Source: a virus
Lineage: Duplodnaviria; Heunggongvirae; Uroviricota; Caudoviricetes
DNA: 64,000 bases
Reading direction: 5' to 3' (one strand)
IMG/VR virus record: IMGVR_UViG_3300028886_000031
Coordinates: 1-64,000 of that record
Within the stretch, counting starts at the first letter, position 1; each line of letters starts with the position of its first letter. Under the pieces are notes generated by a model. It did not search any database. It was not told the origin of the DNA and saw only the letters and a list, made by a program, of their open reading frames with translations. Positions 1 to 64,000 of the stretch are shown here, piece by piece. The position numbers were made by a program, and so were the translations under genes.

Positions 1-571
1 ACAGCCAAACATCTTTACGAATTTTGTCTTTCAATTTAAATAATTGATATAATCCATTAATTATCTTACCAGTAAACTCTAAAAGAAAATATATTGATGG
101 TTTGTATATTTTATAGTTAATAACACCTTCATCTATTGTTTTTAATCTATAACTCTCTAGTTTTAACCATCTTGGATCATGATCTCGTGTTTTATATAAT
201 ACGGTCTTGTTTATATTATTTCTCCAATTGTCTGGAAGTGCGAAACTATGTAACAATTTTGGATTCTTAAGGTCTATAAATCTCAGATCATAATGTTCGC
301 TTCCATTTCTTGGATTATGCTGATGTAATATAAAAGGAAATCCGTCATATTTTGCTTCTTTAGATATCTTGGAAAAATGTTTTTCATTATTTATTCCGAA
401 TAATTCAAGGGATTTCCTATCAGACTCTAGTTGAAGTTCCTTTGGCATTTTGTTCCAATTTGTCCACATCTTATGTAATTGAAACAAATCACCAGTCTCA
501 CATATTATTTCTATTCCAGTATCTCTAGACCATTTTAAAGCCGATTCGTTTACATGATCTATATTACTCAT
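1..571 (-). CDS. LigD-type DNA 3'-phosphoesterase (PE domain), truncated by window edge
   Basis: Not in ORF track. Manual translation from ATG at 571 is open to position 1: MSNIDHVNE...FILHQHNPRNGSEHYDLRF...LLHSFALP...TRDHDPRWL...TIDEG...EFTGKIINGLYQLFKL...VWL. This matches the LigD PE pattern (H..HYDxRL, SWAxP, EDH, D.G, GxxLxG, WLL). Confidence 0.8.
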   Translation of the reverse strand, partial: MSNIDHVNESALKWSRDTGIEIICETGDLFQLHKMWTNWNKMPKELQLESDRKSLELFGINNEKHFSKISKEAKYDGFPFILHQHNPRNGSEHYDLRFIDLKNPKLLHSFALPDNWRNNINKTVLYKTRDHDPRWLKLESYRLKTIDEGVINYKIYKPSIYFLLEFTGKIINGLYQLFKLKDKIRKDVWL

Positions 572-575
572 TATA

Positions 576-887
576 TTAATGATAAGCTAGGGATTTAAGT
601 TTCTTTGTGAGATCTTCTGGAGTCTTATACTCATAATTGAATTTTAAATTTCCATCTTTAAATATCAATACAACTGGAGGATTAATAATGTTGAATTTTT
701 CCATCTTATCGTAATCCGTCATTACATTGTACCAATAAGATTTAATGTAATACTTTTTAAGATCTAAATCATCAATCTCCTTTAGGCATTTTTGTGTATT
801 CTCATCTTTGGGTGATACAACACAAACTATTACAGTAATTCCAACCTCTGCACATATTTCGAAGTCACGTTCTTCAATTTTTTTCAT
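576..887 (-). CDS. thioredoxin-fold protein lacking CxxC
   Basis: 103 aa; C-terminal KFNIINPPVVLIFKDG resembles thioredoxin (Y/F)xVxxxPTxxxFKxG; the WCxxC position reads PKDENT. Confidence 0.55.
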   Translation of the reverse strand: MKKIEERDFEICAEVGITVIVCVVSPKDENTQKCLKEIDDLDLKKYYIKSYWYNVMTDYDKMEKFNIINPPVVLIFKDGNLKFNYEYKTPEDLTKKLKSLAYH

Positions 888-972
888 TGGTGTCTCCAGT
901 TATTTAATTAGTTTAAGATACAACGTGAAAATTAAATATATAATTTAATAACAATCTACAAATTGATATCTA

Positions 973-1686
973 TTATCCATGATCAAATATCACATTCATA
1001 CACATGTAAGAGGACTGTAGTTTATCTATTATTCTATCGTATGCCTCTTTACCATTGTTATACATCGTTTCACCATTAACGGTTAATTCACCAAATTGTG
1101 TTTGGTAAGTACTGAATTTCATTCTATTCTTACCAATCCACATTTCTACCATAGCAACACACAGTTCCGTAAAAATATCCTCTAAATCCGGTATTATATC
1201 CCCAAGTTCAGGATCAGATTCTCTTTCGTATTCTATAACACAACTTCCTTCGAACTTAGGCATGATCTCACATATATTTGGAGGATAAAATCTAACGTTA
1301 TAATTATATGGAGAATATAAAAGAGTGTTGTTTGCTATTTGGTTTTGTAATGCTATTTGAGGTGTTTGTTCATAGTTGAAAGCACCGTACATATCATGTC
1401 CAAAAAGCAATGCTGATCCAGAATCATTGTACATGGCTTTAATATTCTTAATTTGCCTTCCATCTGGATCAAATAGAAAGAAACAAGATTTTCTTTTTGG
1501 AACTCTTACATTTTCATCATACGTATTCAACGTAATTCTATTAGTTGATGGGAAATAATAATCCCATTTTTTAAGAACAGTTCTCTTCATGTAATCGACA
1601 ATTTCGTCATCAGTTCTCTCTATACCTTGGAACGGAAAGCCAAGATTATCTTTTACACGTTGTAAAACATACGCCCATGATAACAT
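973..1686 (-). CDS. neck/head-completion protein, T4 gp13-like
   Basis: N-terminal VKDNLGFP...ERTDDEI and C-terminal KFSTYQTQFGELTVNGETMY...DRIIDKL resemble the gp13 family ends. Confidence 0.65.
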   Translation of the reverse strand: MLSWAYVLQRVKDNLGFPFQGIERTDDEIVDYMKRTVLKKWDYYFPSTNRITLNTYDENVRVPKRKSCFFLFDPDGRQIKNIKAMYNDSGSALLFGHDMYGAFNYEQTPQIALQNQIANNTLLYSPYNYNVRFYPPNICEIMPKFEGSCVIEYERESDPELGDIIPDLEDIFTELCVAMVEMWIGKNRMKFSTYQTQFGELTVNGETMYNNGKEAYDRIIDKLQSSYMCMNVIFDHG

Positions 1687-1742
1687 AATTATATATCCTT
1701 ATTTATATTTATTAGGATACCATGGACGTATGCTTACAAGAA

Positions 1743-2348
1743 CTATTTATTCAATATAAACATATTATATAGATCTTCAAACACAACAGGAAATCTATCA
1801 TATACCATACTCAACATCTTTTTGGCAAGTGATCTAATTTCCCATTGGGCATGTCTTTCACAACGAAGTTTAAAGAAACTTCTAAGTTCCCTAAAATTCA
1901 TTGTTACATAAATATCAGAACAACATGCGTTAGGGAGAACATATCTAGCATCTTCTCTTTTAATATTATGTGCTATCAGTTGTCTATAACTATCTAGACA
2001 TTTTTCAATATGTTTTTCAAAGATTTCTTTGGTCTCTGGATCTTTTTCTATTTCCGGTGGAATTACATATTCGAATGGATCCTCTTTACAATATCTTTGT
2101 GATTTTTGAGTATATGATGCTATTCTATGTCTGACTAACTGGTGAGTTAATGCTCTAGATACTCCAGTTATCTTAAATGTAACAAGACTATGTTCTAGAG
2201 GTGATTCATGTCCAAGTTTAATAATATTTTGTACAAATGTTTTATTCACAGTACCATTTGGATCACAATCACCACCATGACATACTCTCATAGCACGTTC
2301 TATGTTAATTTCTGCATTTGGTGTATACTGGACTAATTCAATTTTCAT
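1743..2348 (-). CDS. thyX: FAD-dependent thymidylate synthase
   Basis: GHESPLEH, SRALTHQLVRHRIASYTQKSQRY (ThyX motif), EDARYVLP, HAQWEIR. Confidence 0.97.
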   Translation of the reverse strand: MKIELVQYTPNAEINIERAMRVCHGGDCDPNGTVNKTFVQNIIKLGHESPLEHSLVTFKITGVSRALTHQLVRHRIASYTQKSQRYCKEDPFEYVIPPEIEKDPETKEIFEKHIEKCLDSYRQLIAHNIKREDARYVLPNACCSDIYVTMNFRELRSFFKLRCERHAQWEIRSLAKKMLSMVYDRFPVVFEDLYNMFILNK

Positions 2349-2905
2349 ATTATTTGATATCCTTCTTCGTAGATTCCTTCACCGTTAAAAAACGATATTA
2401 CCTTTTCTGATATTTCTTCATCTAAGCCATACATTTTTGAAGTTTTAAAGAAATGTACATACTCCATATATTCTGGATCAGTATTAAATTTTTCAAGACC
2501 TTGTATTGGATCATCGTCTAATATTGCAAATGATGATATATCTAAATTTGGATTAAATTTTAATGAATTAATTGAATATAGAATATCTGTATATTTATCA
2601 CTGTCATGTTCATGTGGTGCATTATCAATAATATAATCTTTATAATCATGACGTAATTGCGGCAATAAACTAGTATATTCCCATCCTTTTATGTTGGTGA
2701 ACGTATGGTCATCTGGATAATTCCTCCATGATGTAGAGAGAATAATCCGAGTATTTGTCCGTTTTAAAATATTATCCAGAAACATTAAATTAAATGGATC
2801 TAGTTTATATTTCAATGGTTCACATTCAAATAACAAACAATCATGAACTCTGTTATTTAAAACACCATCGATATCTAAATATAGTATATTTATCATAAAA
2901 AACAT
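2345..2905 (-). CDS. HAD-superfamily phosphatase (Swiss-Army-Knife RNA-repair type)
   Basis: Motif I LYLDIDGVLN, motif II ILSTSWR, motif IV AILDDD. Confidence 0.8.
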   Translation of the reverse strand: MFFMINILYLDIDGVLNNRVHDCLLFECEPLKYKLDPFNLMFLDNILKRTNTRIILSTSWRNYPDDHTFTNIKGWEYTSLLPQLRHDYKDYIIDNAPHEHDSDKYTDILYSINSLKFNPNLDISSFAILDDDPIQGLEKFNTDPEYMEYVHFFKTSKMYGLDEEISEKVISFFNGEGIYEEGYQII

Positions 2906-4119
2906 TCCTCAATTGTTCTAATATCTACAATATCACTCAGACCCTTCTTGTTTATATTATCCCATAAGATTTTATAACTTGAGAGTTTCGGAATTCCTTT
3001 GTAGATTTTATCTATGTATTGTTTAATTTCTATAGTACTTGTTGGAAAACCACCATTTAAATATTCACTTAACGCTCTATATGAAATTAATTTCATATTT
3101 CTACTAACAATATCTGGATGGCTAAATATCTTAGTTAGAGTACTAGTACTAGAGTACTCCCAAGATTCTGTCAATATATTATCAGCTTTCAATACCCTAT
3201 CATACATTTTATCAGCATCATAATTAAAAGCCTTCATAATAGTATCAATGTTCTTATATATAACTTTTGGACCAAGACCTTTAATCCCAGGAATTCCATC
3301 ACCTGTATCACCACAGAGTGATAAAACCAAAGGAAACCATTTTGCTGCATCCTTAATAGGATTACAATCCATTTTACAAAAATGTGTAAATAATGTATCT
3401 TGTGTTATATATTCTGTTTTGTCACAATTCATTGCTCTGTAATATTGATAAGAGTTTTCAAACTCCAAACATTGCAACATATCTTTATCACGAGAATATA
3501 TAATGTTTAATGAAGATTCCCTCTGTTCAGGTGTCATTTCATGTTTCATTACATAATATGGAATGAAATCTGCTTCACAATGTTTTAGACAATAGAAACT
3601 ACAATCTGGTATTCTGTTAATAACATATTCACATAGTGAATAATTCTTATCCAATATACCGAAAAACTCTTCTCTATTTTTTGTATCTAATCCAAAGAAA
3701 TCAGAATTCTGTCTATTTTCTTTATATTTGTCGTATATATTCAAATGATACTTGCTTCTACCTTGTTCCATAAAGAAAATAATGTTGAATTTAACATCTC
3801 TTTTGACTGCATATTTCTTATGGAATGCTATAAAATAAAGTAATGAGGAAAATAAATCCAAATTTAAATGTCTCTCACTCTTAGATGAGTTAATAATACG
3901 AAGAACACACCATTCCTGATATATTCCCGTACAACATCCTTTAACATCTACAAAGATATTAATTGTCTTTTTTGGATTACAACTTAAAAGATTATCCAAA
4001 TAAGAGTACTTCGGATAGTAAGGCATTAATTGTGGATTCGCATTTCCGTTTAAACCAAGATCTTCATATTCAGAAGACATGCTTGTACTAATGCTAAACT
4101 TCGGTTTTAGATTATCCAT
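2893..4119 (-). CDS. 5'-3' exonuclease / flap endonuclease (T4 RNase H-like)
   Basis: YKENR, EADFI, SRDKDMLQ, helix-hairpin GDTGDGIPGIKGLGPK. Confidence 0.88.
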   Translation of the reverse strand: MDNLKPKFSISTSMSSEYEDLGLNGNANPQLMPYYPKYSYLDNLLSCNPKKTINIFVDVKGCCTGIYQEWCVLRIINSSKSERHLNLDLFSSLLYFIAFHKKYAVKRDVKFNIIFFMEQGRSKYHLNIYDKYKENRQNSDFFGLDTKNREEFFGILDKNYSLCEYVINRIPDCSFYCLKHCEADFIPYYVMKHEMTPEQRESSLNIIYSRDKDMLQCLEFENSYQYYRAMNCDKTEYITQDTLFTHFCKMDCNPIKDAAKWFPLVLSLCGDTGDGIPGIKGLGPKVIYKNIDTIMKAFNYDADKMYDRVLKADNILTESWEYSSTSTLTKIFSHPDIVSRNMKLISYRALSEYLNGGFPTSTIEIKQYIDKIYKGIPKLSSYKILWDNINKKGLSDIVDIRTIEECFL

Positions 4120-4129
4120 TAAATCCTCT

Positions 4130-6124
4130 TTAAATTAAAGTGCCATAAATCTGGATATAACAGTCTCTATGTGGCTCAATCTTAAATGTTATTATTTTTT
4201 TGTCCTGATCTACTATAAAATCAATATCCTTGTTCATTAACCCATTATAGCTTATACATTGAATTGTACTAGGATCAATACGTCTACAATTAGAAATATC
4301 AACTTCTAAGAATTTCTTTTCATAGTAATATTTTGATTCATCCTCTTTTGTGATTTTATAATCATTAACAAGGTGTATGACAGATTCTATACAATTACTA
4401 TCTCTATATAGACTTATTACATCACCATCTTTTATCTTAACATATTCTTTATCAAAGATAATCTTAAATCCAGTTATGGCATAATTATCCATCTCTATAG
4501 AATCACTTTTTCTTGTTTTATTTAGAATTTTACCATTAATTTTTACGACAATATCATCTCTGCAGTCATTGTTAATTATCTTTTCAAATTCGTAAATGTA
4601 TTGTCCTTCGACACCAGTAATTTGCTCACATATAACAGTTTTATTTTGCGTAATCTTTTGATTTACGTTAATTTCACCAAATGGAAGATCATAAGCTCCA
4701 TCTTTTCTCAAAGATTGTTCTAGTTTGAACTGCTTAATCATTTTAATGATATTATGATTAAATACAAATTTATTGTAATCATCATACCAATGATAACATT
4801 TAATTACTTGTCTGCCATCGTATATAACTTTACCCAAGACATCAAATGTCACAGTTCTTCCATGTAAACTTCTAATGGCTTTCCTAAGTTGCTGGTTATC
4901 TATATCACACATTAAACTTATGTTATAATTTTTAACAAGGTTCATTAACTCAAAAGACGTTGTTTTATCTTCAAATGATATTAAACCTCTGCATTTTCTT
5001 ACGTATGGCAAATATTCTTCACAATACTTATCTATAACAAGTACAGTATTGATATTTTTAATATCAACTTCACTTTTAAGTTTATCTATATTAAGAATAT
5101 CACCTATAACATAATGATCCCATTTTTGATACTTTTCTGGATATGAATAACACATATCATCCTGAAATTTAATCAACGGAATTGCATCATTGTTGACTAT
5201 GTTGTATATAGGCATGATCTTACTAAATGGAACAATTTCCTTGTACAAATCCAATTTAGAATACATAGGAAACGACATTTTCATTGGATACTTCGCTTGT
5301 GCTGGAGTTAATCCAATATTAGCGTTAATTGCATTAATGGGATATTGATAATTTTCAATTCTTATAAATGTTGGGATATTACATTCCCATGTAAATGTAG
5401 CTGTAGTCTTATATTCAGCAATTTGATCACCGCCCATTTTATTTGTAGCATCAGAAAAAGAATCTAGCCTCCAAATGGCGTCCAATTTAAATGGAAGTGC
5501 ATATTCTTGCGTGTTTGTAGTTGTTAATGTAATAATCTCTGGATTAATTCCATCCCAATTAATCTTTCCATCTGGTCCAGAAGATTCTATAAGTTCCTTT
5601 GGAAGGATTAAATGTGTTGTAAATAATTCTGGTCTAATCCATCTCTGATACCCACCACAATATTGTATCAAAGTTGTTCTAAAGTCCATTAAATCATATA
5701 TAGATGTCATCCAGCATGTTAATTCTACCGTTCCTTGATATCTCGTAAACATTGGGGTAATGGAGACACCTTGGTCCGTTAACTTAATCTTATTCCACAT
5801 TCTACTAGAAGCATCAAGATTTTTAAACATCCATAGGAAGCGCCCAGCTCTTTCTTCATTGCTAAAATCTAGCATCGGATCTAACGTTAAAGCTGGAAGG
5901 AATGGAGCTTGGGTCATACCATCCTTATTCTCCATTTTTTTCTTAAAAACTTCTACAGCTTTATCATAAGTTGTAATAACTTTATATTTAAATCTCGGAT
6001 ATAGAACATCACCTACCCAATTCAACATTCCATTAAACAAAGACATGAAGCATTGGTGTACAAAAACAGTATTGATACAATACTTTTTTGGCAACATCTT
6101 GTAGAAATCAGATTCATCTATCAT
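4130..6124 (-). CDS. multidomain hypothetical protein, possibly virion (tail-completion-like N-terminus), with internal PEP-utiliser mobile-domain-like segment
   Basis: 664 aa in a tightly coupled operon; aa ~338-437 resemble the phosphohistidine swivel domain; C-terminal beta-rich repeats of the kind seen in phage structural proteins. Confidence 0.45.
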   Translation of the reverse strand: MIDESDFYKMLPKKYCINTVFVHQCFMSLFNGMLNWVGDVLYPRFKYKVITTYDKAVEVFKKKMENKDGMTQAPFLPALTLDPMLDFSNEERAGRFLWMFKNLDASSRMWNKIKLTDQGVSITPMFTRYQGTVELTCWMTSIYDLMDFRTTLIQYCGGYQRWIRPELFTTHLILPKELIESSGPDGKINWDGINPEIITLTTTNTQEYALPFKLDAIWRLDSFSDATNKMGGDQIAEYKTTATFTWECNIPTFIRIENYQYPINAINANIGLTPAQAKYPMKMSFPMYSKLDLYKEIVPFSKIMPIYNIVNNDAIPLIKFQDDMCYSYPEKYQKWDHYVIGDILNIDKLKSEVDIKNINTVLVIDKYCEEYLPYVRKCRGLISFEDKTTSFELMNLVKNYNISLMCDIDNQQLRKAIRSLHGRTVTFDVLGKVIYDGRQVIKCYHWYDDYNKFVFNHNIIKMIKQFKLEQSLRKDGAYDLPFGEINVNQKITQNKTVICEQITGVEGQYIYEFEKIINNDCRDDIVVKINGKILNKTRKSDSIEMDNYAITGFKIIFDKEYVKIKDGDVISLYRDSNCIESVIHLVNDYKITKEDESKYYYEKKFLEVDISNCRRIDPSTIQCISYNGLMNKDIDFIVDQDKKIITFKIEPHRDCYIQIYGTLI

Positions 6125-6765
6125 AATTGAAATCCATTTTGAATTTGCTGTGGAGTTAAATCTGAATTCTTTTCATCAAATAGGGATTCTATAGCATCTT
6201 CTGTGTTTTCAAATTTAGTCCCAGTCGTTTTATATTTTTTATATAATTGCTGGAGATAACTGGCACAATCGTGAGAATATATACAGAAAGAAGAAGACCT
6301 CACGATCCTCTTCTTTCTGTCGTTGTTAATATATTGTCTATTACATATACAATATAGAAAATCTAATGGGAATTTATATAATCTTAATATGTTAATGTCT
6401 ATTTTATTTTCAATAAATGTATTAGATAATAAAACTTTATCCATCACAATGGATTCTTTATATTCATAGTGCAAGATATCTTTAAACTGTGTAAATATAC
6501 CGTTAAAACTATTTATACAAGTACAACTATCACTTTTTGTATTAGAGTAATCTAAAAATGTATTACAAAATCTAGATTTCTTAAAATCGAAGCATACTTT
6601 TATTATGTTTTTATTTCTAAGGAAATTATATGTTTTTGGATTTATATGGTATGCTGTAAATATATTATAATTATTAAAAAGAATATATAACTGAAGATTT
6701 TTCTTACCATACTTTAATACAGGACCGTAGATCCTGTTGAAATTTTCATTTTTTCTATCATTCAT
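6121..6765 (-). CDS. hypothetical protein
   Basis: 214-aa ORF with 4-bp overlaps to both neighbours. Confidence 0.6.
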   Translation of the reverse strand: MNDRKNENFNRIYGPVLKYGKKNLQLYILFNNYNIFTAYHINPKTYNFLRNKNIIKVCFDFKKSRFCNTFLDYSNTKSDSCTCINSFNGIFTQFKDILHYEYKESIVMDKVLLSNTFIENKIDINILRLYKFPLDFLYCICNRQYINNDRKKRIVRSSSFCIYSHDCASYLQQLYKKYKTTGTKFENTEDAIESLFDEKNSDLTPQQIQNGFQL

Positions 6766-8795
6766 ATTAGTAAAGCATTATAGAAAGTATTATCTAATTT
6801 ATATTTGTTATCGTATATTAATGAAAGCAATTCACTCTGTTGCAAGTGTGAATCTTCTATATTCTTTTTAAATATCTCATAAGTTATATTCTTAGGTAAG
6901 GAATTCACATTCCAAAAATATAGTGCTTTTAATATATCTAACGGATAATTTGTAATATCAATGTTATCTAATATATCATATATATTCACATTAATATTTT
7001 TAATTTGTTCCAGATCACTAAAATCTGGATATTTTTCCTTAATATATCTAATAAGTATTTCATTATTATATTTAGATTTTCCAATTCCAAATTTACTCAA
7101 TATTTCTTTCGGAAGTCCATCTGTGGATTTAAGAACTTCTTTATAACATTTCTCTATGTTCTTATTCCAATAATAACCTTCTATAATAAGAAGTCTATTT
7201 ATAATATCAGGTTTATAATCCGTTGTAATTAATTTAATATCATTATATGTAAGAAGCATATATTTCGAATTAAAAGATGTTCCAACTATAAGTTTATCCC
7301 TAAACTTAAAAGCTGTATCATAAACTCTATTAATAGAATCTTTTATATGTTGAACATTTAAATCTACTTTAATCTTCGTGTTATTGTATATTTCACTTTC
7401 AAATTCATCGAAGAACTTTTCCGATCTCAACTTATTATACAGTCTAATAACACTCTCAATTAATATATCCCTGCTTATATCTAAAGTATATGTTAATACA
7501 AAAGGAGATGTAATCGTCTTAAAACAATATGTAAATAAATTTTTATTTATTTTTTCATCTGAAATACCATTTAAATCTGTTTTAATCTTATTAAGATATA
7601 TAGAAGCCAGTAACAAGAAATATGCACAATCAATACGATCCTGAATATTTGTTTTATCTGTATTATCTAATATAATGGGATTGATACCATTGGATAAATT
7701 TTTCTTATTGTTAATATAATTATTAATATTGTACTTAATATCTTGACTTAATATATAATTAATAGAATATCTATCTATGTTAGATATACCTTTATACATA
7801 TCTATTCCTGTTTCGGAATAGATTGTATTAACAAAAGCATCTAAAGGAATACGTGAATTTACACAATTTAATATGATTAATTCAAGATTTTTAAAATTAT
7901 CCTTTAAAATTTTTTTTTGAAAAAAATTTTCTTGAACTATTTCCTTTTGTGTCTTTTCTTCATTTTTTTCCGTTTCCTTCGGCAAATCCAACTCTATACT
8001 ATCATACTTATCAGTTAAAAAACTATCAAAAGCTTTATTTTCGGTGTCTTCTTGTTCAGATTCTACGTTAGATTCACTATCATCCAGTGAAATTTCATCT
8101 AATACAGGAAGTGTAATATTATCTTCGCTATTGCTTTCTGGAACAGATTGAACTGCCGTCTGTCTTGGTGATACACCAATATCTCTGATGGAATCACTTA
8201 ATCTATCTATTCTATCATTTAAATCAAGAAGACCCTTATCGTACTTCTCTTCAACCTTCTTTATATAATCGAGAATAGAAACTTTTTGTGACATTAAACA
8301 ATAATTATCAAAAAGTTTATTTAACGTCAAATGCAAGGAAATATATTCTGGAATTGGAATATATACTTTATCGGAATCTAGTACGGATTGCTCCTTTTCA
8401 CCAATCATCACTCTAATACATGGAGCATCCAATAACTCATTATACATAATTGTTGTATACAGGTTATTTCTATTCGTTACCTGCGTAAAACCATCAGTAT
8501 AATTCTTATTTGTCTTAATATGCGATATATGTTCGTTTAATTTATCTGTAATAATTTTCTTTAAATTATATGTATATCTGTAAAGTTCACTGTTGAACAT
8601 TGTAACAGAAGAACTCGTAGAACTCTGACTATAAATGATAAACTTAATTCTGGGAGTCTGAAGCCTAGACTGTTCCGCTGTTTGATAAGTAAAGAAATCT
8701 ACGCATAAACTATTAGAGGATACACTATTATCCCAATATGTCCAGGCGGTTGAACCGGAATAAAAAACAGATTCTTTACACATTGAAAACCTCAA
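6762..8795 (-). CDS. hypothetical protein
   Basis: 677-aa ORF with acidic internal linker; ATGA overlaps. Confidence 0.7.
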   Translation of the reverse strand: MRFSMCKESVFYSGSTAWTYWDNSVSSNSLCVDFFTYQTAEQSRLQTPRIKFIIYSQSSTSSSVTMFNSELYRYTYNLKKIITDKLNEHISHIKTNKNYTDGFTQVTNRNNLYTTIMYNELLDAPCIRVMIGEKEQSVLDSDKVYIPIPEYISLHLTLNKLFDNYCLMSQKVSILDYIKKVEEKYDKGLLDLNDRIDRLSDSIRDIGVSPRQTAVQSVPESNSEDNITLPVLDEISLDDSESNVESEQEDTENKAFDSFLTDKYDSIELDLPKETEKNEEKTQKEIVQENFFQKKILKDNFKNLELIILNCVNSRIPLDAFVNTIYSETGIDMYKGISNIDRYSINYILSQDIKYNINNYINNKKNLSNGINPIILDNTDKTNIQDRIDCAYFLLLASIYLNKIKTDLNGISDEKINKNLFTYCFKTITSPFVLTYTLDISRDILIESVIRLYNKLRSEKFFDEFESEIYNNTKIKVDLNVQHIKDSINRVYDTAFKFRDKLIVGTSFNSKYMLLTYNDIKLITTDYKPDIINRLLIIEGYYWNKNIEKCYKEVLKSTDGLPKEILSKFGIGKSKYNNEILIRYIKEKYPDFSDLEQIKNINVNIYDILDNIDITNYPLDILKALYFWNVNSLPKNITYEIFKKNIEDSHLQQSELLSLIYDNKYKLDNTFYNALLI

Positions 8796-9331
8796 ATCAT
8801 ATCCATAATTTCAGTACTGGAAACCATACCATCTATGGTCTTCTTACGCTCTTTAATTTCACTCTTAGTCATCTTTTTAACTTTCAACTTGTTGTTTAAG
8901 TTAAACATATCATATATAGTTTCTTTTTTATCAGATTTATCTATCCAATCTACCAACATGCAGATTTCTTCTTTTTTAAGATATGGATACTTCTTCCAAA
9001 GTTTCTTAATTAATTCATTTTCTTTGTTAGATGGATATCTCGCGTTATAATGTCTATAACCAGTAAAATAAACAATTTCTTTAAATGTTCTCATCAAATC
9101 CTCTGTGGACAGATAGAACAACGAATATTTATTATATATCTTGTTTATAAAAGGAAAATAATCAGCGGATGATTCAAAATACATTAATATGTAATATGGA
9201 CTTATAATACCATTCTTATTAAGTTCTGCAGGAAATGGACTTTTAAGATTTCCATCATTAACCCATCTCATAAGAATTGTATAGGGCGATGTTCCTGCGT
9301 TTACGGTTTCTTCTGATTTCTTTCTTGGCAT
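8792..9331 (-). CDS. possible clamp-loader small subunit (T4 gp62-like)
   Basis: 179 aa; SPYYILMYF...INKIYNKY...ELIKKLWKKYPYL loosely resembles gp62; a gp44 homologue is present at 15368. Confidence 0.35.
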   Translation of the reverse strand: MPRKKSEETVNAGTSPYTILMRWVNDGNLKSPFPAELNKNGIISPYYILMYFESSADYFPFINKIYNKYSLFYLSTEDLMRTFKEIVYFTGYRHYNARYPSNKENELIKKLWKKYPYLKKEEICMLVDWIDKSDKKETIYDMFNLNNKLKVKKMTKSEIKERKKTIDGMVSSTEIMDMI

Positions 9332-9768
9332 CTTTGCTGTCCCTTTGAAAATTTGGTTATTGTATAATCCAACACAATATCATTACATATAGATATGTAA
9401 TCTGTAAATATGGAATTACCACACAGATGTTGAATCCATGGGTGATTAACCACCTTTTTATTAAAGGTTAATATTCCAAACTTCAATTTCTTATATATAC
9501 AATATCCAAGTTCTAGCATTGTGCCAATTGTTATCTTATTTAGGTAGATTGCTATATAATTAGATCTATTAATATCATCTAGATCCATAGGGCATACAGA
9601 TGGATCATTACTTTTAAATTTTAAAGGATCAATAAAGTTTATATCTTTATGTCTCATTGATATTCCATCAATGAGATTCTTTTTCCAATTGTTAGATACA
9701 AAGTTCCACCAGTGATAACTAGTGGAACTTAGATAAACAATGTAGTCTAATGGCGGAACATCTATCAT
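9301..9768 (-). CDS. nucleoside 2-deoxyribosyltransferase / RCL-like N-glycosidase
   Basis: VYLS...W...FIDP...DLDDINRS...GTMLELGY pattern, including the family's catalytic Glu. Confidence 0.75.
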   Translation of the reverse strand: MIDVPPLDYIVYLSSTSYHWWNFVSNNWKKNLIDGISMRHKDINFIDPLKFKSNDPSVCPMDLDDINRSNYIAIYLNKITIGTMLELGYCIYKKLKFGILTFNKKVVNHPWIQHLCGNSIFTDYISICNDIVLDYTITKFSKGQQRCQERNQKKP

Positions 9769-10505
9769 GGGAATTTATGTATAATTTGAAGTCTGGAACT
9801 GATGTTGCAGCATAGTTCAGATGCCACCTTTAAACATTCATCCATACTATAATTAATCTCATCATAAGTAACTCCAAGAGGCATTAGATAGATATACGAG
9901 CCTGGAATAATGCCTCTCGTAACTACGTCATATAGAAATTTCTTGTATTCATTATCTTCTTTGGATATAACAATCTTCAAGATTGGTCTGATAGTACCAA
10001 ACCAGTTATATGCTTTTCTAGCATTATATAGGTTAATATCATAATCATCTTTGGTTATGAATTTCGGAGACCATGATATGTTAATTCCATCAATCTTATA
10101 TTCAAATTCATCATCTGTTGTGGATTTAATTAATTTCATAAGATTACAACCGTTCGTTTCAACATCAGCCCAGTTGTAATTTAAATATTTAAGCATCAGA
10201 ATTGTAGATTCGAAATTGGAGAATTCCCTTCCATCAGATTTTACATCTAAAGTTGGCTCTCCGCCAGTTATCATTAATCCATTCGATTTATCTAGGAATT
10301 TAGATATATCTTCCAAAGAGTATTCCTTCTCTGGAATAGTAGTCATCATCTTTTGGGTATCGCAAAACGGACATGCTTTATTACAATACTTAAAACGGGT
10401 AAGAGTCATTCTCTTTCCGCAATTTGGTCCTTCTCCTTGGTATGTCGTTACAACATCAACGAGACGGATGTGTTTTCTATCAAACAAGTCAATTTCTTTA
10501 GTCAT
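9765..10505 (-). CDS. queE: 7-carboxy-7-deazaguanine synthase (radical SAM)
   Basis: TYQGEG, RFKYCNKACPFCDT (CxxxCxxC), ITGGEP, VETNG, SPK, YLMP, SRLQ. Confidence 0.9.
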   Translation of the reverse strand: MTKEIDLFDRKHIRLVDVVTTYQGEGPNCGKRMTLTRFKYCNKACPFCDTQKMMTTIPEKEYSLEDISKFLDKSNGLMITGGEPTLDVKSDGREFSNFESTILMLKYLNYNWADVETNGCNLMKLIKSTTDDEFEYKIDGINISWSPKFITKDDYDINLYNARKAYNWFGTIRPILKIVISKEDNEYKKFLYDVVTRGIIPGSYIYLMPLGVTYDEINYSMDECLKVASELCCNISSRLQIIHKFP

Positions 10506-10609
10506 TTTTATTATCCTTTTTAATGAGTTTCAAAGGGTGAACATTAAAATCGTAATTTATTATACGGAATCACTATTAAATCAATACGGAGAGATTTTGC
10601 GGTCACGCA

Positions 10610-10740
10610 CAGCAATTGACAAACCCGACAACTATATTTTAATTATATGTCTAAAATTATATATCTATTTTTCAAGACGGATTGGATTGAGCACCAGCAA
10701 TTGACAAACCCGACAACTATATTTTAATTATATGTCTAAA
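10610..10740 (+). repeat. 46-bp exact direct repeat x2 (85-bp period)
   Basis: CAGCAATTGACAAACCCGACAACTATATTTTAATTATATGTCTAAA at 10610-10655 and 10695-10740; both copies followed closely by ATCTATTTT. Confidence 0.95.
10616..10728 (+). promoter_or_regulatory. tandem sigma70-like promoters within the repeats
   Basis: Each copy has TTGACA-N16-TTTAAT (10616-10643, 10701-10728), pointing toward the replication operon. Confidence 0.45.
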
Positions 10741-11192
10741 TATTTAAATCTATTTTGGTTAAAATGTATGTCTCGCAAGTTTTGGATTGTTCTCGATCTC
10801 GCGCCATTTTAAATTTCAATTTAAAATATAACTTACGTATTTAACTTACGTTATGGATAGACGTGCCTCAGAGTTTAAAAACTCCTTGCGTTCTCTACTC
10901 TGCGTATCTCCCTCCACTTGGGGCTCCGGGATCGCAGAATTCCGGAAAGATCGCTCTAATGCGAATGGTTTATTTTAAAAACAGAGGCGAAACTTCGCCC
11001 TGGAGCATTTGTCTACTTTGGTTCTGAAAAAGTAGAAACGGAGACTTGTCTGGGATGTTAATCCGTACTGATGAACCCCCCTTTGCATTTTGTTATCTAT
11101 TTGGACAATGAAAGTCTTTTTTAGAATAGATTTATAGAATATTCTGATTAATATATAATAAACAATCTTTATTAATGTAAAGGAGTTATAAA

Positions 11193-11516
11193 ATGGAAGA
11201 AACATTACCAGAAGTCCCACCAGTTGAAGCACCAGTAGCATACGATCCTGTTGAAGGAACGGAGCAGGTTATCATCCCTCAGGAAAATCCTTATTGGAAG
11301 TTCTTGGATGAGCTGGAAGCACAGTTTGGTAGCTTTATGAGTGATGCCCGTGCTGGTGCACTTAATAAGTCTGCAGCACTCCGTGCACGTAAGCTATCTG
11401 TTGTTCTTAGGAAGTCTCTCAAGGAGTACCGTGAGGTTTCTGTAGCACATGATAAGACTCATGGAAGAAAGAACAAGAAGGAAGCTCAGCTTTCTAAAGA
11501 AATTGATACCCTCTAA
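11193..11516 (+). CDS. histone H1-like Hc1-family DNA-binding protein
   Basis: NKSAALRARKLSVVLRKSLKEYREVS matches the Hc1 family NKAAGxRARKxSxxLxxxxKEFRxxS; strong SD AAGGAG. Confidence 0.75.
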   Translation: MEETLPEVPPVEAPVAYDPVEGTEQVIIPQENPYWKFLDELEAQFGSFMSDARAGALNKSAALRARKLSVVLRKSLKEYREVSVAHDKTHGRKNKKEAQLSKEIDTL

Positions 11517-11566
11517 GATGAATTAATTGTGGTTAAACATCCACAGTTCATTTAGAGGAGTTAAGA

Positions 11567-14500
11567 ATGCGTACAAAGAACGGTTTATGTTCAGAATGTC
11601 CATTGTTGAATGAGAAGCATATTAAAGATTTTCTTCTTGCTTCTGATAAGTCCAACGTTGGAAATCCTGACATCTTCATTGTTACACAATTAAAAAAGAA
11701 TGGTGAAAAACTTGTTCAATTTCTGAGTAAGAATTACAAGGACAAGAAATATTTCATCATTAATAATGTGTTGTGTGAAAATGAGGGTGATCGTTCTTGT
11801 ACGCGTTTTTGTTATCCAAATTTTAGTGCCCTTCAGGAAAAACTAAGTGCTAAAAATTGTTTTTCTTTTGATTTGGATATTGATTACAAGGGTCCTTTCA
11901 CAAATATTAAAAGTATAGACCAGTTTAAAATAGAATTGGATTCTAGATTTAAACAAACTGTAGAAAATAAAGTAGATTTATCTAAATATAGATTTTTTAA
12001 TATTCCAGAGCAGTTTTACACAAACAAATATAGACTTGTAGATGTGCAGTATATAATGTTTGAGGATAAGCTGATTTATATATTTAGAGATAGTGATAAC
12101 AAGAAAGTGTTCTTTGAATATCCATCTGGAAAAGATAGTTATTATTGGTATGATGCCATATCTACAAATAGAATTGTTGAAAAGATAGATAATCTTAAAC
12201 TTGTTACTGGTAAGTATAAAGAACGTAACAAGGAGAAGAGTGGATATGGCGGAGATATGAATATATGCACACAACATTGTGTGGATTATTACATCAAAAA
12301 CAAAGATGAAGCACGTTCGACAAGACAGAATATAATGTTTTTGGATATCGAAACTTATCAATATCATGATAATATTTTTCCGGATCCGGATGAGGCAAAA
12401 TATCCAATTGTAGCCATATCTTTCAGAACGGATAGACAGGATGATTTTACCCATGTTTACCTATTGGCATTAGATGGTGAAATAGATAAGAATGTTTATG
12501 AGTATGCTAAGAAGTATAAGCATGTAACAATTTTTAAGGATGAGATAACCATGTTAAGAGCATGGTTTATGAAACTTAAATCTGAAAGCATTGATATTTT
12601 AACTGCTTATAACAGCTATGGATTCGATTTTCCTTATATTATTAATCGTATTAAAAGACTTGGTATAAAGGAAAATGAAATTAATGGGTATGGAAATTTA
12701 TATGGTGATAGCGATAGAGGAAGTTCTATTCCTGGATATGTTTTGATTGACCAGTTAAAACTTTATAAAGAGTTTACGCATGGTATTCTTCCAAGTTATT
12801 CATTGAACAATGTAGCAAAACATGTATTAGGTGAAGTTAAGGTAGATCATAGTGGAAAATCCATTGATGATATGTATAGGGATGATATAGATTTGTATTT
12901 AAGGTACTCAACAACAGATACAGATCTTATTTATCAATTGGAAAAAGCACTTGGGCATATATCACTACAATGTGAGATTAGAAGAGTAGCATCTTGTTCA
13001 CATTCACAAGCTAATACAACACTTGGACAAGCAAATGGTATTTATGCCAAAGCAATGAAATTGCAGGGTTTAATTGGCAGAAATTATACACATGATGTAG
13101 CTAAAGAAAAGTTAGATGGTGCTTATGTGTTTGATGCCAGACCTGGAATTTATATCGGTCTGTTGTGTGACTTTGACTTTAAATCACTGTATCCTTCAAT
13201 TATTTGTACATGGAACATTGGTCCTGATACTTATATCGGAAAGATAAGTGAAGAGGATGCTTATAATTATATTTTCTTTAAGGATAAACTTAAGAAAAAG
13301 AAGATTACAATTACATTAGATCCATTGTATCAGAATAAGACAACAACTATTAATTTGGATCAACTTGAAGCATTCATAAAGAAGTATGATGCTCAGATAA
13401 CAATTATAGGAACGATATTCTGTGGTCATAGTATTAAAGAATCTATTAACTATAAGGTTCTTAACAATCTTATGGATTCTAGATCTATTTATAAGAAAAA
13501 GATGTTGGAAGCAAAGGAAGCTGGTGATAAGATTTTAACAACTGAATATAATGATAAGCAGTTGGCATTTAAAATTATTGCTAACGCCTTGTATGGTGCC
13601 CTTGGTCAGGAACACTTTAGATTCTATAATCCGATTCTTGGTGAAAGTATTACAGCTACTGGACAAGAAATGTTGAAGTATTCGGCAGTTCATACAGATT
13701 ATTATCTAGATGGAAGATTTGGACAGAATGGTGAAAGATTCTGCATAGATCCAAGATATGCTGAAAAGGTAACACAAACGAAGTATGTTGTATATGGAGA
13801 TACAGATTCAATCTTTGTATACCTCACAGATTATTTAAAGCGTAAAGGATTAAAATGTGAGAAATGTCCTGAGGTTCTTGATGAACTTAAGAGTGTTCAG
13901 AATTATATCAACAAAACAATTTTGCCAACAGTATTAAGTCATCATAGAATTAAACCTGAACGTTCTCAAATGTATTTTAAGAACGAATTTCTTATGAGCA
14001 GGTATTACGCGTTAAATGCCAAAAAGAAATATGCATCACATGTAATATCACAGGAAGGAAAGGCAATTGATGAGATCGATATTAAGGGTCTTGAGATTAA
14101 GAGATCTGAAATTCCTGTTTGTTCACAAAACATGTTGAAACAGATAATAGATGTTATTTTGGATGATAAAAATGACAAGAAAACAATTAAAAAGACTGTA
14201 GAGAAAATAGTAGAAGATAGTAGAAAAGAGATAATGGATAAAGCAATGAATGGAAGTATAGAAGTTGCTAAAGTTGTTTCTTATTCTAAAAAACCGGAAG
14301 AATACAAAGTCACTCCACAGCATCTTCTTGGTATGTGGACATGGAACGCATTAATGAACAAAGAAGAGTTTAAGTATGGTTCCAAGGGAAAACTCTTTAA
14401 TTTGATGGGGTTTGATATTTACAAGGCACCGAAAGAGATACAGGATAATTATTACAATGTCTATTGTAAGAAATTCCCTGATGTTCCGATAGAGGCAATT

Positions 14501-14641
14501 GTTGTTCCGGAATCTGTTCAAAAACTTCCAGATTATTTTATTATGGATCTTAAGCAAACAATTAAGTATTGTTGTGATGATAGAGTTAAACTCATAATGT
14601 CTGGACTTTATGTAGAAACTGATAACGATATATGGATCTAA
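11567..14641 (+). CDS. family B DNA polymerase with N-terminal UDG-like Cys domain
   Basis: ExoI FLDIET, ExoII YNSYGFDFPYI, ExoIII YSTTDT, polymerase motifs DFKSLYPSII, KIIANALYG, YGDTDS, KKKYA, KGLE. Confidence 0.97.
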   Translation: MRTKNGLCSECPLLNEKHIKDFLLASDKSNVGNPDIFIVTQLKKNGEKLVQFLSKNYKDKKYFIINNVLCENEGDRSCTRFCYPNFSALQEKLSAKNCFSFDLDIDYKGPFTNIKSIDQFKIELDSRFKQTVENKVDLSKYRFFNIPEQFYTNKYRLVDVQYIMFEDKLIYIFRDSDNKKVFFEYPSGKDSYYWYDAISTNRIVEKIDNLKLVTGKYKERNKEKSGYGGDMNICTQHCVDYYIKNKDEARSTRQNIMFLDIETYQYHDNIFPDPDEAKYPIVAISFRTDRQDDFTHVYLLALDGEIDKNVYEYAKKYKHVTIFKDEITMLRAWFMKLKSESIDILTAYNSYGFDFPYIINRIKRLGIKENEINGYGNLYGDSDRGSSIPGYVLIDQLKLYKEFTHGILPSYSLNNVAKHVLGEVKVDHSGKSIDDMYRDDIDLYLRYSTTDTDLIYQLEKALGHISLQCEIRRVASCSHSQANTTLGQANGIYAKAMKLQGLIGRNYTHDVAKEKLDGAYVFDARPGIYIGLLCDFDFKSLYPSIICTWNIGPDTYIGKISEEDAYNYIFFKDKLKKKKITITLDPLYQNKTTTINLDQLEAFIKKYDAQITIIGTIFCGHSIKESINYKVLNNLMDSRSIYKKKMLEAKEAGDKILTTEYNDKQLAFKIIANALYGALGQEHFRFYNPILGESITATGQEMLKYSAVHTDYYLDGRFGQNGERFCIDPRYAEKVTQTKYVVYGDTDSIFVYLTDYLKRKGLKCEKCPEVLDELKSVQNYINKTILPTVLSHHRIKPERSQMYFKNEFLMSRYYALNAKKKYASHVISQEGKAIDEIDIKGLEIKRSEIPVCSQNMLKQIIDVILDDKNDKKTIKKTVEKIVEDSRKEIMDKAMNGSIEVAKVVSYSKKPEEYKVTPQHLLGMWTWNALMNKEEFKYGSKGKLFNLMGFDIYKAPKEIQDNYYNVYCKKFPDVPIEAIVVPESVQKLPDYFIMDLKQTIKYCCDDRVKLIMSGLYVETDNDIWI

Positions 14642-14644
14642 ATT

Positions 14645-15319
14645 ATGGAAGAACTTAAAGACACAATCATTCTGAAATGTGATGTACAAAAAACATATTC
14701 AGAGATAAGCAAAAAAAGTAATGTGTGGGAACTTCTTTTATCTGTTGCCACTACATACAGTTACAAGGAAAATAGATATAGGTTTTGGACTGGAAAAGAT
14801 AAAGATAGACTTGTTGCTTATTTAAACAATAAGCATGTAGTTTGCTTTAACGGCATCCAGTTTGATTTACCTCTTCTTCTTGGACAGCATAATTGGGATC
14901 CTACATTTCTTGTAGTATGTCAAGATAAAGGACTTATATGTACAGTTACGGATCTGTTTATCCGTGCTATGATGATTATATATAAGGAGAATGTATATTC
15001 ACAGAATTTGTTTGATAAGATGTCTAAACATCCGTTAACAAATTTCGGTTGTTATTCTCTATTGAGTATCTGTGAATGTACATTTAACATTAAGTTGCAG
15101 AAAGATTATCTATCTAATACAAACTCCGTAGCGTTATTTAAAAACTCTAAAATGTTGGAACTTGTTCAAACAAACTTAGAAAAAACGAGATATATTAAAA
15201 AGTTATACGAATTTCTAACTAAGTTTAAATATTTAATAAACGGCGATTATGATATCTTGAAGATTGATAATATAAAAAGTCCTAAAGATGTATCTACAGA
15301 TGATTTCATGCCGTTTTAA
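14645..15319 (+). CDS. RNase H-like (RNase_H_2/DEDD) exonuclease homologue, probably inactive
   Basis: VVCFNGIQFDLPLL retained; motif I reads LKCDV and motif III TNLEKT. Confidence 0.65.
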   Translation: MEELKDTIILKCDVQKTYSEISKKSNVWELLLSVATTYSYKENRYRFWTGKDKDRLVAYLNNKHVVCFNGIQFDLPLLLGQHNWDPTFLVVCQDKGLICTVTDLFIRAMMIIYKENVYSQNLFDKMSKHPLTNFGCYSLLSICECTFNIKLQKDYLSNTNSVALFKNSKMLELVQTNLEKTRYIKKLYEFLTKFKYLINGDYDILKIDNIKSPKDVSTDDFMPF

Positions 15320-15367
15320 AGATTGTTAATCGAGATAATCATAATAAAGTGTGATTAAGGAGGTTTT

Positions 15368-16351
15368 ATGAACGATGATATTTTTGACCAGCTATGGATT
15401 GAGAAATATAGGCCAAAAACATTAAATGATGTTGTGTTGACAACTGAACAAAAAGTATTTTTTGATAAATGTATTTATAAGCAAGATATTCCTCATCTGT
15501 TGTTTTATGGTCCTCCTGGATCTGGTAAGACAACAACAGCTAGAATTTTTATTAAGAATCTTATCCATTCACAGATGGATATAATGATTGTAAATGGTTC
15601 TGATACAAATGGTGTGGATTTTATTAGAGATAATATCATAGAGTTTGCAAAGACTCCACCAATCTCTAGTAAGTTCAAAATTGTATTTATGGATGAGTTC
15701 GATTACGTAAGCAAGAACGCACAGGCAATTTTACGTAATGCTATGGAAACTTATGCCAGAACGGTTAGATTTATTTTTACATGTAATTATCTATACAAAG
15801 TAATTGATCCTTTGCAATCTAGATGTACATCTTTTGAAATGAAGAAGATGCCTGTAGAGTTTGTAAACAACTTTGCATGTAATATATTGGATAAAGAAAA
15901 CATCAAGTATGATAAAGGTGATGTTGAGATGATTGTAAAAGGCTTAATGCCTGATATAAGAAAAATCATTAATACATTACAAAAGAATTGTGTAGATTCT
16001 GTTCTTCGTAAGGTCAAGAAAGAGGATATGGTATCACTGGAGAACAAGATTACTGGTCTTGTTGTTGAGATGTGTGATGCCATGGGAAAACCGAATTTGT
16101 CTACTGTAGCAAATAAAGTTCTGCCAACTATTCTAGAAATACTTAAAACAGAGAAGAGTATAGAAATAAATAAACTCTATGATGCACTTTTTGAACATGA
16201 TGGATTACCTTCATGGGCAAAAATTAAAGTTAATGAATATGCCAACAATGATATGTCTTGTTTTAACCAGACGTATAATTTCATGGCTATGTGTTACGAT
16301 ATATTTAAAACTGGTATTCTGTTTATAAAAACTTTTAACGTTAACAAGTAA
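15368..16351 (+). CDS. clamp loader AAA+ subunit (RFC small / T4 gp44-like)
   Basis: LWIEKYRP, HLLFYGPPGSGKTT, MDEFD, SRC arginine finger. Confidence 0.95.
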   Translation: MNDDIFDQLWIEKYRPKTLNDVVLTTEQKVFFDKCIYKQDIPHLLFYGPPGSGKTTTARIFIKNLIHSQMDIMIVNGSDTNGVDFIRDNIIEFAKTPPISSKFKIVFMDEFDYVSKNAQAILRNAMETYARTVRFIFTCNYLYKVIDPLQSRCTSFEMKKMPVEFVNNFACNILDKENIKYDKGDVEMIVKGLMPDIRKIINTLQKNCVDSVLRKVKKEDMVSLENKITGLVVEMCDAMGKPNLSTVANKVLPTILEILKTEKSIEINKLYDALFEHDGLPSWAKIKVNEYANNDMSCFNQTYNFMAMCYDIFKTGILFIKTFNVNK

Positions 16352-16361
16352 GGATAATTAT

Positions 16362-17036
16362 ATGTCTAAAGTTTTATCAATATGCTCTGGCGGTCTTGAT
16401 TCCGTATCAATGACGCTTATTAACAAAGATGAAGATGTTACTTTGCTAAACTTTAACTATGGACAGAAAGCTCTCAAAGAAATGTCCGTAGTAGAGTATA
16501 TGGCAAAAAAATACAATTTTAAGATTATACAGGCTGATATTTCTGCATTGTCTTGGATTTTTGGTAAGGATAATCAACTTACAAATTCAGATGTTAATGT
16601 GGAGGGTGAGTATAAGACAAGTGTTGTTGTTCCTTTGAGAAATGGTGTTTTTCTCCAACTAGCACTAGCGTATGCTTATTCTGAGCAGTTTGATAAGATT
16701 ATTCTTGGAAGTCATATGGATGATTGTGCTCTTGTGAATGATGATTATGCTTTTCCAGATTGTACTCCAGGATTTTTCGATGCTATGGAACTTGCTGCGA
16801 GAAAAGGAACTTTAAAATCACAAAAGACGGTTCTTGTTCAGTCAGCATCCAAACTTCATATGCACAAGATAGATTTAATTAAGAAAGCGTATGAGATAGA
16901 TAAGGATGTTTTATTTAGAACATGGTCTTGCTATTCCAATGGCGAAAAACAATGCGGTAAGTGTGATTCGTGCATGAATAGACGTCGTGCATTTGAATCT
17001 GCCGGAATTAAAGATGAAACAGTTTACGAATCATGA
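16362..17036 (+). CDS. queC: 7-cyano-7-deazaguanine synthase
   Basis: SGGLDS PP-loop, NYGQ, VPLRN, FPDC, TWSCY...CGKCDSC zinc site. Confidence 0.95.
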   Translation: MSKVLSICSGGLDSVSMTLINKDEDVTLLNFNYGQKALKEMSVVEYMAKKYNFKIIQADISALSWIFGKDNQLTNSDVNVEGEYKTSVVVPLRNGVFLQLALAYAYSEQFDKIILGSHMDDCALVNDDYAFPDCTPGFFDAMELAARKGTLKSQKTVLVQSASKLHMHKIDLIKKAYEIDKDVLFRTWSCYSNGEKQCGKCDSCMNRRRAFESAGIKDETVYES

Positions 17037-17953
17037 ATTGGGATGAAATAGATCTTAATGGACATGCTTTTTGTATGTCCATTAACAAAAAACGCTACGA
17101 GTATTTGTGCAAGAATTTTAATGCCGTTGGACTTCAAAGTCCTAAGTTGTTTCGTGGTGTTAGATGGAATAAAGGATCCAATACAGGCTGTGTATTAGCA
17201 CATTTGGCAATAATAGCGATGTGTAGATGTCAGGATTTGGACTATTGCATTATCTATGAAGACGATGCCTATCCAAGACCTGATGTTATTCCAATGTGGG
17301 AGAAAATTAGAAAAACAGTTCCTTCCAACTGTGGATTGTTAAAGTTGGGAAATAGTTCGTACAGAGGTAATATTAGACATATAAATGAATATATAGATAT
17401 AATGATGACTGGTGCAGCATACGGTTCTCATGCTTATATTATTAAGAAAGAAATGTATAATTTCGTTCTAGATAATATGGTTAAGGAAAATGTTCCAGAA
17501 TCATATCTTAATTACGAAGTATTCAAGAAACATCCTTTTAAACCATATACTTTAAATTTTGATAGTGAGTTATTTATTCAAAAGAACATAAGTATGGATA
17601 ACATTATAGCAAGCAAAGGTGGACAGAGATATTGGTTCCCGAGTAAGGAAAAGAATTATGGATGTACATCAGCTAAACCATGTGAACATTTTGTAGATAA
17701 ATTAATTCCAGATGAAGATGAGTATGTAGAAAAACTTGCCATTATATATTGTAGAAGGTTTAAAAAACAGAAGAAAACTGGATGTGTTAAAAATAATGTT
17801 TTATATACAAAGGATGAAAGTGGTGATCTCACTCCGATTGGTAAAAATAAATACACAATTAAGTGGCATAATTCCGGTTTGAAAGAGTATGTAATATTGG
17901 ATAAAGAACTAAATGGTGTATCTCATTATTATGTTAAGGATAAACTATCATGA
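17033..17953 (+). CDS. glycosyltransferase family 25-like
   Basis: GCVLAH, IIYEDDA, GSHAYII; overlaps the queC stop (ATGA). Confidence 0.75.
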   Translation: MNWDEIDLNGHAFCMSINKKRYEYLCKNFNAVGLQSPKLFRGVRWNKGSNTGCVLAHLAIIAMCRCQDLDYCIIYEDDAYPRPDVIPMWEKIRKTVPSNCGLLKLGNSSYRGNIRHINEYIDIMMTGAAYGSHAYIIKKEMYNFVLDNMVKENVPESYLNYEVFKKHPFKPYTLNFDSELFIQKNISMDNIIASKGGQRYWFPSKEKNYGCTSAKPCEHFVDKLIPDEDEYVEKLAIIYCRRFKKQKKTGCVKNNVLYTKDESGDLTPIGKNKYTIKWHNSGLKEYVILDKELNGVSHYYVKDKLS

Positions 17954-18909
17954 TTGATATTGATGGAATTCGAGACATATTAAAAAAATGTGATATATAC
18001 GTTAAAGAAAATTCTAAGAATTTTATATGTAAATGTCCTTATTGTGGTGATCATAAAGATAAACACAAGCAGGGACATTGTTATGTATCAAAGGATGATA
18101 ACATTCCAGTATGTCATTGTTGGCTATGTAACAATAGCACAACAATAACAAAACTTTTATTCGATTTAACTGGTGATAATCATTCTAATTTGATTATCGT
18201 AGAAAATAATAAAAACTACGTTAGAAAAAATACAACTTTTAAAGAGTTTAAAGTTCCAGAACTAAATAGTATGGATTTTCCTCTAAAAAGTTTGTATATG
18301 AGAAGAAGAACGTTTGGTAAACTTCAGTTGAATGAGATACCAAATTTAGTATTTGATATAAGAGAGTTTTTTAGAATTAATGGTTTAAACATGTCTGATT
18401 ATGTTCATCCGTTCGAGGAACAGCATATTCAGGATAACATGGTTGGGTTTTTATCTAAGAGATCTACAATATTGTATTGTAGGGCAATTTCTGATAAAGT
18501 TCAAATTAAGTTCAAAAAAATTGCTTTGCAACAAGATTTAGATTCTGTTGGATTGGATTATTATTGTATAGATAATCAAATTGTTAATTCTAACATTCTT
18601 GTTTTAAGTGAAGGTAATTTTGATATTCTTGGTTGTTATAGTTTAGATACTTTAAATTTAAATGATAAATGTAGAGCATATTGTTCTGGATGTACGTTTT
18701 CGTACGAAGAACTTTTAAAATCTGCATGTTTAGATTTTGGAATATATAGAGCTGATGTATATGTATTAAGTGATTCTGATAAAAATAAATATCATTATAA
18801 AAAATTTTTAGATAATATAAAACCTTATGTAAACTCCATAAATATCTATTATAACAGTATGGGGAAGGATTTTGGAAATTTTCCACAATGTGCTGTTAAA
18901 TTATTTTAG
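17950..18909 (+). CDS. DNA primase (T4 gp61-like)
   Basis: Zn ribbon CPYCGD...CHCWLC; TOPRIM SEGNFD and DSD; KDFG. Confidence 0.85.
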   Translation: MIDIDGIRDILKKCDIYVKENSKNFICKCPYCGDHKDKHKQGHCYVSKDDNIPVCHCWLCNNSTTITKLLFDLTGDNHSNLIIVENNKNYVRKNTTFKEFKVPELNSMDFPLKSLYMRRRTFGKLQLNEIPNLVFDIREFFRINGLNMSDYVHPFEEQHIQDNMVGFLSKRSTILYCRAISDKVQIKFKKIALQQDLDSVGLDYYCIDNQIVNSNILVLSEGNFDILGCYSLDTLNLNDKCRAYCSGCTFSYEELLKSACLDFGIYRADVYVLSDSDKNKYHYKKFLDNIKPYVNSINIYYNSMGKDFGNFPQCAVKLF

Positions 18910-18934
18910 ATATAAAAAGATTTAATATATAGAT

Positions 18935-19351
18935 ATGTTAAAAAAGGTAAAATATAATAGTAAAATGGGTGATTTACATATGGATACTTTAATTAGCGAT
19001 ATTAAGAAACTTTTAAAGACATTGGCATCTAAAGATGAGGATATACAGTATTCCGATAAGAAACTAGAAAATGGAATACAGATGTCAAGAACTATTAAAT
19101 GCTATAAGAATACAAAGAATTATTCGATCTACATTACTAGGTTTAAAGGTTTTGATTTAGACAAAAGAAAATTTGTAAGAATTATAGTAGAGATTCCTTG
19201 TCAGAATAATTTAAGGTCTAAGAACATAGAAATTATATTAGATGCCTTAAAGAAATTGGAAGCGTATTTTATATATCTGGATTATGTAAAACTTTTTAAT
19301 AGTGACGGATTAATTTACTTGGATACATATAGAGAGAACAAATTTCACTAA
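18935..19351 (+). CDS. hypothetical protein
   Basis: 138-aa ORF within the operon. Confidence 0.55.
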   Translation: MLKKVKYNSKMGDLHMDTLISDIKKLLKTLASKDEDIQYSDKKLENGIQMSRTIKCYKNTKNYSIYITRFKGFDLDKRKFVRIIVEIPCQNNLRSKNIEIILDALKKLEAYFIYLDYVKLFNSDGLIYLDTYRENKFH

Positions 19352-19382
19352 ACAATCAGTTACAGTTTAAAAGGAGATTACA

Positions 19383-20291
19383 ATGACTGATATTGATATT
19401 ATGTCTGAGTTGGCAACTGGAAATATTTCTTTAGATAATACAGATACAAATACAGAAAATGCTGAAGCAACTACGGAGCAGAACACAACACAGCCTGCTC
19501 AAGCCAACAGTAGTACGAATTACAGCTTCCAGTTTACAAAAGATAACTTCGTAAAGTTTAGCAATACTCTAGCTCTTATACAGAATATATGTAACGATTG
19601 TACAATTAGTAACGGAAAGATACGTCAGCGTACAAATGATAAGCATAGTCTTATAGAGATGGATCTTACATCTGTATTTGGTGAACGTGATATTAAGTTT
19701 GATAATCTCAAGAATAGATTGTCACTTCTCGGAACGTTTACTTTGTCTGATATGTCAGCAGAGAACAATATTCTCGTTCAATCAAATGATTCTAATTTTG
19801 AGTTTTCTGATGCTCTATCGAAACTTATTATTAGACGACCGATGGATATATATCTAGACAATCCTTATGTTCCGGATGATGAGTATCAGAACAGAATGAT
19901 TAGTGGATGTACTCAGGATAATGTTCTTTTTACACATTCGTTTACAACAATTGAAAAGAAGAGAATTTCGAAGGTTTGTGAGTTGTTTGGAACAAACAAT
20001 GTTATTTTTGAGTTCTATGGAGATACTTGCAAGTATCTAATTAGAGACTCTGCAAAGAACAATAGTTCGGAAACATCACAGACAATTGCACTATGTCATA
20101 GTCTAAATGATAAGAAAAGTGCTCTGAGATCACTTCCATTCAATTTGGATACTCCGTCTAGTTTGGAAATGACGTGTTATGATATTGGTGGCGGTGCTTG
20201 CATTTTCATGTGTGAATTGAATTATTATGGTATTCCGATTAAGATTTTTACGAAGGAAAGAGCTGTCAGTCTAAGTGGTGATGAAGATTAA
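19383..20291 (+). CDS. probable sliding clamp (gp45/PCNA fold)
   Basis: ~255-aa core after a low-complexity N-terminus; FSNTLALIQNICNDCTISNGKIRQRTNDKHSLIEMDL resembles a clamp N-terminus; located in the replisome cluster with a clamp loader; strong SD. Confidence 0.5.
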   Translation: MTDIDIMSELATGNISLDNTDTNTENAEATTEQNTTQPAQANSSTNYSFQFTKDNFVKFSNTLALIQNICNDCTISNGKIRQRTNDKHSLIEMDLTSVFGERDIKFDNLKNRLSLLGTFTLSDMSAENNILVQSNDSNFEFSDALSKLIIRRPMDIYLDNPYVPDDEYQNRMISGCTQDNVLFTHSFTTIEKKRISKVCELFGTNNVIFEFYGDTCKYLIRDSAKNNSSETSQTIALCHSLNDKKSALRSLPFNLDTPSSLEMTCYDIGGGACIFMCELNYYGIPIKIFTKERAVSLSGDED

Positions 20292-20317
20292 TACAGTTGG
20301 GTATTAATTGATACGTT

Positions 20318-20367
20318 AAGTGACTCATACTAATAAATCATGATATATTAGTATGAGTCACTTTTTT
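20318..20367 (+). terminator. intrinsic terminator
   Basis: 18-bp perfect inverted repeat AAGTGACTCATACTAATA / TATTAGTATGAGTCACTT followed by a T run. Confidence 0.8.
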
Positions 20368-20393
20368 ACACGAAAAAGAGAAAAGGAATAGCA

Positions 20394-21794
20394 ATGATAA
20401 CCGATTATTACAATCGCGGATATGGAAATTATGTAGTAGCCAGCGGTGATTGTATAGTTAATTTCTTTGGACGTTTTCTGAAGAATCACAACGATCAAAA
20501 TGTTTTTGATGTTCCAAAATTAAAGAAGTTTATGTTAAATAACGTAAATAGACTTCTATATTCCTTTGGATCTGGTTTAACTAGCAAATCACATACAATA
20601 TCTGATAGCCGAATAGATAAGATTACAAAAGTTGTGGATTCTATGAGGGAATGCCCTTTTACGAATGAGGCAACAATCTTTATAGACTCTGGTGGTTTCC
20701 AGTTGTGTATGGGATATATGGATATAGAGAATATTCCAAAATATTGTGATATTTATAGTGCTTTTATAGAGCGAGAATACAAAAAGTTCACAATGGCTTA
20801 TAGTCTGGATATTCCCGTTGTTAAGAATGGAATCTTTAGAACTTATAGACAGTTGGAAGAGTACAATAAATTAACATATGAAAGATTTTCCAAATTTCCA
20901 CAGGAGATTAAGGATAAAATTTTCTATATCCATCATTTTATTACTCCTAGACTTTATCATATATGGAACAAGTTTATGTGGGAGGATGGATTAGCAGATG
21001 GATTTACGAATTTTTCTGTTGGTGGAATTGTTGCTGGATCTGGTAGTGATCATACTATCCCGCTTGTAACATACTGCATTCCACTAAGTGATATTGTTAA
21101 ATATTGTAAAATTAAAAAGATTAAGAAATTTAACTTCCACCTTCTCGGAGGAGCAAGTTATAGTGATATATTCTATCATCAGATGTTTACAAAGCATATT
21201 AAGACTGTACATGATATCGATGTAAACATTACATATGATAGTAGTACATTGTTTAAGGGACTTGCTGTAGGACGGTTTACTCGTTGTTTTAAGAGTGATG
21301 GAAACATGTATCAAATGGATCTACATAGTGAGTACTTACATTTGAAATATGATAAGGAAAAGACTGTAGAAGATTGTTTATATGGATTTTTGAATGATAT
21401 CTCTGATCATTATGATATGAAACATTTGGATCCTGTTAACTTCCCGATATACCAGAATAATACGTATCATCGTGCTATTCATATGTTCTTGATGATGCAT
21501 GAGATGCGTTTGTTCAGAGAAATTGAAATGATGTGTCAAGATAAAGTGGACGAACTCTATGCTATCTATCAAAGTGGGGATAGAATGGAGTTTGGTGATC
21601 AATGTATTAATTTCATTAAGCGCTTTAACGGCGGAAAGATTTCAGATAAGTTAAATCTTAAATGCAGTAATCTAGATAGATCACTTGATATTCTAACAAA
21701 GTGTGATAGTAACCTCAATAAACATCTCGTAGACAAATATATGGCTAACGATGATGTTGCTGAGATGTTAGACCCACATCATGTTGATATTTAA
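20394..21794 (+). CDS. TGT-fold 7-deazaguanine transglycosylase (DpdA-like)
   Basis: FIDSGGFQ, SLDIP, FSVGG, FHLLGG, TYDSST in TGT order; QueC and QueE nearby. Confidence 0.8.
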   Translation: MITDYYNRGYGNYVVASGDCIVNFFGRFLKNHNDQNVFDVPKLKKFMLNNVNRLLYSFGSGLTSKSHTISDSRIDKITKVVDSMRECPFTNEATIFIDSGGFQLCMGYMDIENIPKYCDIYSAFIEREYKKFTMAYSLDIPVVKNGIFRTYRQLEEYNKLTYERFSKFPQEIKDKIFYIHHFITPRLYHIWNKFMWEDGLADGFTNFSVGGIVAGSGSDHTIPLVTYCIPLSDIVKYCKIKKIKKFNFHLLGGASYSDIFYHQMFTKHIKTVHDIDVNITYDSSTLFKGLAVGRFTRCFKSDGNMYQMDLHSEYLHLKYDKEKTVEDCLYGFLNDISDHYDMKHLDPVNFPIYQNNTYHRAIHMFLMMHEMRLFREIEMMCQDKVDELYAIYQSGDRMEFGDQCINFIKRFNGGKISDKLNLKCSNLDRSLDILTKCDSNLNKHLVDKYMANDDVAEMLDPHHVDI

Positions 21795-21803
21795 GAGGAT
21801 TTT

Positions 21804-23375
21804 ATGGTAACTGAACAGTTTGTTAATGCTTGTTGTAGGATAATTTTATCTGAGAACAAGTCAATACCGACAAATATTGTTAGTGATATTAATGATATTA
21901 TTTCTGATATTAAGGAATCTGATATACCATTGCTATTTAGAAAGAAGTATCAGTTTCTGACAACTCTTATCAGGTTTAAGATGGATGAACCAACTGTAGA
22001 TAAAAATACAATTTTGGATTCCATTTTAACAACTGGTTATTTCAAGGATATAGATCCATATATTAATGGAATAGAACAGAATCCGTTAACGGATGAACAA
22101 GTCGTTAAATGTATAGAGTCTATTTCCCAAAAGAAGAATTTAATTTCTATCGAAAGAAATGGACAGGGTATTGAGAAGTTTCTGGATAAACTTAGAACGA
22201 ATAAGTTTACATCATCCGAGGAAATTACAAAAGAATGGAATGATATAATATCTAATGTACATAGTGATATTATTAGTAAGGATAGAAATAAAAAATTACA
22301 TGATATTACAGATTTAGATTTGTTAAATGATGATTATGGACCAGTGATCAACCAGATTAAGTTAAGTTATTCTGGAGTAAATAGTATTTCTACTGGTTAT
22401 ACAGCATTAGATAATAGAATGTATGGAGGATTTGCACCTTCAAGACTTTATATGTTTTGTGCTCCATCTGGAGGCGGTAAATCCGTTATGTTGATAAATC
22501 TCGTTAAAAATGCAGTAGATAAAAATCTTTCTAGAAAAGATGAAAATATGTCTATTTACGTATATATTTCATTGGAGAATTTAATAGATGAATCACTTAT
22601 AAGATTGTATTCTTGTTTGACAAATAAAGTTACTGATAAAATCATTAAGAATTATGAGGTAGAAAAGAATTTAATATCTGATACAATCAAAGAATGGCTT
22701 ATGAGAAATAATGCCTTAATTAGGTTCAAGTATCTTAAACCACAACAGACGAATTGTTTTGATATATTGAATTATTGTAATGAGGTAAAGTCACAATATC
22801 CAAATTGTAATATTAGGGCAATTTATATAGATTATTTGGATTTAATGAAACCGAATTTCACATCTAAAAACCATGATGCGTATAGATTGGAGCTTGGACA
22901 AGTTTCAATTGATATGAAAACGTTGGCTGTTCTTTTGAGAGTTCCAGTTGTAACTTGTACTCAAGTTAATAGAGCAGCATATGATCCAAAGAATAAGATG
23001 AATTTGTCGAATGTTAGTGAATCCATGAAAAAAGTAGACAATTCTGATTGGATAGCAATGTTACAGCCAAAGGAAGAGGAGTCTGAGAAATCTGGAAGTA
23101 AACAAGTTAATACGGATGTTAAAATAATTGATTGCAAAATTACAAAGTCTAGATTTGGTGATAAGGATTTTTCTGTTCCGTTTAAGGCAAACTTTAGTAG
23201 ATTTAGATTTGAGGAACTTTATAAAGCCAGTGATATAAATATTGATACCGATATAGATACGATTGTACAGCAAAATAACGTTGCTGATAAGATTACAAGT
23301 ATCCAAAATGGTAATTATGATGATAAGACGGAAGAATCTACGGATAGTGGATTTAATCTAGATGGTTTTTATTAA
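21804..23375 (+). CDS. replicative helicase (DnaB / T4 gp41-like)
   Basis: ISTGY, Walker A APSGGGKS, SLEN, IDYLDLM, TQVNR, SES, KSRFG. Confidence 0.93.
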   Translation: MVTEQFVNACCRIILSENKSIPTNIVSDINDIISDIKESDIPLLFRKKYQFLTTLIRFKMDEPTVDKNTILDSILTTGYFKDIDPYINGIEQNPLTDEQVVKCIESISQKKNLISIERNGQGIEKFLDKLRTNKFTSSEEITKEWNDIISNVHSDIISKDRNKKLHDITDLDLLNDDYGPVINQIKLSYSGVNSISTGYTALDNRMYGGFAPSRLYMFCAPSGGGKSVMLINLVKNAVDKNLSRKDENMSIYVYISLENLIDESLIRLYSCLTNKVTDKIIKNYEVEKNLISDTIKEWLMRNNALIRFKYLKPQQTNCFDILNYCNEVKSQYPNCNIRAIYIDYLDLMKPNFTSKNHDAYRLELGQVSIDMKTLAVLLRVPVVTCTQVNRAAYDPKNKMNLSNVSESMKKVDNSDWIAMLQPKEEESEKSGSKQVNTDVKIIDCKITKSRFGDKDFSVPFKANFSRFRFEELYKASDINIDTDIDTIVQQNNVADKITSIQNGNYDDKTEESTDSGFNLDGFY

Positions 23376-23463
23376 TTATATAGAATAAATCCATATTGTT
23401 TAGATACAATATATTTTTGAATAAACATAAACCTATTTTAAAATTAAAAAGGATTTAAGTTAT

Positions 23464-25080
23464 ATGAAGAGAAAAACATCTTATAAACAGATGCTAGTAG
23501 AGTCCTTAATAGATATCTCTAGCATGCAGAATTATAAATCACCTGCAGATAAAGTTCTAAACGCTACAGATGAGAAATATGAGACTTTTAGATCAGCTAC
23601 CTCAGAGGTAGATGTTCTTGGTCGTGCATATGCTGCACAGGATGATGTTGAGAATAACATTATTACTGAAGGCAATGATATGGATAATGAGAACTTGGCA
23701 CAGGGTGAGCCGAATGTCAAGGTTACTCTTCCTGACGGTCATGAGCCACCAATATCAGATGTAGAGGATAACATTGATGAATCAGATCCTGATAAGGAAT
23801 ATCAAGATCCTATTACTAGTGAGAAGGATTTTTCAGAACAACATCTAACAGAAGATGCTGAAGAGCCTTTTGAAGACGGTGAAGAGGAAGACGAAGAGGA
23901 TTTAGATGATGAAGGTAATATAACTGAGCCAACAGATGATATTCCAAACGAGGAGGAATTTCAGAATGCTCAGCCAGAGATAGCAACAGAAGGTGATGAA
24001 GATCTAGGTGATAATCTTCCTGAGGATGAGCCAATGGAAGATGATTTTGAAGAGCCAGTAGATGATGAGGAATTTGATGGTTCAGATCTTCCGGAAGATG
24101 AACCAAATGATGTTATAGATGATGATACAAATGAAGAGGCTGACGGCGAGCCAGTTCAAGAAGGTGTACTTGGTGCCGTAGGTGGCGCCGCAGCAGGAAC
24201 AATGGCTGCTGGTGCTCTTGGATATTCTGGAGTAGCGCCAACAATTGCCGGACTTGCTGGTGGTGCCGCACTAGGCAGTAGCATTCAAAATAAGCTCGAG
24301 GAAGATTTAGAGGAACCAGATGGTGCTGATCTTCCTGAAGATGAGCCTTTTGATAATGCTGAACCAACAAATGATGATGCAGAGTTAGAGGCTGAAGAAG
24401 ATAATACTCCATTGGATGATGAGACGCTTCCTGAAGATGAACCACTCGATGATGAGGAAGATGGTTCTACAGAGGATGATGGCGTAACTCTTGAAGATGA
24501 TGATCCAGATGCACTTGGTGACGATCTTCCAGAAGATGAGCCAGTAGATCCAATTGAATCTGATGGACCAATTGCTGATCCAAATACAACTGGAGAGCTG
24601 AATTCTGGTGAGGATGAAATTGAAGAACCAGAACCATTAGAGGAATCTTTTTTGGTCGAGGATGTAACAATGGATCCTAATGCCAACCTCGGTGCTGGTG
24701 CAGCTCCTGTTCCACCACCAGCAACAGCTGTTCCACCAGCAGGAGATCCTAACGCAGCACAACCTCCAGCGGATCCCAATGCAGCTGCGGCAGGCGATCC
24801 CAATGCCGCCGCTGATCCTAACGCTGCTCCAGTAGATCCTAATGACCCCAATGCTGCTCCAGTAGATCCTAATGATCCCAATGCTGTAGCAGAAGATCCA
24901 AATGCTGAGGAGCAGGATCCTATTCTTGACGTAGATTCTAATGTCGTGGCAAGTGATACATCAAATCCTCAGCCAACATCAGAGTCTTTGATGGAATCCC
25001 TTATTTCCGAGCTTGGTTCATATGTTGATAATGGAACAAGCGATATTAAGGATCTTCTTGAACAAGATAGTGATGACTAA
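23464..25080 (+). CDS. highly acidic repetitive protein, probable prohead core/scaffold
   Basis: D/E-rich, repeated DLPEDEP and DPNAA; many (I/L/V)xE motifs; upstream of the portal gene. Confidence 0.55.
   Translation: MKRKTSYKQMLVESLIDISSMQNYKSPADKVLNATDEKYETFRSATSEVDVLGRAYAAQDDVENNIITEGNDMDNENLAQGEPNVKVTLPDGHEPPISDVEDNIDESDPDKEYQDPITSEKDFSEQHLTEDAEEPFEDGEEEDEEDLDDEGNITEPTDDIPNEEEFQNAQPEIATEGDEDLGDNLPEDEPMEDDFEEPVDDEEFDGSDLPEDEPNDVIDDDTNEEADGEPVQEGVLGAVGGAAAGTMAAGALGYSGVAPTIAGLAGGAALGSSIQNKLEEDLEEPDGADLPEDEPFDNAEPTNDDAELEAEEDNTPLDDETLPEDEPLDDEEDGSTEDDGVTLEDDDPDALGDDLPEDEPVDPIESDGPIADPNTTGELNSGEDEIEEPEPLEESFLVEDVTMDPNANLGAGAAPVPPPATAVPPAGDPNAAQPPADPNAAAAGDPNAAADPNAAPVDPNDPNAAPVDPNDPNAVAEDPNAEEQDPILDVDSNVVASDTSNPQPTSESLMESLISELGSYVDNGTSDIKDLLEQDSDD
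24823..24882 (+). repeat. 30-bp tandem repeat encoding AAPVDPNDPN
   Basis: GCTGCTCCAGTAGATCCTAATGA(C/T)CCCAAT x2. Confidence 0.9.
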
Positions 25081-25108
25081 TATCTATTAGTTAGATAATA
25101 GTTAAATT

Positions 25109-25141
25109 TCCCACATGGGTCTATTAAAGATCCATGTGGGA
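25109..25141 (+). terminator. stem-loop after the acidic head-protein gene
   Basis: TCCCACATGGGTCT-ATTAA-AGATCCATGTGGGA; no clear U tract. Confidence 0.55.
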
Positions 25142-25168
25142 GACTATTACGAAAAAATTATAAAAAGT

Positions 25169-25399
25169 ATGAATAGTCTATTAAAGGTTGTTATATATCT
25201 CAAGGATGTAACAAAACCGATTGTACTGACTTGTTCTCAAAAAGAATCAGATAATAGAGAAAAACTTATAAAAATGCTAGAAGATTTTTCGGTTGGACGT
25301 CTAGGGATTTTGAAATTTGACAGTGGTGATGTTTTTATGTGTACATCTCCAGAAAATATAAAATCTATTTTAATCACAACGGATAAAAGCAATGGTTAG
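25169..25399 (+). CDS. hypothetical protein
   Basis: ORF-track start (25115) lies inside the hairpin; ATG at 25169 preferred. Confidence 0.5.
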   Translation: MNSLLKVVIYLKDVTKPIVLTCSQKESDNREKLIKMLEDFSVGRLGILKFDSGDVFMCTSPENIKSILITTDKSNG

Positions 25400-25793
25400 T
25401 CAAATATTGTGGATTTCTTGTATATTAGCAAGTATTTTTTATATTTTTCATAAAATTGAAAAAATTTCAATTATCAAAAAGTATAAAGATACAGATGTTA
25501 TTACACTATTTGAATACTTTTTAAGTAAAGCATATGATGTAATATATGAAAATGATTTAATTACTTATGTTACAAATGGAACTCAGCCATTATCTAACGA
25601 AAGAGAGACATTAGAAAGAAATTACATAAAGTCTTGTCTTTTATATATGGGAAAAAGAAATTTAAAGATATTTAAAGAGTTCTTTGGTGATCATGAAACA
25701 CTAGTAATTAACATTATTAGATATATGCGTAAAAAATTTAATGAAGATGGACTTGTTAAGATAATCAATCAAAAACAGTCTGAGGAACAATAA
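25392..25793 (+). CDS. hypothetical membrane-anchored protein
   Basis: N-terminal hydrophobic helix ILWISCILASIFYIF. Confidence 0.6.
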   Translation: MVSQILWISCILASIFYIFHKIEKISIIKKYKDTDVITLFEYFLSKAYDVIYENDLITYVTNGTQPLSNERETLERNYIKSCLLYMGKRNLKIFKEFFGDHETLVINIIRYMRKKFNEDGLVKIINQKQSEEQ

Positions 25794-25806
25794 TTAAGAG
25801 TGAAAT

Positions 25807-27975
25807 ATGGCTTTAAATATAGTAAATCAGATTAAAGATACAATACTTGGTGTTAAATCTAATAAGATAGATGCCATAATAGATGATTCGTTAAGTAAGA
25901 TTGATAGGTATAGTGCCTCTGAAGATAGAAATAAGTATCTTGATTCTATGAAGAGGTTAATCTCTCAATCTGGAGCTGATGGAAATGGACTTTTAAGCAG
26001 TTTAAGCACAGGATCACCACAAGTACAACAGTATGATAATTCAGGAAGAATTGCTAGGTATAATGAATATGATGCTATATGTGCCAAGATTCCTTATTGT
26101 GAAAGAGCATTACAATGTTGGGTAGATCATATTGTTTCGCCAGATGAGATTCTTAAAACAAGCTTGCAAGTTACTTGTGAGGATAAGAGTTCGTCTAAAG
26201 ATGCTGAGATAACAAGAGCTATTGGTAGAATTAATACTTTATGTAAACACTTTGATATAGAGAATAAGATAAGAAATATTGTTAAAACGACTTTAAAGAA
26301 GGGTGATAACTTTCTAGAGTTTGTCAAAACTCCACATGGTGCTAATACTTTAGTTGTTCTAAATGAGGGTTTTGATCCAGCTGGTTATGAACAGACTCAA
26401 TCTATTCTCAAGAAAGATTATACATTATTAGAGGAAAAATCTATAGTTAACGGAAAAGGTAGAGAGGTAATAAAGAAGAAGGTAAAGATTGTAATAGATG
26501 AGGCATATTCTTCTTACACTCTTGGCGGTGTATTCTCTACATTGGGGACAAATGTATCTGGTCCAAATTATCCAAATGTAGCAGCTCCAACAGCAACGGA
26601 TATAAGTGGAATTGTTGGAAACATGCAATCTAAAGCAAATGGATCTATTGTTAATTCCCCAATAAAACAAGGCGAGCATGTTCCAAGTGATAAGTTCAAA
26701 AGCAAATTTGATGAAATAGAAAAAGAAGCAAATATTAACGATGATGAAGAAAGTGATTTAACAAAGATCGGCGATTTATCACTTGTAGTACATGATCCAA
26801 AATATGTTATTAAATTGGAAACTGCTAGATTTAGAGTATGTCTCGGATATCTTATATTTCCGAAAGTGGATCTAATTAACATACAGAGCGGAGTTGTTAA
26901 CAACATAGATGCTATGTGTGCTCAACTCTTAAATGATGTCAAACAAAAATTATCTTCTAAGATTAAAACAGACGATAAGATTGTAATTACAGATGATATT
27001 AAGAAAGTACTTCTGGTGCATCTTCAGCATATTGATAAAAATGACGATTTAAAGATTAGATATGTTAACCCAGATCTAATTCAACATTTTAAACTTCCTT
27101 CTGTAAAATATTATCCATACGGTGAATCTATATTTGATTCTGTGTTATTTGAATGCAGATTGTATATGGCACAGAAAATAGCTACGTTGGTTAAGCAAAT
27201 TAATGCCTCTACAGATAAACGATTTATTAGTTTGGAAATTGGACTTCCGAGAGATGCCAAGAATATTATAGAACAGATGAAGGAACAGATTAATAAAAAG
27301 AGAATTACTGTAGATAGTCTTGGTAATACAGATACGATTCCTTCTCAAATTTCCACTTGGGAAAACATCTTTATACCTATGAAAGATGGTAAGAAGTATG
27401 TAGAAATTGACCATCAACAATGGAGTCCAAACGCTAATGAGGATACAGAGGCATTAAAGAATGCTGCTAACGAAATAGTTGGTAATCTTGGTGTTCCAGC
27501 ATCTTATCTAAACATTACAGAACAAGCTGGAAATAGAGCAACTTTAACTGCCGAATCCATTAACTGGGCTAGATGTATTATTGCTAGACAACAGGATTTG
27601 GAACCATGTCTGTTTGGATTTTTCTATAAGGCTTATTGTCTTGTGTGGGGCGTAAAGAGTGCCGACATTCTTAGAAAAATAAGAATTACATTCCAGATAC
27701 CAAGAATAGCACCAATGACAAACAATATTGAGTTTATAGAGAACTCATCAAGAGCAATTGAGGCACTTGCTGCTCTTGGTCTAAGTAAAGAATATCTTAA
27801 GAAACAATATATGCCGTACATCGATTGGGATGACGCTGAATCCGATAGTGTTAAACAGAAGATCAAGCAGGAAACTGGTGATGAGCAATCTGAAAATGAT
27901 ATGATGGGTGGAATGGGAATGATGCCGACCGGAGGTGGAATGGACATGGGAATGGGCGGTGGAGGAATGATGTAA
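25807..27975 (+). CDS. portal protein (T4 gp20-like)
   Basis: RYNEYDAI, YPYGESIF, KRFISLEIG, ENIFIP...EID, LGVPASYL; Gly/Met-rich tail. Confidence 0.85.
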   Translation: MALNIVNQIKDTILGVKSNKIDAIIDDSLSKIDRYSASEDRNKYLDSMKRLISQSGADGNGLLSSLSTGSPQVQQYDNSGRIARYNEYDAICAKIPYCERALQCWVDHIVSPDEILKTSLQVTCEDKSSSKDAEITRAIGRINTLCKHFDIENKIRNIVKTTLKKGDNFLEFVKTPHGANTLVVLNEGFDPAGYEQTQSILKKDYTLLEEKSIVNGKGREVIKKKVKIVIDEAYSSYTLGGVFSTLGTNVSGPNYPNVAAPTATDISGIVGNMQSKANGSIVNSPIKQGEHVPSDKFKSKFDEIEKEANINDDEESDLTKIGDLSLVVHDPKYVIKLETARFRVCLGYLIFPKVDLINIQSGVVNNIDAMCAQLLNDVKQKLSSKIKTDDKIVITDDIKKVLLVHLQHIDKNDDLKIRYVNPDLIQHFKLPSVKYYPYGESIFDSVLFECRLYMAQKIATLVKQINASTDKRFISLEIGLPRDAKNIIEQMKEQINKKRITVDSLGNTDTIPSQISTWENIFIPMKDGKKYVEIDHQQWSPNANEDTEALKNAANEIVGNLGVPASYLNITEQAGNRATLTAESINWARCIIARQQDLEPCLFGFFYKAYCLVWGVKSADILRKIRITFQIPRIAPMTNNIEFIENSSRAIEALAALGLSKEYLKKQYMPYIDWDDAESDSVKQKIKQETGDEQSENDMMGGMGMMPTGGGMDMGMGGGGMM

Positions 27976-27976
27976 T

Positions 27977-28426
27977 ATGAAAGTTATAGATAGATTTCTA
28001 CAAGAAGATATGTTGGTTATTAGACCAGCAATCTTTATTTATGTAGATAAAGAAAAATGTCACGATCTCACAGCAAGGGGAATTTTATTAGATAAACCAT
28101 ATATTTCATGTTATCTAAAAAGATTACCTGACAATGAACAATATCAGGGATTCCTGGAAAAATGCAATCCTGTTAGAATAACGCTTCATGCCTTAAAGAA
28201 GATTAAAGACCAAAAAGTACAATTAAAGTGTGTAAATATATCTTGTATACCAGAGAATGAGATTAAATTGAATCAAGAACATTTAATCTTGAAGTTACAG
28301 AGACAGTATGCAAATTATTTAAATACATGTTATAAAGACATGGTTCCGTTGGAGAATCTTCCTAGAATAGATTTATATCTAGAAAAGAGATTTCTTCCTG
28401 GTTTTGTTTGTAAGATTTTAAAATAG
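27977..28426 (+). CDS. hypothetical protein (possible head protein)
   Basis: Abuts portal; N-terminal FLQE motif. Confidence 0.55.
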   Translation: MKVIDRFLQEDMLVIRPAIFIYVDKEKCHDLTARGILLDKPYISCYLKRLPDNEQYQGFLEKCNPVRITLHALKKIKDQKVQLKCVNISCIPENEIKLNQEHLILKLQRQYANYLNTCYKDMVPLENLPRIDLYLEKRFLPGFVCKILK

Positions 28427-28471
28427 TGTCTATAAATAAATGTTATAGAATGACTATTATCGGAGAAACGA

Positions 28472-29011
28472 ATGATCACTTTTTTAACACATGATAGAGA
28501 GAATATTCTTATAAAGGCTATTTCAACGGAGCAATCTAAGCAAATAGCTGCTGTAGATGGGTCTGATGTATCAAACATCAGTGAGGTTATTAAATATATA
28601 AAAAACAATAATATAAAGAATGTATTTTTATCTCTTTCTTATTACGAGGATGAAAGAAAGCTTTTAGAAAGTATTGCTATTCATAAATCAAACGCTAATG
28701 GAAATATGTTTAAAATTGGATCTGTTACAAATAATAATTCCAATGAAAAAACAGAAAATGAATCTTCGTTAGAAAACGATAAGAAAAATAAAACTTTTGT
28801 ATGTCCAGTTTGTGGAAGTGACGAAGGCTTGGTAGACAAGAATGGAAATACACATCCATGTCTATCATGTTTACAGATAGATATAGGAAAGAAAATTTCA
28901 GAAAAGATAGGTAAAGAGTTTGCGTTAGTTGTGAATAAGAACAATATGATAATAGATGAGTTGATAAAAATCTTTACTCCAAAGAAAGAATCAGACGATA
29001 AACAAGATTGA
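28472..29011 (+). CDS. zinc-ribbon-containing hypothetical protein
   Basis: CPVC...CLSC; TATAAATA at 28431-28438 upstream. Confidence 0.6.
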   Translation: MITFLTHDRENILIKAISTEQSKQIAAVDGSDVSNISEVIKYIKNNNIKNVFLSLSYYEDERKLLESIAIHKSNANGNMFKIGSVTNNNSNEKTENESSLENDKKNKTFVCPVCGSDEGLVDKNGNTHPCLSCLQIDIGKKISEKIGKEFALVVNKNNMIIDELIKIFTPKKESDDKQD

Positions 29012-29031
29012 TATTTAAAAAGGAAATAACA

Positions 29032-30252
29032 ATGCCAGTAACAGTAAAAGCAACAGTACCTTCAAAAAATGAAGAGAACAACAATGTCCAGGATATAGAT
29101 AACATAGATCCTGAACTCAATAAACAGCTTGATGAACAAGCTGTGGAAATTACTAGAAACATTGTAGATAGTATTAAATTAACGGAAGATGAGAAGAAAG
29201 AATTAGCAACCGAAGATGATGAGGATCTTGGTTTGCAATTAGAGTTCGATCAGTTCTTAAATGATAAAGTCGAAATTAACAACGAAGATGGCGGTGAGTT
29301 TGGTAAAGTTAAAACTGGAATAGATCTTATAGATCATTTATCTGGTGGAGGTTTTAACCTTGGTGGTTTTACAATGATTGTGGGAATGCCAGGATCATTT
29401 AAGTCTACTTTACTGGCACAGATTATTGGATATAATCAAAAGATATATGGTAAGAATATGCTCTGTGTTTATTTTGATACAGAAGCTGCTATGACAACAA
29501 AGAGACTTAAGCAACTTGGTGCTGGAAATCCTCCAATTAAACCATATGATGATGTCACGATTGAGAAGGTGTTTAAAACAATTGAAGCAATGTGTGCTTA
29601 TAAGCAGGTTAAGAACATTGTAGATATTCCTTCTCTTGTATGCTGGGATAGTATAGCAAATACAACAACGGATTCCGAAAGAGATACAGATAACATTAAC
29701 TCTACAATGGGTTTAAAACAGAAATTGTTATCCCAACTTCTTCCAAGATATCTAAGTAAACTTAAGAAGTACAATATATCACTTATTGGAATTAACCAAT
29801 TAAGAGATAGATTAAATGTAGGCATGTATGCGCCAGCACCAGATTTGATGCATACACAGAACTTTGAGATTCCTGGAGGAAAAGCCGTTAAGTTTAATGC
29901 TTCTCATTTGTTAAAGTTACAGAATAGAGGTGAACTTCAACAGGATAAGTATGAGTTTTCTGGAGTTAAGGTTGAGATAGAGTTTCTGAAGAATAAGTCA
30001 TTTACACCTTTTATTAAGGCACCTATTATTATAGACTTTAAGAAAGGTGTTTCTAATTTCTGGACTAATTATACATTACTTGCTGATAACTCTAAGTTAA
30101 AAACTGGAGCGTGGAACTATTTAGCAGAACTTCCGGATAAGAAGTTTAGAACAAAGGATGCATTTACACTATACAATACAGATGCTAGATTCAAGGAGAT
30201 TTTTGATAAAAACGTCAAGGAAGTTCTAACTTCTGTATATCCAGAAGATTAA
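29032..30252 (+). CDS. uvsX: RecA/UvsX-like recombinase
   Basis: TGIDLIDHLSGGG, GMPGSFKST, FDTE, WDS, INQLR, PGGKAVKF, KNK; SD AAGGA supports ATG at 29032. Confidence 0.9.
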   Translation: MPVTVKATVPSKNEENNNVQDIDNIDPELNKQLDEQAVEITRNIVDSIKLTEDEKKELATEDDEDLGLQLEFDQFLNDKVEINNEDGGEFGKVKTGIDLIDHLSGGGFNLGGFTMIVGMPGSFKSTLLAQIIGYNQKIYGKNMLCVYFDTEAAMTTKRLKQLGAGNPPIKPYDDVTIEKVFKTIEAMCAYKQVKNIVDIPSLVCWDSIANTTTDSERDTDNINSTMGLKQKLLSQLLPRYLSKLKKYNISLIGINQLRDRLNVGMYAPAPDLMHTQNFEIPGGKAVKFNASHLLKLQNRGELQQDKYEFSGVKVEIEFLKNKSFTPFIKAPIIIDFKKGVSNFWTNYTLLADNSKLKTGAWNYLAELPDKKFRTKDAFTLYNTDARFKEIFDKNVKEVLTSVYPED

Positions 30253-30270
30253 AAATCTCCTTTTTTAAGT

Positions 30271-30310
30271 CCTGTATTATGGCATTTTTTCGCCATAATA
30301 CAGGGTTTTT
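30271..30310 (+). terminator. intrinsic terminator
   Basis: CCTGTATTATGGC-N8-GCCATAATACAGG followed by GTTTTT. Confidence 0.85.
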
Positions 30311-30346
30311 ACCGCGATTTTTTGCCGATAAAAGTCGATTTTACTT

Positions 30347-30377
30347 TAAATGTTCATGTAAATACGATATATATATA
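30347..30377 (+). promoter_or_regulatory. putative phage promoter, class A (TAAATG-N12-14-ATATATAT)
   Basis: Same bipartite motif also upstream of the genes starting at 48003 (-) and 57792 (+). Confidence 0.5.
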
Positions 30378-30381
30378 GTTT

Positions 30382-30632
30382 TGATTACAAGGAAGAGTCT
30401 ATGGATTTAGTCTGGTTGACATCTATGGATTCGTTTGAACCTTGGTACAAAAAGCGGGTCGAGTGATCCGTTATTATGTATTGTAATTTATAGTGTGACA
30501 AAGAGTTACCACACTATGAGTTGCTAATCATTGGGGTGTGACGGGATCCCGTTCGGCGGAGAGGTTCTCCATCGGACTTAAAAGCTCCTAAGGATGAGTT
30601 GTCTAAGGGAGACAGGTAACTCTGGCCGTCAT
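30382..30632 (+). ncRNA. structured RNA of unknown family (ncRNA or 5' leader)
   Basis: Two multi-helix domains with long stems containing many G-U pairs on the + strand (see findings). Confidence 0.6.
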
Positions 30633-30662
30633 AACGTTAACAGACAAGAAAGGAAAAACCAA

Positions 30663-31136
30663 ATGAAAAAGTTCATCATGATCATCTCCACAGCGTTCGT
30701 AGCATTCCTTATGGGGTGCAGCGATCCCGAACTTGCTCCATCATCGAGCGTGCAGTCGGATGCGTCTATGCGTCTCAACGAGGCGAAGAATGCGTACGAA
30801 ATTGCCCGTAACGTGTACGAGCATCTGTCCACAAATTCTACCTCTAAGGTGGAGATCGAAAACGCAAGGAAAGCTCTTCAGCAGTTGAGTCAGAACCTGC
30901 AGAATGCTGAGAAGGAGTTCAAACTCCTCCAGAAGTGGGGTATGGCGAAATTCAATGATGCTGATTTGAATGCCATGGCAAAGCACAGATTTGAGAAAGG
31001 CTGGGATATGCACCAGTCTAAACTCTTGTCGAGCAGTGACGAGGCATTCAACATTTCTGTAGCAAGAGGTGTTGCTGCGGAAACGAATACGACCGAGTTG
31101 TGTAAGATGACGACAAGAATCCTCGAACAGAGGTAA
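30663..31136 (+). CDS. lipoprotein
   Basis: MKKFIMIISTAFVAFLMG-C signal peptide and lipobox; SD AAGGA; visibly higher GC than flanks. Confidence 0.75.
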   Translation: MKKFIMIISTAFVAFLMGCSDPELAPSSSVQSDASMRLNEAKNAYEIARNVYEHLSTNSTSKVEIENARKALQQLSQNLQNAEKEFKLLQKWGMAKFNDADLNAMAKHRFEKGWDMHQSKLLSSSDEAFNISVARGVAAETNTTELCKMTTRILEQR

Positions 31137-31185
31137 TAAAGTCGTCATCAAAAGGGTGTCTAACGTTTGTCCATTCCGGACAGCG

Positions 31186-31776
31186 CTAGGCATTCTTTTT
31201 TGCTGTTTTTTTATCTACAGCATCTAATAATTCATATATTCCGTAAGATGATAAACCTTTAGCACCTAAACCTAATGCAAATGGTGATATTTTTCTTATT
31301 ATGCTTGGCTTATCTACTTGGTTTTGTATGTAGTTATTTAAAACAGATCTCGAATAAAGTTGCTTTTCTACATCTGTTGTCATTGAATTTAGGTTCTTCT
31401 GATATTCTTCTGATGATGGAACTTTTGGGGGATCTGGATGATTTGCTACATAATGCTTATTTATATTATAGCCAACCCATGAGCCAATTCCAGTTCCTAT
31501 TAATTGAGATAAAAGAATCTTGCCAAATTTTGAATATTTAATTATATGTGTCAAAATGAAATCTATATATTCATCCCTATTCCAATTGATATCTATATCA
31601 TCAGCTAAGAATTTATATTTTTGCTCACCTGTAAGTAATAGGCTTTTCTTCAGATCTATTGGATTTGGAAATTTTTTTAGGAATATATTTAATAGTTTTT
31701 GTTGTTTATTATATGACCAAACAGTTTTTGGTTCTGCGTCCCAAAATTTACTCACTTTATTATAATCAGATTCCAT
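31186..31776 (-). CDS. glycine-zipper membrane-type protein, paralogue of 45931..46530
   Basis: Shared PKTV(W/Y)...Q.KL...K.P and EYIDF; LIGTGIGSWVG. Confidence 0.6.
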   Translation of the reverse strand: MESDYNKVSKFWDAEPKTVWSYNKQQKLLNIFLKKFPNPIDLKKSLLLTGEQKYKFLADDIDINWNRDEYIDFILTHIIKYSKFGKILLSQLIGTGIGSWVGYNINKHYVANHPDPPKVPSSEEYQKNLNSMTTDVEKQLYSRSVLNNYIQNQVDKPSIIRKISPFALGLGAKGLSSYGIYELLDAVDKKTAKKNA

Positions 31777-31857
31777 ATAATTTCATTATTTGATATTTTA
31801 GTTTTTTCAGAATTCTTTCTCTGAATAAATTACAAAACTCTTGGATTTTTAAAAAAT

Positions 31858-32397
31858 ATGAATAAAACAATACATAAGAAATTAATTACAGAAGCCATCA
31901 GAGGATGGTTTGTGTTAGATAATATTCTGTTTAACGGTTCGGCAGATAAATGTCTAAAGGAACATTCGAATGTATTAAACAGATATAATCAAATTAAGAA
32001 AAAATTCCTTAAAACGGTATTTGAGTTTTATGTTAAGATTGGATATAAATCCAGTTTTAATGTTCTTCCAAACACAAGTAATGAAGTTCAAAAGTCTGCT
32101 AATATTATTACAGAATCTCTGAAGAAAGAACTTAGCAAACAGTTTACAATGAATAGTAAACAGTATTGCAAGATTATCTCTGAAGGTGTAGATGTTAATA
32201 ATGATAAACTTCTTAAAACAAGAACCAATTATCTCGGTAGAGCACTCATGATAGAGAATTTCTTTATTAAGAAACCACAGAGAACATGTATTGGAAGCAA
32301 TCTAAGTAAACCAGAGTTAGATATTTATAAGAACTGTCTCAACGAATGTACGGATCTAATGCTTAAGATAGCAATGAAGTACAATAAAAAATTCTAA
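31858..32397 (+). CDS. hypothetical protein (possible head protein)
   Basis: LITE, IITE and IISE motifs; GAATAAAT upstream. Confidence 0.6.
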   Translation: MNKTIHKKLITEAIRGWFVLDNILFNGSADKCLKEHSNVLNRYNQIKKKFLKTVFEFYVKIGYKSSFNVLPNTSNEVQKSANIITESLKKELSKQFTMNSKQYCKIISEGVDVNNDKLLKTRTNYLGRALMIENFFIKKPQRTCIGSNLSKPELDIYKNCLNECTDLMLKIAMKYNKKF

Positions 32398-32399
32398 TT

Positions 32400-32720
32400 A
32401 TGGATGTTGTTCAGAAACTTCTTAATGAACGTAAACAATTATATGATATTGTTAAAAAGAATTGTGTGCGTCCAGTAATAGATACTGGTCATTGTGATGA
32501 TTGTCATGATTTGCATGTTGGAGTTCAGCATTATGAGGATATGACTTTAAATGAGCCTCCAAAACCAGAGAATTTACATCACATAGATGATGAATGGCAA
32601 AACATAGAAGATAGTCCAACACATCCATTAACAAAGCAATCAGTGGAATCTGAGAGTATTAGTTCTGAGGAAGAATCGAACCAAGAACAAATAAATAATA
32701 ACGTACCATTGTTTTTATAA
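32400..32720 (+). CDS. hypothetical protein
   Basis: 106 aa; LLNE, CDDC. Confidence 0.5.
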   Translation: MDVVQKLLNERKQLYDIVKKNCVRPVIDTGHCDDCHDLHVGVQHYEDMTLNEPPKPENLHHIDDEWQNIEDSPTHPLTKQSVESESISSEEESNQEQINNNVPLFL

Positions 32721-32738
32721 GTTTTAAGAGGTTAAATA

Positions 32739-34196
32739 ATGATTTTCATATATCCAGCATCCGTAAGTGAAACTTGCGATAAACGTATTGTACCTGCTGT
32801 AGCTAAATGTATAGAGAGATTTTTCTTGACACAAATTATGGATGCTATGTCCGATAATGTTATTCCGTTGTCTAGAAAATATGTCGGGAGTAATTATGGA
32901 CCAATATTAATGGAGTGCGTTAACAACTATAACAAGAAACAATTGGTCACAGAGAATAAGATTTTGTTAGAAGATATTGCTACCGCTGCCGATTTTACAT
33001 ATCGAGTTAATGATATAATTAAAGATTCCCATAGTAGGGATCTAGCAACTTTACAAGGTGTTGTGAATAAGTTATCTAATCTAGCACATGAAATAGATAA
33101 TTATCGAGATGGTGGTCCTACTGATCGCGACACATTAACTGGTAATGAAAAGGATAGATTACTTAGAGATATACAAAGAGAGATGTCTAGAGTTCAAAAT
33201 AGAATTGATCAAATAGAGAGAAGATCACCTGATATTAATGGTCGCACTAGGGAAGATAGACAAGAAAGTAGGGATGAAGAAAGATTACAGTTAGAAAAAG
33301 AAAAGAATCAAAGGGAATGGCAGAAAGAACGTAGGGACGATTTGCTACAGAGAAGAAAAGATGCTAGAGAGACAAATAGAGATGCTCGTGAGTTTGAAGC
33401 ATATGCTGATGAAAGAGCTGGTTCAGGAACTGGTCATTACATGCCTTTGGATACAAAAATAGATATTACACCAACAGTTGGAAGTGTATGGGCACCAGTT
33501 TATTATAAAGGTGGTCCAAGAAATGGTGCTATCAAGGATATAGAACTTTCTATTGCCGTTAAAGTTATTCCTACGATAATTAAGAATTTTAAGGTTCTAG
33601 AAAAAGATCTCTTAGACGATTACTTTACAAAGAAAAGTGAAAGCTATTTTAAATCTAAAGGAAGAAATGCTGCTAGACATGTTTACAACGCACTAAAGAG
33701 ACTTCCTTTTGGAATGGGTGATGCTATTTGGAAACATGGTATGATGGCTGTTGCTGGTGATGATGTTGAACGTGAAAGTAGAAAAGATATTATATATAAT
33801 TCACATGGCTTTGTAAATGCTTCAGCGTTTCATAAATCATCAAGTTCACCAAACAATTACAATTTTACATCTAATATTGTTATATTTAACAAAGATGATT
33901 TAACAGATCCGGATGATTCTAATATCTTCCAAAATAGATCTGCAATGGTTAAATTATTTAAGTTGGGATGGTCTACATTCTGCATGCTTGATCCAGTAGA
34001 GGAGATGATGTATTTTATTTCTTCATTGGATGGTGGTTACATGCATCCAATTCCATATAGATACATTATGGAATCTTATGGTTCCAGAGCTTATTATGGA
34101 ACAGAGGAAAAATTAAAAGATGCTGCTAAACCATTTTCAATCAAGCGTGGTAATTTCAGTAATTTTTCCAAAGTGTTCTATAAGAAGAGAAAGTAA
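32739..34196 (+). CDS. hypothetical protein with charged coiled-coil insert (probable virion protein)
   Basis: 485 aa; LME/VTE/LLE motifs precede an R/E/D-rich helix; SD GAGG. Confidence 0.6.
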   Translation: MIFIYPASVSETCDKRIVPAVAKCIERFFLTQIMDAMSDNVIPLSRKYVGSNYGPILMECVNNYNKKQLVTENKILLEDIATAADFTYRVNDIIKDSHSRDLATLQGVVNKLSNLAHEIDNYRDGGPTDRDTLTGNEKDRLLRDIQREMSRVQNRIDQIERRSPDINGRTREDRQESRDEERLQLEKEKNQREWQKERRDDLLQRRKDARETNRDAREFEAYADERAGSGTGHYMPLDTKIDITPTVGSVWAPVYYKGGPRNGAIKDIELSIAVKVIPTIIKNFKVLEKDLLDDYFTKKSESYFKSKGRNAARHVYNALKRLPFGMGDAIWKHGMMAVAGDDVERESRKDIIYNSHGFVNASAFHKSSSSPNNYNFTSNIVIFNKDDLTDPDDSNIFQNRSAMVKLFKLGWSTFCMLDPVEEMMYFISSLDGGYMHPIPYRYIMESYGSRAYYGTEEKLKDAAKPFSIKRGNFSNFSKVFYKKRK

Positions 34197-34915
34197 TGTC
34201 TAATAATACAGAAGTTGAATTGCCTCCTCAAGAACCAGATGAGGCTAATGTTTTTAAAATTGAAAATTCCCCATTTGAACTTTCTTTAAGAATAGAAAGT
34301 TTTTCTAATGAGAAAGATGAGATTAGTTTCATCAAATCTGTAGAAAAAATGGTGAGGTTTAGTCCAGAGTATAAGTTATGGGTAAATTACATAGTAGATA
34401 CTCTTGGTCAAAATAAATGTGAGTTTACAGGCGAGATAAAAGGCGAGTGTCCTGTCGAGGTTCATCATCATCCTATATGTCTGTACACGATTGTTAAAGC
34501 TGTTATAGAAGATAAAATGAGGAAAAAAGAGCCGTTCTGTACTTTCGATATTGCTAGGGATGTAATAGAGTTACATTTCCAAAACAAAGTCGGGTATGTT
34601 TTAATGCTCTCTGATCTACATGCTAAATATCATAATGGATATATGCAAATTCCAATAGAGTTTGTAAGTGGTGATTATAAACATATATTAACGCACTTTG
34701 AAATAGAACAAGAGGAATATTCACGTATACTCCTGTTATGTGGAGTTCATAAGGATGATATTGTCCAGTCTTGGGGCAAGAATAATTATCCAGGATTAAC
34801 AAATTCTAATACGGAAGTTAAACAAATAGATAACCAACAGGTAATGTTGGTTTCTGAACAACCTCAACAATCTATAACAGATGAAAAAGTTCTAGATATG
34901 ATATCTGTTGTATAA
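34196..34915 (+). CDS. HNH-like protein
   Basis: CEFTG...VEVHHHP...LHAKYHNG. Confidence 0.5.
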   Translation: MSNNTEVELPPQEPDEANVFKIENSPFELSLRIESFSNEKDEISFIKSVEKMVRFSPEYKLWVNYIVDTLGQNKCEFTGEIKGECPVEVHHHPICLYTIVKAVIEDKMRKKEPFCTFDIARDVIELHFQNKVGYVLMLSDLHAKYHNGYMQIPIEFVSGDYKHILTHFEIEQEEYSRILLLCGVHKDDIVQSWGKNNYPGLTNSNTEVKQIDNQQVMLVSEQPQQSITDEKVLDMISVV

Positions 34916-34930
34916 AAAGAATAAACAAAT

Positions 34931-35734
34931 ATGGCAGAAGGAATTGGAACAGAATCTAGTGGAATGGTTAGCATTTCCAACGATATAGATTTCTATAGGT
35001 ATAAATATAGGGACTACGAACAACAGTTGGATGGCACAAGAATCCACGTTTCATTTGTCTCGCCAATATTTTCTGTTTTTGAAAAATATAGATTCTATCT
35101 TTTACAGAATAGTGTAAAAGTTCCTTTGGATAAAAAATACTGGTATAGACCAGACTATATATCCTTTATGTATTATGGAACAACTGCCTGGTGGCAATTG
35201 GTTCTATGGCTCAATAATGTAAATGCTATAGAGTATTTTACAATAGATGAGATTATAGTTCCAATCCCAGAAGCAATAGATACTTTACAACAAGAGGCAT
35301 ATACAGCTGGTGCATATTTAGATATTAATGAAGATGCTAAACACAATGTTACGTTGTTTACATTATATAAGCCTGCTCAAAGTAATATAATAGATCTTAA
35401 ACGGAGTTTCAGTAATAGTTCAACGCTATCACAATTAACAGAACCTCCAGAAGAAGAAAAGACAATCTTCCATAGAGAAATTTATGAAATGACCATTCCA
35501 ATTCTTAGACTTAGATATGTTGATTTGGAGAAAATTCCAATAGAAAAGTCTCTAAGAGTTATTGCTAAATGTAGACCAAATTTAATATTTGGAAAGCATT
35601 ATACTCTAGTAGAAAACGATGATGGGAAAAAGAATAGGATTACTTGGGATCCTAAGATTATAGAGAATGCTGGTCTTTTATTTAAATTACAAGAAAACGA
35701 TGTATTGGAAATACAGTATGTTTCTAAAGAATAG
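34931..35734 (+). CDS. baseplate wedge protein (T4 gp53-like, LysM-type)
   Basis: YRPDYISFMYYGTTAWWQLVLWLNNV. Confidence 0.75.
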   Translation: MAEGIGTESSGMVSISNDIDFYRYKYRDYEQQLDGTRIHVSFVSPIFSVFEKYRFYLLQNSVKVPLDKKYWYRPDYISFMYYGTTAWWQLVLWLNNVNAIEYFTIDEIIVPIPEAIDTLQQEAYTAGAYLDINEDAKHNVTLFTLYKPAQSNIIDLKRSFSNSSTLSQLTEPPEEEKTIFHREIYEMTIPILRLRYVDLEKIPIEKSLRVIAKCRPNLIFGKHYTLVENDDGKKNRITWDPKIIENAGLLFKLQENDVLEIQYVSKE

Positions 35735-36173
35735 GAAGATTACAGAGTATAAACAGATAACAAGGCTTACATCCCATCCAAATTGTAAATTAAATGTAGC
35801 ACCTTGTGATATTAAATCATTGTATTTTTGGTTTGATCAATGTAATGATGTTATACCATCTGTTCTGACGTTTTCGAATAGTGGAATACAGCATATTAAC
35901 TACGAGGATATAAAAATAGTTATAATCACTAGGGATCTTGGATTACATAAGACATACGATAAAGATAATAACTATTATTTACATTATGATTGTAACTATG
36001 TCAAAAACAACTATAAACATTATTTGACTCCATATCAGAGAACAAACGCACTTATCGGGAGTTATATTATAGATTGGAGAGATAATTATAAATTAAGAGA
36101 AAGACTCAAATTAAATGAGTCTGAGTTTATAGAATTGAATTATTATATATTTGATCCCAACTATCCCGAATAA
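35667..36173 (+). CDS. hypothetical protein
   Basis: ORF fills the gap; true start probably the downstream ATG near 35718. Confidence 0.5.
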   Translation: MLVFYLNYKKTMYWKYSMFLKNRKITEYKQITRLTSHPNCKLNVAPCDIKSLYFWFDQCNDVIPSVLTFSNSGIQHINYEDIKIVIITRDLGLHKTYDKDNNYYLHYDCNYVKNNYKHYLTPYQRTNALIGSYIIDWRDNYKLRERLKLNESEFIELNYYIFDPNYPE

Positions 36174-36199
36174 ATTTAAATTTCGTTTATGGATTAAAT

Positions 36200-37084
36200 A
36201 TGATTACTAAGAAACTATCATTACTTCGTGACATTCCAAATATTGTCAATATGTCACAGGCTGATGTGGATCTTTATAAAATAAATGACGATGATACTAG
36301 GCAGTTTATAGATTCTGTAGATCTTTTTAGTAATAGAGCAAAGAATCATAATAGCTATCAGTATGTCAAGTTCCATGTAGATAACAATTTCAAGTTTTTA
36401 GATATTGTAAAGATTCCAAAATATCCACTTCTCGCTGTATATAATAGTAATACAAAGAAGTGTCTTATCAATATATCAGCATCTCTTAAAACAAATGTTA
36501 ACAATATTGACTCTCGTGATCTGTACACAATGGTTTTCTATGCTCATTGTTGTAGTTGTTTAAGTGTATCTAATATTAATCCAGGTTTTTATGAGTTCTT
36601 CTGTAACTTTATATGCTTGATGTTTTTAAAGTTATTTGCTAAGAAATATGGAATTACTGGAAGTTATGTAGATCTAATACCTCAATTTAAATATGTTGTA
36701 AGCTGTTATATACTTATGAGGTTCTTTGGAATCAATTTTACAGAGGCGAATAAAAAAGCTAAGGCGTATAGTAAGTTTGATTCTAACCTCTTGTTTAAAA
36801 GAGTAAATATATCAGATTATAATCTATCAGATATTAAGGATATGTTGAGACTTCTGGATAAAAGTGGTATATGTCCAGGACTTGGACCTTATAGATTTTT
36901 GGAAACTGTTATTAGATATTATGGTCCAATGAATCTATGTATGTTTGAAGATATTATGAGATTTAGTTGTGCATTGTTATGTTCAAGTATTAACTCAAAT
37001 TCATTTTTCCCACAGATATTCCAGCTAGCGTATTCTAGACAGGATTACGAAAAGATTACACAAATAGTAGAAAAATATCTATAA
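36200..37084 (+). CDS. hypothetical protein in the baseplate module
   Basis: 294-aa ORF preceded by GAATAAATTTAAA. Confidence 0.65.
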   Translation: MITKKLSLLRDIPNIVNMSQADVDLYKINDDDTRQFIDSVDLFSNRAKNHNSYQYVKFHVDNNFKFLDIVKIPKYPLLAVYNSNTKKCLINISASLKTNVNNIDSRDLYTMVFYAHCCSCLSVSNINPGFYEFFCNFICLMFLKLFAKKYGITGSYVDLIPQFKYVVSCYILMRFFGINFTEANKKAKAYSKFDSNLLFKRVNISDYNLSDIKDMLRLLDKSGICPGLGPYRFLETVIRYYGPMNLCMFEDIMRFSCALLCSSINSNSFFPQIFQLAYSRQDYEKITQIVEKYL

Positions 37085-37103
37085 GTTGTAAAAAGGTAAA
37101 TTT

Positions 37104-40100
37104 ATGGTTGTTAATGGTAGATTGTATGGTTTCTATAGAGCACTTGTTGTAAACGCCCATGATCCTAAAAAGACAGGAAGGGTAAAAGTACACATTCCTG
37201 ATATCATGCTCGATAAAGGCTGGACTGGACAATGGTGCGATAATGGAATATGGGCACATCCAGCAAACAACATGCTTGGAGGTAGAAATACATACGATAT
37301 AGATGGTGTAAGATGTTCTCATCAAGATGCTAGATATCAGGGTCAATGTATGATTCCACCGAAGGGGTCACATGTATTTCTGTTCTTTGAAAAAGGTGAT
37401 CCTAGTAGACCATATTACTTTGCTGCTGCAGATTATGGTCAGACAAAAGTTCTACCAGAAAATAGAGTAGGTTCAAAATGGGAAGAGAAGTGGACTCTAA
37501 TTAAAACACATAAAGGTCGTGCTATTGTAGTTAGTGATGAAGATGGGTACGATGGTAGAGTAGAGATTACTGGTAAGAAGAGAGCAATTCATAATAGTCC
37601 TGATGGTGATACGGAATCTGTATTTAATATAGATGGGAATCAGACTGTATTTTTAATAGATGAACGTACTGGAAGTCATGAAAAAGTAATGCTTAAGGAT
37701 TATCGTGGAAATTACATAAAGATGATCCAGGACGAAGCTGGTAGAAATGATCAGCTCCATATTTTCATGAAAGACGATATTCATATAGAGACATTGAAGA
37801 ATATCTATATAGAAGCACATGAAGATATACATATGACAGCACATAAAGATATTTTTATTACAGCTTTAAACGATATGTATATAAAAGTAGATAAGCATTT
37901 TAGTGAGATGGCACAATTAATAGATAGATATTCAGAAACAAAAGACAGAAGATATGCTGCTACAAACATTGAGGATAAAGCTGATGTAGATTATGCTATG
38001 TCTGCGGGAGCCAATATAAAAGAAATGGCTGGAGCAATGTGCGGAAGAGATGCTGGGAGTTCTATTGCTGATAAAGCCGGAGGTGCGTGGTGTGCCCAAG
38101 CTAGTTCTACAGCTTCAATGATTGGAGCTGGCGGTGCGTTCGTAGATGGACCACAATCAGCAGTAAATAATGGAAGTGCTCCCGTAAGTCCCCCTAAAGG
38201 AATAGATCCAGCTAGACCATCCCAAAAAGCAACTTTACCTGTACCAGATCCTGAGAGACATTTTACTCCAACTGATGATGGCTGGGCTCCTGTGGCTCCA
38301 GAAGAAAATCCACAAAACAAATGCCATCAAAAATTCTGGAAGAATCCACAATGGAAGAATTTAAGTAGTCCGAGTCAATGTCATAACGCAAAAGTTGGAG
38401 GATCTGGAAGTGGTGCAGCAAGTGGAACTGGAGGTTCCGGCGGAGGCGGTGGAGCCGGAGGTGGAGGAGGATCTGGTGGTGCTGGAGGAGGTTCTGGCGC
38501 AGGCGGTGGAGCCGGAGGCGGAGGAGGATCTGGTGGTGCTGGAGGATCTGGTGGAGGCGGTGGTGCACGAAGTTCTTCTCCATCCGCTAATTTAGCAACA
38601 AATGCTATTAATAAAGCAATAGATATTACAACAAATGTATCGAAAAATGTAGCCGATGTTACATCTAATGCAGCAACATCAATTAAAGATACAATTAATA
38701 AGGTAATAAGTACTGCTACAAATCTTCCAGTTACTGCAGCCAATGTTGTAAATGGTGCTTTAGGGGCTGTAGACGCTGCGGCATCTAGTGTAATAAATGG
38801 AATAGGTAATACAGTTCAAACTGCTATATCTGCTACGAATTATATTACATCCGCTGTAAACTCTACAGTTAATGGAGTGGATTCAGCAATTAAAACATCT
38901 GTTCAAACTCTATTTGAGAAGATTTCTGACAATAAAGTTACAAATACAATTAACGATGTTGTTACAGATGCTATGAGTGCTGCTCTATATGGAGCACATA
39001 CAGCGTCAGCGGTTCTTGGTGATGTTAGGGAAATGTTCTATAATACGCTTGTAGATGCTGGAAATTTTACACAAGCTATTGCTACAAATACTCTGGGAAC
39101 TGTATTAAATACAGTGAATTTAGCTAGTGCCTATGCTAATGCTACAATGAATAATATAACTGGTTTTATGGCATCAAATGTAAATGCTATATGTAATAAT
39201 CTATCCAACGCTATAGGAACGGCAGTAGATACAGGATCTGGGATTGTTAATAACTTCGCAAATATGGCATTAAATGTATCTGGTGATGTATTATCAGCTG
39301 GAGGTAACGCCATAGATAACATACTTAGTACACTTATAAACGGCGCTATAGATACAGCAAAAAATACAGGAGAAACATTTTACGATTCTGCATTAGATGG
39401 TATATATTCCACAATGGGAATGTTATCTAATGCGGCAAAGCAGCAAGTAGTACAGCAATTCTATAGTAGGTGTTGTGATTTTATTAGTTCTTCTCCTAGT
39501 GTCTATAATCAAAATATCATTGATGGATTAGCTGGTTTTCGTACATTTATAAATACTCTGGATATAACAGCAAATGTTACGAATATGTTTGCAACACAAA
39601 TTGTATATAATACAGTCTATTGTACAAAAGTGATTGAAGATGCCTATCATAAGCTTCCACAAATTACAGCTAATACTTTAACTGCTTATGTATTTGAAGG
39701 ATTAATAAGTGCTGTAGATTCTATTCAAAGTAGATGTAATGATTATCTTATTTCTAATATTAGAAATAATATGTATCAACAGATATATTCTATAGATAAA
39801 TTTATCTATTCTACTATGGATGCTGCAAGTCTGTTATGTACTGTTTATCATGAAATATGTGATCCACTTCTAACCCATGATTGTAATGATTTCTGCCTAC
39901 ATAATCTAGTTCAGATATCTACTGATAATTTTATGGATGTTGTCGGATCTGATCTTAATGAATGTATAGACGAATGTATATCAGATTCTTATGGGGAACT
40001 TGTAACTGATGTAATAGGAAGTATTACAGATAACATTCCAACCCTAGAAGGTTTGAGAGCATACATTCCAGTATCTATAGTAGATACATATGCCTCTTTA

Positions 40101-42509
40101 GGAATGGAAGGTATTTTGACACCTCAACAACTAGGCATTAAAATTGCTGAAGCTATTAGAGATTATATGTGTAGTCCAGATTTTGAAAGCATTTTTGATG
40201 AATATATAGCACAAGTGGATCCAGATTCATTTACAATGGATTATGCTTTACTATCATCATACGATCCAAGTTCTGGAATAACACTTGCTGATTTTCTTCT
40301 TAATAATTATTCTAATACTGTTTTACAATTAACCAACTCTCTAATAGAAAGATGTAGTTCTGTGATTAATACTGCTATAACAGTAAGTGATCCAACGATG
40401 AATTATTCTCCATTGTATTCTAGTGTTGTTAATAATCTTCAAAATGGAATAGATACAGTTTTAAGAGATTCTATGACTACATCAATAGAATCTGATGTAT
40501 CATCTATCTATGATGAATCTGTTCTTCCTGTAAATGAAGTTTGTGATATGGCATCTGATTGTTGCAGACAGTTATTAGATGTTAAAGATAATGTTCTTGA
40601 TAACCTTGTTGATAATATGTCTTTGGATTATAAAGCAGCAATTAATAATGCTTCTGATGTAATTAAGGATAATTTTAATTCTTTAGTTAATGATATAGAT
40701 CCATCTACTTATATAAATTATGGAACAGAGCTTCTATTGGATTCTGTAAATAAAACCATATCAACATTACAAGATACAAGTTCTGTTAATGGAGTTTTGT
40801 ATTCTTCCATGTATAATGGAATGGAATCGTTTATTAATCCATCCGTTTATTATATAGATACTCAACCGACTGTTTTACTTGATATATTAGATAGAGCTGG
40901 ACAGTTATTATGTGATTCCATAGTTGAAGTTGTTAAGGAAGAAGGTAGATCAGCTCTTCAATACTTAGAAGATGCTATAGATGCTAAGCCAATGTCTTTA
41001 TGGACTCAAGAAGAGATAGATGAAGCTGTTGTAAGACTGGATTTGTTAAATTCTTTTGCATATAGACCATTAGAAACTTTTGATTCTTTAAATGAATATG
41101 GATTCACTAGAAGTCAATTCATGACGAATGCACCAGAAACATTTACTAATCAGGTTATTTTAGATTCTGATTATCCAACTGTAGAAAGTCAAAAGAAAAA
41201 GATAATGCTGACAATAGATGATGTTATTGTTAAAGCAATTAATCTTATTAAAGATACATGTACAAAGACGTTAATTATAAATGATAATTTTATAGATAAC
41301 CAGTTTAACAAAAATGTAGATCTTACAAAGATATATACCATTCCTGGAGTTCGTACAAAGGAATGTTCATGCGAAACAGAAATAGTAGAGAATATTCCAT
41401 TATGGTGTGATTATGTAAATGTTGGTGGCTGTGGTTGTTTGTATGAATACACAATGTTCCTGAAGGATAGATTCTATAATCCAATTCATTGGATATGTGA
41501 ACATGACGGTATTAGAACATTTGGATTCTCTTTAAATCCAAATTTGGATAATTTGAATGATCCAACAAATTTACTTCATTCTAGTGAAATGATTTCTGCA
41601 AGAAACGCTGTTTTTGATTACTTCTTTAAAGATATAGATACAGATTTAGAGAGTAATATTTATCTTAAGAGAATAGATAATATTATGACATTATGTGAGC
41701 AAAACGATTTTGATGTTGTTATAAATCTCTTTGATTTTGGTTGTAAGACATATCCTTGGTTAGATGGTATTCCAGAGAGGATTAGATATACACACGAAAT
41801 GAAAGATGATAAACTTAAGAAATATCTCAAGTATATGACTCATAGGATCTTTTATAAGAGAGATAAAAATAACGAAGAGGTAAGAAGACACACGAAAGTT
41901 ATTTTCAATATTGGAAATGGAAGTTATGATAATACGGAAGATCCAAATAGAGAGATATTTGACATGTATCCTAATTGTGGTTTTATACGTGAGTTGGTAA
42001 TGTTCTTAGGCTATGAGTGTGAGGCAACAACTAATTTTATGGGTATGTCTGCAAATGAAAAAGATAATCTATATTATTATAGTCCATATGCAGAATTTCA
42101 AGTATATGACGATGGAATACAGAGAAACCTTGATGAATATTCCATGTGTTTAAGAGATAGAATAGATGGTAGCGATAATGGAAAATGTGATATTATAATA
42201 TATAATGATGATGGATCCATTAAGTCAGGATATTTTAAATATCTAACATCATGTAATGAAAAATCATATCCGATGTCTTATATTTATGATTTAAACTCTT
42301 GGTTAGATGAAAGATATAGTGCTATGGAAACAATAAGGGAACATTATACATTACCTGATGGAACATTAAACGCTAATGTAATGAATGCTATTTACAGTCC
42401 ATATTTCAGAAATGTTTTAAGATATATGTATAATGGTCATGATGCGTATTTTAAATTCAGAGAAGTTGAGTTTGATCCAATTACTGGAATGCCGAAGGAT
42501 GAGGATTAA
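37104..42509 (+). CDS. baseplate central spike (gp5/VgrG OB-fold + beta-helix) with ~1300-aa C-terminal extension
   Basis: YRALVVNAHDPKKTGRVKVHIP, PPKGSHVFLFFEKGDPSRPYY, 8-residue beta repeats (DIHIETLK-NIYIEAHE-DIHMTAHK), then Gly linker. Confidence 0.85.
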   Translation: MVVNGRLYGFYRALVVNAHDPKKTGRVKVHIPDIMLDKGWTGQWCDNGIWAHPANNMLGGRNTYDIDGVRCSHQDARYQGQCMIPPKGSHVFLFFEKGDPSRPYYFAAADYGQTKVLPENRVGSKWEEKWTLIKTHKGRAIVVSDEDGYDGRVEITGKKRAIHNSPDGDTESVFNIDGNQTVFLIDERTGSHEKVMLKDYRGNYIKMIQDEAGRNDQLHIFMKDDIHIETLKNIYIEAHEDIHMTAHKDIFITALNDMYIKVDKHFSEMAQLIDRYSETKDRRYAATNIEDKADVDYAMSAGANIKEMAGAMCGRDAGSSIADKAGGAWCAQASSTASMIGAGGAFVDGPQSAVNNGSAPVSPPKGIDPARPSQKATLPVPDPERHFTPTDDGWAPVAPEENPQNKCHQKFWKNPQWKNLSSPSQCHNAKVGGSGSGAASGTGGSGGGGGAGGGGGSGGAGGGSGAGGGAGGGGGSGGAGGSGGGGGARSSSPSANLATNAINKAIDITTNVSKNVADVTSNAATSIKDTINKVISTATNLPVTAANVVNGALGAVDAAASSVINGIGNTVQTAISATNYITSAVNSTVNGVDSAIKTSVQTLFEKISDNKVTNTINDVVTDAMSAALYGAHTASAVLGDVREMFYNTLVDAGNFTQAIATNTLGTVLNTVNLASAYANATMNNITGFMASNVNAICNNLSNAIGTAVDTGSGIVNNFANMALNVSGDVLSAGGNAIDNILSTLINGAIDTAKNTGETFYDSALDGIYSTMGMLSNAAKQQVVQQFYSRCCDFISSSPSVYNQNIIDGLAGFRTFINTLDITANVTNMFATQIVYNTVYCTKVIEDAYHKLPQITANTLTAYVFEGLISAVDSIQSRCNDYLISNIRNNMYQQIYSIDKFIYSTMDAASLLCTVYHEICDPLLTHDCNDFCLHNLVQISTDNFMDVVGSDLNECIDECISDSYGELVTDVIGSITDNIPTLEGLRAYIPVSIVDTYASLGMEGILTPQQLGIKIAEAIRDYMCSPDFESIFDEYIAQVDPDSFTMDYALLSSYDPSSGITLADFLLNNYSNTVLQLTNSLIERCSSVINTAITVSDPTMNYSPLYSSVVNNLQNGIDTVLRDSMTTSIESDVSSIYDESVLPVNEVCDMASDCCRQLLDVKDNVLDNLVDNMSLDYKAAINNASDVIKDNFNSLVNDIDPSTYINYGTELLLDSVNKTISTLQDTSSVNGVLYSSMYNGMESFINPSVYYIDTQPTVLLDILDRAGQLLCDSIVEVVKEEGRSALQYLEDAIDAKPMSLWTQEEIDEAVVRLDLLNSFAYRPLETFDSLNEYGFTRSQFMTNAPETFTNQVILDSDYPTVESQKKKIMLTIDDVIVKAINLIKDTCTKTLIINDNFIDNQFNKNVDLTKIYTIPGVRTKECSCETEIVENIPLWCDYVNVGGCGCLYEYTMFLKDRFYNPIHWICEHDGIRTFGFSLNPNLDNLNDPTNLLHSSEMISARNAVFDYFFKDIDTDLESNIYLKRIDNIMTLCEQNDFDVVINLFDFGCKTYPWLDGIPERIRYTHEMKDDKLKKYLKYMTHRIFYKRDKNNEEVRRHTKVIFNIGNGSYDNTEDPNREIFDMYPNCGFIRELVMFLGYECEATTNFMGMSANEKDNLYYYSPYAEFQVYDDGIQRNLDEYSMCLRDRIDGSDNGKCDIIIYNDDGSIKSGYFKYLTSCNEKSYPMSYIYDLNSWLDERYSAMETIREHYTLPDGTLNANVMNAIYSPYFRNVLRYMYNGHDAYFKFREVEFDPITGMPKDED
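38395..38567 (+). repeat. Gly/Ser/Ala linker with ~57-bp internal duplication
   Basis: GGAGGTTC(C/T)GGCG(G/C)AGGCGGTGGAGCCGGAGG(T/C)GGAGGAGGATCTGGTGGTGCT at about 38430 and 38487. Confidence 0.85.
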
Positions 42510-42511
42510 TT

Positions 42512-43651
42512 ATGTTGACATTAACTAAAATGAAGAGGGCTTATATAATAGATCATATAATGCCATCAGATCTAGATAAGAAAAATATAAAACATGGTCT
42601 CAAGCTTAAAGAAGAGATGATAGATAGTATAACGGATGATTATATTAAAACTATTATTCCAGATTGGAGACAAATAGAAAGAGATTATAGAAAACGCGGA
42701 GTATCGCAGTATATGGAGAAAGTTAATTGTGGCGAATTAACTTTGGACGATATATTAAAACCAAATCCAATACAATATGATGTATGGATAAGATGGAAAG
42801 ATTTTAATGTAACAGAATATAATAACAATCCAATGTATGGTCTAAAAGATTATGATTATGTTTGGAATCCTTTTAATGTTCTTGTATGTCATATAACAGA
42901 TCTAAAAAACGATGGCGCTGATAATGTTCTTATGACATGGGATACAGATAAGTATATAGCAACTTTTAATAATGTTAATTATACATTTTCCAAATTAGAA
43001 CATAATTATCAACTTAAGATAAATGATAGCGAATTCACCGTATCATCTATCGATAATAATGTTCTATACTTCAATAAAGATACTGTAAAAATAGAATGTT
43101 CCAATGTATATAGAGATGGTTATTCTGAATGGATTAAGTCTGATGATAAAAGACAGTTCGAATTTAAGAATAAAAAAGACACAGTATTTCAAATGAAAAT
43201 TGTTATGTATGGTGATAACCATAATAGATATTTTCCATTTCAAAGTTATGATATTACTAATGGATGGCAATACATATCTGATGATGTAGAACTTTATGAT
43301 TTTGAGACTGGTATGAATGAACAATTTTACAGGCTATTTTTTAGAAATAGACCTGGATATGGCGATATTATGTATAAAGGTTGGAAATATGAAAATATAG
43401 ATTGGTTTAGAATTAATTATCCATCATTGGTTGATGGAAATAAAGTTAACGCTAGCACAATATTATGCGATCCATTTCGTGTAAAATACAATGAACCTCC
43501 ACCAAATCCACAAGATGTAAATAGAAATATGTCTGGATCTATGGTTGTTATGTTGGGTAGACAATGGGTTAAATCAAAATATCTATGTGATATGTATTTG
43601 CTATGTAATTTTTCAATTCATATTGATAATATTGTTTTAAATAATGTATAG
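42512..43651 (+). CDS. hypothetical protein (tail module)
   Basis: 379-aa aromatic-rich ORF abutting the spike gene. Confidence 0.65.
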   Translation: MLTLTKMKRAYIIDHIMPSDLDKKNIKHGLKLKEEMIDSITDDYIKTIIPDWRQIERDYRKRGVSQYMEKVNCGELTLDDILKPNPIQYDVWIRWKDFNVTEYNNNPMYGLKDYDYVWNPFNVLVCHITDLKNDGADNVLMTWDTDKYIATFNNVNYTFSKLEHNYQLKINDSEFTVSSIDNNVLYFNKDTVKIECSNVYRDGYSEWIKSDDKRQFEFKNKKDTVFQMKIVMYGDNHNRYFPFQSYDITNGWQYISDDVELYDFETGMNEQFYRLFFRNRPGYGDIMYKGWKYENIDWFRINYPSLVDGNKVNASTILCDPFRVKYNEPPPNPQDVNRNMSGSMVVMLGRQWVKSKYLCDMYLLCNFSIHIDNIVLNNV

Positions 43652-43659
43652 GAGATAAT

Positions 43660-44745
43660 ATGGGAGTAATCGCTGACGCACTTGTTGGACCGGCAGTAAG
43701 TCCAAGTATAATATCGGCAATGAATAAAATCACCAGTCAGGAATCTGTCGAACATAAGAACGTAACACCAGAAAAGAACATTAAAGGAAGTGTGAATTGT
43801 GGCGGTGGTGGAGGTGGGGGAGGAAGTGGATGTGGAAAACCTGCTGCATGTGGCGGCTGTGCTAAAAAAACAAAATCCTGCGGTGGAGGCGGAGGAGGGT
43901 GCGGAGGAAGCAAAAAAGAAAATCCGGAAAAAGGTGAATTTAAAGTTGTTTTTAAAGATTTTAACGGAAAAGTAATTTCTACGGATTTCCAGGGAAATAA
44001 CATAGGGAGTGTTCAAAAAGTAGAAAAAGATAGTTCTGCAGCAAAGCCATGGAATAGTCCGGATGAGGCAGACCAACATAAACAGGGAAAAATTGATGGA
44101 TATATGTTTAAGGAATGGAGTGTTTCGGATACTGATTTATCTACTGTTACAAAAGATCTAGAAGCAAAAGCCGTATACGAAAAAGATACAAGAGATTTTA
44201 TGACGGATTCCTCTTATGAAGAACAGATAGAGGAAATAAATGAATTTAGAGATAATTGTGTATCAGAGTATAATAATTGTATAGATGGTTGTCTAGATAC
44301 AATAGATCAAACATCTACTTGTATTAACGGCGAAAGTGTAACTGGTAGATCCGCTAGAGCAATTAACATGAATGCTGTAATGATTGTACTAGAACAGCAT
44401 AAGGATGAAGTAATTGAAGATCTTAGACCAAAGTTTGAGGATACAAAGAAATGTATAATGAATATACAAAGTACTTATATTTTTCAAACTAGAATGTTAT
44501 TTAATTATGAATGTGAAGAATGCCGAAGTAGTATAGATAAGAATGTAGACGAATTATGGGATATTCTCGTAACAGATGAACCAATAGAACAGAGACTTAA
44601 TGAAATGAAGGAAGAGTTTGATACTCAGATTTATGATATAACAGAAGATAACGCTGAGGCATTTAAACAGTTTAAAGATGATCTCAATAAATATATAAAG
44701 GATTTAAATAGTTGTTTTCCTTCTCCAGTACTCCAACAAATGTAA
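43660..44745 (+). CDS. protein with Gly/Cys-rich segment and InlB B-repeat (Flg_new)-like domain
   Basis: CGGGGGGGGSGCGKPAACGGC; FKVVFKDFNG...GYMFKEWS...VTKDLEAKAVY. Confidence 0.6.
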   Translation: MGVIADALVGPAVSPSIISAMNKITSQESVEHKNVTPEKNIKGSVNCGGGGGGGGSGCGKPAACGGCAKKTKSCGGGGGGCGGSKKENPEKGEFKVVFKDFNGKVISTDFQGNNIGSVQKVEKDSSAAKPWNSPDEADQHKQGKIDGYMFKEWSVSDTDLSTVTKDLEAKAVYEKDTRDFMTDSSYEEQIEEINEFRDNCVSEYNNCIDGCLDTIDQTSTCINGESVTGRSARAINMNAVMIVLEQHKDEVIEDLRPKFEDTKKCIMNIQSTYIFQTRMLFNYECEECRSSIDKNVDELWDILVTDEPIEQRLNEMKEEFDTQIYDITEDNAEAFKQFKDDLNKYIKDLNSCFPSPVLQQM

Positions 44746-44751
44746 AATACT

Positions 44752-45285
44752 ATGGTCGATCAATATATTACCACGAATCTTGGAACAGCTCCAAGAAGAT
44801 TCTTTTTTATCATAATACATGATACAAATTGTCAGTGGGAAAATTCAGATCTCTATAGAATAGATAAGAGGATGTTTCAGTCTGGACCAATGAGAGCCAG
44901 ATTTAGAACAGAAAAACATTATGACGAAATGCCTTATCATTTTATAGTTGAAAAGATAGGAGAGAATTTTCAAACAATTGTTGGTAGACCTCTACAGTAT
45001 TCTTGTGAAGATGAATATCCAGATATAGATTCTTATTATAGTAAATATGGCATACATGTATGCCTGATGGGAAACTATAATATTAATTTTGTAATTCCAA
45101 GATTATATCAGCAGTTGGCTTATAGAGTTATATGTCCAATGATGAAAACATATAGAATTACAAAAAGTAGAATCTTTACTCATGGTGAGATTTCAACAGA
45201 ACATCCAGATTGTCCTGGATTTAATTTTAGTAAACAGACTCTGTTCTCGTTTATGACAAAATTCTTACGTGGAATTAATTCTTAA
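44752..45285 (+). CDS. N-acetylmuramoyl-L-alanine amidase (Amidase_2, T7 lysozyme-like)
   Basis: IIIHDT, PYHFIV, GRP, GIHVCLMGNY, THGE, DCPG (His/His/Cys zinc ligands). Confidence 0.85.
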   Translation: MVDQYITTNLGTAPRRFFFIIIHDTNCQWENSDLYRIDKRMFQSGPMRARFRTEKHYDEMPYHFIVEKIGENFQTIVGRPLQYSCEDEYPDIDSYYSKYGIHVCLMGNYNINFVIPRLYQQLAYRVICPMMKTYRITKSRIFTHGEISTEHPDCPGFNFSKQTLFSFMTKFLRGINS

Positions 45286-45301
45286 AAAAGGTTGTTAAGC
45301 T

Positions 45302-45940
45302 ATGAAATTTGAAAACTTTTATTGTTTGTCAATTAGACAAGATAGATATTCCGTATTATGTAAAAACTTTGAAAAATTCGGACTTCCAATACCAAAAATG
45401 TTCGAAGGTTTTCGATGTGATGAAAAAGCAGAAAAATGCTGTCTCTTTGGACATATGAGTCTAATAATGATGGCACGAGCATTAGATTTTCCACATATTT
45501 TTATATTTGAGGATGATGCTTATCCAAGAAAAGATGTTGTTGAAAGGATGAGTCATTATATAGATAACAGACCTGCTAATTGTGGAGTTCTCGTCTTAGG
45601 TAGAAATGGAGAAGCTGGACCAATATCTAGACATGGTGATTATCATATTGTAGTACATAGACCTTTTGGTGCACATGCTTATTTAGTATATAAGAGTGCA
45701 TACGATGAAATTTTAAGTTCCATGGAAAAGGCAAAGATCGCTGATATAGCTCTAAAAGGTGAGAATTTTACAAATGTAAAACCATATTGGACAAATGAAT
45801 ATCTTTTTATACAGAAGAATATGGATAATAACTGTATGTCAAAAGGTCTTGTAAATAAATATGGAATGTATTTTTATCCAGCTCCAAATGGTGGTTTAGG
45901 AGTACATAGACATTTGCCAATGGATGGTAAATGGGAATAA
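45302..45940 (+). CDS. glycosyltransferase family 25-like (second copy)
   Basis: CCLFGH, IFEDDAYPR, GAHAYLV, LFIQKN shared with 17033..17953. Confidence 0.75.
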   Translation: MKFENFYCLSIRQDRYSVLCKNFEKFGLPIPKMFEGFRCDEKAEKCCLFGHMSLIMMARALDFPHIFIFEDDAYPRKDVVERMSHYIDNRPANCGVLVLGRNGEAGPISRHGDYHIVVHRPFGAHAYLVYKSAYDEILSSMEKAKIADIALKGENFTNVKPYWTNEYLFIQKNMDNNCMSKGLVNKYGMYFYPAPNGGLGVHRHLPMDGKWE

Positions 45941-46530
45941 AATTAAAAATCATTATGAAATATAGTTTTATAACAGAGAGTAAGAAATCCCTTACCAAAA
46001 ATGGTACTCCTCCAAATAAGAAGTCTGAGATTATACCTTCGAATGTTAATGTAACTATAGATCAGAATATGGCTGATGATTTTACAAAGCCAGAGAATGT
46101 AAGTCCAAAAACAGTTTATACTAGAAGATTACAGGTAAAGTTAATCAAACAGATTCTAGGAAAATGTCCAACTGCTAAGGCATTTAGAGATACGTTTAAA
46201 AACTCTCCAATTGGATCTATGAGAAGGTTGTGTGACCTAATCACAGATGAAACACCTTTACAAGAATATATAGATTTCTTGCAATACAAGGTTGTAAGAT
46301 GGTCTATGAAGGATAAGTTAATCCAGATGGTACTTGCTGGATTCTTTGGATCTGTTGTTGGAGCTATTATTGGAGCTTTATCTACATTTACATCTTACGC
46401 TCCAAAGAATTTAACAATAGATCAGAATGCTGCTATTGGAGCTGGAGCTGGAGCTTTACTTGGTGGCACCGGCGGGGCTATAAGATATGACTGGTATGAT
46501 AATGACTCTGTTGAAAAGAGCATTAAGTAA
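45931..46530 (+). CDS. glycine-zipper membrane-type protein, paralogue of 31186..31776
   Basis: GFFGSVVGAIIG and GAGAGALLGGTGG; FITE near the N-terminus. Confidence 0.6.
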   Translation: MGIKLKIIMKYSFITESKKSLTKNGTPPNKKSEIIPSNVNVTIDQNMADDFTKPENVSPKTVYTRRLQVKLIKQILGKCPTAKAFRDTFKNSPIGSMRRLCDLITDETPLQEYIDFLQYKVVRWSMKDKLIQMVLAGFFGSVVGAIIGALSTFTSYAPKNLTIDQNAAIGAGAGALLGGTGGAIRYDWYDNDSVEKSIK

Positions 46531-46531
46531 A

Positions 46532-46559
46532 TCCCGTTCTACAAAGAAGTAGAACGGGA
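46532..46559. terminator. hairpin between convergent genes
   Basis: TCCCGTTCTAC-AAAGAA-GTAGAACGGGA. Confidence 0.7.
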
Positions 46560-46572
46560 CTTACCGTTGATT

Positions 46573-48003
46573 TTAGTAGCACATATCTATTTTCTGACGA
46601 ATCTTATCTAATTCGGCATCAAGTTTCCCACTAAAATATTTATTGTAGAAATCTACAATTTCCGTTTCTATCTGGTTAATCGGGAATGTCATAATCTGAT
46701 TTCCAGTAATAAAGTCTACATAATCATTCTTTGTGATCTTACCAATTAATAGACTGTAGATCTCATATACACTTGCTCTATTTTTAAATCCAAGAAAATG
46801 ATCAAATGTTTCCAAGAACTTATTTAGATTCTTAATCTTATAAGATGTCTTTGTGATAGGTCTCTGAAGATTATGATAGAGAAGTATCTTTCTTATATAA
46901 GGATAATGTTCCTCAAAGTATGTTCCTTCCATTAACTTATAAAGAAGAATGTTAAGAATATAAGATGTAGATACGGACAAAGTCTGGAAATGTCTAAAAG
47001 GAATATCTAGAATCTTACAAAGAATCGGATATGTAATACACTCAGATACAACAGACAATTCTTTAATGGATTCTATCTTACTTTTAAATTCTTCAATCTT
47101 GGCATCTTTGCGTTCATTCTCTTCAAAAAGCTGATCTAATGCATCATATGCCATTACACAGAGTTGTCCTATTGTATTGTTATGTGCATATGTCTTAAGA
47201 TTATCTCTACCAACTACACTATTAACATCTTGTGTTGAAATACTATCACTGTATACAATAGAATCCTTGTATGTGGTTCTTAAAATCCATTTAATAGATT
47301 CATCAATAACAGATATAAGATAAGGAATCGGATTCATTGTTGTTTCACATGTTACGATAATGTAATTTACAACGAAGTTAAATATACTTGTGATGTGCAT
47401 ATCCGGAGTACGACAGAACATATTCTGAATATACTGCCACATGAACTTATCAGAAGAATTATATTCAAAAGTCTTGGAAGATACTATTTTATGAAGCTTA
47501 ATTATAATTGGTGAATTTACAATGTTCTCTACGAGTTTCTGGAATATTTTGTTATTGAAACGCTGTGGGATATCCATGTTCATATCTTTATATAAAGTAT
47601 AATATACTTTAAGATACGAAGATGTTTTTACAATTTCTTTAATTTCATCAGAATCAAAAAAGATGCTAGATTTAGATGCTTTGGATTTATCGATATAACC
47701 TTCAAAATCGATATTCAGTTTTTCAATGTATTTATTGCAGAATTCTTTAATCTTTGGAATTTGACTGTATATAATCTGAAAATCTTGTTTGTCTAAATAG
47801 TCATTAACAAGTTTAACGTACCAGTCTTCACATTCTTTTCCAAGATCATTACACATGTTCTGAACGAAGTTAAACAGAACATCATATTTATTAGATCCAG
47901 GACTATAAATAAGATCGTATTTGTGTATCTTCTTTTCGTTTCCATTTTCGTCTATCTGTGTAAGAACATATTGACGTTTTTCTGGACTTGTGAATTTGAT
48001 CAT
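46573..48003 (-). CDS. candidate sigma-like RNAP promoter-specificity subunit (AR9 gp226 / phiKZ gp68-like)
   Basis: 476 aa, apparently helical, divergent from the RNAP genes; strong SD and class A motif; family call rests mainly on size and context. Confidence 0.4.
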   Translation of the reverse strand: MIKFTSPEKRQYVLTQIDENGNEKKIHKYDLIYSPGSNKYDVLFNFVQNMCNDLGKECEDWYVKLVNDYLDKQDFQIIYSQIPKIKEFCNKYIEKLNIDFEGYIDKSKASKSSIFFDSDEIKEIVKTSSYLKVYYTLYKDMNMDIPQRFNNKIFQKLVENIVNSPIIIKLHKIVSSKTFEYNSSDKFMWQYIQNMFCRTPDMHITSIFNFVVNYIIVTCETTMNPIPYLISVIDESIKWILRTTYKDSIVYSDSISTQDVNSVVGRDNLKTYAHNNTIGQLCVMAYDALDQLFEENERKDAKIEEFKSKIESIKELSVVSECITYPILCKILDIPFRHFQTLSVSTSYILNILLYKLMEGTYFEEHYPYIRKILLYHNLQRPITKTSYKIKNLNKFLETFDHFLGFKNRASVYEIYSLLIGKITKNDYVDFITGNQIMTFPINQIETEIVDFYNKYFSGKLDAELDKIRQKIDMCY

Positions 48004-48042
48004 TTTGTTTCTCCTTTAAAAAATGGCTCTTATCATAGGTGT

Positions 48043-48068
48043 ATATATATAGTGATAAAAACCATTTA
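48043..48068 (-). promoter_or_regulatory. putative phage promoter, class A
   Basis: Minus strand TAAATG-N12-ATATATAT. Confidence 0.45.
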
Positions 48069-48153
48069 TAGTAAAGTCTTTTTATACGATATTAAATACC
48101 AAAATTATCTTATTATATACAACAATGGTTATGTTTAATAAATATAAAATAAA

Positions 48154-48570
48154 TTGAATATCATTTCTATGGATATATTGCTAGAAGAAAATATGGTGAC
48201 AGCCATATACAACACATACAAGAATAGAAAAGAAAAATGTGATTACAACTGTGGTCAGAAATTTATGAATGATAAATTTCTGCAGCCAAAGCTTAATGTC
48301 TGTAAAGCAAATTGTGATGTAATATGGGAAAGCCAATATGTAAGAGAACTTCAGGCTTATATATCTGGCAATATGTCTAATCTAAATTCTGAGTACGCAA
48401 CCGATTTAAGAAAAAGATTAGATATAGCAAAGAAAAGATTATATAATTCTAAAGCCAGACTCATCAAAACAAGAATGATGTTAAATAAAGTTCTGTATGG
48501 ACGTAGGGCAAGTATGTCTATGACTCCAGTTAAAAACGGTCCAGCATTTGAAAGAATAGGTACTATATGA
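48154..48570 (+). CDS. hypothetical protein (possible head protein)
   Basis: ILLEE near the N-terminus; CxxxC pairs; overlaps the beta' start. Confidence 0.55.
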   Translation: MNIISMDILLEENMVTAIYNTYKNRKEKCDYNCGQKFMNDKFLQPKLNVCKANCDVIWESQYVRELQAYISGNMSNLNSEYATDLRKRLDIAKKRLYNSKARLIKTRMMLNKVLYGRRASMSMTPVKNGPAFERIGTI

Positions 48571-51500
48571 TAAAACTTATAGATATGCAGAAGGCACCTG
48601 ATAAGCTGCCTGAAGTTACATCATCAGAGTATACAATAGGTTCTAAAAGTTTGCTCTTCCATCCAGAAGGTCTTTTTTCTGAGGTTATTTTTGGACCGAA
48701 GGATGATAATAGACGTAGAACACAATACGCTTACATAGATCTTCATTGTAAGATACTTCATCCACAACTTGTCAAATGTGTAAATAGATTTAATAGAAAA
48801 ATTATTATGGCATTAAATAGAGAGTGTCAGTATAATTTTGATGCTAATGATGAACTTGTCGAAGTTCCTGAAGATGGTGAAATTAATGGAGTAACTTCTA
48901 TTATACAAAACTTTGATAGAATAATTAACGCACGTTCAGAGAAAACAAGAATACGTCAAGACATTAAAAAGATGTTAAAGGCATACCATTCAAAGGGGAT
49001 GGTGTTTATAGATAAGTGTATTGTTATTCCTCCATTCTGGAGAGAAGCCAACGCTGATGTTGTAGATGAACGTGGAGGATTAAGAATTCCAAAAATTAAT
49101 GAATTTTATCAAAGAATTATTAAGTTATCAAGACAGATAGCATCCATGCCTATGATGAATCCTGGAGAAATTATATATGAGATTCATGCAGCAAAGATGC
49201 AAAAATATGTAAATGAACTTGTTGATTTTATAATTGCTAGAGTAAGTAAGAAGAGTGGACTTGTTAGACAGGATATTCTTGGAAAGAGAATAGACTTCTG
49301 TGGGCGCGCCGTTATTATTGGAGGTTCCTATGAAATTAAACCAGACGAAATAGGAATTCCTTTTAAGATGCTTGTAAAACTATACGAGCCTTTTATTTTA
49401 CATGAACTTTATTATGGTGAACAGACAGATAAAAAAACATTAGAAAAAGAACTTCTAGCATACAATGATTCTGCGTATTCTCTTGTAGCATTGAGACAAT
49501 TGTTAAATGATATTCAGAAGGGACATGTACTTCCTCCAGTCTTAAATACAATATTGGTGGATTGTGTAAAAAGAGTTATTGTTGATAAGGTTGTTATAGC
49601 AAAACGTGACCCGCCGTTACATGCTGAATCTGTAAGAGCGTTTAAGCCAGTCTTTGTAGAGGGATCATCAATTAGAATTGCACCAACTTGCTGTAGTGGA
49701 TTTAATGCTGACTTCGATGGCGATACAATGGCTGTTTACGCACCTTTGACAAGGCAATCTATCGAAGAGGTCAAGGAGAAGATGCTTGTTCCATATTCTA
49801 TGGACGGTATGAAAAAAGTATGTGATGATTTGTCAAAAGACTATTGTGTTGGACTTTATAATCTTACCAAGGATAATATTAAGTTCAAAAACATTCAACC
49901 TAAAATTATTAAAGATGATAAAGAGTTAGATTCACTTCACCCAAATTATCCAATTTTAATAAACGGAAAAGTAACAACCGTTGGAAGATACATGTTCAAT
50001 AAGTATGTTCCTGATAAATCTTATAGAATAGATCATGCTATTAATAAGAACAGCATTAATGACATGATTACAAGATGTGCCAACGATTATTATCAAGACC
50101 ATCCAGAGATATATTCTAATTTCGTCAATAAAATAATTGAACTTGGATCTAAATATTATACTTTAATGCCTGTAACGTTTTCGTTGGATGATCTACAGGT
50201 TCCGGCATCTATTATGAAATTAAAGGATAAACTTGTAAATGCTACTCCAGAACAGGCACAATTAATTATTACGAAGATGGAGAGACTCCTTAAAGATTAT
50301 CTGGAAGAGAATCAGTTGAATTTTGGTATCGTTGGTGCTGGTGGTGGATTAAAAGGTGGATATGGACAATTAAGACAGATTCTTATATGTAAAGGTATTA
50401 TATCTGGTCCAGGAGGAAAAATTCTAACGATTACGGATTCCTATGGCTCAGGAATGACATCTAAAGACCATTTTGATTCTGGATTTGCTTCCAGAAACGG
50501 TATTGCCGATAGAGTTCTTAATACTGCAGATACTGGATATTTAAGTAGAAGATTAGCTTATGCACTTCAAAGAGTTGAATGTGATCCAACAATATTGGAT
50601 TGTGGAACAAGAAAAACAATATCTGTTAAAGTCACAAGTGATATTGCTAAAAGATTAGCTGGTCGATATGTATATAATGACAATAACAAGCTTGAGTTGT
50701 TTGATGCTGATAAATGGCTGGATAAGGTCGTTAGGTTAAGAACTCCTATATATTGTACTACTACAAAATTATGTAGACATTGCTATGGTGAACTTTCTGT
50801 TAGAAATAGAACTAAGAATGTCGGAATTCTTGCTGCCCAAATTATGGGAGAAAGACTAAGTCAAAGCATTATGAAAACATTCCATGTTGGTGGTTCCATT
50901 AACGTTAAGATTATAGATATCAGAAAAGTTTTAACGGAAATGATGGATCAAAATCAAAAACTTTTATTCGATAAGCAGTTTAAATGTACAGAGGACTCTA
51001 AATTAATTGCTAACATGCCTGGAAAGATTATTATAGAAAAAACATTTTATAAGGATAAAAAGGACATTACAATTAGTGATGATAAAATAGAGGCAAGTTA
51101 TGGATACTTCTATATTGATGCTGGTGGTAGAAAAATAGACTGTACGATAGACAATAAGATAGAAATACCTCTTCAAAGCAAACAAATGACAGAGGATGAC
51201 AAACAATATACTATAGATTTTCCAATAAATGATGTTGTGTTCTTATGTGTTCCAACTCCGGATATTCTCTCTAAGAAAATTAAAGTAATTGAGAATGTAT
51301 TTAATGGTAAGACACCATATAAAACACCTGACCATTATGTGAAGAAAATATATGAGATATATAAAGATCTTGGATGTGGAGCCGATTATGTACATTTTGA
51401 AACATTTACATCAAATATTCTAAGAGATGCACATAATCCATCTTATCCAGCAAGGTTAAATACAAAGAATTATTCTCCTTTAATTATTTCTTTGAATAGT

Positions 51501-51632
51501 ATTCCAACTCAGGAGTCATGGCTACAGGCGTTCTGTTTCCAAGATTCTAAGGATGCCATTACAACAGGATTATTATATGATCGAAATCCAGAGCCAACAA
51601 TTCTGGAAAGATTAGCAATGTCAGATATTTAA
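48567..51632 (+). CDS. rpoC: DNA-directed RNA polymerase beta' subunit (unsplit)
   Basis: GLFSEVIFGP, GKRIDFCGRAVI, RDPPLH, catalytic NADFDGD, bridge helix TADTGYLSRRL, Zn site DCGT...C...CRHCYG, trigger loop GERLSQSIMKTFH. Confidence 0.97.
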   Translation: MIKLIDMQKAPDKLPEVTSSEYTIGSKSLLFHPEGLFSEVIFGPKDDNRRRTQYAYIDLHCKILHPQLVKCVNRFNRKIIMALNRECQYNFDANDELVEVPEDGEINGVTSIIQNFDRIINARSEKTRIRQDIKKMLKAYHSKGMVFIDKCIVIPPFWREANADVVDERGGLRIPKINEFYQRIIKLSRQIASMPMMNPGEIIYEIHAAKMQKYVNELVDFIIARVSKKSGLVRQDILGKRIDFCGRAVIIGGSYEIKPDEIGIPFKMLVKLYEPFILHELYYGEQTDKKTLEKELLAYNDSAYSLVALRQLLNDIQKGHVLPPVLNTILVDCVKRVIVDKVVIAKRDPPLHAESVRAFKPVFVEGSSIRIAPTCCSGFNADFDGDTMAVYAPLTRQSIEEVKEKMLVPYSMDGMKKVCDDLSKDYCVGLYNLTKDNIKFKNIQPKIIKDDKELDSLHPNYPILINGKVTTVGRYMFNKYVPDKSYRIDHAINKNSINDMITRCANDYYQDHPEIYSNFVNKIIELGSKYYTLMPVTFSLDDLQVPASIMKLKDKLVNATPEQAQLIITKMERLLKDYLEENQLNFGIVGAGGGLKGGYGQLRQILICKGIISGPGGKILTITDSYGSGMTSKDHFDSGFASRNGIADRVLNTADTGYLSRRLAYALQRVECDPTILDCGTRKTISVKVTSDIAKRLAGRYVYNDNNKLELFDADKWLDKVVRLRTPIYCTTTKLCRHCYGELSVRNRTKNVGILAAQIMGERLSQSIMKTFHVGGSINVKIIDIRKVLTEMMDQNQKLLFDKQFKCTEDSKLIANMPGKIIIEKTFYKDKKDITISDDKIEASYGYFYIDAGGRKIDCTIDNKIEIPLQSKQMTEDDKQYTIDFPINDVVFLCVPTPDILSKKIKVIENVFNGKTPYKTPDHYVKKIYEIYKDLGCGADYVHFETFTSNILRDAHNPSYPARLNTKNYSPLIISLNSIPTQESWLQAFCFQDSKDAITTGLLYDRNPEPTILERLAMSDI

Positions 51633-51641
51633 GGATTTAAT

Positions 51642-54600
51642 ATGATTAGACTAGATAAACTTAAACTTTTTCCATTCAGAACACAGGAAATTTTCTTTCC
51701 TGGAACTGGATCTGCTGATGTTCCTTTAAATATTGTATTCTTCCCAGAGAATTCGAATTTTAATTTGGCATATAGAAAGCTTAGAATACAGAAGCGTTTT
51801 GCTAGGTATGGAACTGTTGTTCCAGCAAAAATTCCAAGACTAATGTGGAATAGAGAAATTATTTCACAATACATGTTGTTTAGGATGCTTCCAATTAGAA
51901 ATTTTAATCCTCAGATTAAAAATGTCTTTTTTGATACAACAATGTATCTATCTAAAGTGGATGCTAGATATAAAAAAGGATCTTACAGACGTCCACTTGT
52001 TCTAGAAAAGATACAGGAATATTTGAAATCCATTAGTTCTATATGGCCTGCTAGAGAGAATGTTCTTATTTATTATGTGGATACAACACAGAATATTCCA
52101 GAACTCATATATAATAAACGTGCTTGGATATTAATGGATGGATTTAAAAAAGGAGAGTTAATGGGATTCCATTACATTCTTCTCTGTGTATATAATGGAA
52201 AAAAGACTGTTTATTATTGTCTTAAAAATACAGAAAAATGTCTTCCATGGACAAGGTTATTTACAATATTCCAGACTTTAAAACACAAGATTGATAGTAA
52301 TGCTCTAGAACAATCTGTTAATGATATAAGTGATGATGTTATTATAACATCTAAACTAGACGAGGATGATGTCACAAGCAATATTATTAATACGGATAAT
52401 AAGACTGGAATATTTAGTAATATTCAAACTACACAGAAACAAGAGGTCTTAAATAATAAGGATCAGCCTCAACAAAAAGTAGAAAAGATAGATGTAATAG
52501 GAATTGATAAATTAGATGTTTCAAAAAATGAAGAAAAGACAAAGAACATTGTTAAACAGTTTCTTTATAATAAACCGAAGTTAACATCAGCGTTAAAGAA
52601 GCAACCGATTACACCATATACATCACAAAAATTAATTTTAACATCTATTCTTCAAAAGAATTTTAAAGATACAAAGTTAGTTAGAAATGCAGTTCAAAAA
52701 ATAGATCCAAAGAACTATAAACTAGCAATTGATAATTTAAAGTCTACAGTTGTTCCGAATATAGTGGAACATGATAAGTATGAAAACAATGCTAGAGAGT
52801 ATGTCTACTGTGATAGTCATATTAATGACATTAATGATCATAAGAATCCGAGTGCTATTTTAAATAAAAGAAAAGTAGATTTCAACAAGAATTTTGAACA
52901 GGATCTTTATAATTCACTTCTTGAATTATCTAAAAATAAGAAATATCCTTTGTATATTAAGGAGATTAAATCAGAATCTATACCTATTACTCCTGGTGAT
53001 CTAAGACCATCTAAGAATAGAAGATATACAATTAGACTTATGGATGAAAAGAAAAGGATCCATGAGATTAACATAGATATTCCAGAAATACAGAAAGATG
53101 GAACATTCTTAATTAATGGCAACAGAAAGTTTTTCATGTATCAATTAATAATTGATCCTATCTTTTTCTTGGCTAAGGACGAAGGTAAACTTCAAACTGC
53201 ATATGCTACAATTACTGTATTTAGAAAAACAACCAAATATAAGTCTTATTTCGAAGCATACGTAACTGGTTACAATATTCCGTTATCACTTCTTTTTATA
53301 TACTATATTGGTTTTGATCAGATGTGTAAGTTGTTCGGTATTAAATATGAAAAGACAACGGAAGAAATTGCTAAACAACAAGATTGCTATTATATACCTT
53401 TCTTGGATAAGAATGCTATAATTTTTCCAAATTATAAAGGTTTGGATACAATTCCAGCTTATGTCTATTCATTACTGGAATCTATTAAGGAAATTAAAGC
53501 ATTAAATAGTATAAACGATTTATATGATAAGAATTCTATAGCTAATCTGTTAATAGAACAGACTCAAAACAGAAATAGTTTGTTTAAAATAGATCAGATA
53601 TTGAAAAATATTATGGAGCCTATTGCTGTTCAAATATTAAAGGCAAAGATGCTTCCTACGCAATTGGCTAGATGTTTACTTTATATCTGCGTTAATATAG
53701 CAAATGGGAGAGTAGATGATAGAAATGATATAAGCAAGCAGAGAATACGTTGTTCTGAAGTCATGTCATATCAGATACAGAAACAATTACAGAAGTCCTA
53801 TTCTCAATACGAAATGGATAGGGAACATGGAAATGATAATGCTGTATTCTTCTGTGACACGAAAGATATTATTAGCAAGATTCTAGTTGGAACAAAGATT
53901 GTCTCACAAAGTGGCGAGTCTGGATCTTCTTCTTTGGTTAGAGAGTTGGATAATGCAAATCCGTACGATGAACTTGCTTGTATGACTGCTATTACGCCAA
54001 CTGGAGATGGAGGTGTACAGAATGCTGATGGATTGACAATGGATTTCAGAAATACACATCCAACATATTATGGAAATATAGATGCTTGTGATACCCCAGA
54101 GGGAAACAACATTGGTATTCTAAACCATTTGACTGTAGATGCTTTAATCGGTAATAGTAGAGGAAGTTTTGGTAAGGTAGAAGAAGGAAATGATGTAGGT
54201 ACGGGATCTCTATCTGCATGTACAGTATCTGTTCCATTTGTTAACCATGATGATGGATGTCGTGTAATGCTCTCTTGTTCGCAAGGAAAACAGGCGATCC
54301 CTATCATTGGTAACGAGAAACCTTTGGTTCAAACTGGGTACGAGACAATAATGACATCGATGCTAACAGAATCTTATGTTAAGAAGGCGTATTTTGATGG
54401 TGTTGTTAGTAAGGTAACTCCAAACTCTATTGTTATTACGTCTAAAACTGGTCAAAATCAAATAGTGGAATTTGACCATCCAATTTTAAAGACTTCTGTT
54501 GGACAGATTAAAGGTTCTTTAAACTCATTCCATTCTGTTGTCCAAGTTGGACAAACTGTTAAAGAAGGACAGATAGTTGCCGAAGGTAAGCATATTAAGG

Positions 54601-55970
54601 ATGGTATTATTTCTGTGGGATGTAATCTCTTGGTTGCTGTTATGGGATGGAAAGGATATGCTTTTGAAGATGGCTATATTATATCAGAAAATGTAGCGAA
54701 AAGTAAATTTACATCTACTTCATATGAAGAAAAAGAGGTTCTTATTACATCTGATGATGATGTAAAGTATATTGCTGAATGTGGTCAGTTTACACAATCT
54801 GGAGATACATTGTTAATTAGAACATCTAAAAACATCCAAGAAATACTTGGAATAGATTCTAGTGAAGTAATAGATGGACAACATATATTAAAATCTCCTG
54901 GAGGAAAAATTATTGATATAGAGATATATCCAAATATTTCTATTTCTAAGTTTCCAGTATTAAGAGCTGAGTATGAAAGATTTAAGGCTAAGTATCAAGA
55001 AACAAAAGGAGAATTCCCGAAGAAGTTCTTTAATGCTAAATCTGGTGATAATGGACCATTCCAAGGAATTAGAATTGTATTTAAAATAGAACGTTATGAT
55101 TCTTGTGTTCTTGGTGATAAGATTGCTAACAGTCATGGTGGAAAAGGAACTCTGACCATGATCGAAAAAGATGAAAATATGCCAATAACTCCTTGGGGTG
55201 AAAAAGTAGATATTTTATTTAATCCATTGGCTGTTGTTAATAGAATGAATCCAGGAACAATTTATGAACTTTATACTGGTTTAATTGCCAAATGCCTTGC
55301 TAGAAGATTTGTACAATTTGGATATAATAAGAATGATAAAGCCATAGCCCTAGCATCTAAAGTATATGAGTTAATGGATAATACAAAGAATAAGGTTCTG
55401 AGTACAAACTTAATTAAATCATTAAAAGCATTAACAAATCAACAATACACAAAGTTTGTAAATCAGATTATAGATGATAACTATGTTATGCCGATTTATG
55501 TTCCACAATTTCAAGAACCAACAATACAGATGATAGAAGAAACTATGAAATTCCTTGGTCTTAAAAAGAGATATTATCTCGATTTACCGGAATTTAAGAG
55601 TAAAACTCTAGAGCCTGTTGCTGTTGGATATCTATATTATAAGAAATTGGAACAACAAGCCGAATATAAACAATCTGTAAGATCTACAGGTAGGTATAAT
55701 CAGGCAACTGGTCAGGCAACGCAAGGTAAATCAGCTGGTGGTGGACAGAGAGTTGGTGAAATGGATACATGGTGTCTTATTTCACATGGTGCAGAAACGA
55801 CATTAAAGGAACTTATGGGTGGTCTTTCCGATGATATGGCTACAAAGAATGAGATGATATCTGATATTATTAATAATGGCTATACTGAATATAAAGAACC
55901 TAGACGTTCTCCATCTACGGAAAGATTGAAAGTGTATCTTACAGGAACCATGATAGAGACGGATTTCTAA
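51642..55970 (+). CDS. rpoB: DNA-directed RNA polymerase beta subunit (unsplit, N-terminal extension)
   Basis: GTFLING, TPEGNNIG, KQAIP, GYAFED, GDKIANSHGGKG, RMNPG, YYKKL, GGQRVGEMD. Confidence 0.97.
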   Translation: MIRLDKLKLFPFRTQEIFFPGTGSADVPLNIVFFPENSNFNLAYRKLRIQKRFARYGTVVPAKIPRLMWNREIISQYMLFRMLPIRNFNPQIKNVFFDTTMYLSKVDARYKKGSYRRPLVLEKIQEYLKSISSIWPARENVLIYYVDTTQNIPELIYNKRAWILMDGFKKGELMGFHYILLCVYNGKKTVYYCLKNTEKCLPWTRLFTIFQTLKHKIDSNALEQSVNDISDDVIITSKLDEDDVTSNIINTDNKTGIFSNIQTTQKQEVLNNKDQPQQKVEKIDVIGIDKLDVSKNEEKTKNIVKQFLYNKPKLTSALKKQPITPYTSQKLILTSILQKNFKDTKLVRNAVQKIDPKNYKLAIDNLKSTVVPNIVEHDKYENNAREYVYCDSHINDINDHKNPSAILNKRKVDFNKNFEQDLYNSLLELSKNKKYPLYIKEIKSESIPITPGDLRPSKNRRYTIRLMDEKKRIHEINIDIPEIQKDGTFLINGNRKFFMYQLIIDPIFFLAKDEGKLQTAYATITVFRKTTKYKSYFEAYVTGYNIPLSLLFIYYIGFDQMCKLFGIKYEKTTEEIAKQQDCYYIPFLDKNAIIFPNYKGLDTIPAYVYSLLESIKEIKALNSINDLYDKNSIANLLIEQTQNRNSLFKIDQILKNIMEPIAVQILKAKMLPTQLARCLLYICVNIANGRVDDRNDISKQRIRCSEVMSYQIQKQLQKSYSQYEMDREHGNDNAVFFCDTKDIISKILVGTKIVSQSGESGSSSLVRELDNANPYDELACMTAITPTGDGGVQNADGLTMDFRNTHPTYYGNIDACDTPEGNNIGILNHLTVDALIGNSRGSFGKVEEGNDVGTGSLSACTVSVPFVNHDDGCRVMLSCSQGKQAIPIIGNEKPLVQTGYETIMTSMLTESYVKKAYFDGVVSKVTPNSIVITSKTGQNQIVEFDHPILKTSVGQIKGSLNSFHSVVQVGQTVKEGQIVAEGKHIKDGIISVGCNLLVAVMGWKGYAFEDGYIISENVAKSKFTSTSYEEKEVLITSDDDVKYIAECGQFTQSGDTLLIRTSKNIQEILGIDSSEVIDGQHILKSPGGKIIDIEIYPNISISKFPVLRAEYERFKAKYQETKGEFPKKFFNAKSGDNGPFQGIRIVFKIERYDSCVLGDKIANSHGGKGTLTMIEKDENMPITPWGEKVDILFNPLAVVNRMNPGTIYELYTGLIAKCLARRFVQFGYNKNDKAIALASKVYELMDNTKNKVLSTNLIKSLKALTNQQYTKFVNQIIDDNYVMPIYVPQFQEPTIQMIEETMKFLGLKKRYYLDLPEFKSKTLEPVAVGYLYYKKLEQQAEYKQSVRSTGRYNQATGQATQGKSAGGGQRVGEMDTWCLISHGAETTLKELMGGLSDDMATKNEMISDIINNGYTEYKEPRRSPSTERLKVYLTGTMIETDF

Positions 55971-56001
55971 TCATGAATAAATTTAAATTAACGTTAATTT
56001 T

Positions 56002-56694
56002 ATGGATATAAGAATGAAAAAGAAAACACAAAAACAAAATAGGCAGTACGATTGTTTTGTTGTTAGTGAATCTTTTGGTGGACAAGCTCTAAAGGGTTTG
56101 CAACATTTTTCTAGAGCTAGTTATGGTCAAGCTGCTTTGAGAGGTGCTGGAGTTGGAGCTTCCGTTGGCGGTGTTGGAAATATGGTCAACAATGTTATGA
56201 AAAGAGATGATGATCCAACAAAAGTCGGGCTCGGAAAGGCGTTTATAAAAGGCGCTGCTGGAGGTGCTACAACAGGTGCTGCACTTGGCATGGGTACTAG
56301 ATTCGTAACAAATAGACAATTTGCACAGGATGCTATGCAAAATTTGGCACAAAAGGTCCATGCAGAGAAAGTTACAGCTGCTGGAAGACAGGCAGCGAAT
56401 AATGCTGTTAAATCTGGTATAACAGATCCAAGACGCGTTGGTGAAGAAGTTAGAAAAGCTGAGATTGCTGCAAACCAATCATTTGCTAAAGAATATGGCT
56501 ATAAATATTTTCAGGGTAAGCATGGTGGTCCAGACCAATTAAAGATTACTACAGGACAAGTTCCATGGACTGGTGAAGCTAAAGCCGCACGTAGACGCTA
56601 TTACGATTTACAAAGTTTTGTACCAGATTATATAGCTGGTGAAGAAAGACAGTTACCTGAAGTTCTTACACAAGCAGCCAATAGAAGATATTAA
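56002..56694 (+). CDS. glycine-zipper protein
   Basis: GAGVGASVGGVG, GAAGGATTGAALGMG; VVSE motif; GAATAAATTTAAA upstream. Confidence 0.6.
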   Translation: MDIRMKKKTQKQNRQYDCFVVSESFGGQALKGLQHFSRASYGQAALRGAGVGASVGGVGNMVNNVMKRDDDPTKVGLGKAFIKGAAGGATTGAALGMGTRFVTNRQFAQDAMQNLAQKVHAEKVTAAGRQAANNAVKSGITDPRRVGEEVRKAEIAANQSFAKEYGYKYFQGKHGGPDQLKITTGQVPWTGEAKAARRRYYDLQSFVPDYIAGEERQLPEVLTQAANRRY

Positions 56695-57328
56695 TAAAAT
56701 GCTAGATGATAAGTTAGTAGATTATATTAGTGCTATTAAATCACCATTTGAGGAAGAAAATGAAACCCAACAGGATTTAGAGTATGACGGATATATGAAA
56801 TATTTCCGGGATTGTATGATTAAATCTGTTGGAACTAAAGAATCAGCAATACAATTTGATTTGTATTGGGATGAATTTAAATCAAGTTGTGACGAACAGC
56901 AATTTAGACAGTTTCTAAGTAATGTACTTAATTCCATCATTAAACATTATAAAATGTCATATTTAAGTTCTCTATTACAAGAGAATGAATATTCAGATGA
57001 TGATATTATAGATTTCATAAACTTTATAGTATACAACAACTGGTTAGAATATTTTCCGAGATGTCTTGATTATATAGATGAAAAAATATTAACGAATGAT
57101 TCTATGGTTAAGATATTCTTAACAAGTGATTATGATAATTTTATATCTAAACTAGATAAGTATAAAAGATGTAATATTTTAATAAGAGAATATTTTAAGT
57201 ATTGTAGTAAAGATGATGGCGTAGAAACATTAAGATTAATTCTAAAAGATGATATGTTATCTAACTTTATAGAACAATTTAACCTGAAAAATAAACAAAA
57301 GGAAAGTAATAATGTTCAAGATCATTAA
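56639..57328 (+). CDS. hypothetical protein
   Basis: 229-aa ORF, start uncertain (ATG at 56699 possible). Confidence 0.55.
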   Translation: MKKDSYLKFLHKQPIEDINKMLDDKLVDYISAIKSPFEEENETQQDLEYDGYMKYFRDCMIKSVGTKESAIQFDLYWDEFKSSCDEQQFRQFLSNVLNSIIKHYKMSYLSSLLQENEYSDDDIIDFINFIVYNNWLEYFPRCLDYIDEKILTNDSMVKIFLTSDYDNFISKLDKYKRCNILIREYFKYCSKDDGVETLRLILKDDMLSNFIEQFNLKNKQKESNNVQDH

Positions 57329-57695
57329 ATACGGTTGTGAATATAACATAACCAAAAAATGTCTGGCATCTATTGATGCTACATATGATGGAATAATAGT
57401 TAGACTCAATGATAATACAGAGCTACGTTTTTCTATGAATGTTAGTCCGCAGGTCAAAGCAATTATTCCGATTGCTAAGATCTCAAGTTCTGATAATGTT
57501 ATTCTAAATTTAGATAACGCCATTTCTGGAAAGTATGATTCCGTACTTCAACTTGGTGCTGCTGACACAAATACAGTCACACCTCAAGTAATTATTATTC
57601 CAAATAAAACAAGCGAAGCAACATCTTCTGTGGAACAACCTAAGCCAAAGCACAGGGGTGGTCGTCCAAAGAAAGATGCTTCAAAAAATAAATAA
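57312..57695 (+). CDS. hypothetical protein with C-terminal AT-hook-like motif
   Basis: KPKHRGGRPKK. Confidence 0.6.
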   Translation: MFKIIKYGCEYNITKKCLASIDATYDGIIVRLNDNTELRFSMNVSPQVKAIIPIAKISSSDNVILNLDNAISGKYDSVLQLGAADTNTVTPQVIIIPNKTSEATSSVEQPKPKHRGGRPKKDASKNK

Positions 57696-57701
57696 GTTAT
57701 T

Positions 57702-57728
57702 TAAATGTTTCAGAAATTCAATATATAT
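57702..57728 (+). promoter_or_regulatory. putative phage promoter, class A
   Basis: TAAATG-N13-ATATATAT. Confidence 0.45.
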
Positions 57729-57791
57729 TAATTTTTGGAATATATAGAATATTATTTTTGTTTTCATTTAAAAGCAAAAAGGAATTCAACA

Positions 57792-58682
57792 ATGTCACTA
57801 ATCAACGCAAGCAGCTATGAAAATCTAAATGCCGTTTCTGCAAATGGAATGCGGCAGAGAAATCCAACTAAGTTTTTTAATACATTTATCAGTTCAGATA
57901 GACGTGGTCAGATGAATGGTGGTTTTTATCACTGTCCGGCAGGATTTGGAGATGATAACCAGAAGTTCTTTGTATTAAATCAAGATGTCGTTTATTTTAT
58001 TCCGCTCTATGTTAAGAAATATTGGGCTAAATACACTCAGGTGAAAGACAAGAATGGTCAGGAATATCCATCTTGTATTGCTTTTGGATGGGATGATAAG
58101 GTCAAGAAGATAGAAGGTGCAAAGACAGAGTATATTATTGCTGGATATCTGTGGGATAAAGATAAGAAGAATATTGTCAAGCACCAGGAAGACATGGAGG
58201 AGAATGAAATTCATGCTGGAGATCCTGTCATGATCTATTTCCGTTGCAAGGGTATTAAGTGTAATTGTGCATTTAATTTCTTGAAACGTGTAAATGAGGC
58301 AGCGAAGAATCTATCACCTCTATCGGATAATCCTACGTTCGAGACGAATGTCATCAATCCTAGAAGGTTCTTGATTAAGGCTACCATTGGTCAGTCTGAG
58401 CCTATCCATAATAGACGTTTCAAGATATTTGATTTTTATCCAGATATGCAACTTCCGGATGAACTCGTTCTTAAGATTTTGGATGCTTCTAACAATAAGC
58501 ATTTAGAAGATTTTAACAAGCAGTTTGATAAGACGGAAGAGATTAAATCTGGTGTGACGGTAAATTCAGAGTCTGATGTTCCATCTGCTCCTATAACTCA
58601 GAAGGTTGAAGAGGTAGATGTTCCGGATATGAGTGCCGATCATAATCCAGGAGATAGTTTTAACATAGATCTTAACTTCTAG
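57792..58682 (+). CDS. possible single-stranded DNA-binding protein
   Basis: SD AAGGA before ATG 57792; aromatic-rich core; acidic tail ending DSFNIDLNF. Confidence 0.4.
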   Translation: MSLINASSYENLNAVSANGMRQRNPTKFFNTFISSDRRGQMNGGFYHCPAGFGDDNQKFFVLNQDVVYFIPLYVKKYWAKYTQVKDKNGQEYPSCIAFGWDDKVKKIEGAKTEYIIAGYLWDKDKKNIVKHQEDMEENEIHAGDPVMIYFRCKGIKCNCAFNFLKRVNEAAKNLSPLSDNPTFETNVINPRRFLIKATIGQSEPIHNRRFKIFDFYPDMQLPDELVLKILDASNNKHLEDFNKQFDKTEEIKSGVTVNSESDVPSAPITQKVEEVDVPDMSADHNPGDSFNIDLNF

Positions 58683-58707
58683 ATAACAGAAGCTTAAGTT
58701 CTAAAGT

Positions 58708-58739
58708 TCAGCCATGTATGTTCTTACATACATGGCTGA
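58708..58739. terminator. stem-loop
   Basis: TCAGCCATGTATGT-TCTT-ACATACATGGCTGA (14-bp perfect stem); no U tract. Confidence 0.6.
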
Positions 58740-58751
58740 GCACTTACGCCT

Positions 58752-59654
58752 ATGTTTTCTTCTAATCTTAAAAACAATATAGATAAAATTTATCTAAAAG
58801 TTTGTGATAATAGTTGTGAGGTTTTTATAGATATAGATAAATTTACGGAATTCATAGAATATATCAAGAAAATTAACAATGTTAAAATAATATTAGATAC
58901 AACAACACTTAAATATAAAAATTTAAATGAACTAATTGAATGTCTAAATTTAAGCGGATTGGATTATATAATTCATTGTAATGATTATAATGATTTTGTA
59001 TATCTAAATAATATATACTATATGATCTATAATCTAACATTACATGTTCCTGGTGATCTTGGAAATACAATATATAGATCAGATAACATAAATTATGTGA
59101 ATTTATATCATAAACTTCAGAACTTAAATATTCATAATGTTTTAAATTTTACAACAACTATTTTTATAGATAAGAAGAACGCATATAAGATATATGAGAC
59201 GTTGTCTATGTTATCTAAATTCAATATTAGTTCATATCTATATATAAAAGATTATACTCGATCTGTAAATTATGATAATCCAAATTTAACAAGCGTAATT
59301 AATTGTCTACAGCCTTCTATTGGCTATAGATTAGCGTTGGATAATATCATAGACAATAAAGAATTGCTAATCAGTAATAGACGGGAATTAAACTTTATAT
59401 ATAACAATCTAGATAAGAAAGATTTAAAATGTAAGATTAATTCAGATCTAAATTTTATTTCTATTAACGAGAAATTTCAAATTAGATTATGTAATAACAT
59501 AGAAGGAAAAAAATGTTCACAACTTAATCCTTTCGAATGTATAGATGATAATGGATATCCAACAGAGAAATTTCTAAATTATATAAAAGAAGATTATAAG
59601 GATTTGTGTTGTGGTTGTAACTGTTATCAAAAATACAATGAAAGGAGTGTATAA
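58752..59654 (+). CDS. degenerate radical SAM/SPASM-like protein
   Basis: Radical-SAM-like spacing but no CxxxCxxC or GGEP; C-terminal C...ISINEKFQIRLC...CCGCNC. Confidence 0.5.
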   Translation: MFSSNLKNNIDKIYLKVCDNSCEVFIDIDKFTEFIEYIKKINNVKIILDTTTLKYKNLNELIECLNLSGLDYIIHCNDYNDFVYLNNIYYMIYNLTLHVPGDLGNTIYRSDNINYVNLYHKLQNLNIHNVLNFTTTIFIDKKNAYKIYETLSMLSKFNISSYLYIKDYTRSVNYDNPNLTSVINCLQPSIGYRLALDNIIDNKELLISNRRELNFIYNNLDKKDLKCKINSDLNFISINEKFQIRLCNNIEGKKCSQLNPFECIDDNGYPTEKFLNYIKEDYKDLCCGCNCYQKYNERSV

Positions 59655-59845
59655 TGGAAGTCATAATTCCAGAAGTTGTTTTTCCGGAAGATGAAGTTAG
59701 AAATAAGAAGAAAAAAGAAAAAGCACCTTCTATGATTGGATATTTATTTAGATTTTGGTTCTTTCTTTTTATTATTAATATAATAAAGCATGCTTGGTTA
59801 ATATTGGTTATTATCCTAATATGGATAATTAGACTTCTTGTATAG
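59654..59845 (+). CDS. small membrane protein
   Basis: 63 aa with hydrophobic C-terminal half; SD AAGGAG. Confidence 0.55.
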   Translation: MEVIIPEVVFPEDEVRNKKKKEKAPSMIGYLFRFWFFLFIINIIKHAWLILVIILIWIIRLLV

Positions 59846-59858
59846 TTTGGAGGTTTTA

Positions 59859-61688
59859 ATGAGTGAACAATACAGTGAGAAAGATATAATAACATTATCT
59901 GAAGTTGAAAGCATCCGGCAAAATCCCGGCATGTTTATTGGTTCTACAGATAATCCGAACCATTTGTTGTATGAAGCGTTAGACAACGCCCTAGACGAAG
60001 CAAACGCCGGATTTGCGGATTTAATATTAGTCTCAATAGATAACAAGAATTCCATCTTTACAGTTGCGGATAATGGTAGAGGAATTCCATTTAAGAATGA
60101 TAAGATTGTAGAAATTACCACTAAACTTTTTAGTGGTGGAAAATTTAGAAAAGGTGAATCTTCTACTTCATATAAAGCAGCTATTGGTATGCATGGAGTT
60201 GGACTTGTTGCAGTCAATGCTTTAAGTGAATGGATGGAAGTTCTTGTATATAGAGAGAATAAGAAGGTCTTTTATAGATTCGAAGATAGTAAGGTTGTAA
60301 AACATACAGAAGAGGATTTTGATAGTTCTAAAAGACCATGTTCTACATGTATTAAATTTAAGCCCATAAAGAAGTACTTTGAAGATGATAAGATAGATGT
60401 TAAACCAGTTAGAACAAGATTGGAATTGGCATCTGTTCATATAGACAAGTTAAGATTAATATCTGTTGCGGATGGCAAAAAAGAAGTCATCAAAATGACA
60501 ATGGAAGAATATTTTAACAAAAATTATTTTGGGGAAACTGATGCAAAGAATATATCTCCCATGTTTAATTTCATAGAACAGATTAAAGGTGAGGAACTGA
60601 GAATCGTTTTTGGATGGGATATGAATAAGTATTGTCCATCGGTAACTGGAGGATGTATTAATATTCTACCAGTTAAAGAGGGAACACATATAGCTTCAGC
60701 TTTATCCGTATTTCAATCTGTATTTGAAAATATTGCCAAGAAAGAAAAATTGAGTTATAATGTTAGAGACTTTATGACTGGATTTAGAATGTTTGTCAGT
60801 ATGGAATTGTATCATACTGATTTTACATCTCAATCCAAGGAAAAGTTTTCTACATCTAAGAATAAACTCGAGTTTCTATTTAAAAATGCTGAAAAGAAGA
60901 TAGAAGAGACTCTACGGTCTAATGATGAAGTATTTAACAAGATTATCTATTACATCGATAGTTATAGAAAATCTTTAACAACAAAGAAGACGATTGTTAA
61001 GAATACTGGAACTGTTAATAGATATAATACAAATATAGATGCTAAGTTAAAGGATTGTTCAAGTACAGATGTTCCAAAATGTGAATTGTATATAACAGAG
61101 GGTGATTCTGCATCTGGCGGTCTTGTTCAGTGCAGAAATCCAAAATACCATGCTATATTGGGGTTAAGAGGAAAAGTTCCAAACCTTGGGTCGAAGACTG
61201 TTAATTATTTATCAAACAAAGAGTTTGTTGAAATTATTAATGCTCTTGGAACTGGCTGTGGAAGAGACTTTGACATCTCAGGAATTAAGTATGGAAAGAT
61301 TATATTGGCAACAGATGGTGATGTAGATGGAGATCATATATCAGTTCTTTTAATAACGGCGTTCTTAAGAATGTTTCCAGAGATTATTAAGCAGGGAATT
61401 GTATATAAGGCGTTAATGCCTTTGTATGGTGTAAGAAATTTTGAAGGAAGATTCTTGCCTTTTTATACAGAGGATGAAATGAGAATATTTAAAGAATCCC
61501 ATCCGAATGTAGAAATATCTAGATATAAGGGACTTGGTGAGATGATGCCAAATCAATTAAAAGAGGTATTGCTAAATCCATCTGTTCGTAGATTACAATT
61601 GATTAAATCAGAAGAAGATTTTGAACCTATATTTAAGTTAATGACGGATTCTGAAAGTAAACGAAATCTTATCTTAGACGAAGACTAA
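59859..61688 (+). CDS. type IIA topoisomerase ATPase/TOPRIM subunit (GyrB/ParE-like)
   Basis: EALDNALDE, DNGRGIP, GMHGVG, TEGDSA, LRGK, DGDVDG, RYKGLGEM; SD GGAGG before ATG 59859. Confidence 0.95.
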   Translation: MSEQYSEKDIITLSEVESIRQNPGMFIGSTDNPNHLLYEALDNALDEANAGFADLILVSIDNKNSIFTVADNGRGIPFKNDKIVEITTKLFSGGKFRKGESSTSYKAAIGMHGVGLVAVNALSEWMEVLVYRENKKVFYRFEDSKVVKHTEEDFDSSKRPCSTCIKFKPIKKYFEDDKIDVKPVRTRLELASVHIDKLRLISVADGKKEVIKMTMEEYFNKNYFGETDAKNISPMFNFIEQIKGEELRIVFGWDMNKYCPSVTGGCINILPVKEGTHIASALSVFQSVFENIAKKEKLSYNVRDFMTGFRMFVSMELYHTDFTSQSKEKFSTSKNKLEFLFKNAEKKIEETLRSNDEVFNKIIYYIDSYRKSLTTKKTIVKNTGTVNRYNTNIDAKLKDCSSTDVPKCELYITEGDSASGGLVQCRNPKYHAILGLRGKVPNLGSKTVNYLSNKEFVEIINALGTGCGRDFDISGIKYGKIILATDGDVDGDHISVLLITAFLRMFPEIIKQGIVYKALMPLYGVRNFEGRFLPFYTEDEMRIFKESHPNVEISRYKGLGEMMPNQLKEVLLNPSVRRLQLIKSEEDFEPIFKLMTDSESKRNLILDED

Positions 61689-61716
61689 GAAGTCAAGGAG
61701 GTTCAAAAACTAAGAA

Positions 61717-62070
61717 ATGAGACTAAACAACGAGAACATTCTTAATATATTCGTAGATTATATTCCGGAGCATACTGTCAAAGAATTAACGGAAAAGTAT
61801 GATCATTTGATAATGGGGAGTAATCTATGTATTGTTCGGTATTATGAATTGTACTCGTATAATGTCTTTATATCATATTATGATAAACATGCCAGAACAT
61901 TCTTTGTTACAAACCAAAGAGATTTATGTAAAAGTGTGAGAAAACATATTAGCAAAGCAATATCCATTATTAAAGACCTCATCAAGTTAGATTCCAGTTA
62001 TTCATTAGATAGAAGTATGGATTTATCTAATTTTATTGTAGAGAACTTCGATCACTGGAGGATAGTTTAA
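61717..62070 (+). CDS. hypothetical protein
   Basis: Small ORF in a tightly packed run. Confidence 0.5.
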   Translation: MRLNNENILNIFVDYIPEHTVKELTEKYDHLIMGSNLCIVRYYELYSYNVFISYYDKHARTFFVTNQRDLCKSVRKHISKAISIIKDLIKLDSSYSLDRSMDLSNFIVENFDHWRIV

Positions 62071-62390
62071 TGTCTGCTGATGATTTTTGTAAACAATACG
62101 TAAACGATATGGTAGATAATATACAGAATGTATCTGAATATCATGGAAATACACACTATCGTAATAATATATTCTATTCTTATAGAATGCCTATATGTCA
62201 ACATTTTATGTCAGGATCTCTACATTATTTTGAAATTGTAGATAAAGAGGAATCTCCTTCAGGAACTACAACTAAACATATAAACAAACTTACAAGAGCT
62301 ATACAAAAGAGAGGTGAAACTAATTCTAATATATATATAACTTATGTTCAAGAGATTATAAAACGTGAAAAAAGAAATGAACTGGACTGA
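62070..62390 (+). CDS. hypothetical protein
   Basis: FYSY.MPI...SGTTTKH; SD GGAGG. Confidence 0.6.
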   Translation: MSADDFCKQYVNDMVDNIQNVSEYHGNTHYRNNIFYSYRMPICQHFMSGSLHYFEIVDKEESPSGTTTKHINKLTRAIQKRGETNSNIYITYVQEIIKREKRNELD

Positions 62391-62790
62391 TTTAAAAGAA
62401 GGTATGTTTATTAAGTGGAATCCTTTATGGTCAAGATTACCACTTATAATTCTTTTATGTAGTAAAACTGCGGATGATATATTTATAACACAGCTTATTG
62501 TTGGATTAGGTTATTCAGCTTTTAATTACGATCAATTATTGAGTCCAAAGTATGATAAGTATGGATATACAGAAATGCGAAGGTATAAATTCGAAAATTG
62601 TAAAAATGATATTTCACTATCCACAATAGAAGATAAAACACAGATAGAAAATAGATTAAATACACATGTTGAAAGTTACTATAGAGAGTATTTAATACAA
62701 AAAGAATGGGCTAATAATATTCTAGATTGTGCCAATAAGTATTATAAAACTGAAGCAGAAAGTGAGGAAACGAATGTATCAGGAATCTAA
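62377..62790 (+). CDS. hypothetical protein
   Basis: ATG at 62377 overlapping the previous stop region. Confidence 0.55.
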   Translation: MNWTDLKEGMFIKWNPLWSRLPLIILLCSKTADDIFITQLIVGLGYSAFNYDQLLSPKYDKYGYTEMRRYKFENCKNDISLSTIEDKTQIENRLNTHVESYYREYLIQKEWANNILDCANKYYKTEAESEETNVSGI

Positions 62791-63010
62791 AACAGTTTAT
62801 GTTTTAAATCAAAAATTGGATAGTGGAGTTATTTGTACATCTGTATTTAGAAAATTTGATTCTTGTGTGAAGAGTGTTCTGGATGAAATAGAAATGCACG
62901 ACACAGAACATGATTTAGATAAAGCCGAAAAAGAGTTAAGAGAACAGTCTTATTATTTTGATGGTGCTACAGAGTATTTCATAGAAGATTGTATAATTAA
63001 CGAGGATTAG
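62774..63010 (+). CDS. hypothetical protein
   Basis: SD GAGG before ATG 62774. Confidence 0.55.
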   Translation: MYQESKTVYVLNQKLDSGVICTSVFRKFDSCVKSVLDEIEMHDTEHDLDKAEKELREQSYYFDGATEYFIEDCIINED

Positions 63011-63011
63011 G

Positions 63012-63338
63012 ATGGAAATAGTTACTATAAAAAAAGTTATAGAGGAAACTAAAATTAAATATGTTATTGGTGATATTATAAGAATTAATACTGATAAATA
63101 TTCTAATCAAATTGGAATTATTGTAAGTATAGATCAAGAAAAAGACTTATACTATACTTTTATCTTTAACTGTTCTATAGTTGAATCATTTGAAGGAACA
63201 GATATAGATGCAAATTTTGTATATCATATTCCACTTAAAGATCCTTTTGATATAATAAGATATAAAATAGAAGGTGATGTAGTTAAAACCGAACCAGCTA
63301 TTCGATTATTACCAGCAATGAAGAAGGAGATCACATGA
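63012..63338 (+). CDS. small beta-barrel-like protein, tandem paralogue 1
   Basis: YVIGDII...GII...YY...YHIP. Confidence 0.6.
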   Translation: MEIVTIKKVIEETKIKYVIGDIIRINTDKYSNQIGIIVSIDQEKDLYYTFIFNCSIVESFEGTDIDANFVYHIPLKDPFDIIRYKIEGDVVKTEPAIRLLPAMKKEIT

Positions 63339-63625
63339 AAGCAACAGTAAAGAAAAAGGTTGTAAAGGATGTATCTATAGAATATTCTGTTGGTGATATT
63401 GTAAAAAGTACAACAACAGAAGAATTTGGAATTATTGCAGATGCTATACCACAAGATGATACATATTACATTTTCTTTTTTAAAGATAGTGTTTTAGCAC
63501 CATATAATTCGGAATATATAAGTCCAAGCCCTGTATTTCATGTTCCGATAGATGATATATCAGATATAAGAAGATGTTATTTAGATGGTGATAAAGTTAA
63601 GTCTGTTCCTTTAACAATGAAGTAG
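63335..63625 (+). CDS. small beta-barrel-like protein, tandem paralogue 2
   Basis: YSVGDIV...GII...YY...FHVP. Confidence 0.6.
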   Translation: MKATVKKKVVKDVSIEYSVGDIVKSTTTEEFGIIADAIPQDDTYYIFFFKDSVLAPYNSEYISPSPVFHVPIDDISDIRRCYLDGDKVKSVPLTMK

Positions 63626-63634
63626 GAGTAATGA

Positions 63635-64000
63635 ATGACAAACAAGGAATTCATAGAAAAATTAATGACGTGTAGGGAAGAACGTAAAGTAGAAGATACA
63701 TATAATGAAATGTTGCTTTCTTCCTTTCCTAACATTAATATTCAATATCCACACAATTGTGATGGATGTTTTGAAATAGAAAATGAAAATAAAAAGTTAA
63801 AATGTATACTGGAATACAAGTATGATTACAATCTAAAAGAAAAAACAGATAAATGCAAAGTTATTTCTCAGGTTATAGCTTATCTTAAAAAATTTGATGT
63901 TAATGGTGAAACAATACCGGATGTTGTTTTAATAGGTGATATAAATGAGTGTTTTGTAATATCTACAAGATATCTAATTAAATATTTGGATTTAGAAGGA
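63635..64000 (+). CDS. PD-(D/E)xK nuclease-domain protein, truncated by window edge
   Basis: Not in ORF track. SD AGGAG; MTNKEF...EERKVE...CDG...ILEYK...QVIAYL...GDINECF, open to the end of the window. Confidence 0.6.
   Translation, partial: MTNKEFIEKLMTCREERKVEDTYNEMLLSSFPNINIQYPHNCDGCFEIENENKKLKCILEYKYDYNLKEKTDKCKVISQVIAYLKKFDVNGETIPDVVLIGDINECFVISTRYLIKYLDLEG

Follow-up and report, generated by a model that had tools for sequence, protein, structure and literature searches.

An uncatalogued, elaborately structured RNA, a probable early-mRNA leader, with a predicted inter-domain pseudoknot in a jumbo phage genome

Between a RecA-like gene and a 157-residue ORF of a jumbo phage lies an RNA that is best read as a real, uncatalogued structured RNA and an unusually elaborate early-mRNA leader. 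We propose that it is a 280-nt, two-domain, pseudoknotted 5′ leader that may well stabilise the early mRNA for an exported protein, a reading whose chances of being right or wrong we see as about equal. The DNA analysed here (the window, 64,000 nt) is the first part of a virus record of 321,650 nt (~322 kb) with 31% G+C, 15 tRNA genes and 86% of its length in ORF interiors; the sequencing runs that best match the phage come from bovine gut. Its capsid protein is closest to those of phiR1-37 and AR9/PBS1 (~26%), and the genome encodes a β′-like RNA polymerase subunit, a β′-like gene being the only one identified. The locus, all on the + strand, is laid out as follows.

29032..30252, + strand: RecA-like gene (Pfam RecA, E 2e-20), the upstream neighbour outside the cassette
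30271..30310, + strand: 13-bp hairpin and U-tract, likely terminator of the recA transcript (sequence inspection)
30345..30382, + strand: putative phage-type early promoter, with a TTTAAATG element and the core C[TG]ATATATA[TA] at 30365-30374
30383..30529, + strand: domain 1, a four-way junction closed by a helix in which the predicted +1 G is paired (folding; pair-preserving changes in relatives)
30502..30510, + strand: predicted 5′ strand of the pseudoknot, in the loop of the 15-bp arm (9 Watson-Crick pairs)
30538..30632, + strand: domain 2, with a 7-bp closing helix, arms 30551-30577 and 30585-30611 and junction 30612-30625 (folding)
30587..30608, + strand: 11-nt tetraloop-receptor-like motif, CCUAAG opposite UAAGG (post hoc pattern match)
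30615..30623, + strand: predicted 3′ strand of the pseudoknot, in the domain-2 junction (duplex energy)
30633..30662, + strand: A-rich, mainly unpaired translation initiation region, AAAGGA at 30649-30654 (pairing probability)
30663..31136, + strand: 157-aa ORF with signal peptide, predicted all-helical, of no known family
31150..31200, + strand: long hairpin and U-tract, likely cassette-closing terminator (matched by two X9 contigs)

The initial annotation had placed the RNA after a promoter motif and behind a terminator, and both are indeed present, although the upstream hairpin, visible in the sequence, was omitted by the terminator scanner; in the X9 relative A30295 is changed to G, which yields a U-G pair in this hairpin. 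Sequence inspection and the terminator scan find no terminator between leader and ORF, and by sequence and model searches the RNA is single-copy in the genome. Since no terminator precedes the ORF, two RNA-library contigs run into it, and the sibling cassettes described below share the layout, we take the RNA to be the 5′ leader of the next gene; of the earlier suggestion of a phage ncRNA, the new structured RNA thus stands and the free-standing gene does not. The two X9 contigs that match the closing terminator differ in their upstream sequences, which hints that the end of the ORF exists as two alleles or that the terminator is used more than once. Elsewhere in the window, two 62-nt direct repeats (10610-10756; 94% identical, 85 nt apart) sit in the gap in which the GC skew changes sign, a candidate origin or pair of tandem promoters.

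Folding of the + strand gives −92.4 kcal/mol (z −4.99, 0/200 shuffles as good) and that of the − strand z −1.23 (26/200 shuffles as good), so the structure is strand-specific, in agreement with the two-domain structured RNA first claimed. Coding controls reach z ≤ −4 in 1 of 90 windows. Among the intergenic gaps of the genome, however, 15 of 55 score z ≤ −4.9 when their first 300 nt on the + strand are scanned roughly, with 8 shuffles each, and the z-score alone therefore does not single out the leader gap. The RNA might accordingly be a hairpin stack with no specific role, a cassette-borne remnant whose pseudoknot arose by chance; the absence of the cassette from the syntenic site of one relative and the post hoc design of the pseudoknot null also fit such a remnant. 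We consider this very improbable, given that double changes in relatives preserve pairing, that one strand carries 18 G-U pairs and that the predicted +1 fits the 5′ helix exactly.

Folded alone, domain 1 forms the three arms originally described, with helix probabilities of 0.87-0.99: the closing helix 30382-87/30525-30 (P 0.87), CAAGG/CCTTG (0.98) enclosing a 12-bp stem (30395-406/30421-432, 0.99), a second arm (30445-49/30477-81, 0.91; 30453-60/30465-72, 0.98) and a 15-bp stem (30483-97/30510-24, 0.99). In the leader folded alone, nucleotides +1 to +4 from the predicted start are paired with P 0.86; counted from that start the closing helix has only 5 bp, and the probability of the 6-bp helix falls to 0.29 when the fold is extended to 30700, adding 38 nt of the ORF. 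In domain 2, the closing helix (30538-44/30626-32, P 0.99) and the arm 30551-77 (0.95-0.99) are as first drawn, whereas the separate AGCTC/GAGTT and GTCT/AGAC arms are drawable but 2.2 kcal/mol worse than a single preferred arm, 30585-30611, which combines CTCCT/GGGAG with GGAT/GTCT (0.96-0.97). The leader has 7 hairpin loops in its 280 nt, followed by an open initiation region (mean pairing probability 0.18 over the final 20 nt). A self-complementary 12-mer, ACGGGATCCCGT, at 30541-30552 overlaps the domain-2 closing helix and could permit an alternative hairpin, a short second knot with 30533-37 or dimerisation.

The G-U bias reported for the + strand holds, with 18 G-U among 92 pairs and C-A accounting for one of three single mismatches. 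The search against Rfam 15 returned no match in the window at gathering thresholds and nine weak ones (E ≤ 10), the best at 22.3 bits against a threshold of 60, and a tRNA/tmRNA search was likewise negative; the initial annotation, too, could assign the RNA to no known family. ROOL, GOLLD and OLE are presumably among the 4227 Rfam models. The lack of an Rfam family and the limited covariation in relatives together support the claim of a new structured phage RNA.

A long-range pairing between the two domains was overlooked in the earlier reading: 30502-30510 is the perfect 9-nt complement of 30615-30623. The predicted duplex contributes −11.9 kcal/mol at the price of a weak local hairpin of 2.9 kcal/mol, and comparable 9-bp helices occur in 0/400 and 1/2403 nulls, in which only non-stem positions were shuffled and which were devised after the helix had been noticed. 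Eight other leaders, when scanned, showed no off-structure helix of more than 7 bp, leaving this leader alone among nine with such a knot.

In the arm 30585-30611, CCUAAG opposite UAAGG agrees with 10 of the 11 positions of the 11-nt receptor consensus (PMC1464144, in part); the sole change is at the bulged position 9, mutations of which are reported as modest (PMC10243134, in part). The known receptor for GAAA likewise places CCUAAG opposite UA-GG within one hairpin, but the leader RNA has no GAAA loop, and its sole GNRA candidate, GUAA at 30616-19, lies inside the pseudoknot strand and would bind an 11-nt receptor weakly. The receptor register, which needs a bulged G, costs 7 kcal/mol more under a nearest-neighbour model blind to non-canonical pairs, and the pattern occurs three times on the two strands of the genome, once in the leader. 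We treat the motif as a lead only. A G(A/G)GU(U)-like, purine-rich word also recurs among the hairpin loops (at 30461-64, at 30503-07 and at 30596-600). Two other candidate motifs were rejected: a K-turn at the 2x7 internal loop, whose standard register disrupts the adjoining helix on inspection, and a T-box-like UGGU loop, 30413-17 being altered in relatives.

Contigs X6 and X9, from two studies, match the 3′ end of recA (~96-100% identical), the terminator, the promoter and the RNA as far as 30448, and then diverge sharply. Their next 30 letters nevertheless rebuild the second arm (30445-81): the outer helix is kept, and in the inner hairpin, read by hand and aligned on the tetraloop, G56-C69 becomes A-U, G57-C68 becomes U-A and G58-U67 becomes G-C, while the tetraloop GAGU becomes GGGU. 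The tally for this one arm is two double-sided and one single-sided pair change. The 12-bp arm is shorter by two pairs in the relatives, with losses on both strands, and its 10 remaining pairs are apparently kept, a provisional count, as two (X6) and three (X9) unlisted substitutions possibly fall in the 3′ strand. X6 and X9 represent nearly one allele, and the covariation therefore rests on about two alleles; in domain 2 nothing aligned at 80%, so that it covers one arm, in the 5′ half only. The X7 and X19 runs yielded recA sequence only.

In a further relative (L006, recA 75%) the same flanking genes have no promoter, RNA or ORF between them, and the unit thus behaves as an insertable cassette. 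L006 was the only locus with enough downstream DNA among those returned by the recA-based searches (14, 1, 1 and 0 loci; 5 of the 14 close, and one single locus distant). Searches starting from the ORF gave no locus, and blastn against 50,697 phage records gave nothing usable. Pattern searches returned four IMG/VR and three GTDB loci, all dropped as chance; two of the seven (L003 and L004) resemble coding sequence on inspection, and none except L003 came within E ≤ 1 (0.75, with model R1). R1 and R2 were each built from one sequence, which makes their negatives weak: in the phage's own genome they found only themselves, and they found no match in five other records, AR9, phiR1-37 and PALS_2 among them. 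Across 21 loci the best R1 match (18.6 bits, E 0.008; G000:199179-199331), with none for R2, was rejected as a homologue and judged a likeness of long hairpins. The sequence, pattern, recA, ORF and model searches together yielded no full-length homologue of the RNA.

The core C[TG]ATATATA[TA] has 33 matches in the genome, 26 of them intergenic; of these, 18 have a G at +18 to +20 from the motif and 23 a purine at +18. A recurrent intergenic AT-rich element with a G at a fixed distance is the layout of AR9/phiKZ-type promoters, which a virion-packaged phage RNA polymerase reads early in infection: the AR9 early consensus is AAATATATATTAT-6N-G, and phiKZ and phiR1-37 share the arrangement (PMC5312081, in part), although the core motif here differs in phase from the AR9 early promoter. 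By this analogy transcription is predicted to start at G30383, where the closing helix of domain 1 begins; a one-base insertion in the X9 relative gives a promoter-to-G spacing of +19. The promoter scan found no σ70-like + strand site at 30340-30385.

RNA-library contigs start at 30400 (study P2) and at 30397 and 30401 (study P3), whereas the DNA contigs X6 and X9 run through 30397-30401, a weak hint of a 5′ end near the predicted +1. Among the loose ends listed, none falls at these RNA-contig starts (there are 13 further loose ends). Two contigs from RNA libraries, X5 (30397-30709) and X10 (30567-30732), span the leader and the start of the ORF, although as assembled contigs they do not prove one transcript, and another covers exactly 30400-30654. 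In X3, the 30400-30654 contig has a depth of 43.4 against 7.7-8.3 for its neighbours, with 30217-30399 and 30655-30685 uncovered; the single compared contig in each of X5, X10 and X12 falls on the leader. We did not use depth in the RNA runs as evidence, since contig depth cannot rank the parts and the runs were chosen with the leader stretch. Contigs were compared for four of the five RNA runs and for four of the 19 others. The RNA-library contigs suggest that the leader is transcribed, with carry-over of DNA possible.

The unit has many siblings. High-GC3 genes of this genome lie mostly in single-gene cassettes made up of a promoter, a leader, an AAAGGA-type site, an ORF and a hairpin terminator. 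Motif and G define 21 leaders, including one with a tRNA in it and two that start at different points before the same gene; 12 of the 21 reach z ≤ −2.5, and in 10 the first four nucleotides are paired. Before genes with GC3 ≥ 0.40 there are 11 leaders, of which 7 are structured, 7 have the first four nucleotides paired and 10 keep the final 20 nt open (P ≤ 0.21); in a looser motif set, GC3 and the z of the leader are not significantly correlated (rho −0.26, p 0.08, n=46). By comparison, the early leaders of AR9 are short, and few of them are structured: z ≤ −2.5 in 2/21 against 12/21 here, and the first four nucleotides paired in 2/21 (22 motif sites, one of which yielded no leader). Siblings before GC3 ≥ 0.40 genes measure 36-135 nt and have at most four hairpins, against 280 nt for the candidate, which is the largest leader before a high-GC3 gene and not an isolated oddity.

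From the observed anatomy, the recurrence of the motif, the sibling pattern and the limited covariation, and from the predicted fold, knot and +1, we infer the polymerase, the timing and the stabilisation as follows. The phage's own RNA polymerase would start at G30383 from an AR9-like early promoter. Domain 1 would then pair the first nucleotides and block removal of the 5′ pyrophosphate and 5′-dependent decay; 5′ structure is known to stabilise mRNA by withholding the single-stranded end on which RppH and RNase E depend (PMC3997798, in part). Domain 2 and the pseudoknot are predicted to clamp the leader compactly, so that it does not mispair with the A-rich initiation region; when the knot is left out, a minor state is predicted in which the leader mispairs with the start of the ORF. 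The ORF would be translated from AAAGGA and the ATG at 30663, and the transcript would end at the 31150-31200 hairpin. As the coding part decays, the compact leader may persist as a stable fragment.

Known 5′-terminal stem-loop stabilisers resemble the leader as it is predicted to fold, with its first nucleotides paired upstream of an open ribosome-binding site, but consist of one or a few hairpins, whereas the leader has 280 nt, two multi-way junctions and a predicted pseudoknot (PMC3997798, in part). The strongest objection to a protective leader lies here: the siblings manage with much less, and 280 nt, seven loops, a knot and a receptor-like motif therefore exceed the needs of 5′ protection. 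Also against it are the nine of 21 sibling leaders that are unstructured and the drop in closing-helix probability once ORF sequence is added.

This excess is what gives weight to a different main product, a compact ncRNA released from the early transcript to act as a decoy or scaffold for a protein of host or phage, or to self-assemble in the manner of the ornate RNAs, with the ORF as a passenger; we regard this as possible but clearly less probable than a protective leader. The RNA would then stand for a class of ~250-nt knotted jumbo-phage RNAs, made as leaders, released in stable form and with a job of their own, a small counterpart of the ornate RNAs carried in a promoter-RNA-ORF-terminator cassette, which we put forward just as tentatively. 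Its elaboration well beyond that of the sibling leaders, a pseudoknot found at 1/2403 in nulls, a receptor-like motif that, with no GAAA loop in cis, could dock another molecule, and the recurring purine-rich loop word would all suit such a product, as would the maintenance of structure despite sharp divergence after 30448 and the contig of exactly 30400-30654. On the other hand, the 3′ end has no terminator or evident processing site, two contigs run on into the ORF, the layout equals that of plain cassettes, and the receptor register is energetically disfavoured in a model that ignores non-canonical pairs. The ORF family and recA relatives, moreover, occur on contigs of equal size, so that the RNA and the ORF probably move as a unit. 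We rejected an antisense role against the phage genome: no target emerged, the longest complement in the genome being 13 nt against 13-18 nt in 20 shuffles.

A switch that sets translation of the ORF in response to a ligand or protein, either riboswitch-like or an autogenous operator, with the pseudoknot forming or melting, is in our view unlikely. The leader does lie directly before the ribosome-binding site, the 3′ strand of the pseudoknot can instead fold into a local hairpin, and a 6-bp alternative helix (30599-604/30642-47) can form just upstream of the SD. The predicted ensembles, however, contain no expression platform, whether terminator/antiterminator or SD sequestration: no U-tract terminator follows domain 2, anti-SD pairings reach only ~4 bp on inspection, the SD region is predicted open, and a terminator-like match at 30453-72 is at chance level (1 vs 1.2 expected). 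Neither Rfam riboswitches nor leaders match, the downstream protein offers no metabolic clue and, having a signal peptide, is unlikely to bind its own mRNA, and both relatives lack the ATG of a uORF at 30401. The riboswitch-like role once suggested for the RNA, with no terminator/antiterminator pair, no strong anti-SD and a ribosome-binding site predicted to be mostly unpaired, is thus not borne out.

The ribozyme proposed at the same time fares no better, as no known ribozyme model matches. Multi-way junctions, long-range pseudoknots and receptor motifs are common in catalytic RNAs, and the leader's multi-junction fold, long-range pseudoknot and receptor-like motif would suit a self-cleaving or end-processing element that matures the 5′ end of the mRNA. 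Yet no Rfam ribozyme model is reached at gathering or at E ≤ 10, single RNA-library contigs are unbroken across 30400-30654 and 30397-30709, and inspection reveals no recognisable catalytic core; we find this reading very improbable.

The ORF downstream has a GC3 of 0.60 against a genome median of 0.20. It has five homologues of 31-44% identity, and the three aligned ones have signal-peptide-like N-termini, lack its lipoprotein-type cysteine and start at the methionine at 30663. Three homologues lie on contigs equal in size to those of recA relatives (57,249; 38,742; 12,983), which suggests that ORF and recA are linked among relatives whose recA identity is 72-91% or closer. For the protein, no reliable match came from Pfam, PHROGs or ESM Atlas, and its structure model (pLDDT 58, built on four sequences) matched no fold at E ≤ 0.001. 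Several alternatives at this gene were rejected: lipoprotein as a family trait (Cys absent in 3/3 aligned homologues), a start at ATG 30594 (no SD, within a helix, homologues beginning at the 30663 methionine), a leader peptide from the 21-codon uORF at 30401 (ATG lost in both relatives) and variable cargo (homologous ORFs go with recA relatives).

Of the described systems, a protective leader of this kind would act most like the 5′ stabilisers. AR9, phiKZ and phiR1-37 early promoters have, as here, an AT-rich element and a G start at a fixed distance, and AR9 UTRs, compared by description, reach 491 nt with predicted motifs of unassigned role (PMC5312081, in part). In phiKZ, 5′ UTRs are typically 31-40 nt (PMC8244752, in part), and non-coding RNAs of this phage are mentioned in a jumbo-phage review (PMC13282480, in part); phiR1-37 has one intergenic ~300-nt RNA of unassigned role (PMC4848604, in part), unmatched by R1 and R2. 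The PeSL cassettes of the T4-type phages RB49 and phi1 combine a terminator, an early promoter and an SD before ORFans and are, like this unit, self-contained cassettes inserted among core genes (PMC2839356, in part). PeSLs, however, have σ70-like promoters and a terminating stem-loop that lies at the start site or before it, and they are repeated ~50 times, whereas the leader is single-copy, far larger and structured downstream of the predicted +1, which sets it apart from PeSLs as described there.

The ornate RNAs ROOL, GOLLD and OLE, large stand-alone RNAs that form homo-oligomers and whose folds are backed by covariation, share many multi-way junctions, long-range pairing mediated by loops and a rumen or phage setting (10.1101/2024.12.08.627333, in part), but the leader has no Rfam match, lies directly before a ribosome-binding site and has no terminator, so the likeness is one of style only. 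Literature text searches, a route by which sequence-level matching is impossible, found no description of the leader RNA, and the supplementary part searched of a collection of 10,006 viral candidates (PMC10690425) held no motif match. Jumbo phages with their own polymerase must preserve early messages amid decay machinery outside their control. This genome appears to use portable cassettes for which, unlike in AR9, leaders are mostly folded from the first nucleotide, the present leader being the extreme case, with a predicted tertiary fold. Ornate RNAs are >500 nt in size, and the leader is about half that or less. If it stabilises mRNA, it would be a natural pseudoknotted 5′ shield, testable on any reporter; if it persists free, it would add to the ornate RNAs an uncatalogued member of a size suited to probing and cryo-EM.

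Other structured elements in the genome are worth recording. The region G000:C1:199149-199516 (L028 9650-10017) is promoter-driven, with long near-perfect hairpins (z −7.9); its 368 nt to the next ORF include an internal U-tract and a second promoter-like motif, and it has a weak likeness to domain 1. Multi-hairpin leaders at 158336-158464, 252888-253022 and 167544-167718 (129, 135 and 175 nt; z −4.8, −5.0 and −8.1) are paired from the predicted +1, and that at 158336 begins GATTAC like the candidate; the first two have no Rfam match. A near-identical 3′ element, whose TAGTAGCGAAATGCGAACGAC core sits in a U-tailed hairpin, recurs in three cassettes, downstream of the ORFs 190322-190660, 192165-192359 (− strand) and 195415-196122, the last a high-GC3 cassette ORF that may resemble a RAMP/Cas7-type protein. 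IMG/VR contains no exact copy of this element, which could be a terminator that is mobile or else a structured motif of small size. A long hairpin (286950-287040) lies between a promoter motif and tRNA-Met, and the motif is also found upstream of tRNA-Arg at 208904. Finally, the gaps 162806-163145, 254652-254931, 139122-139397 and 311904-312190 reach z −9 to −13 in the rough scan.
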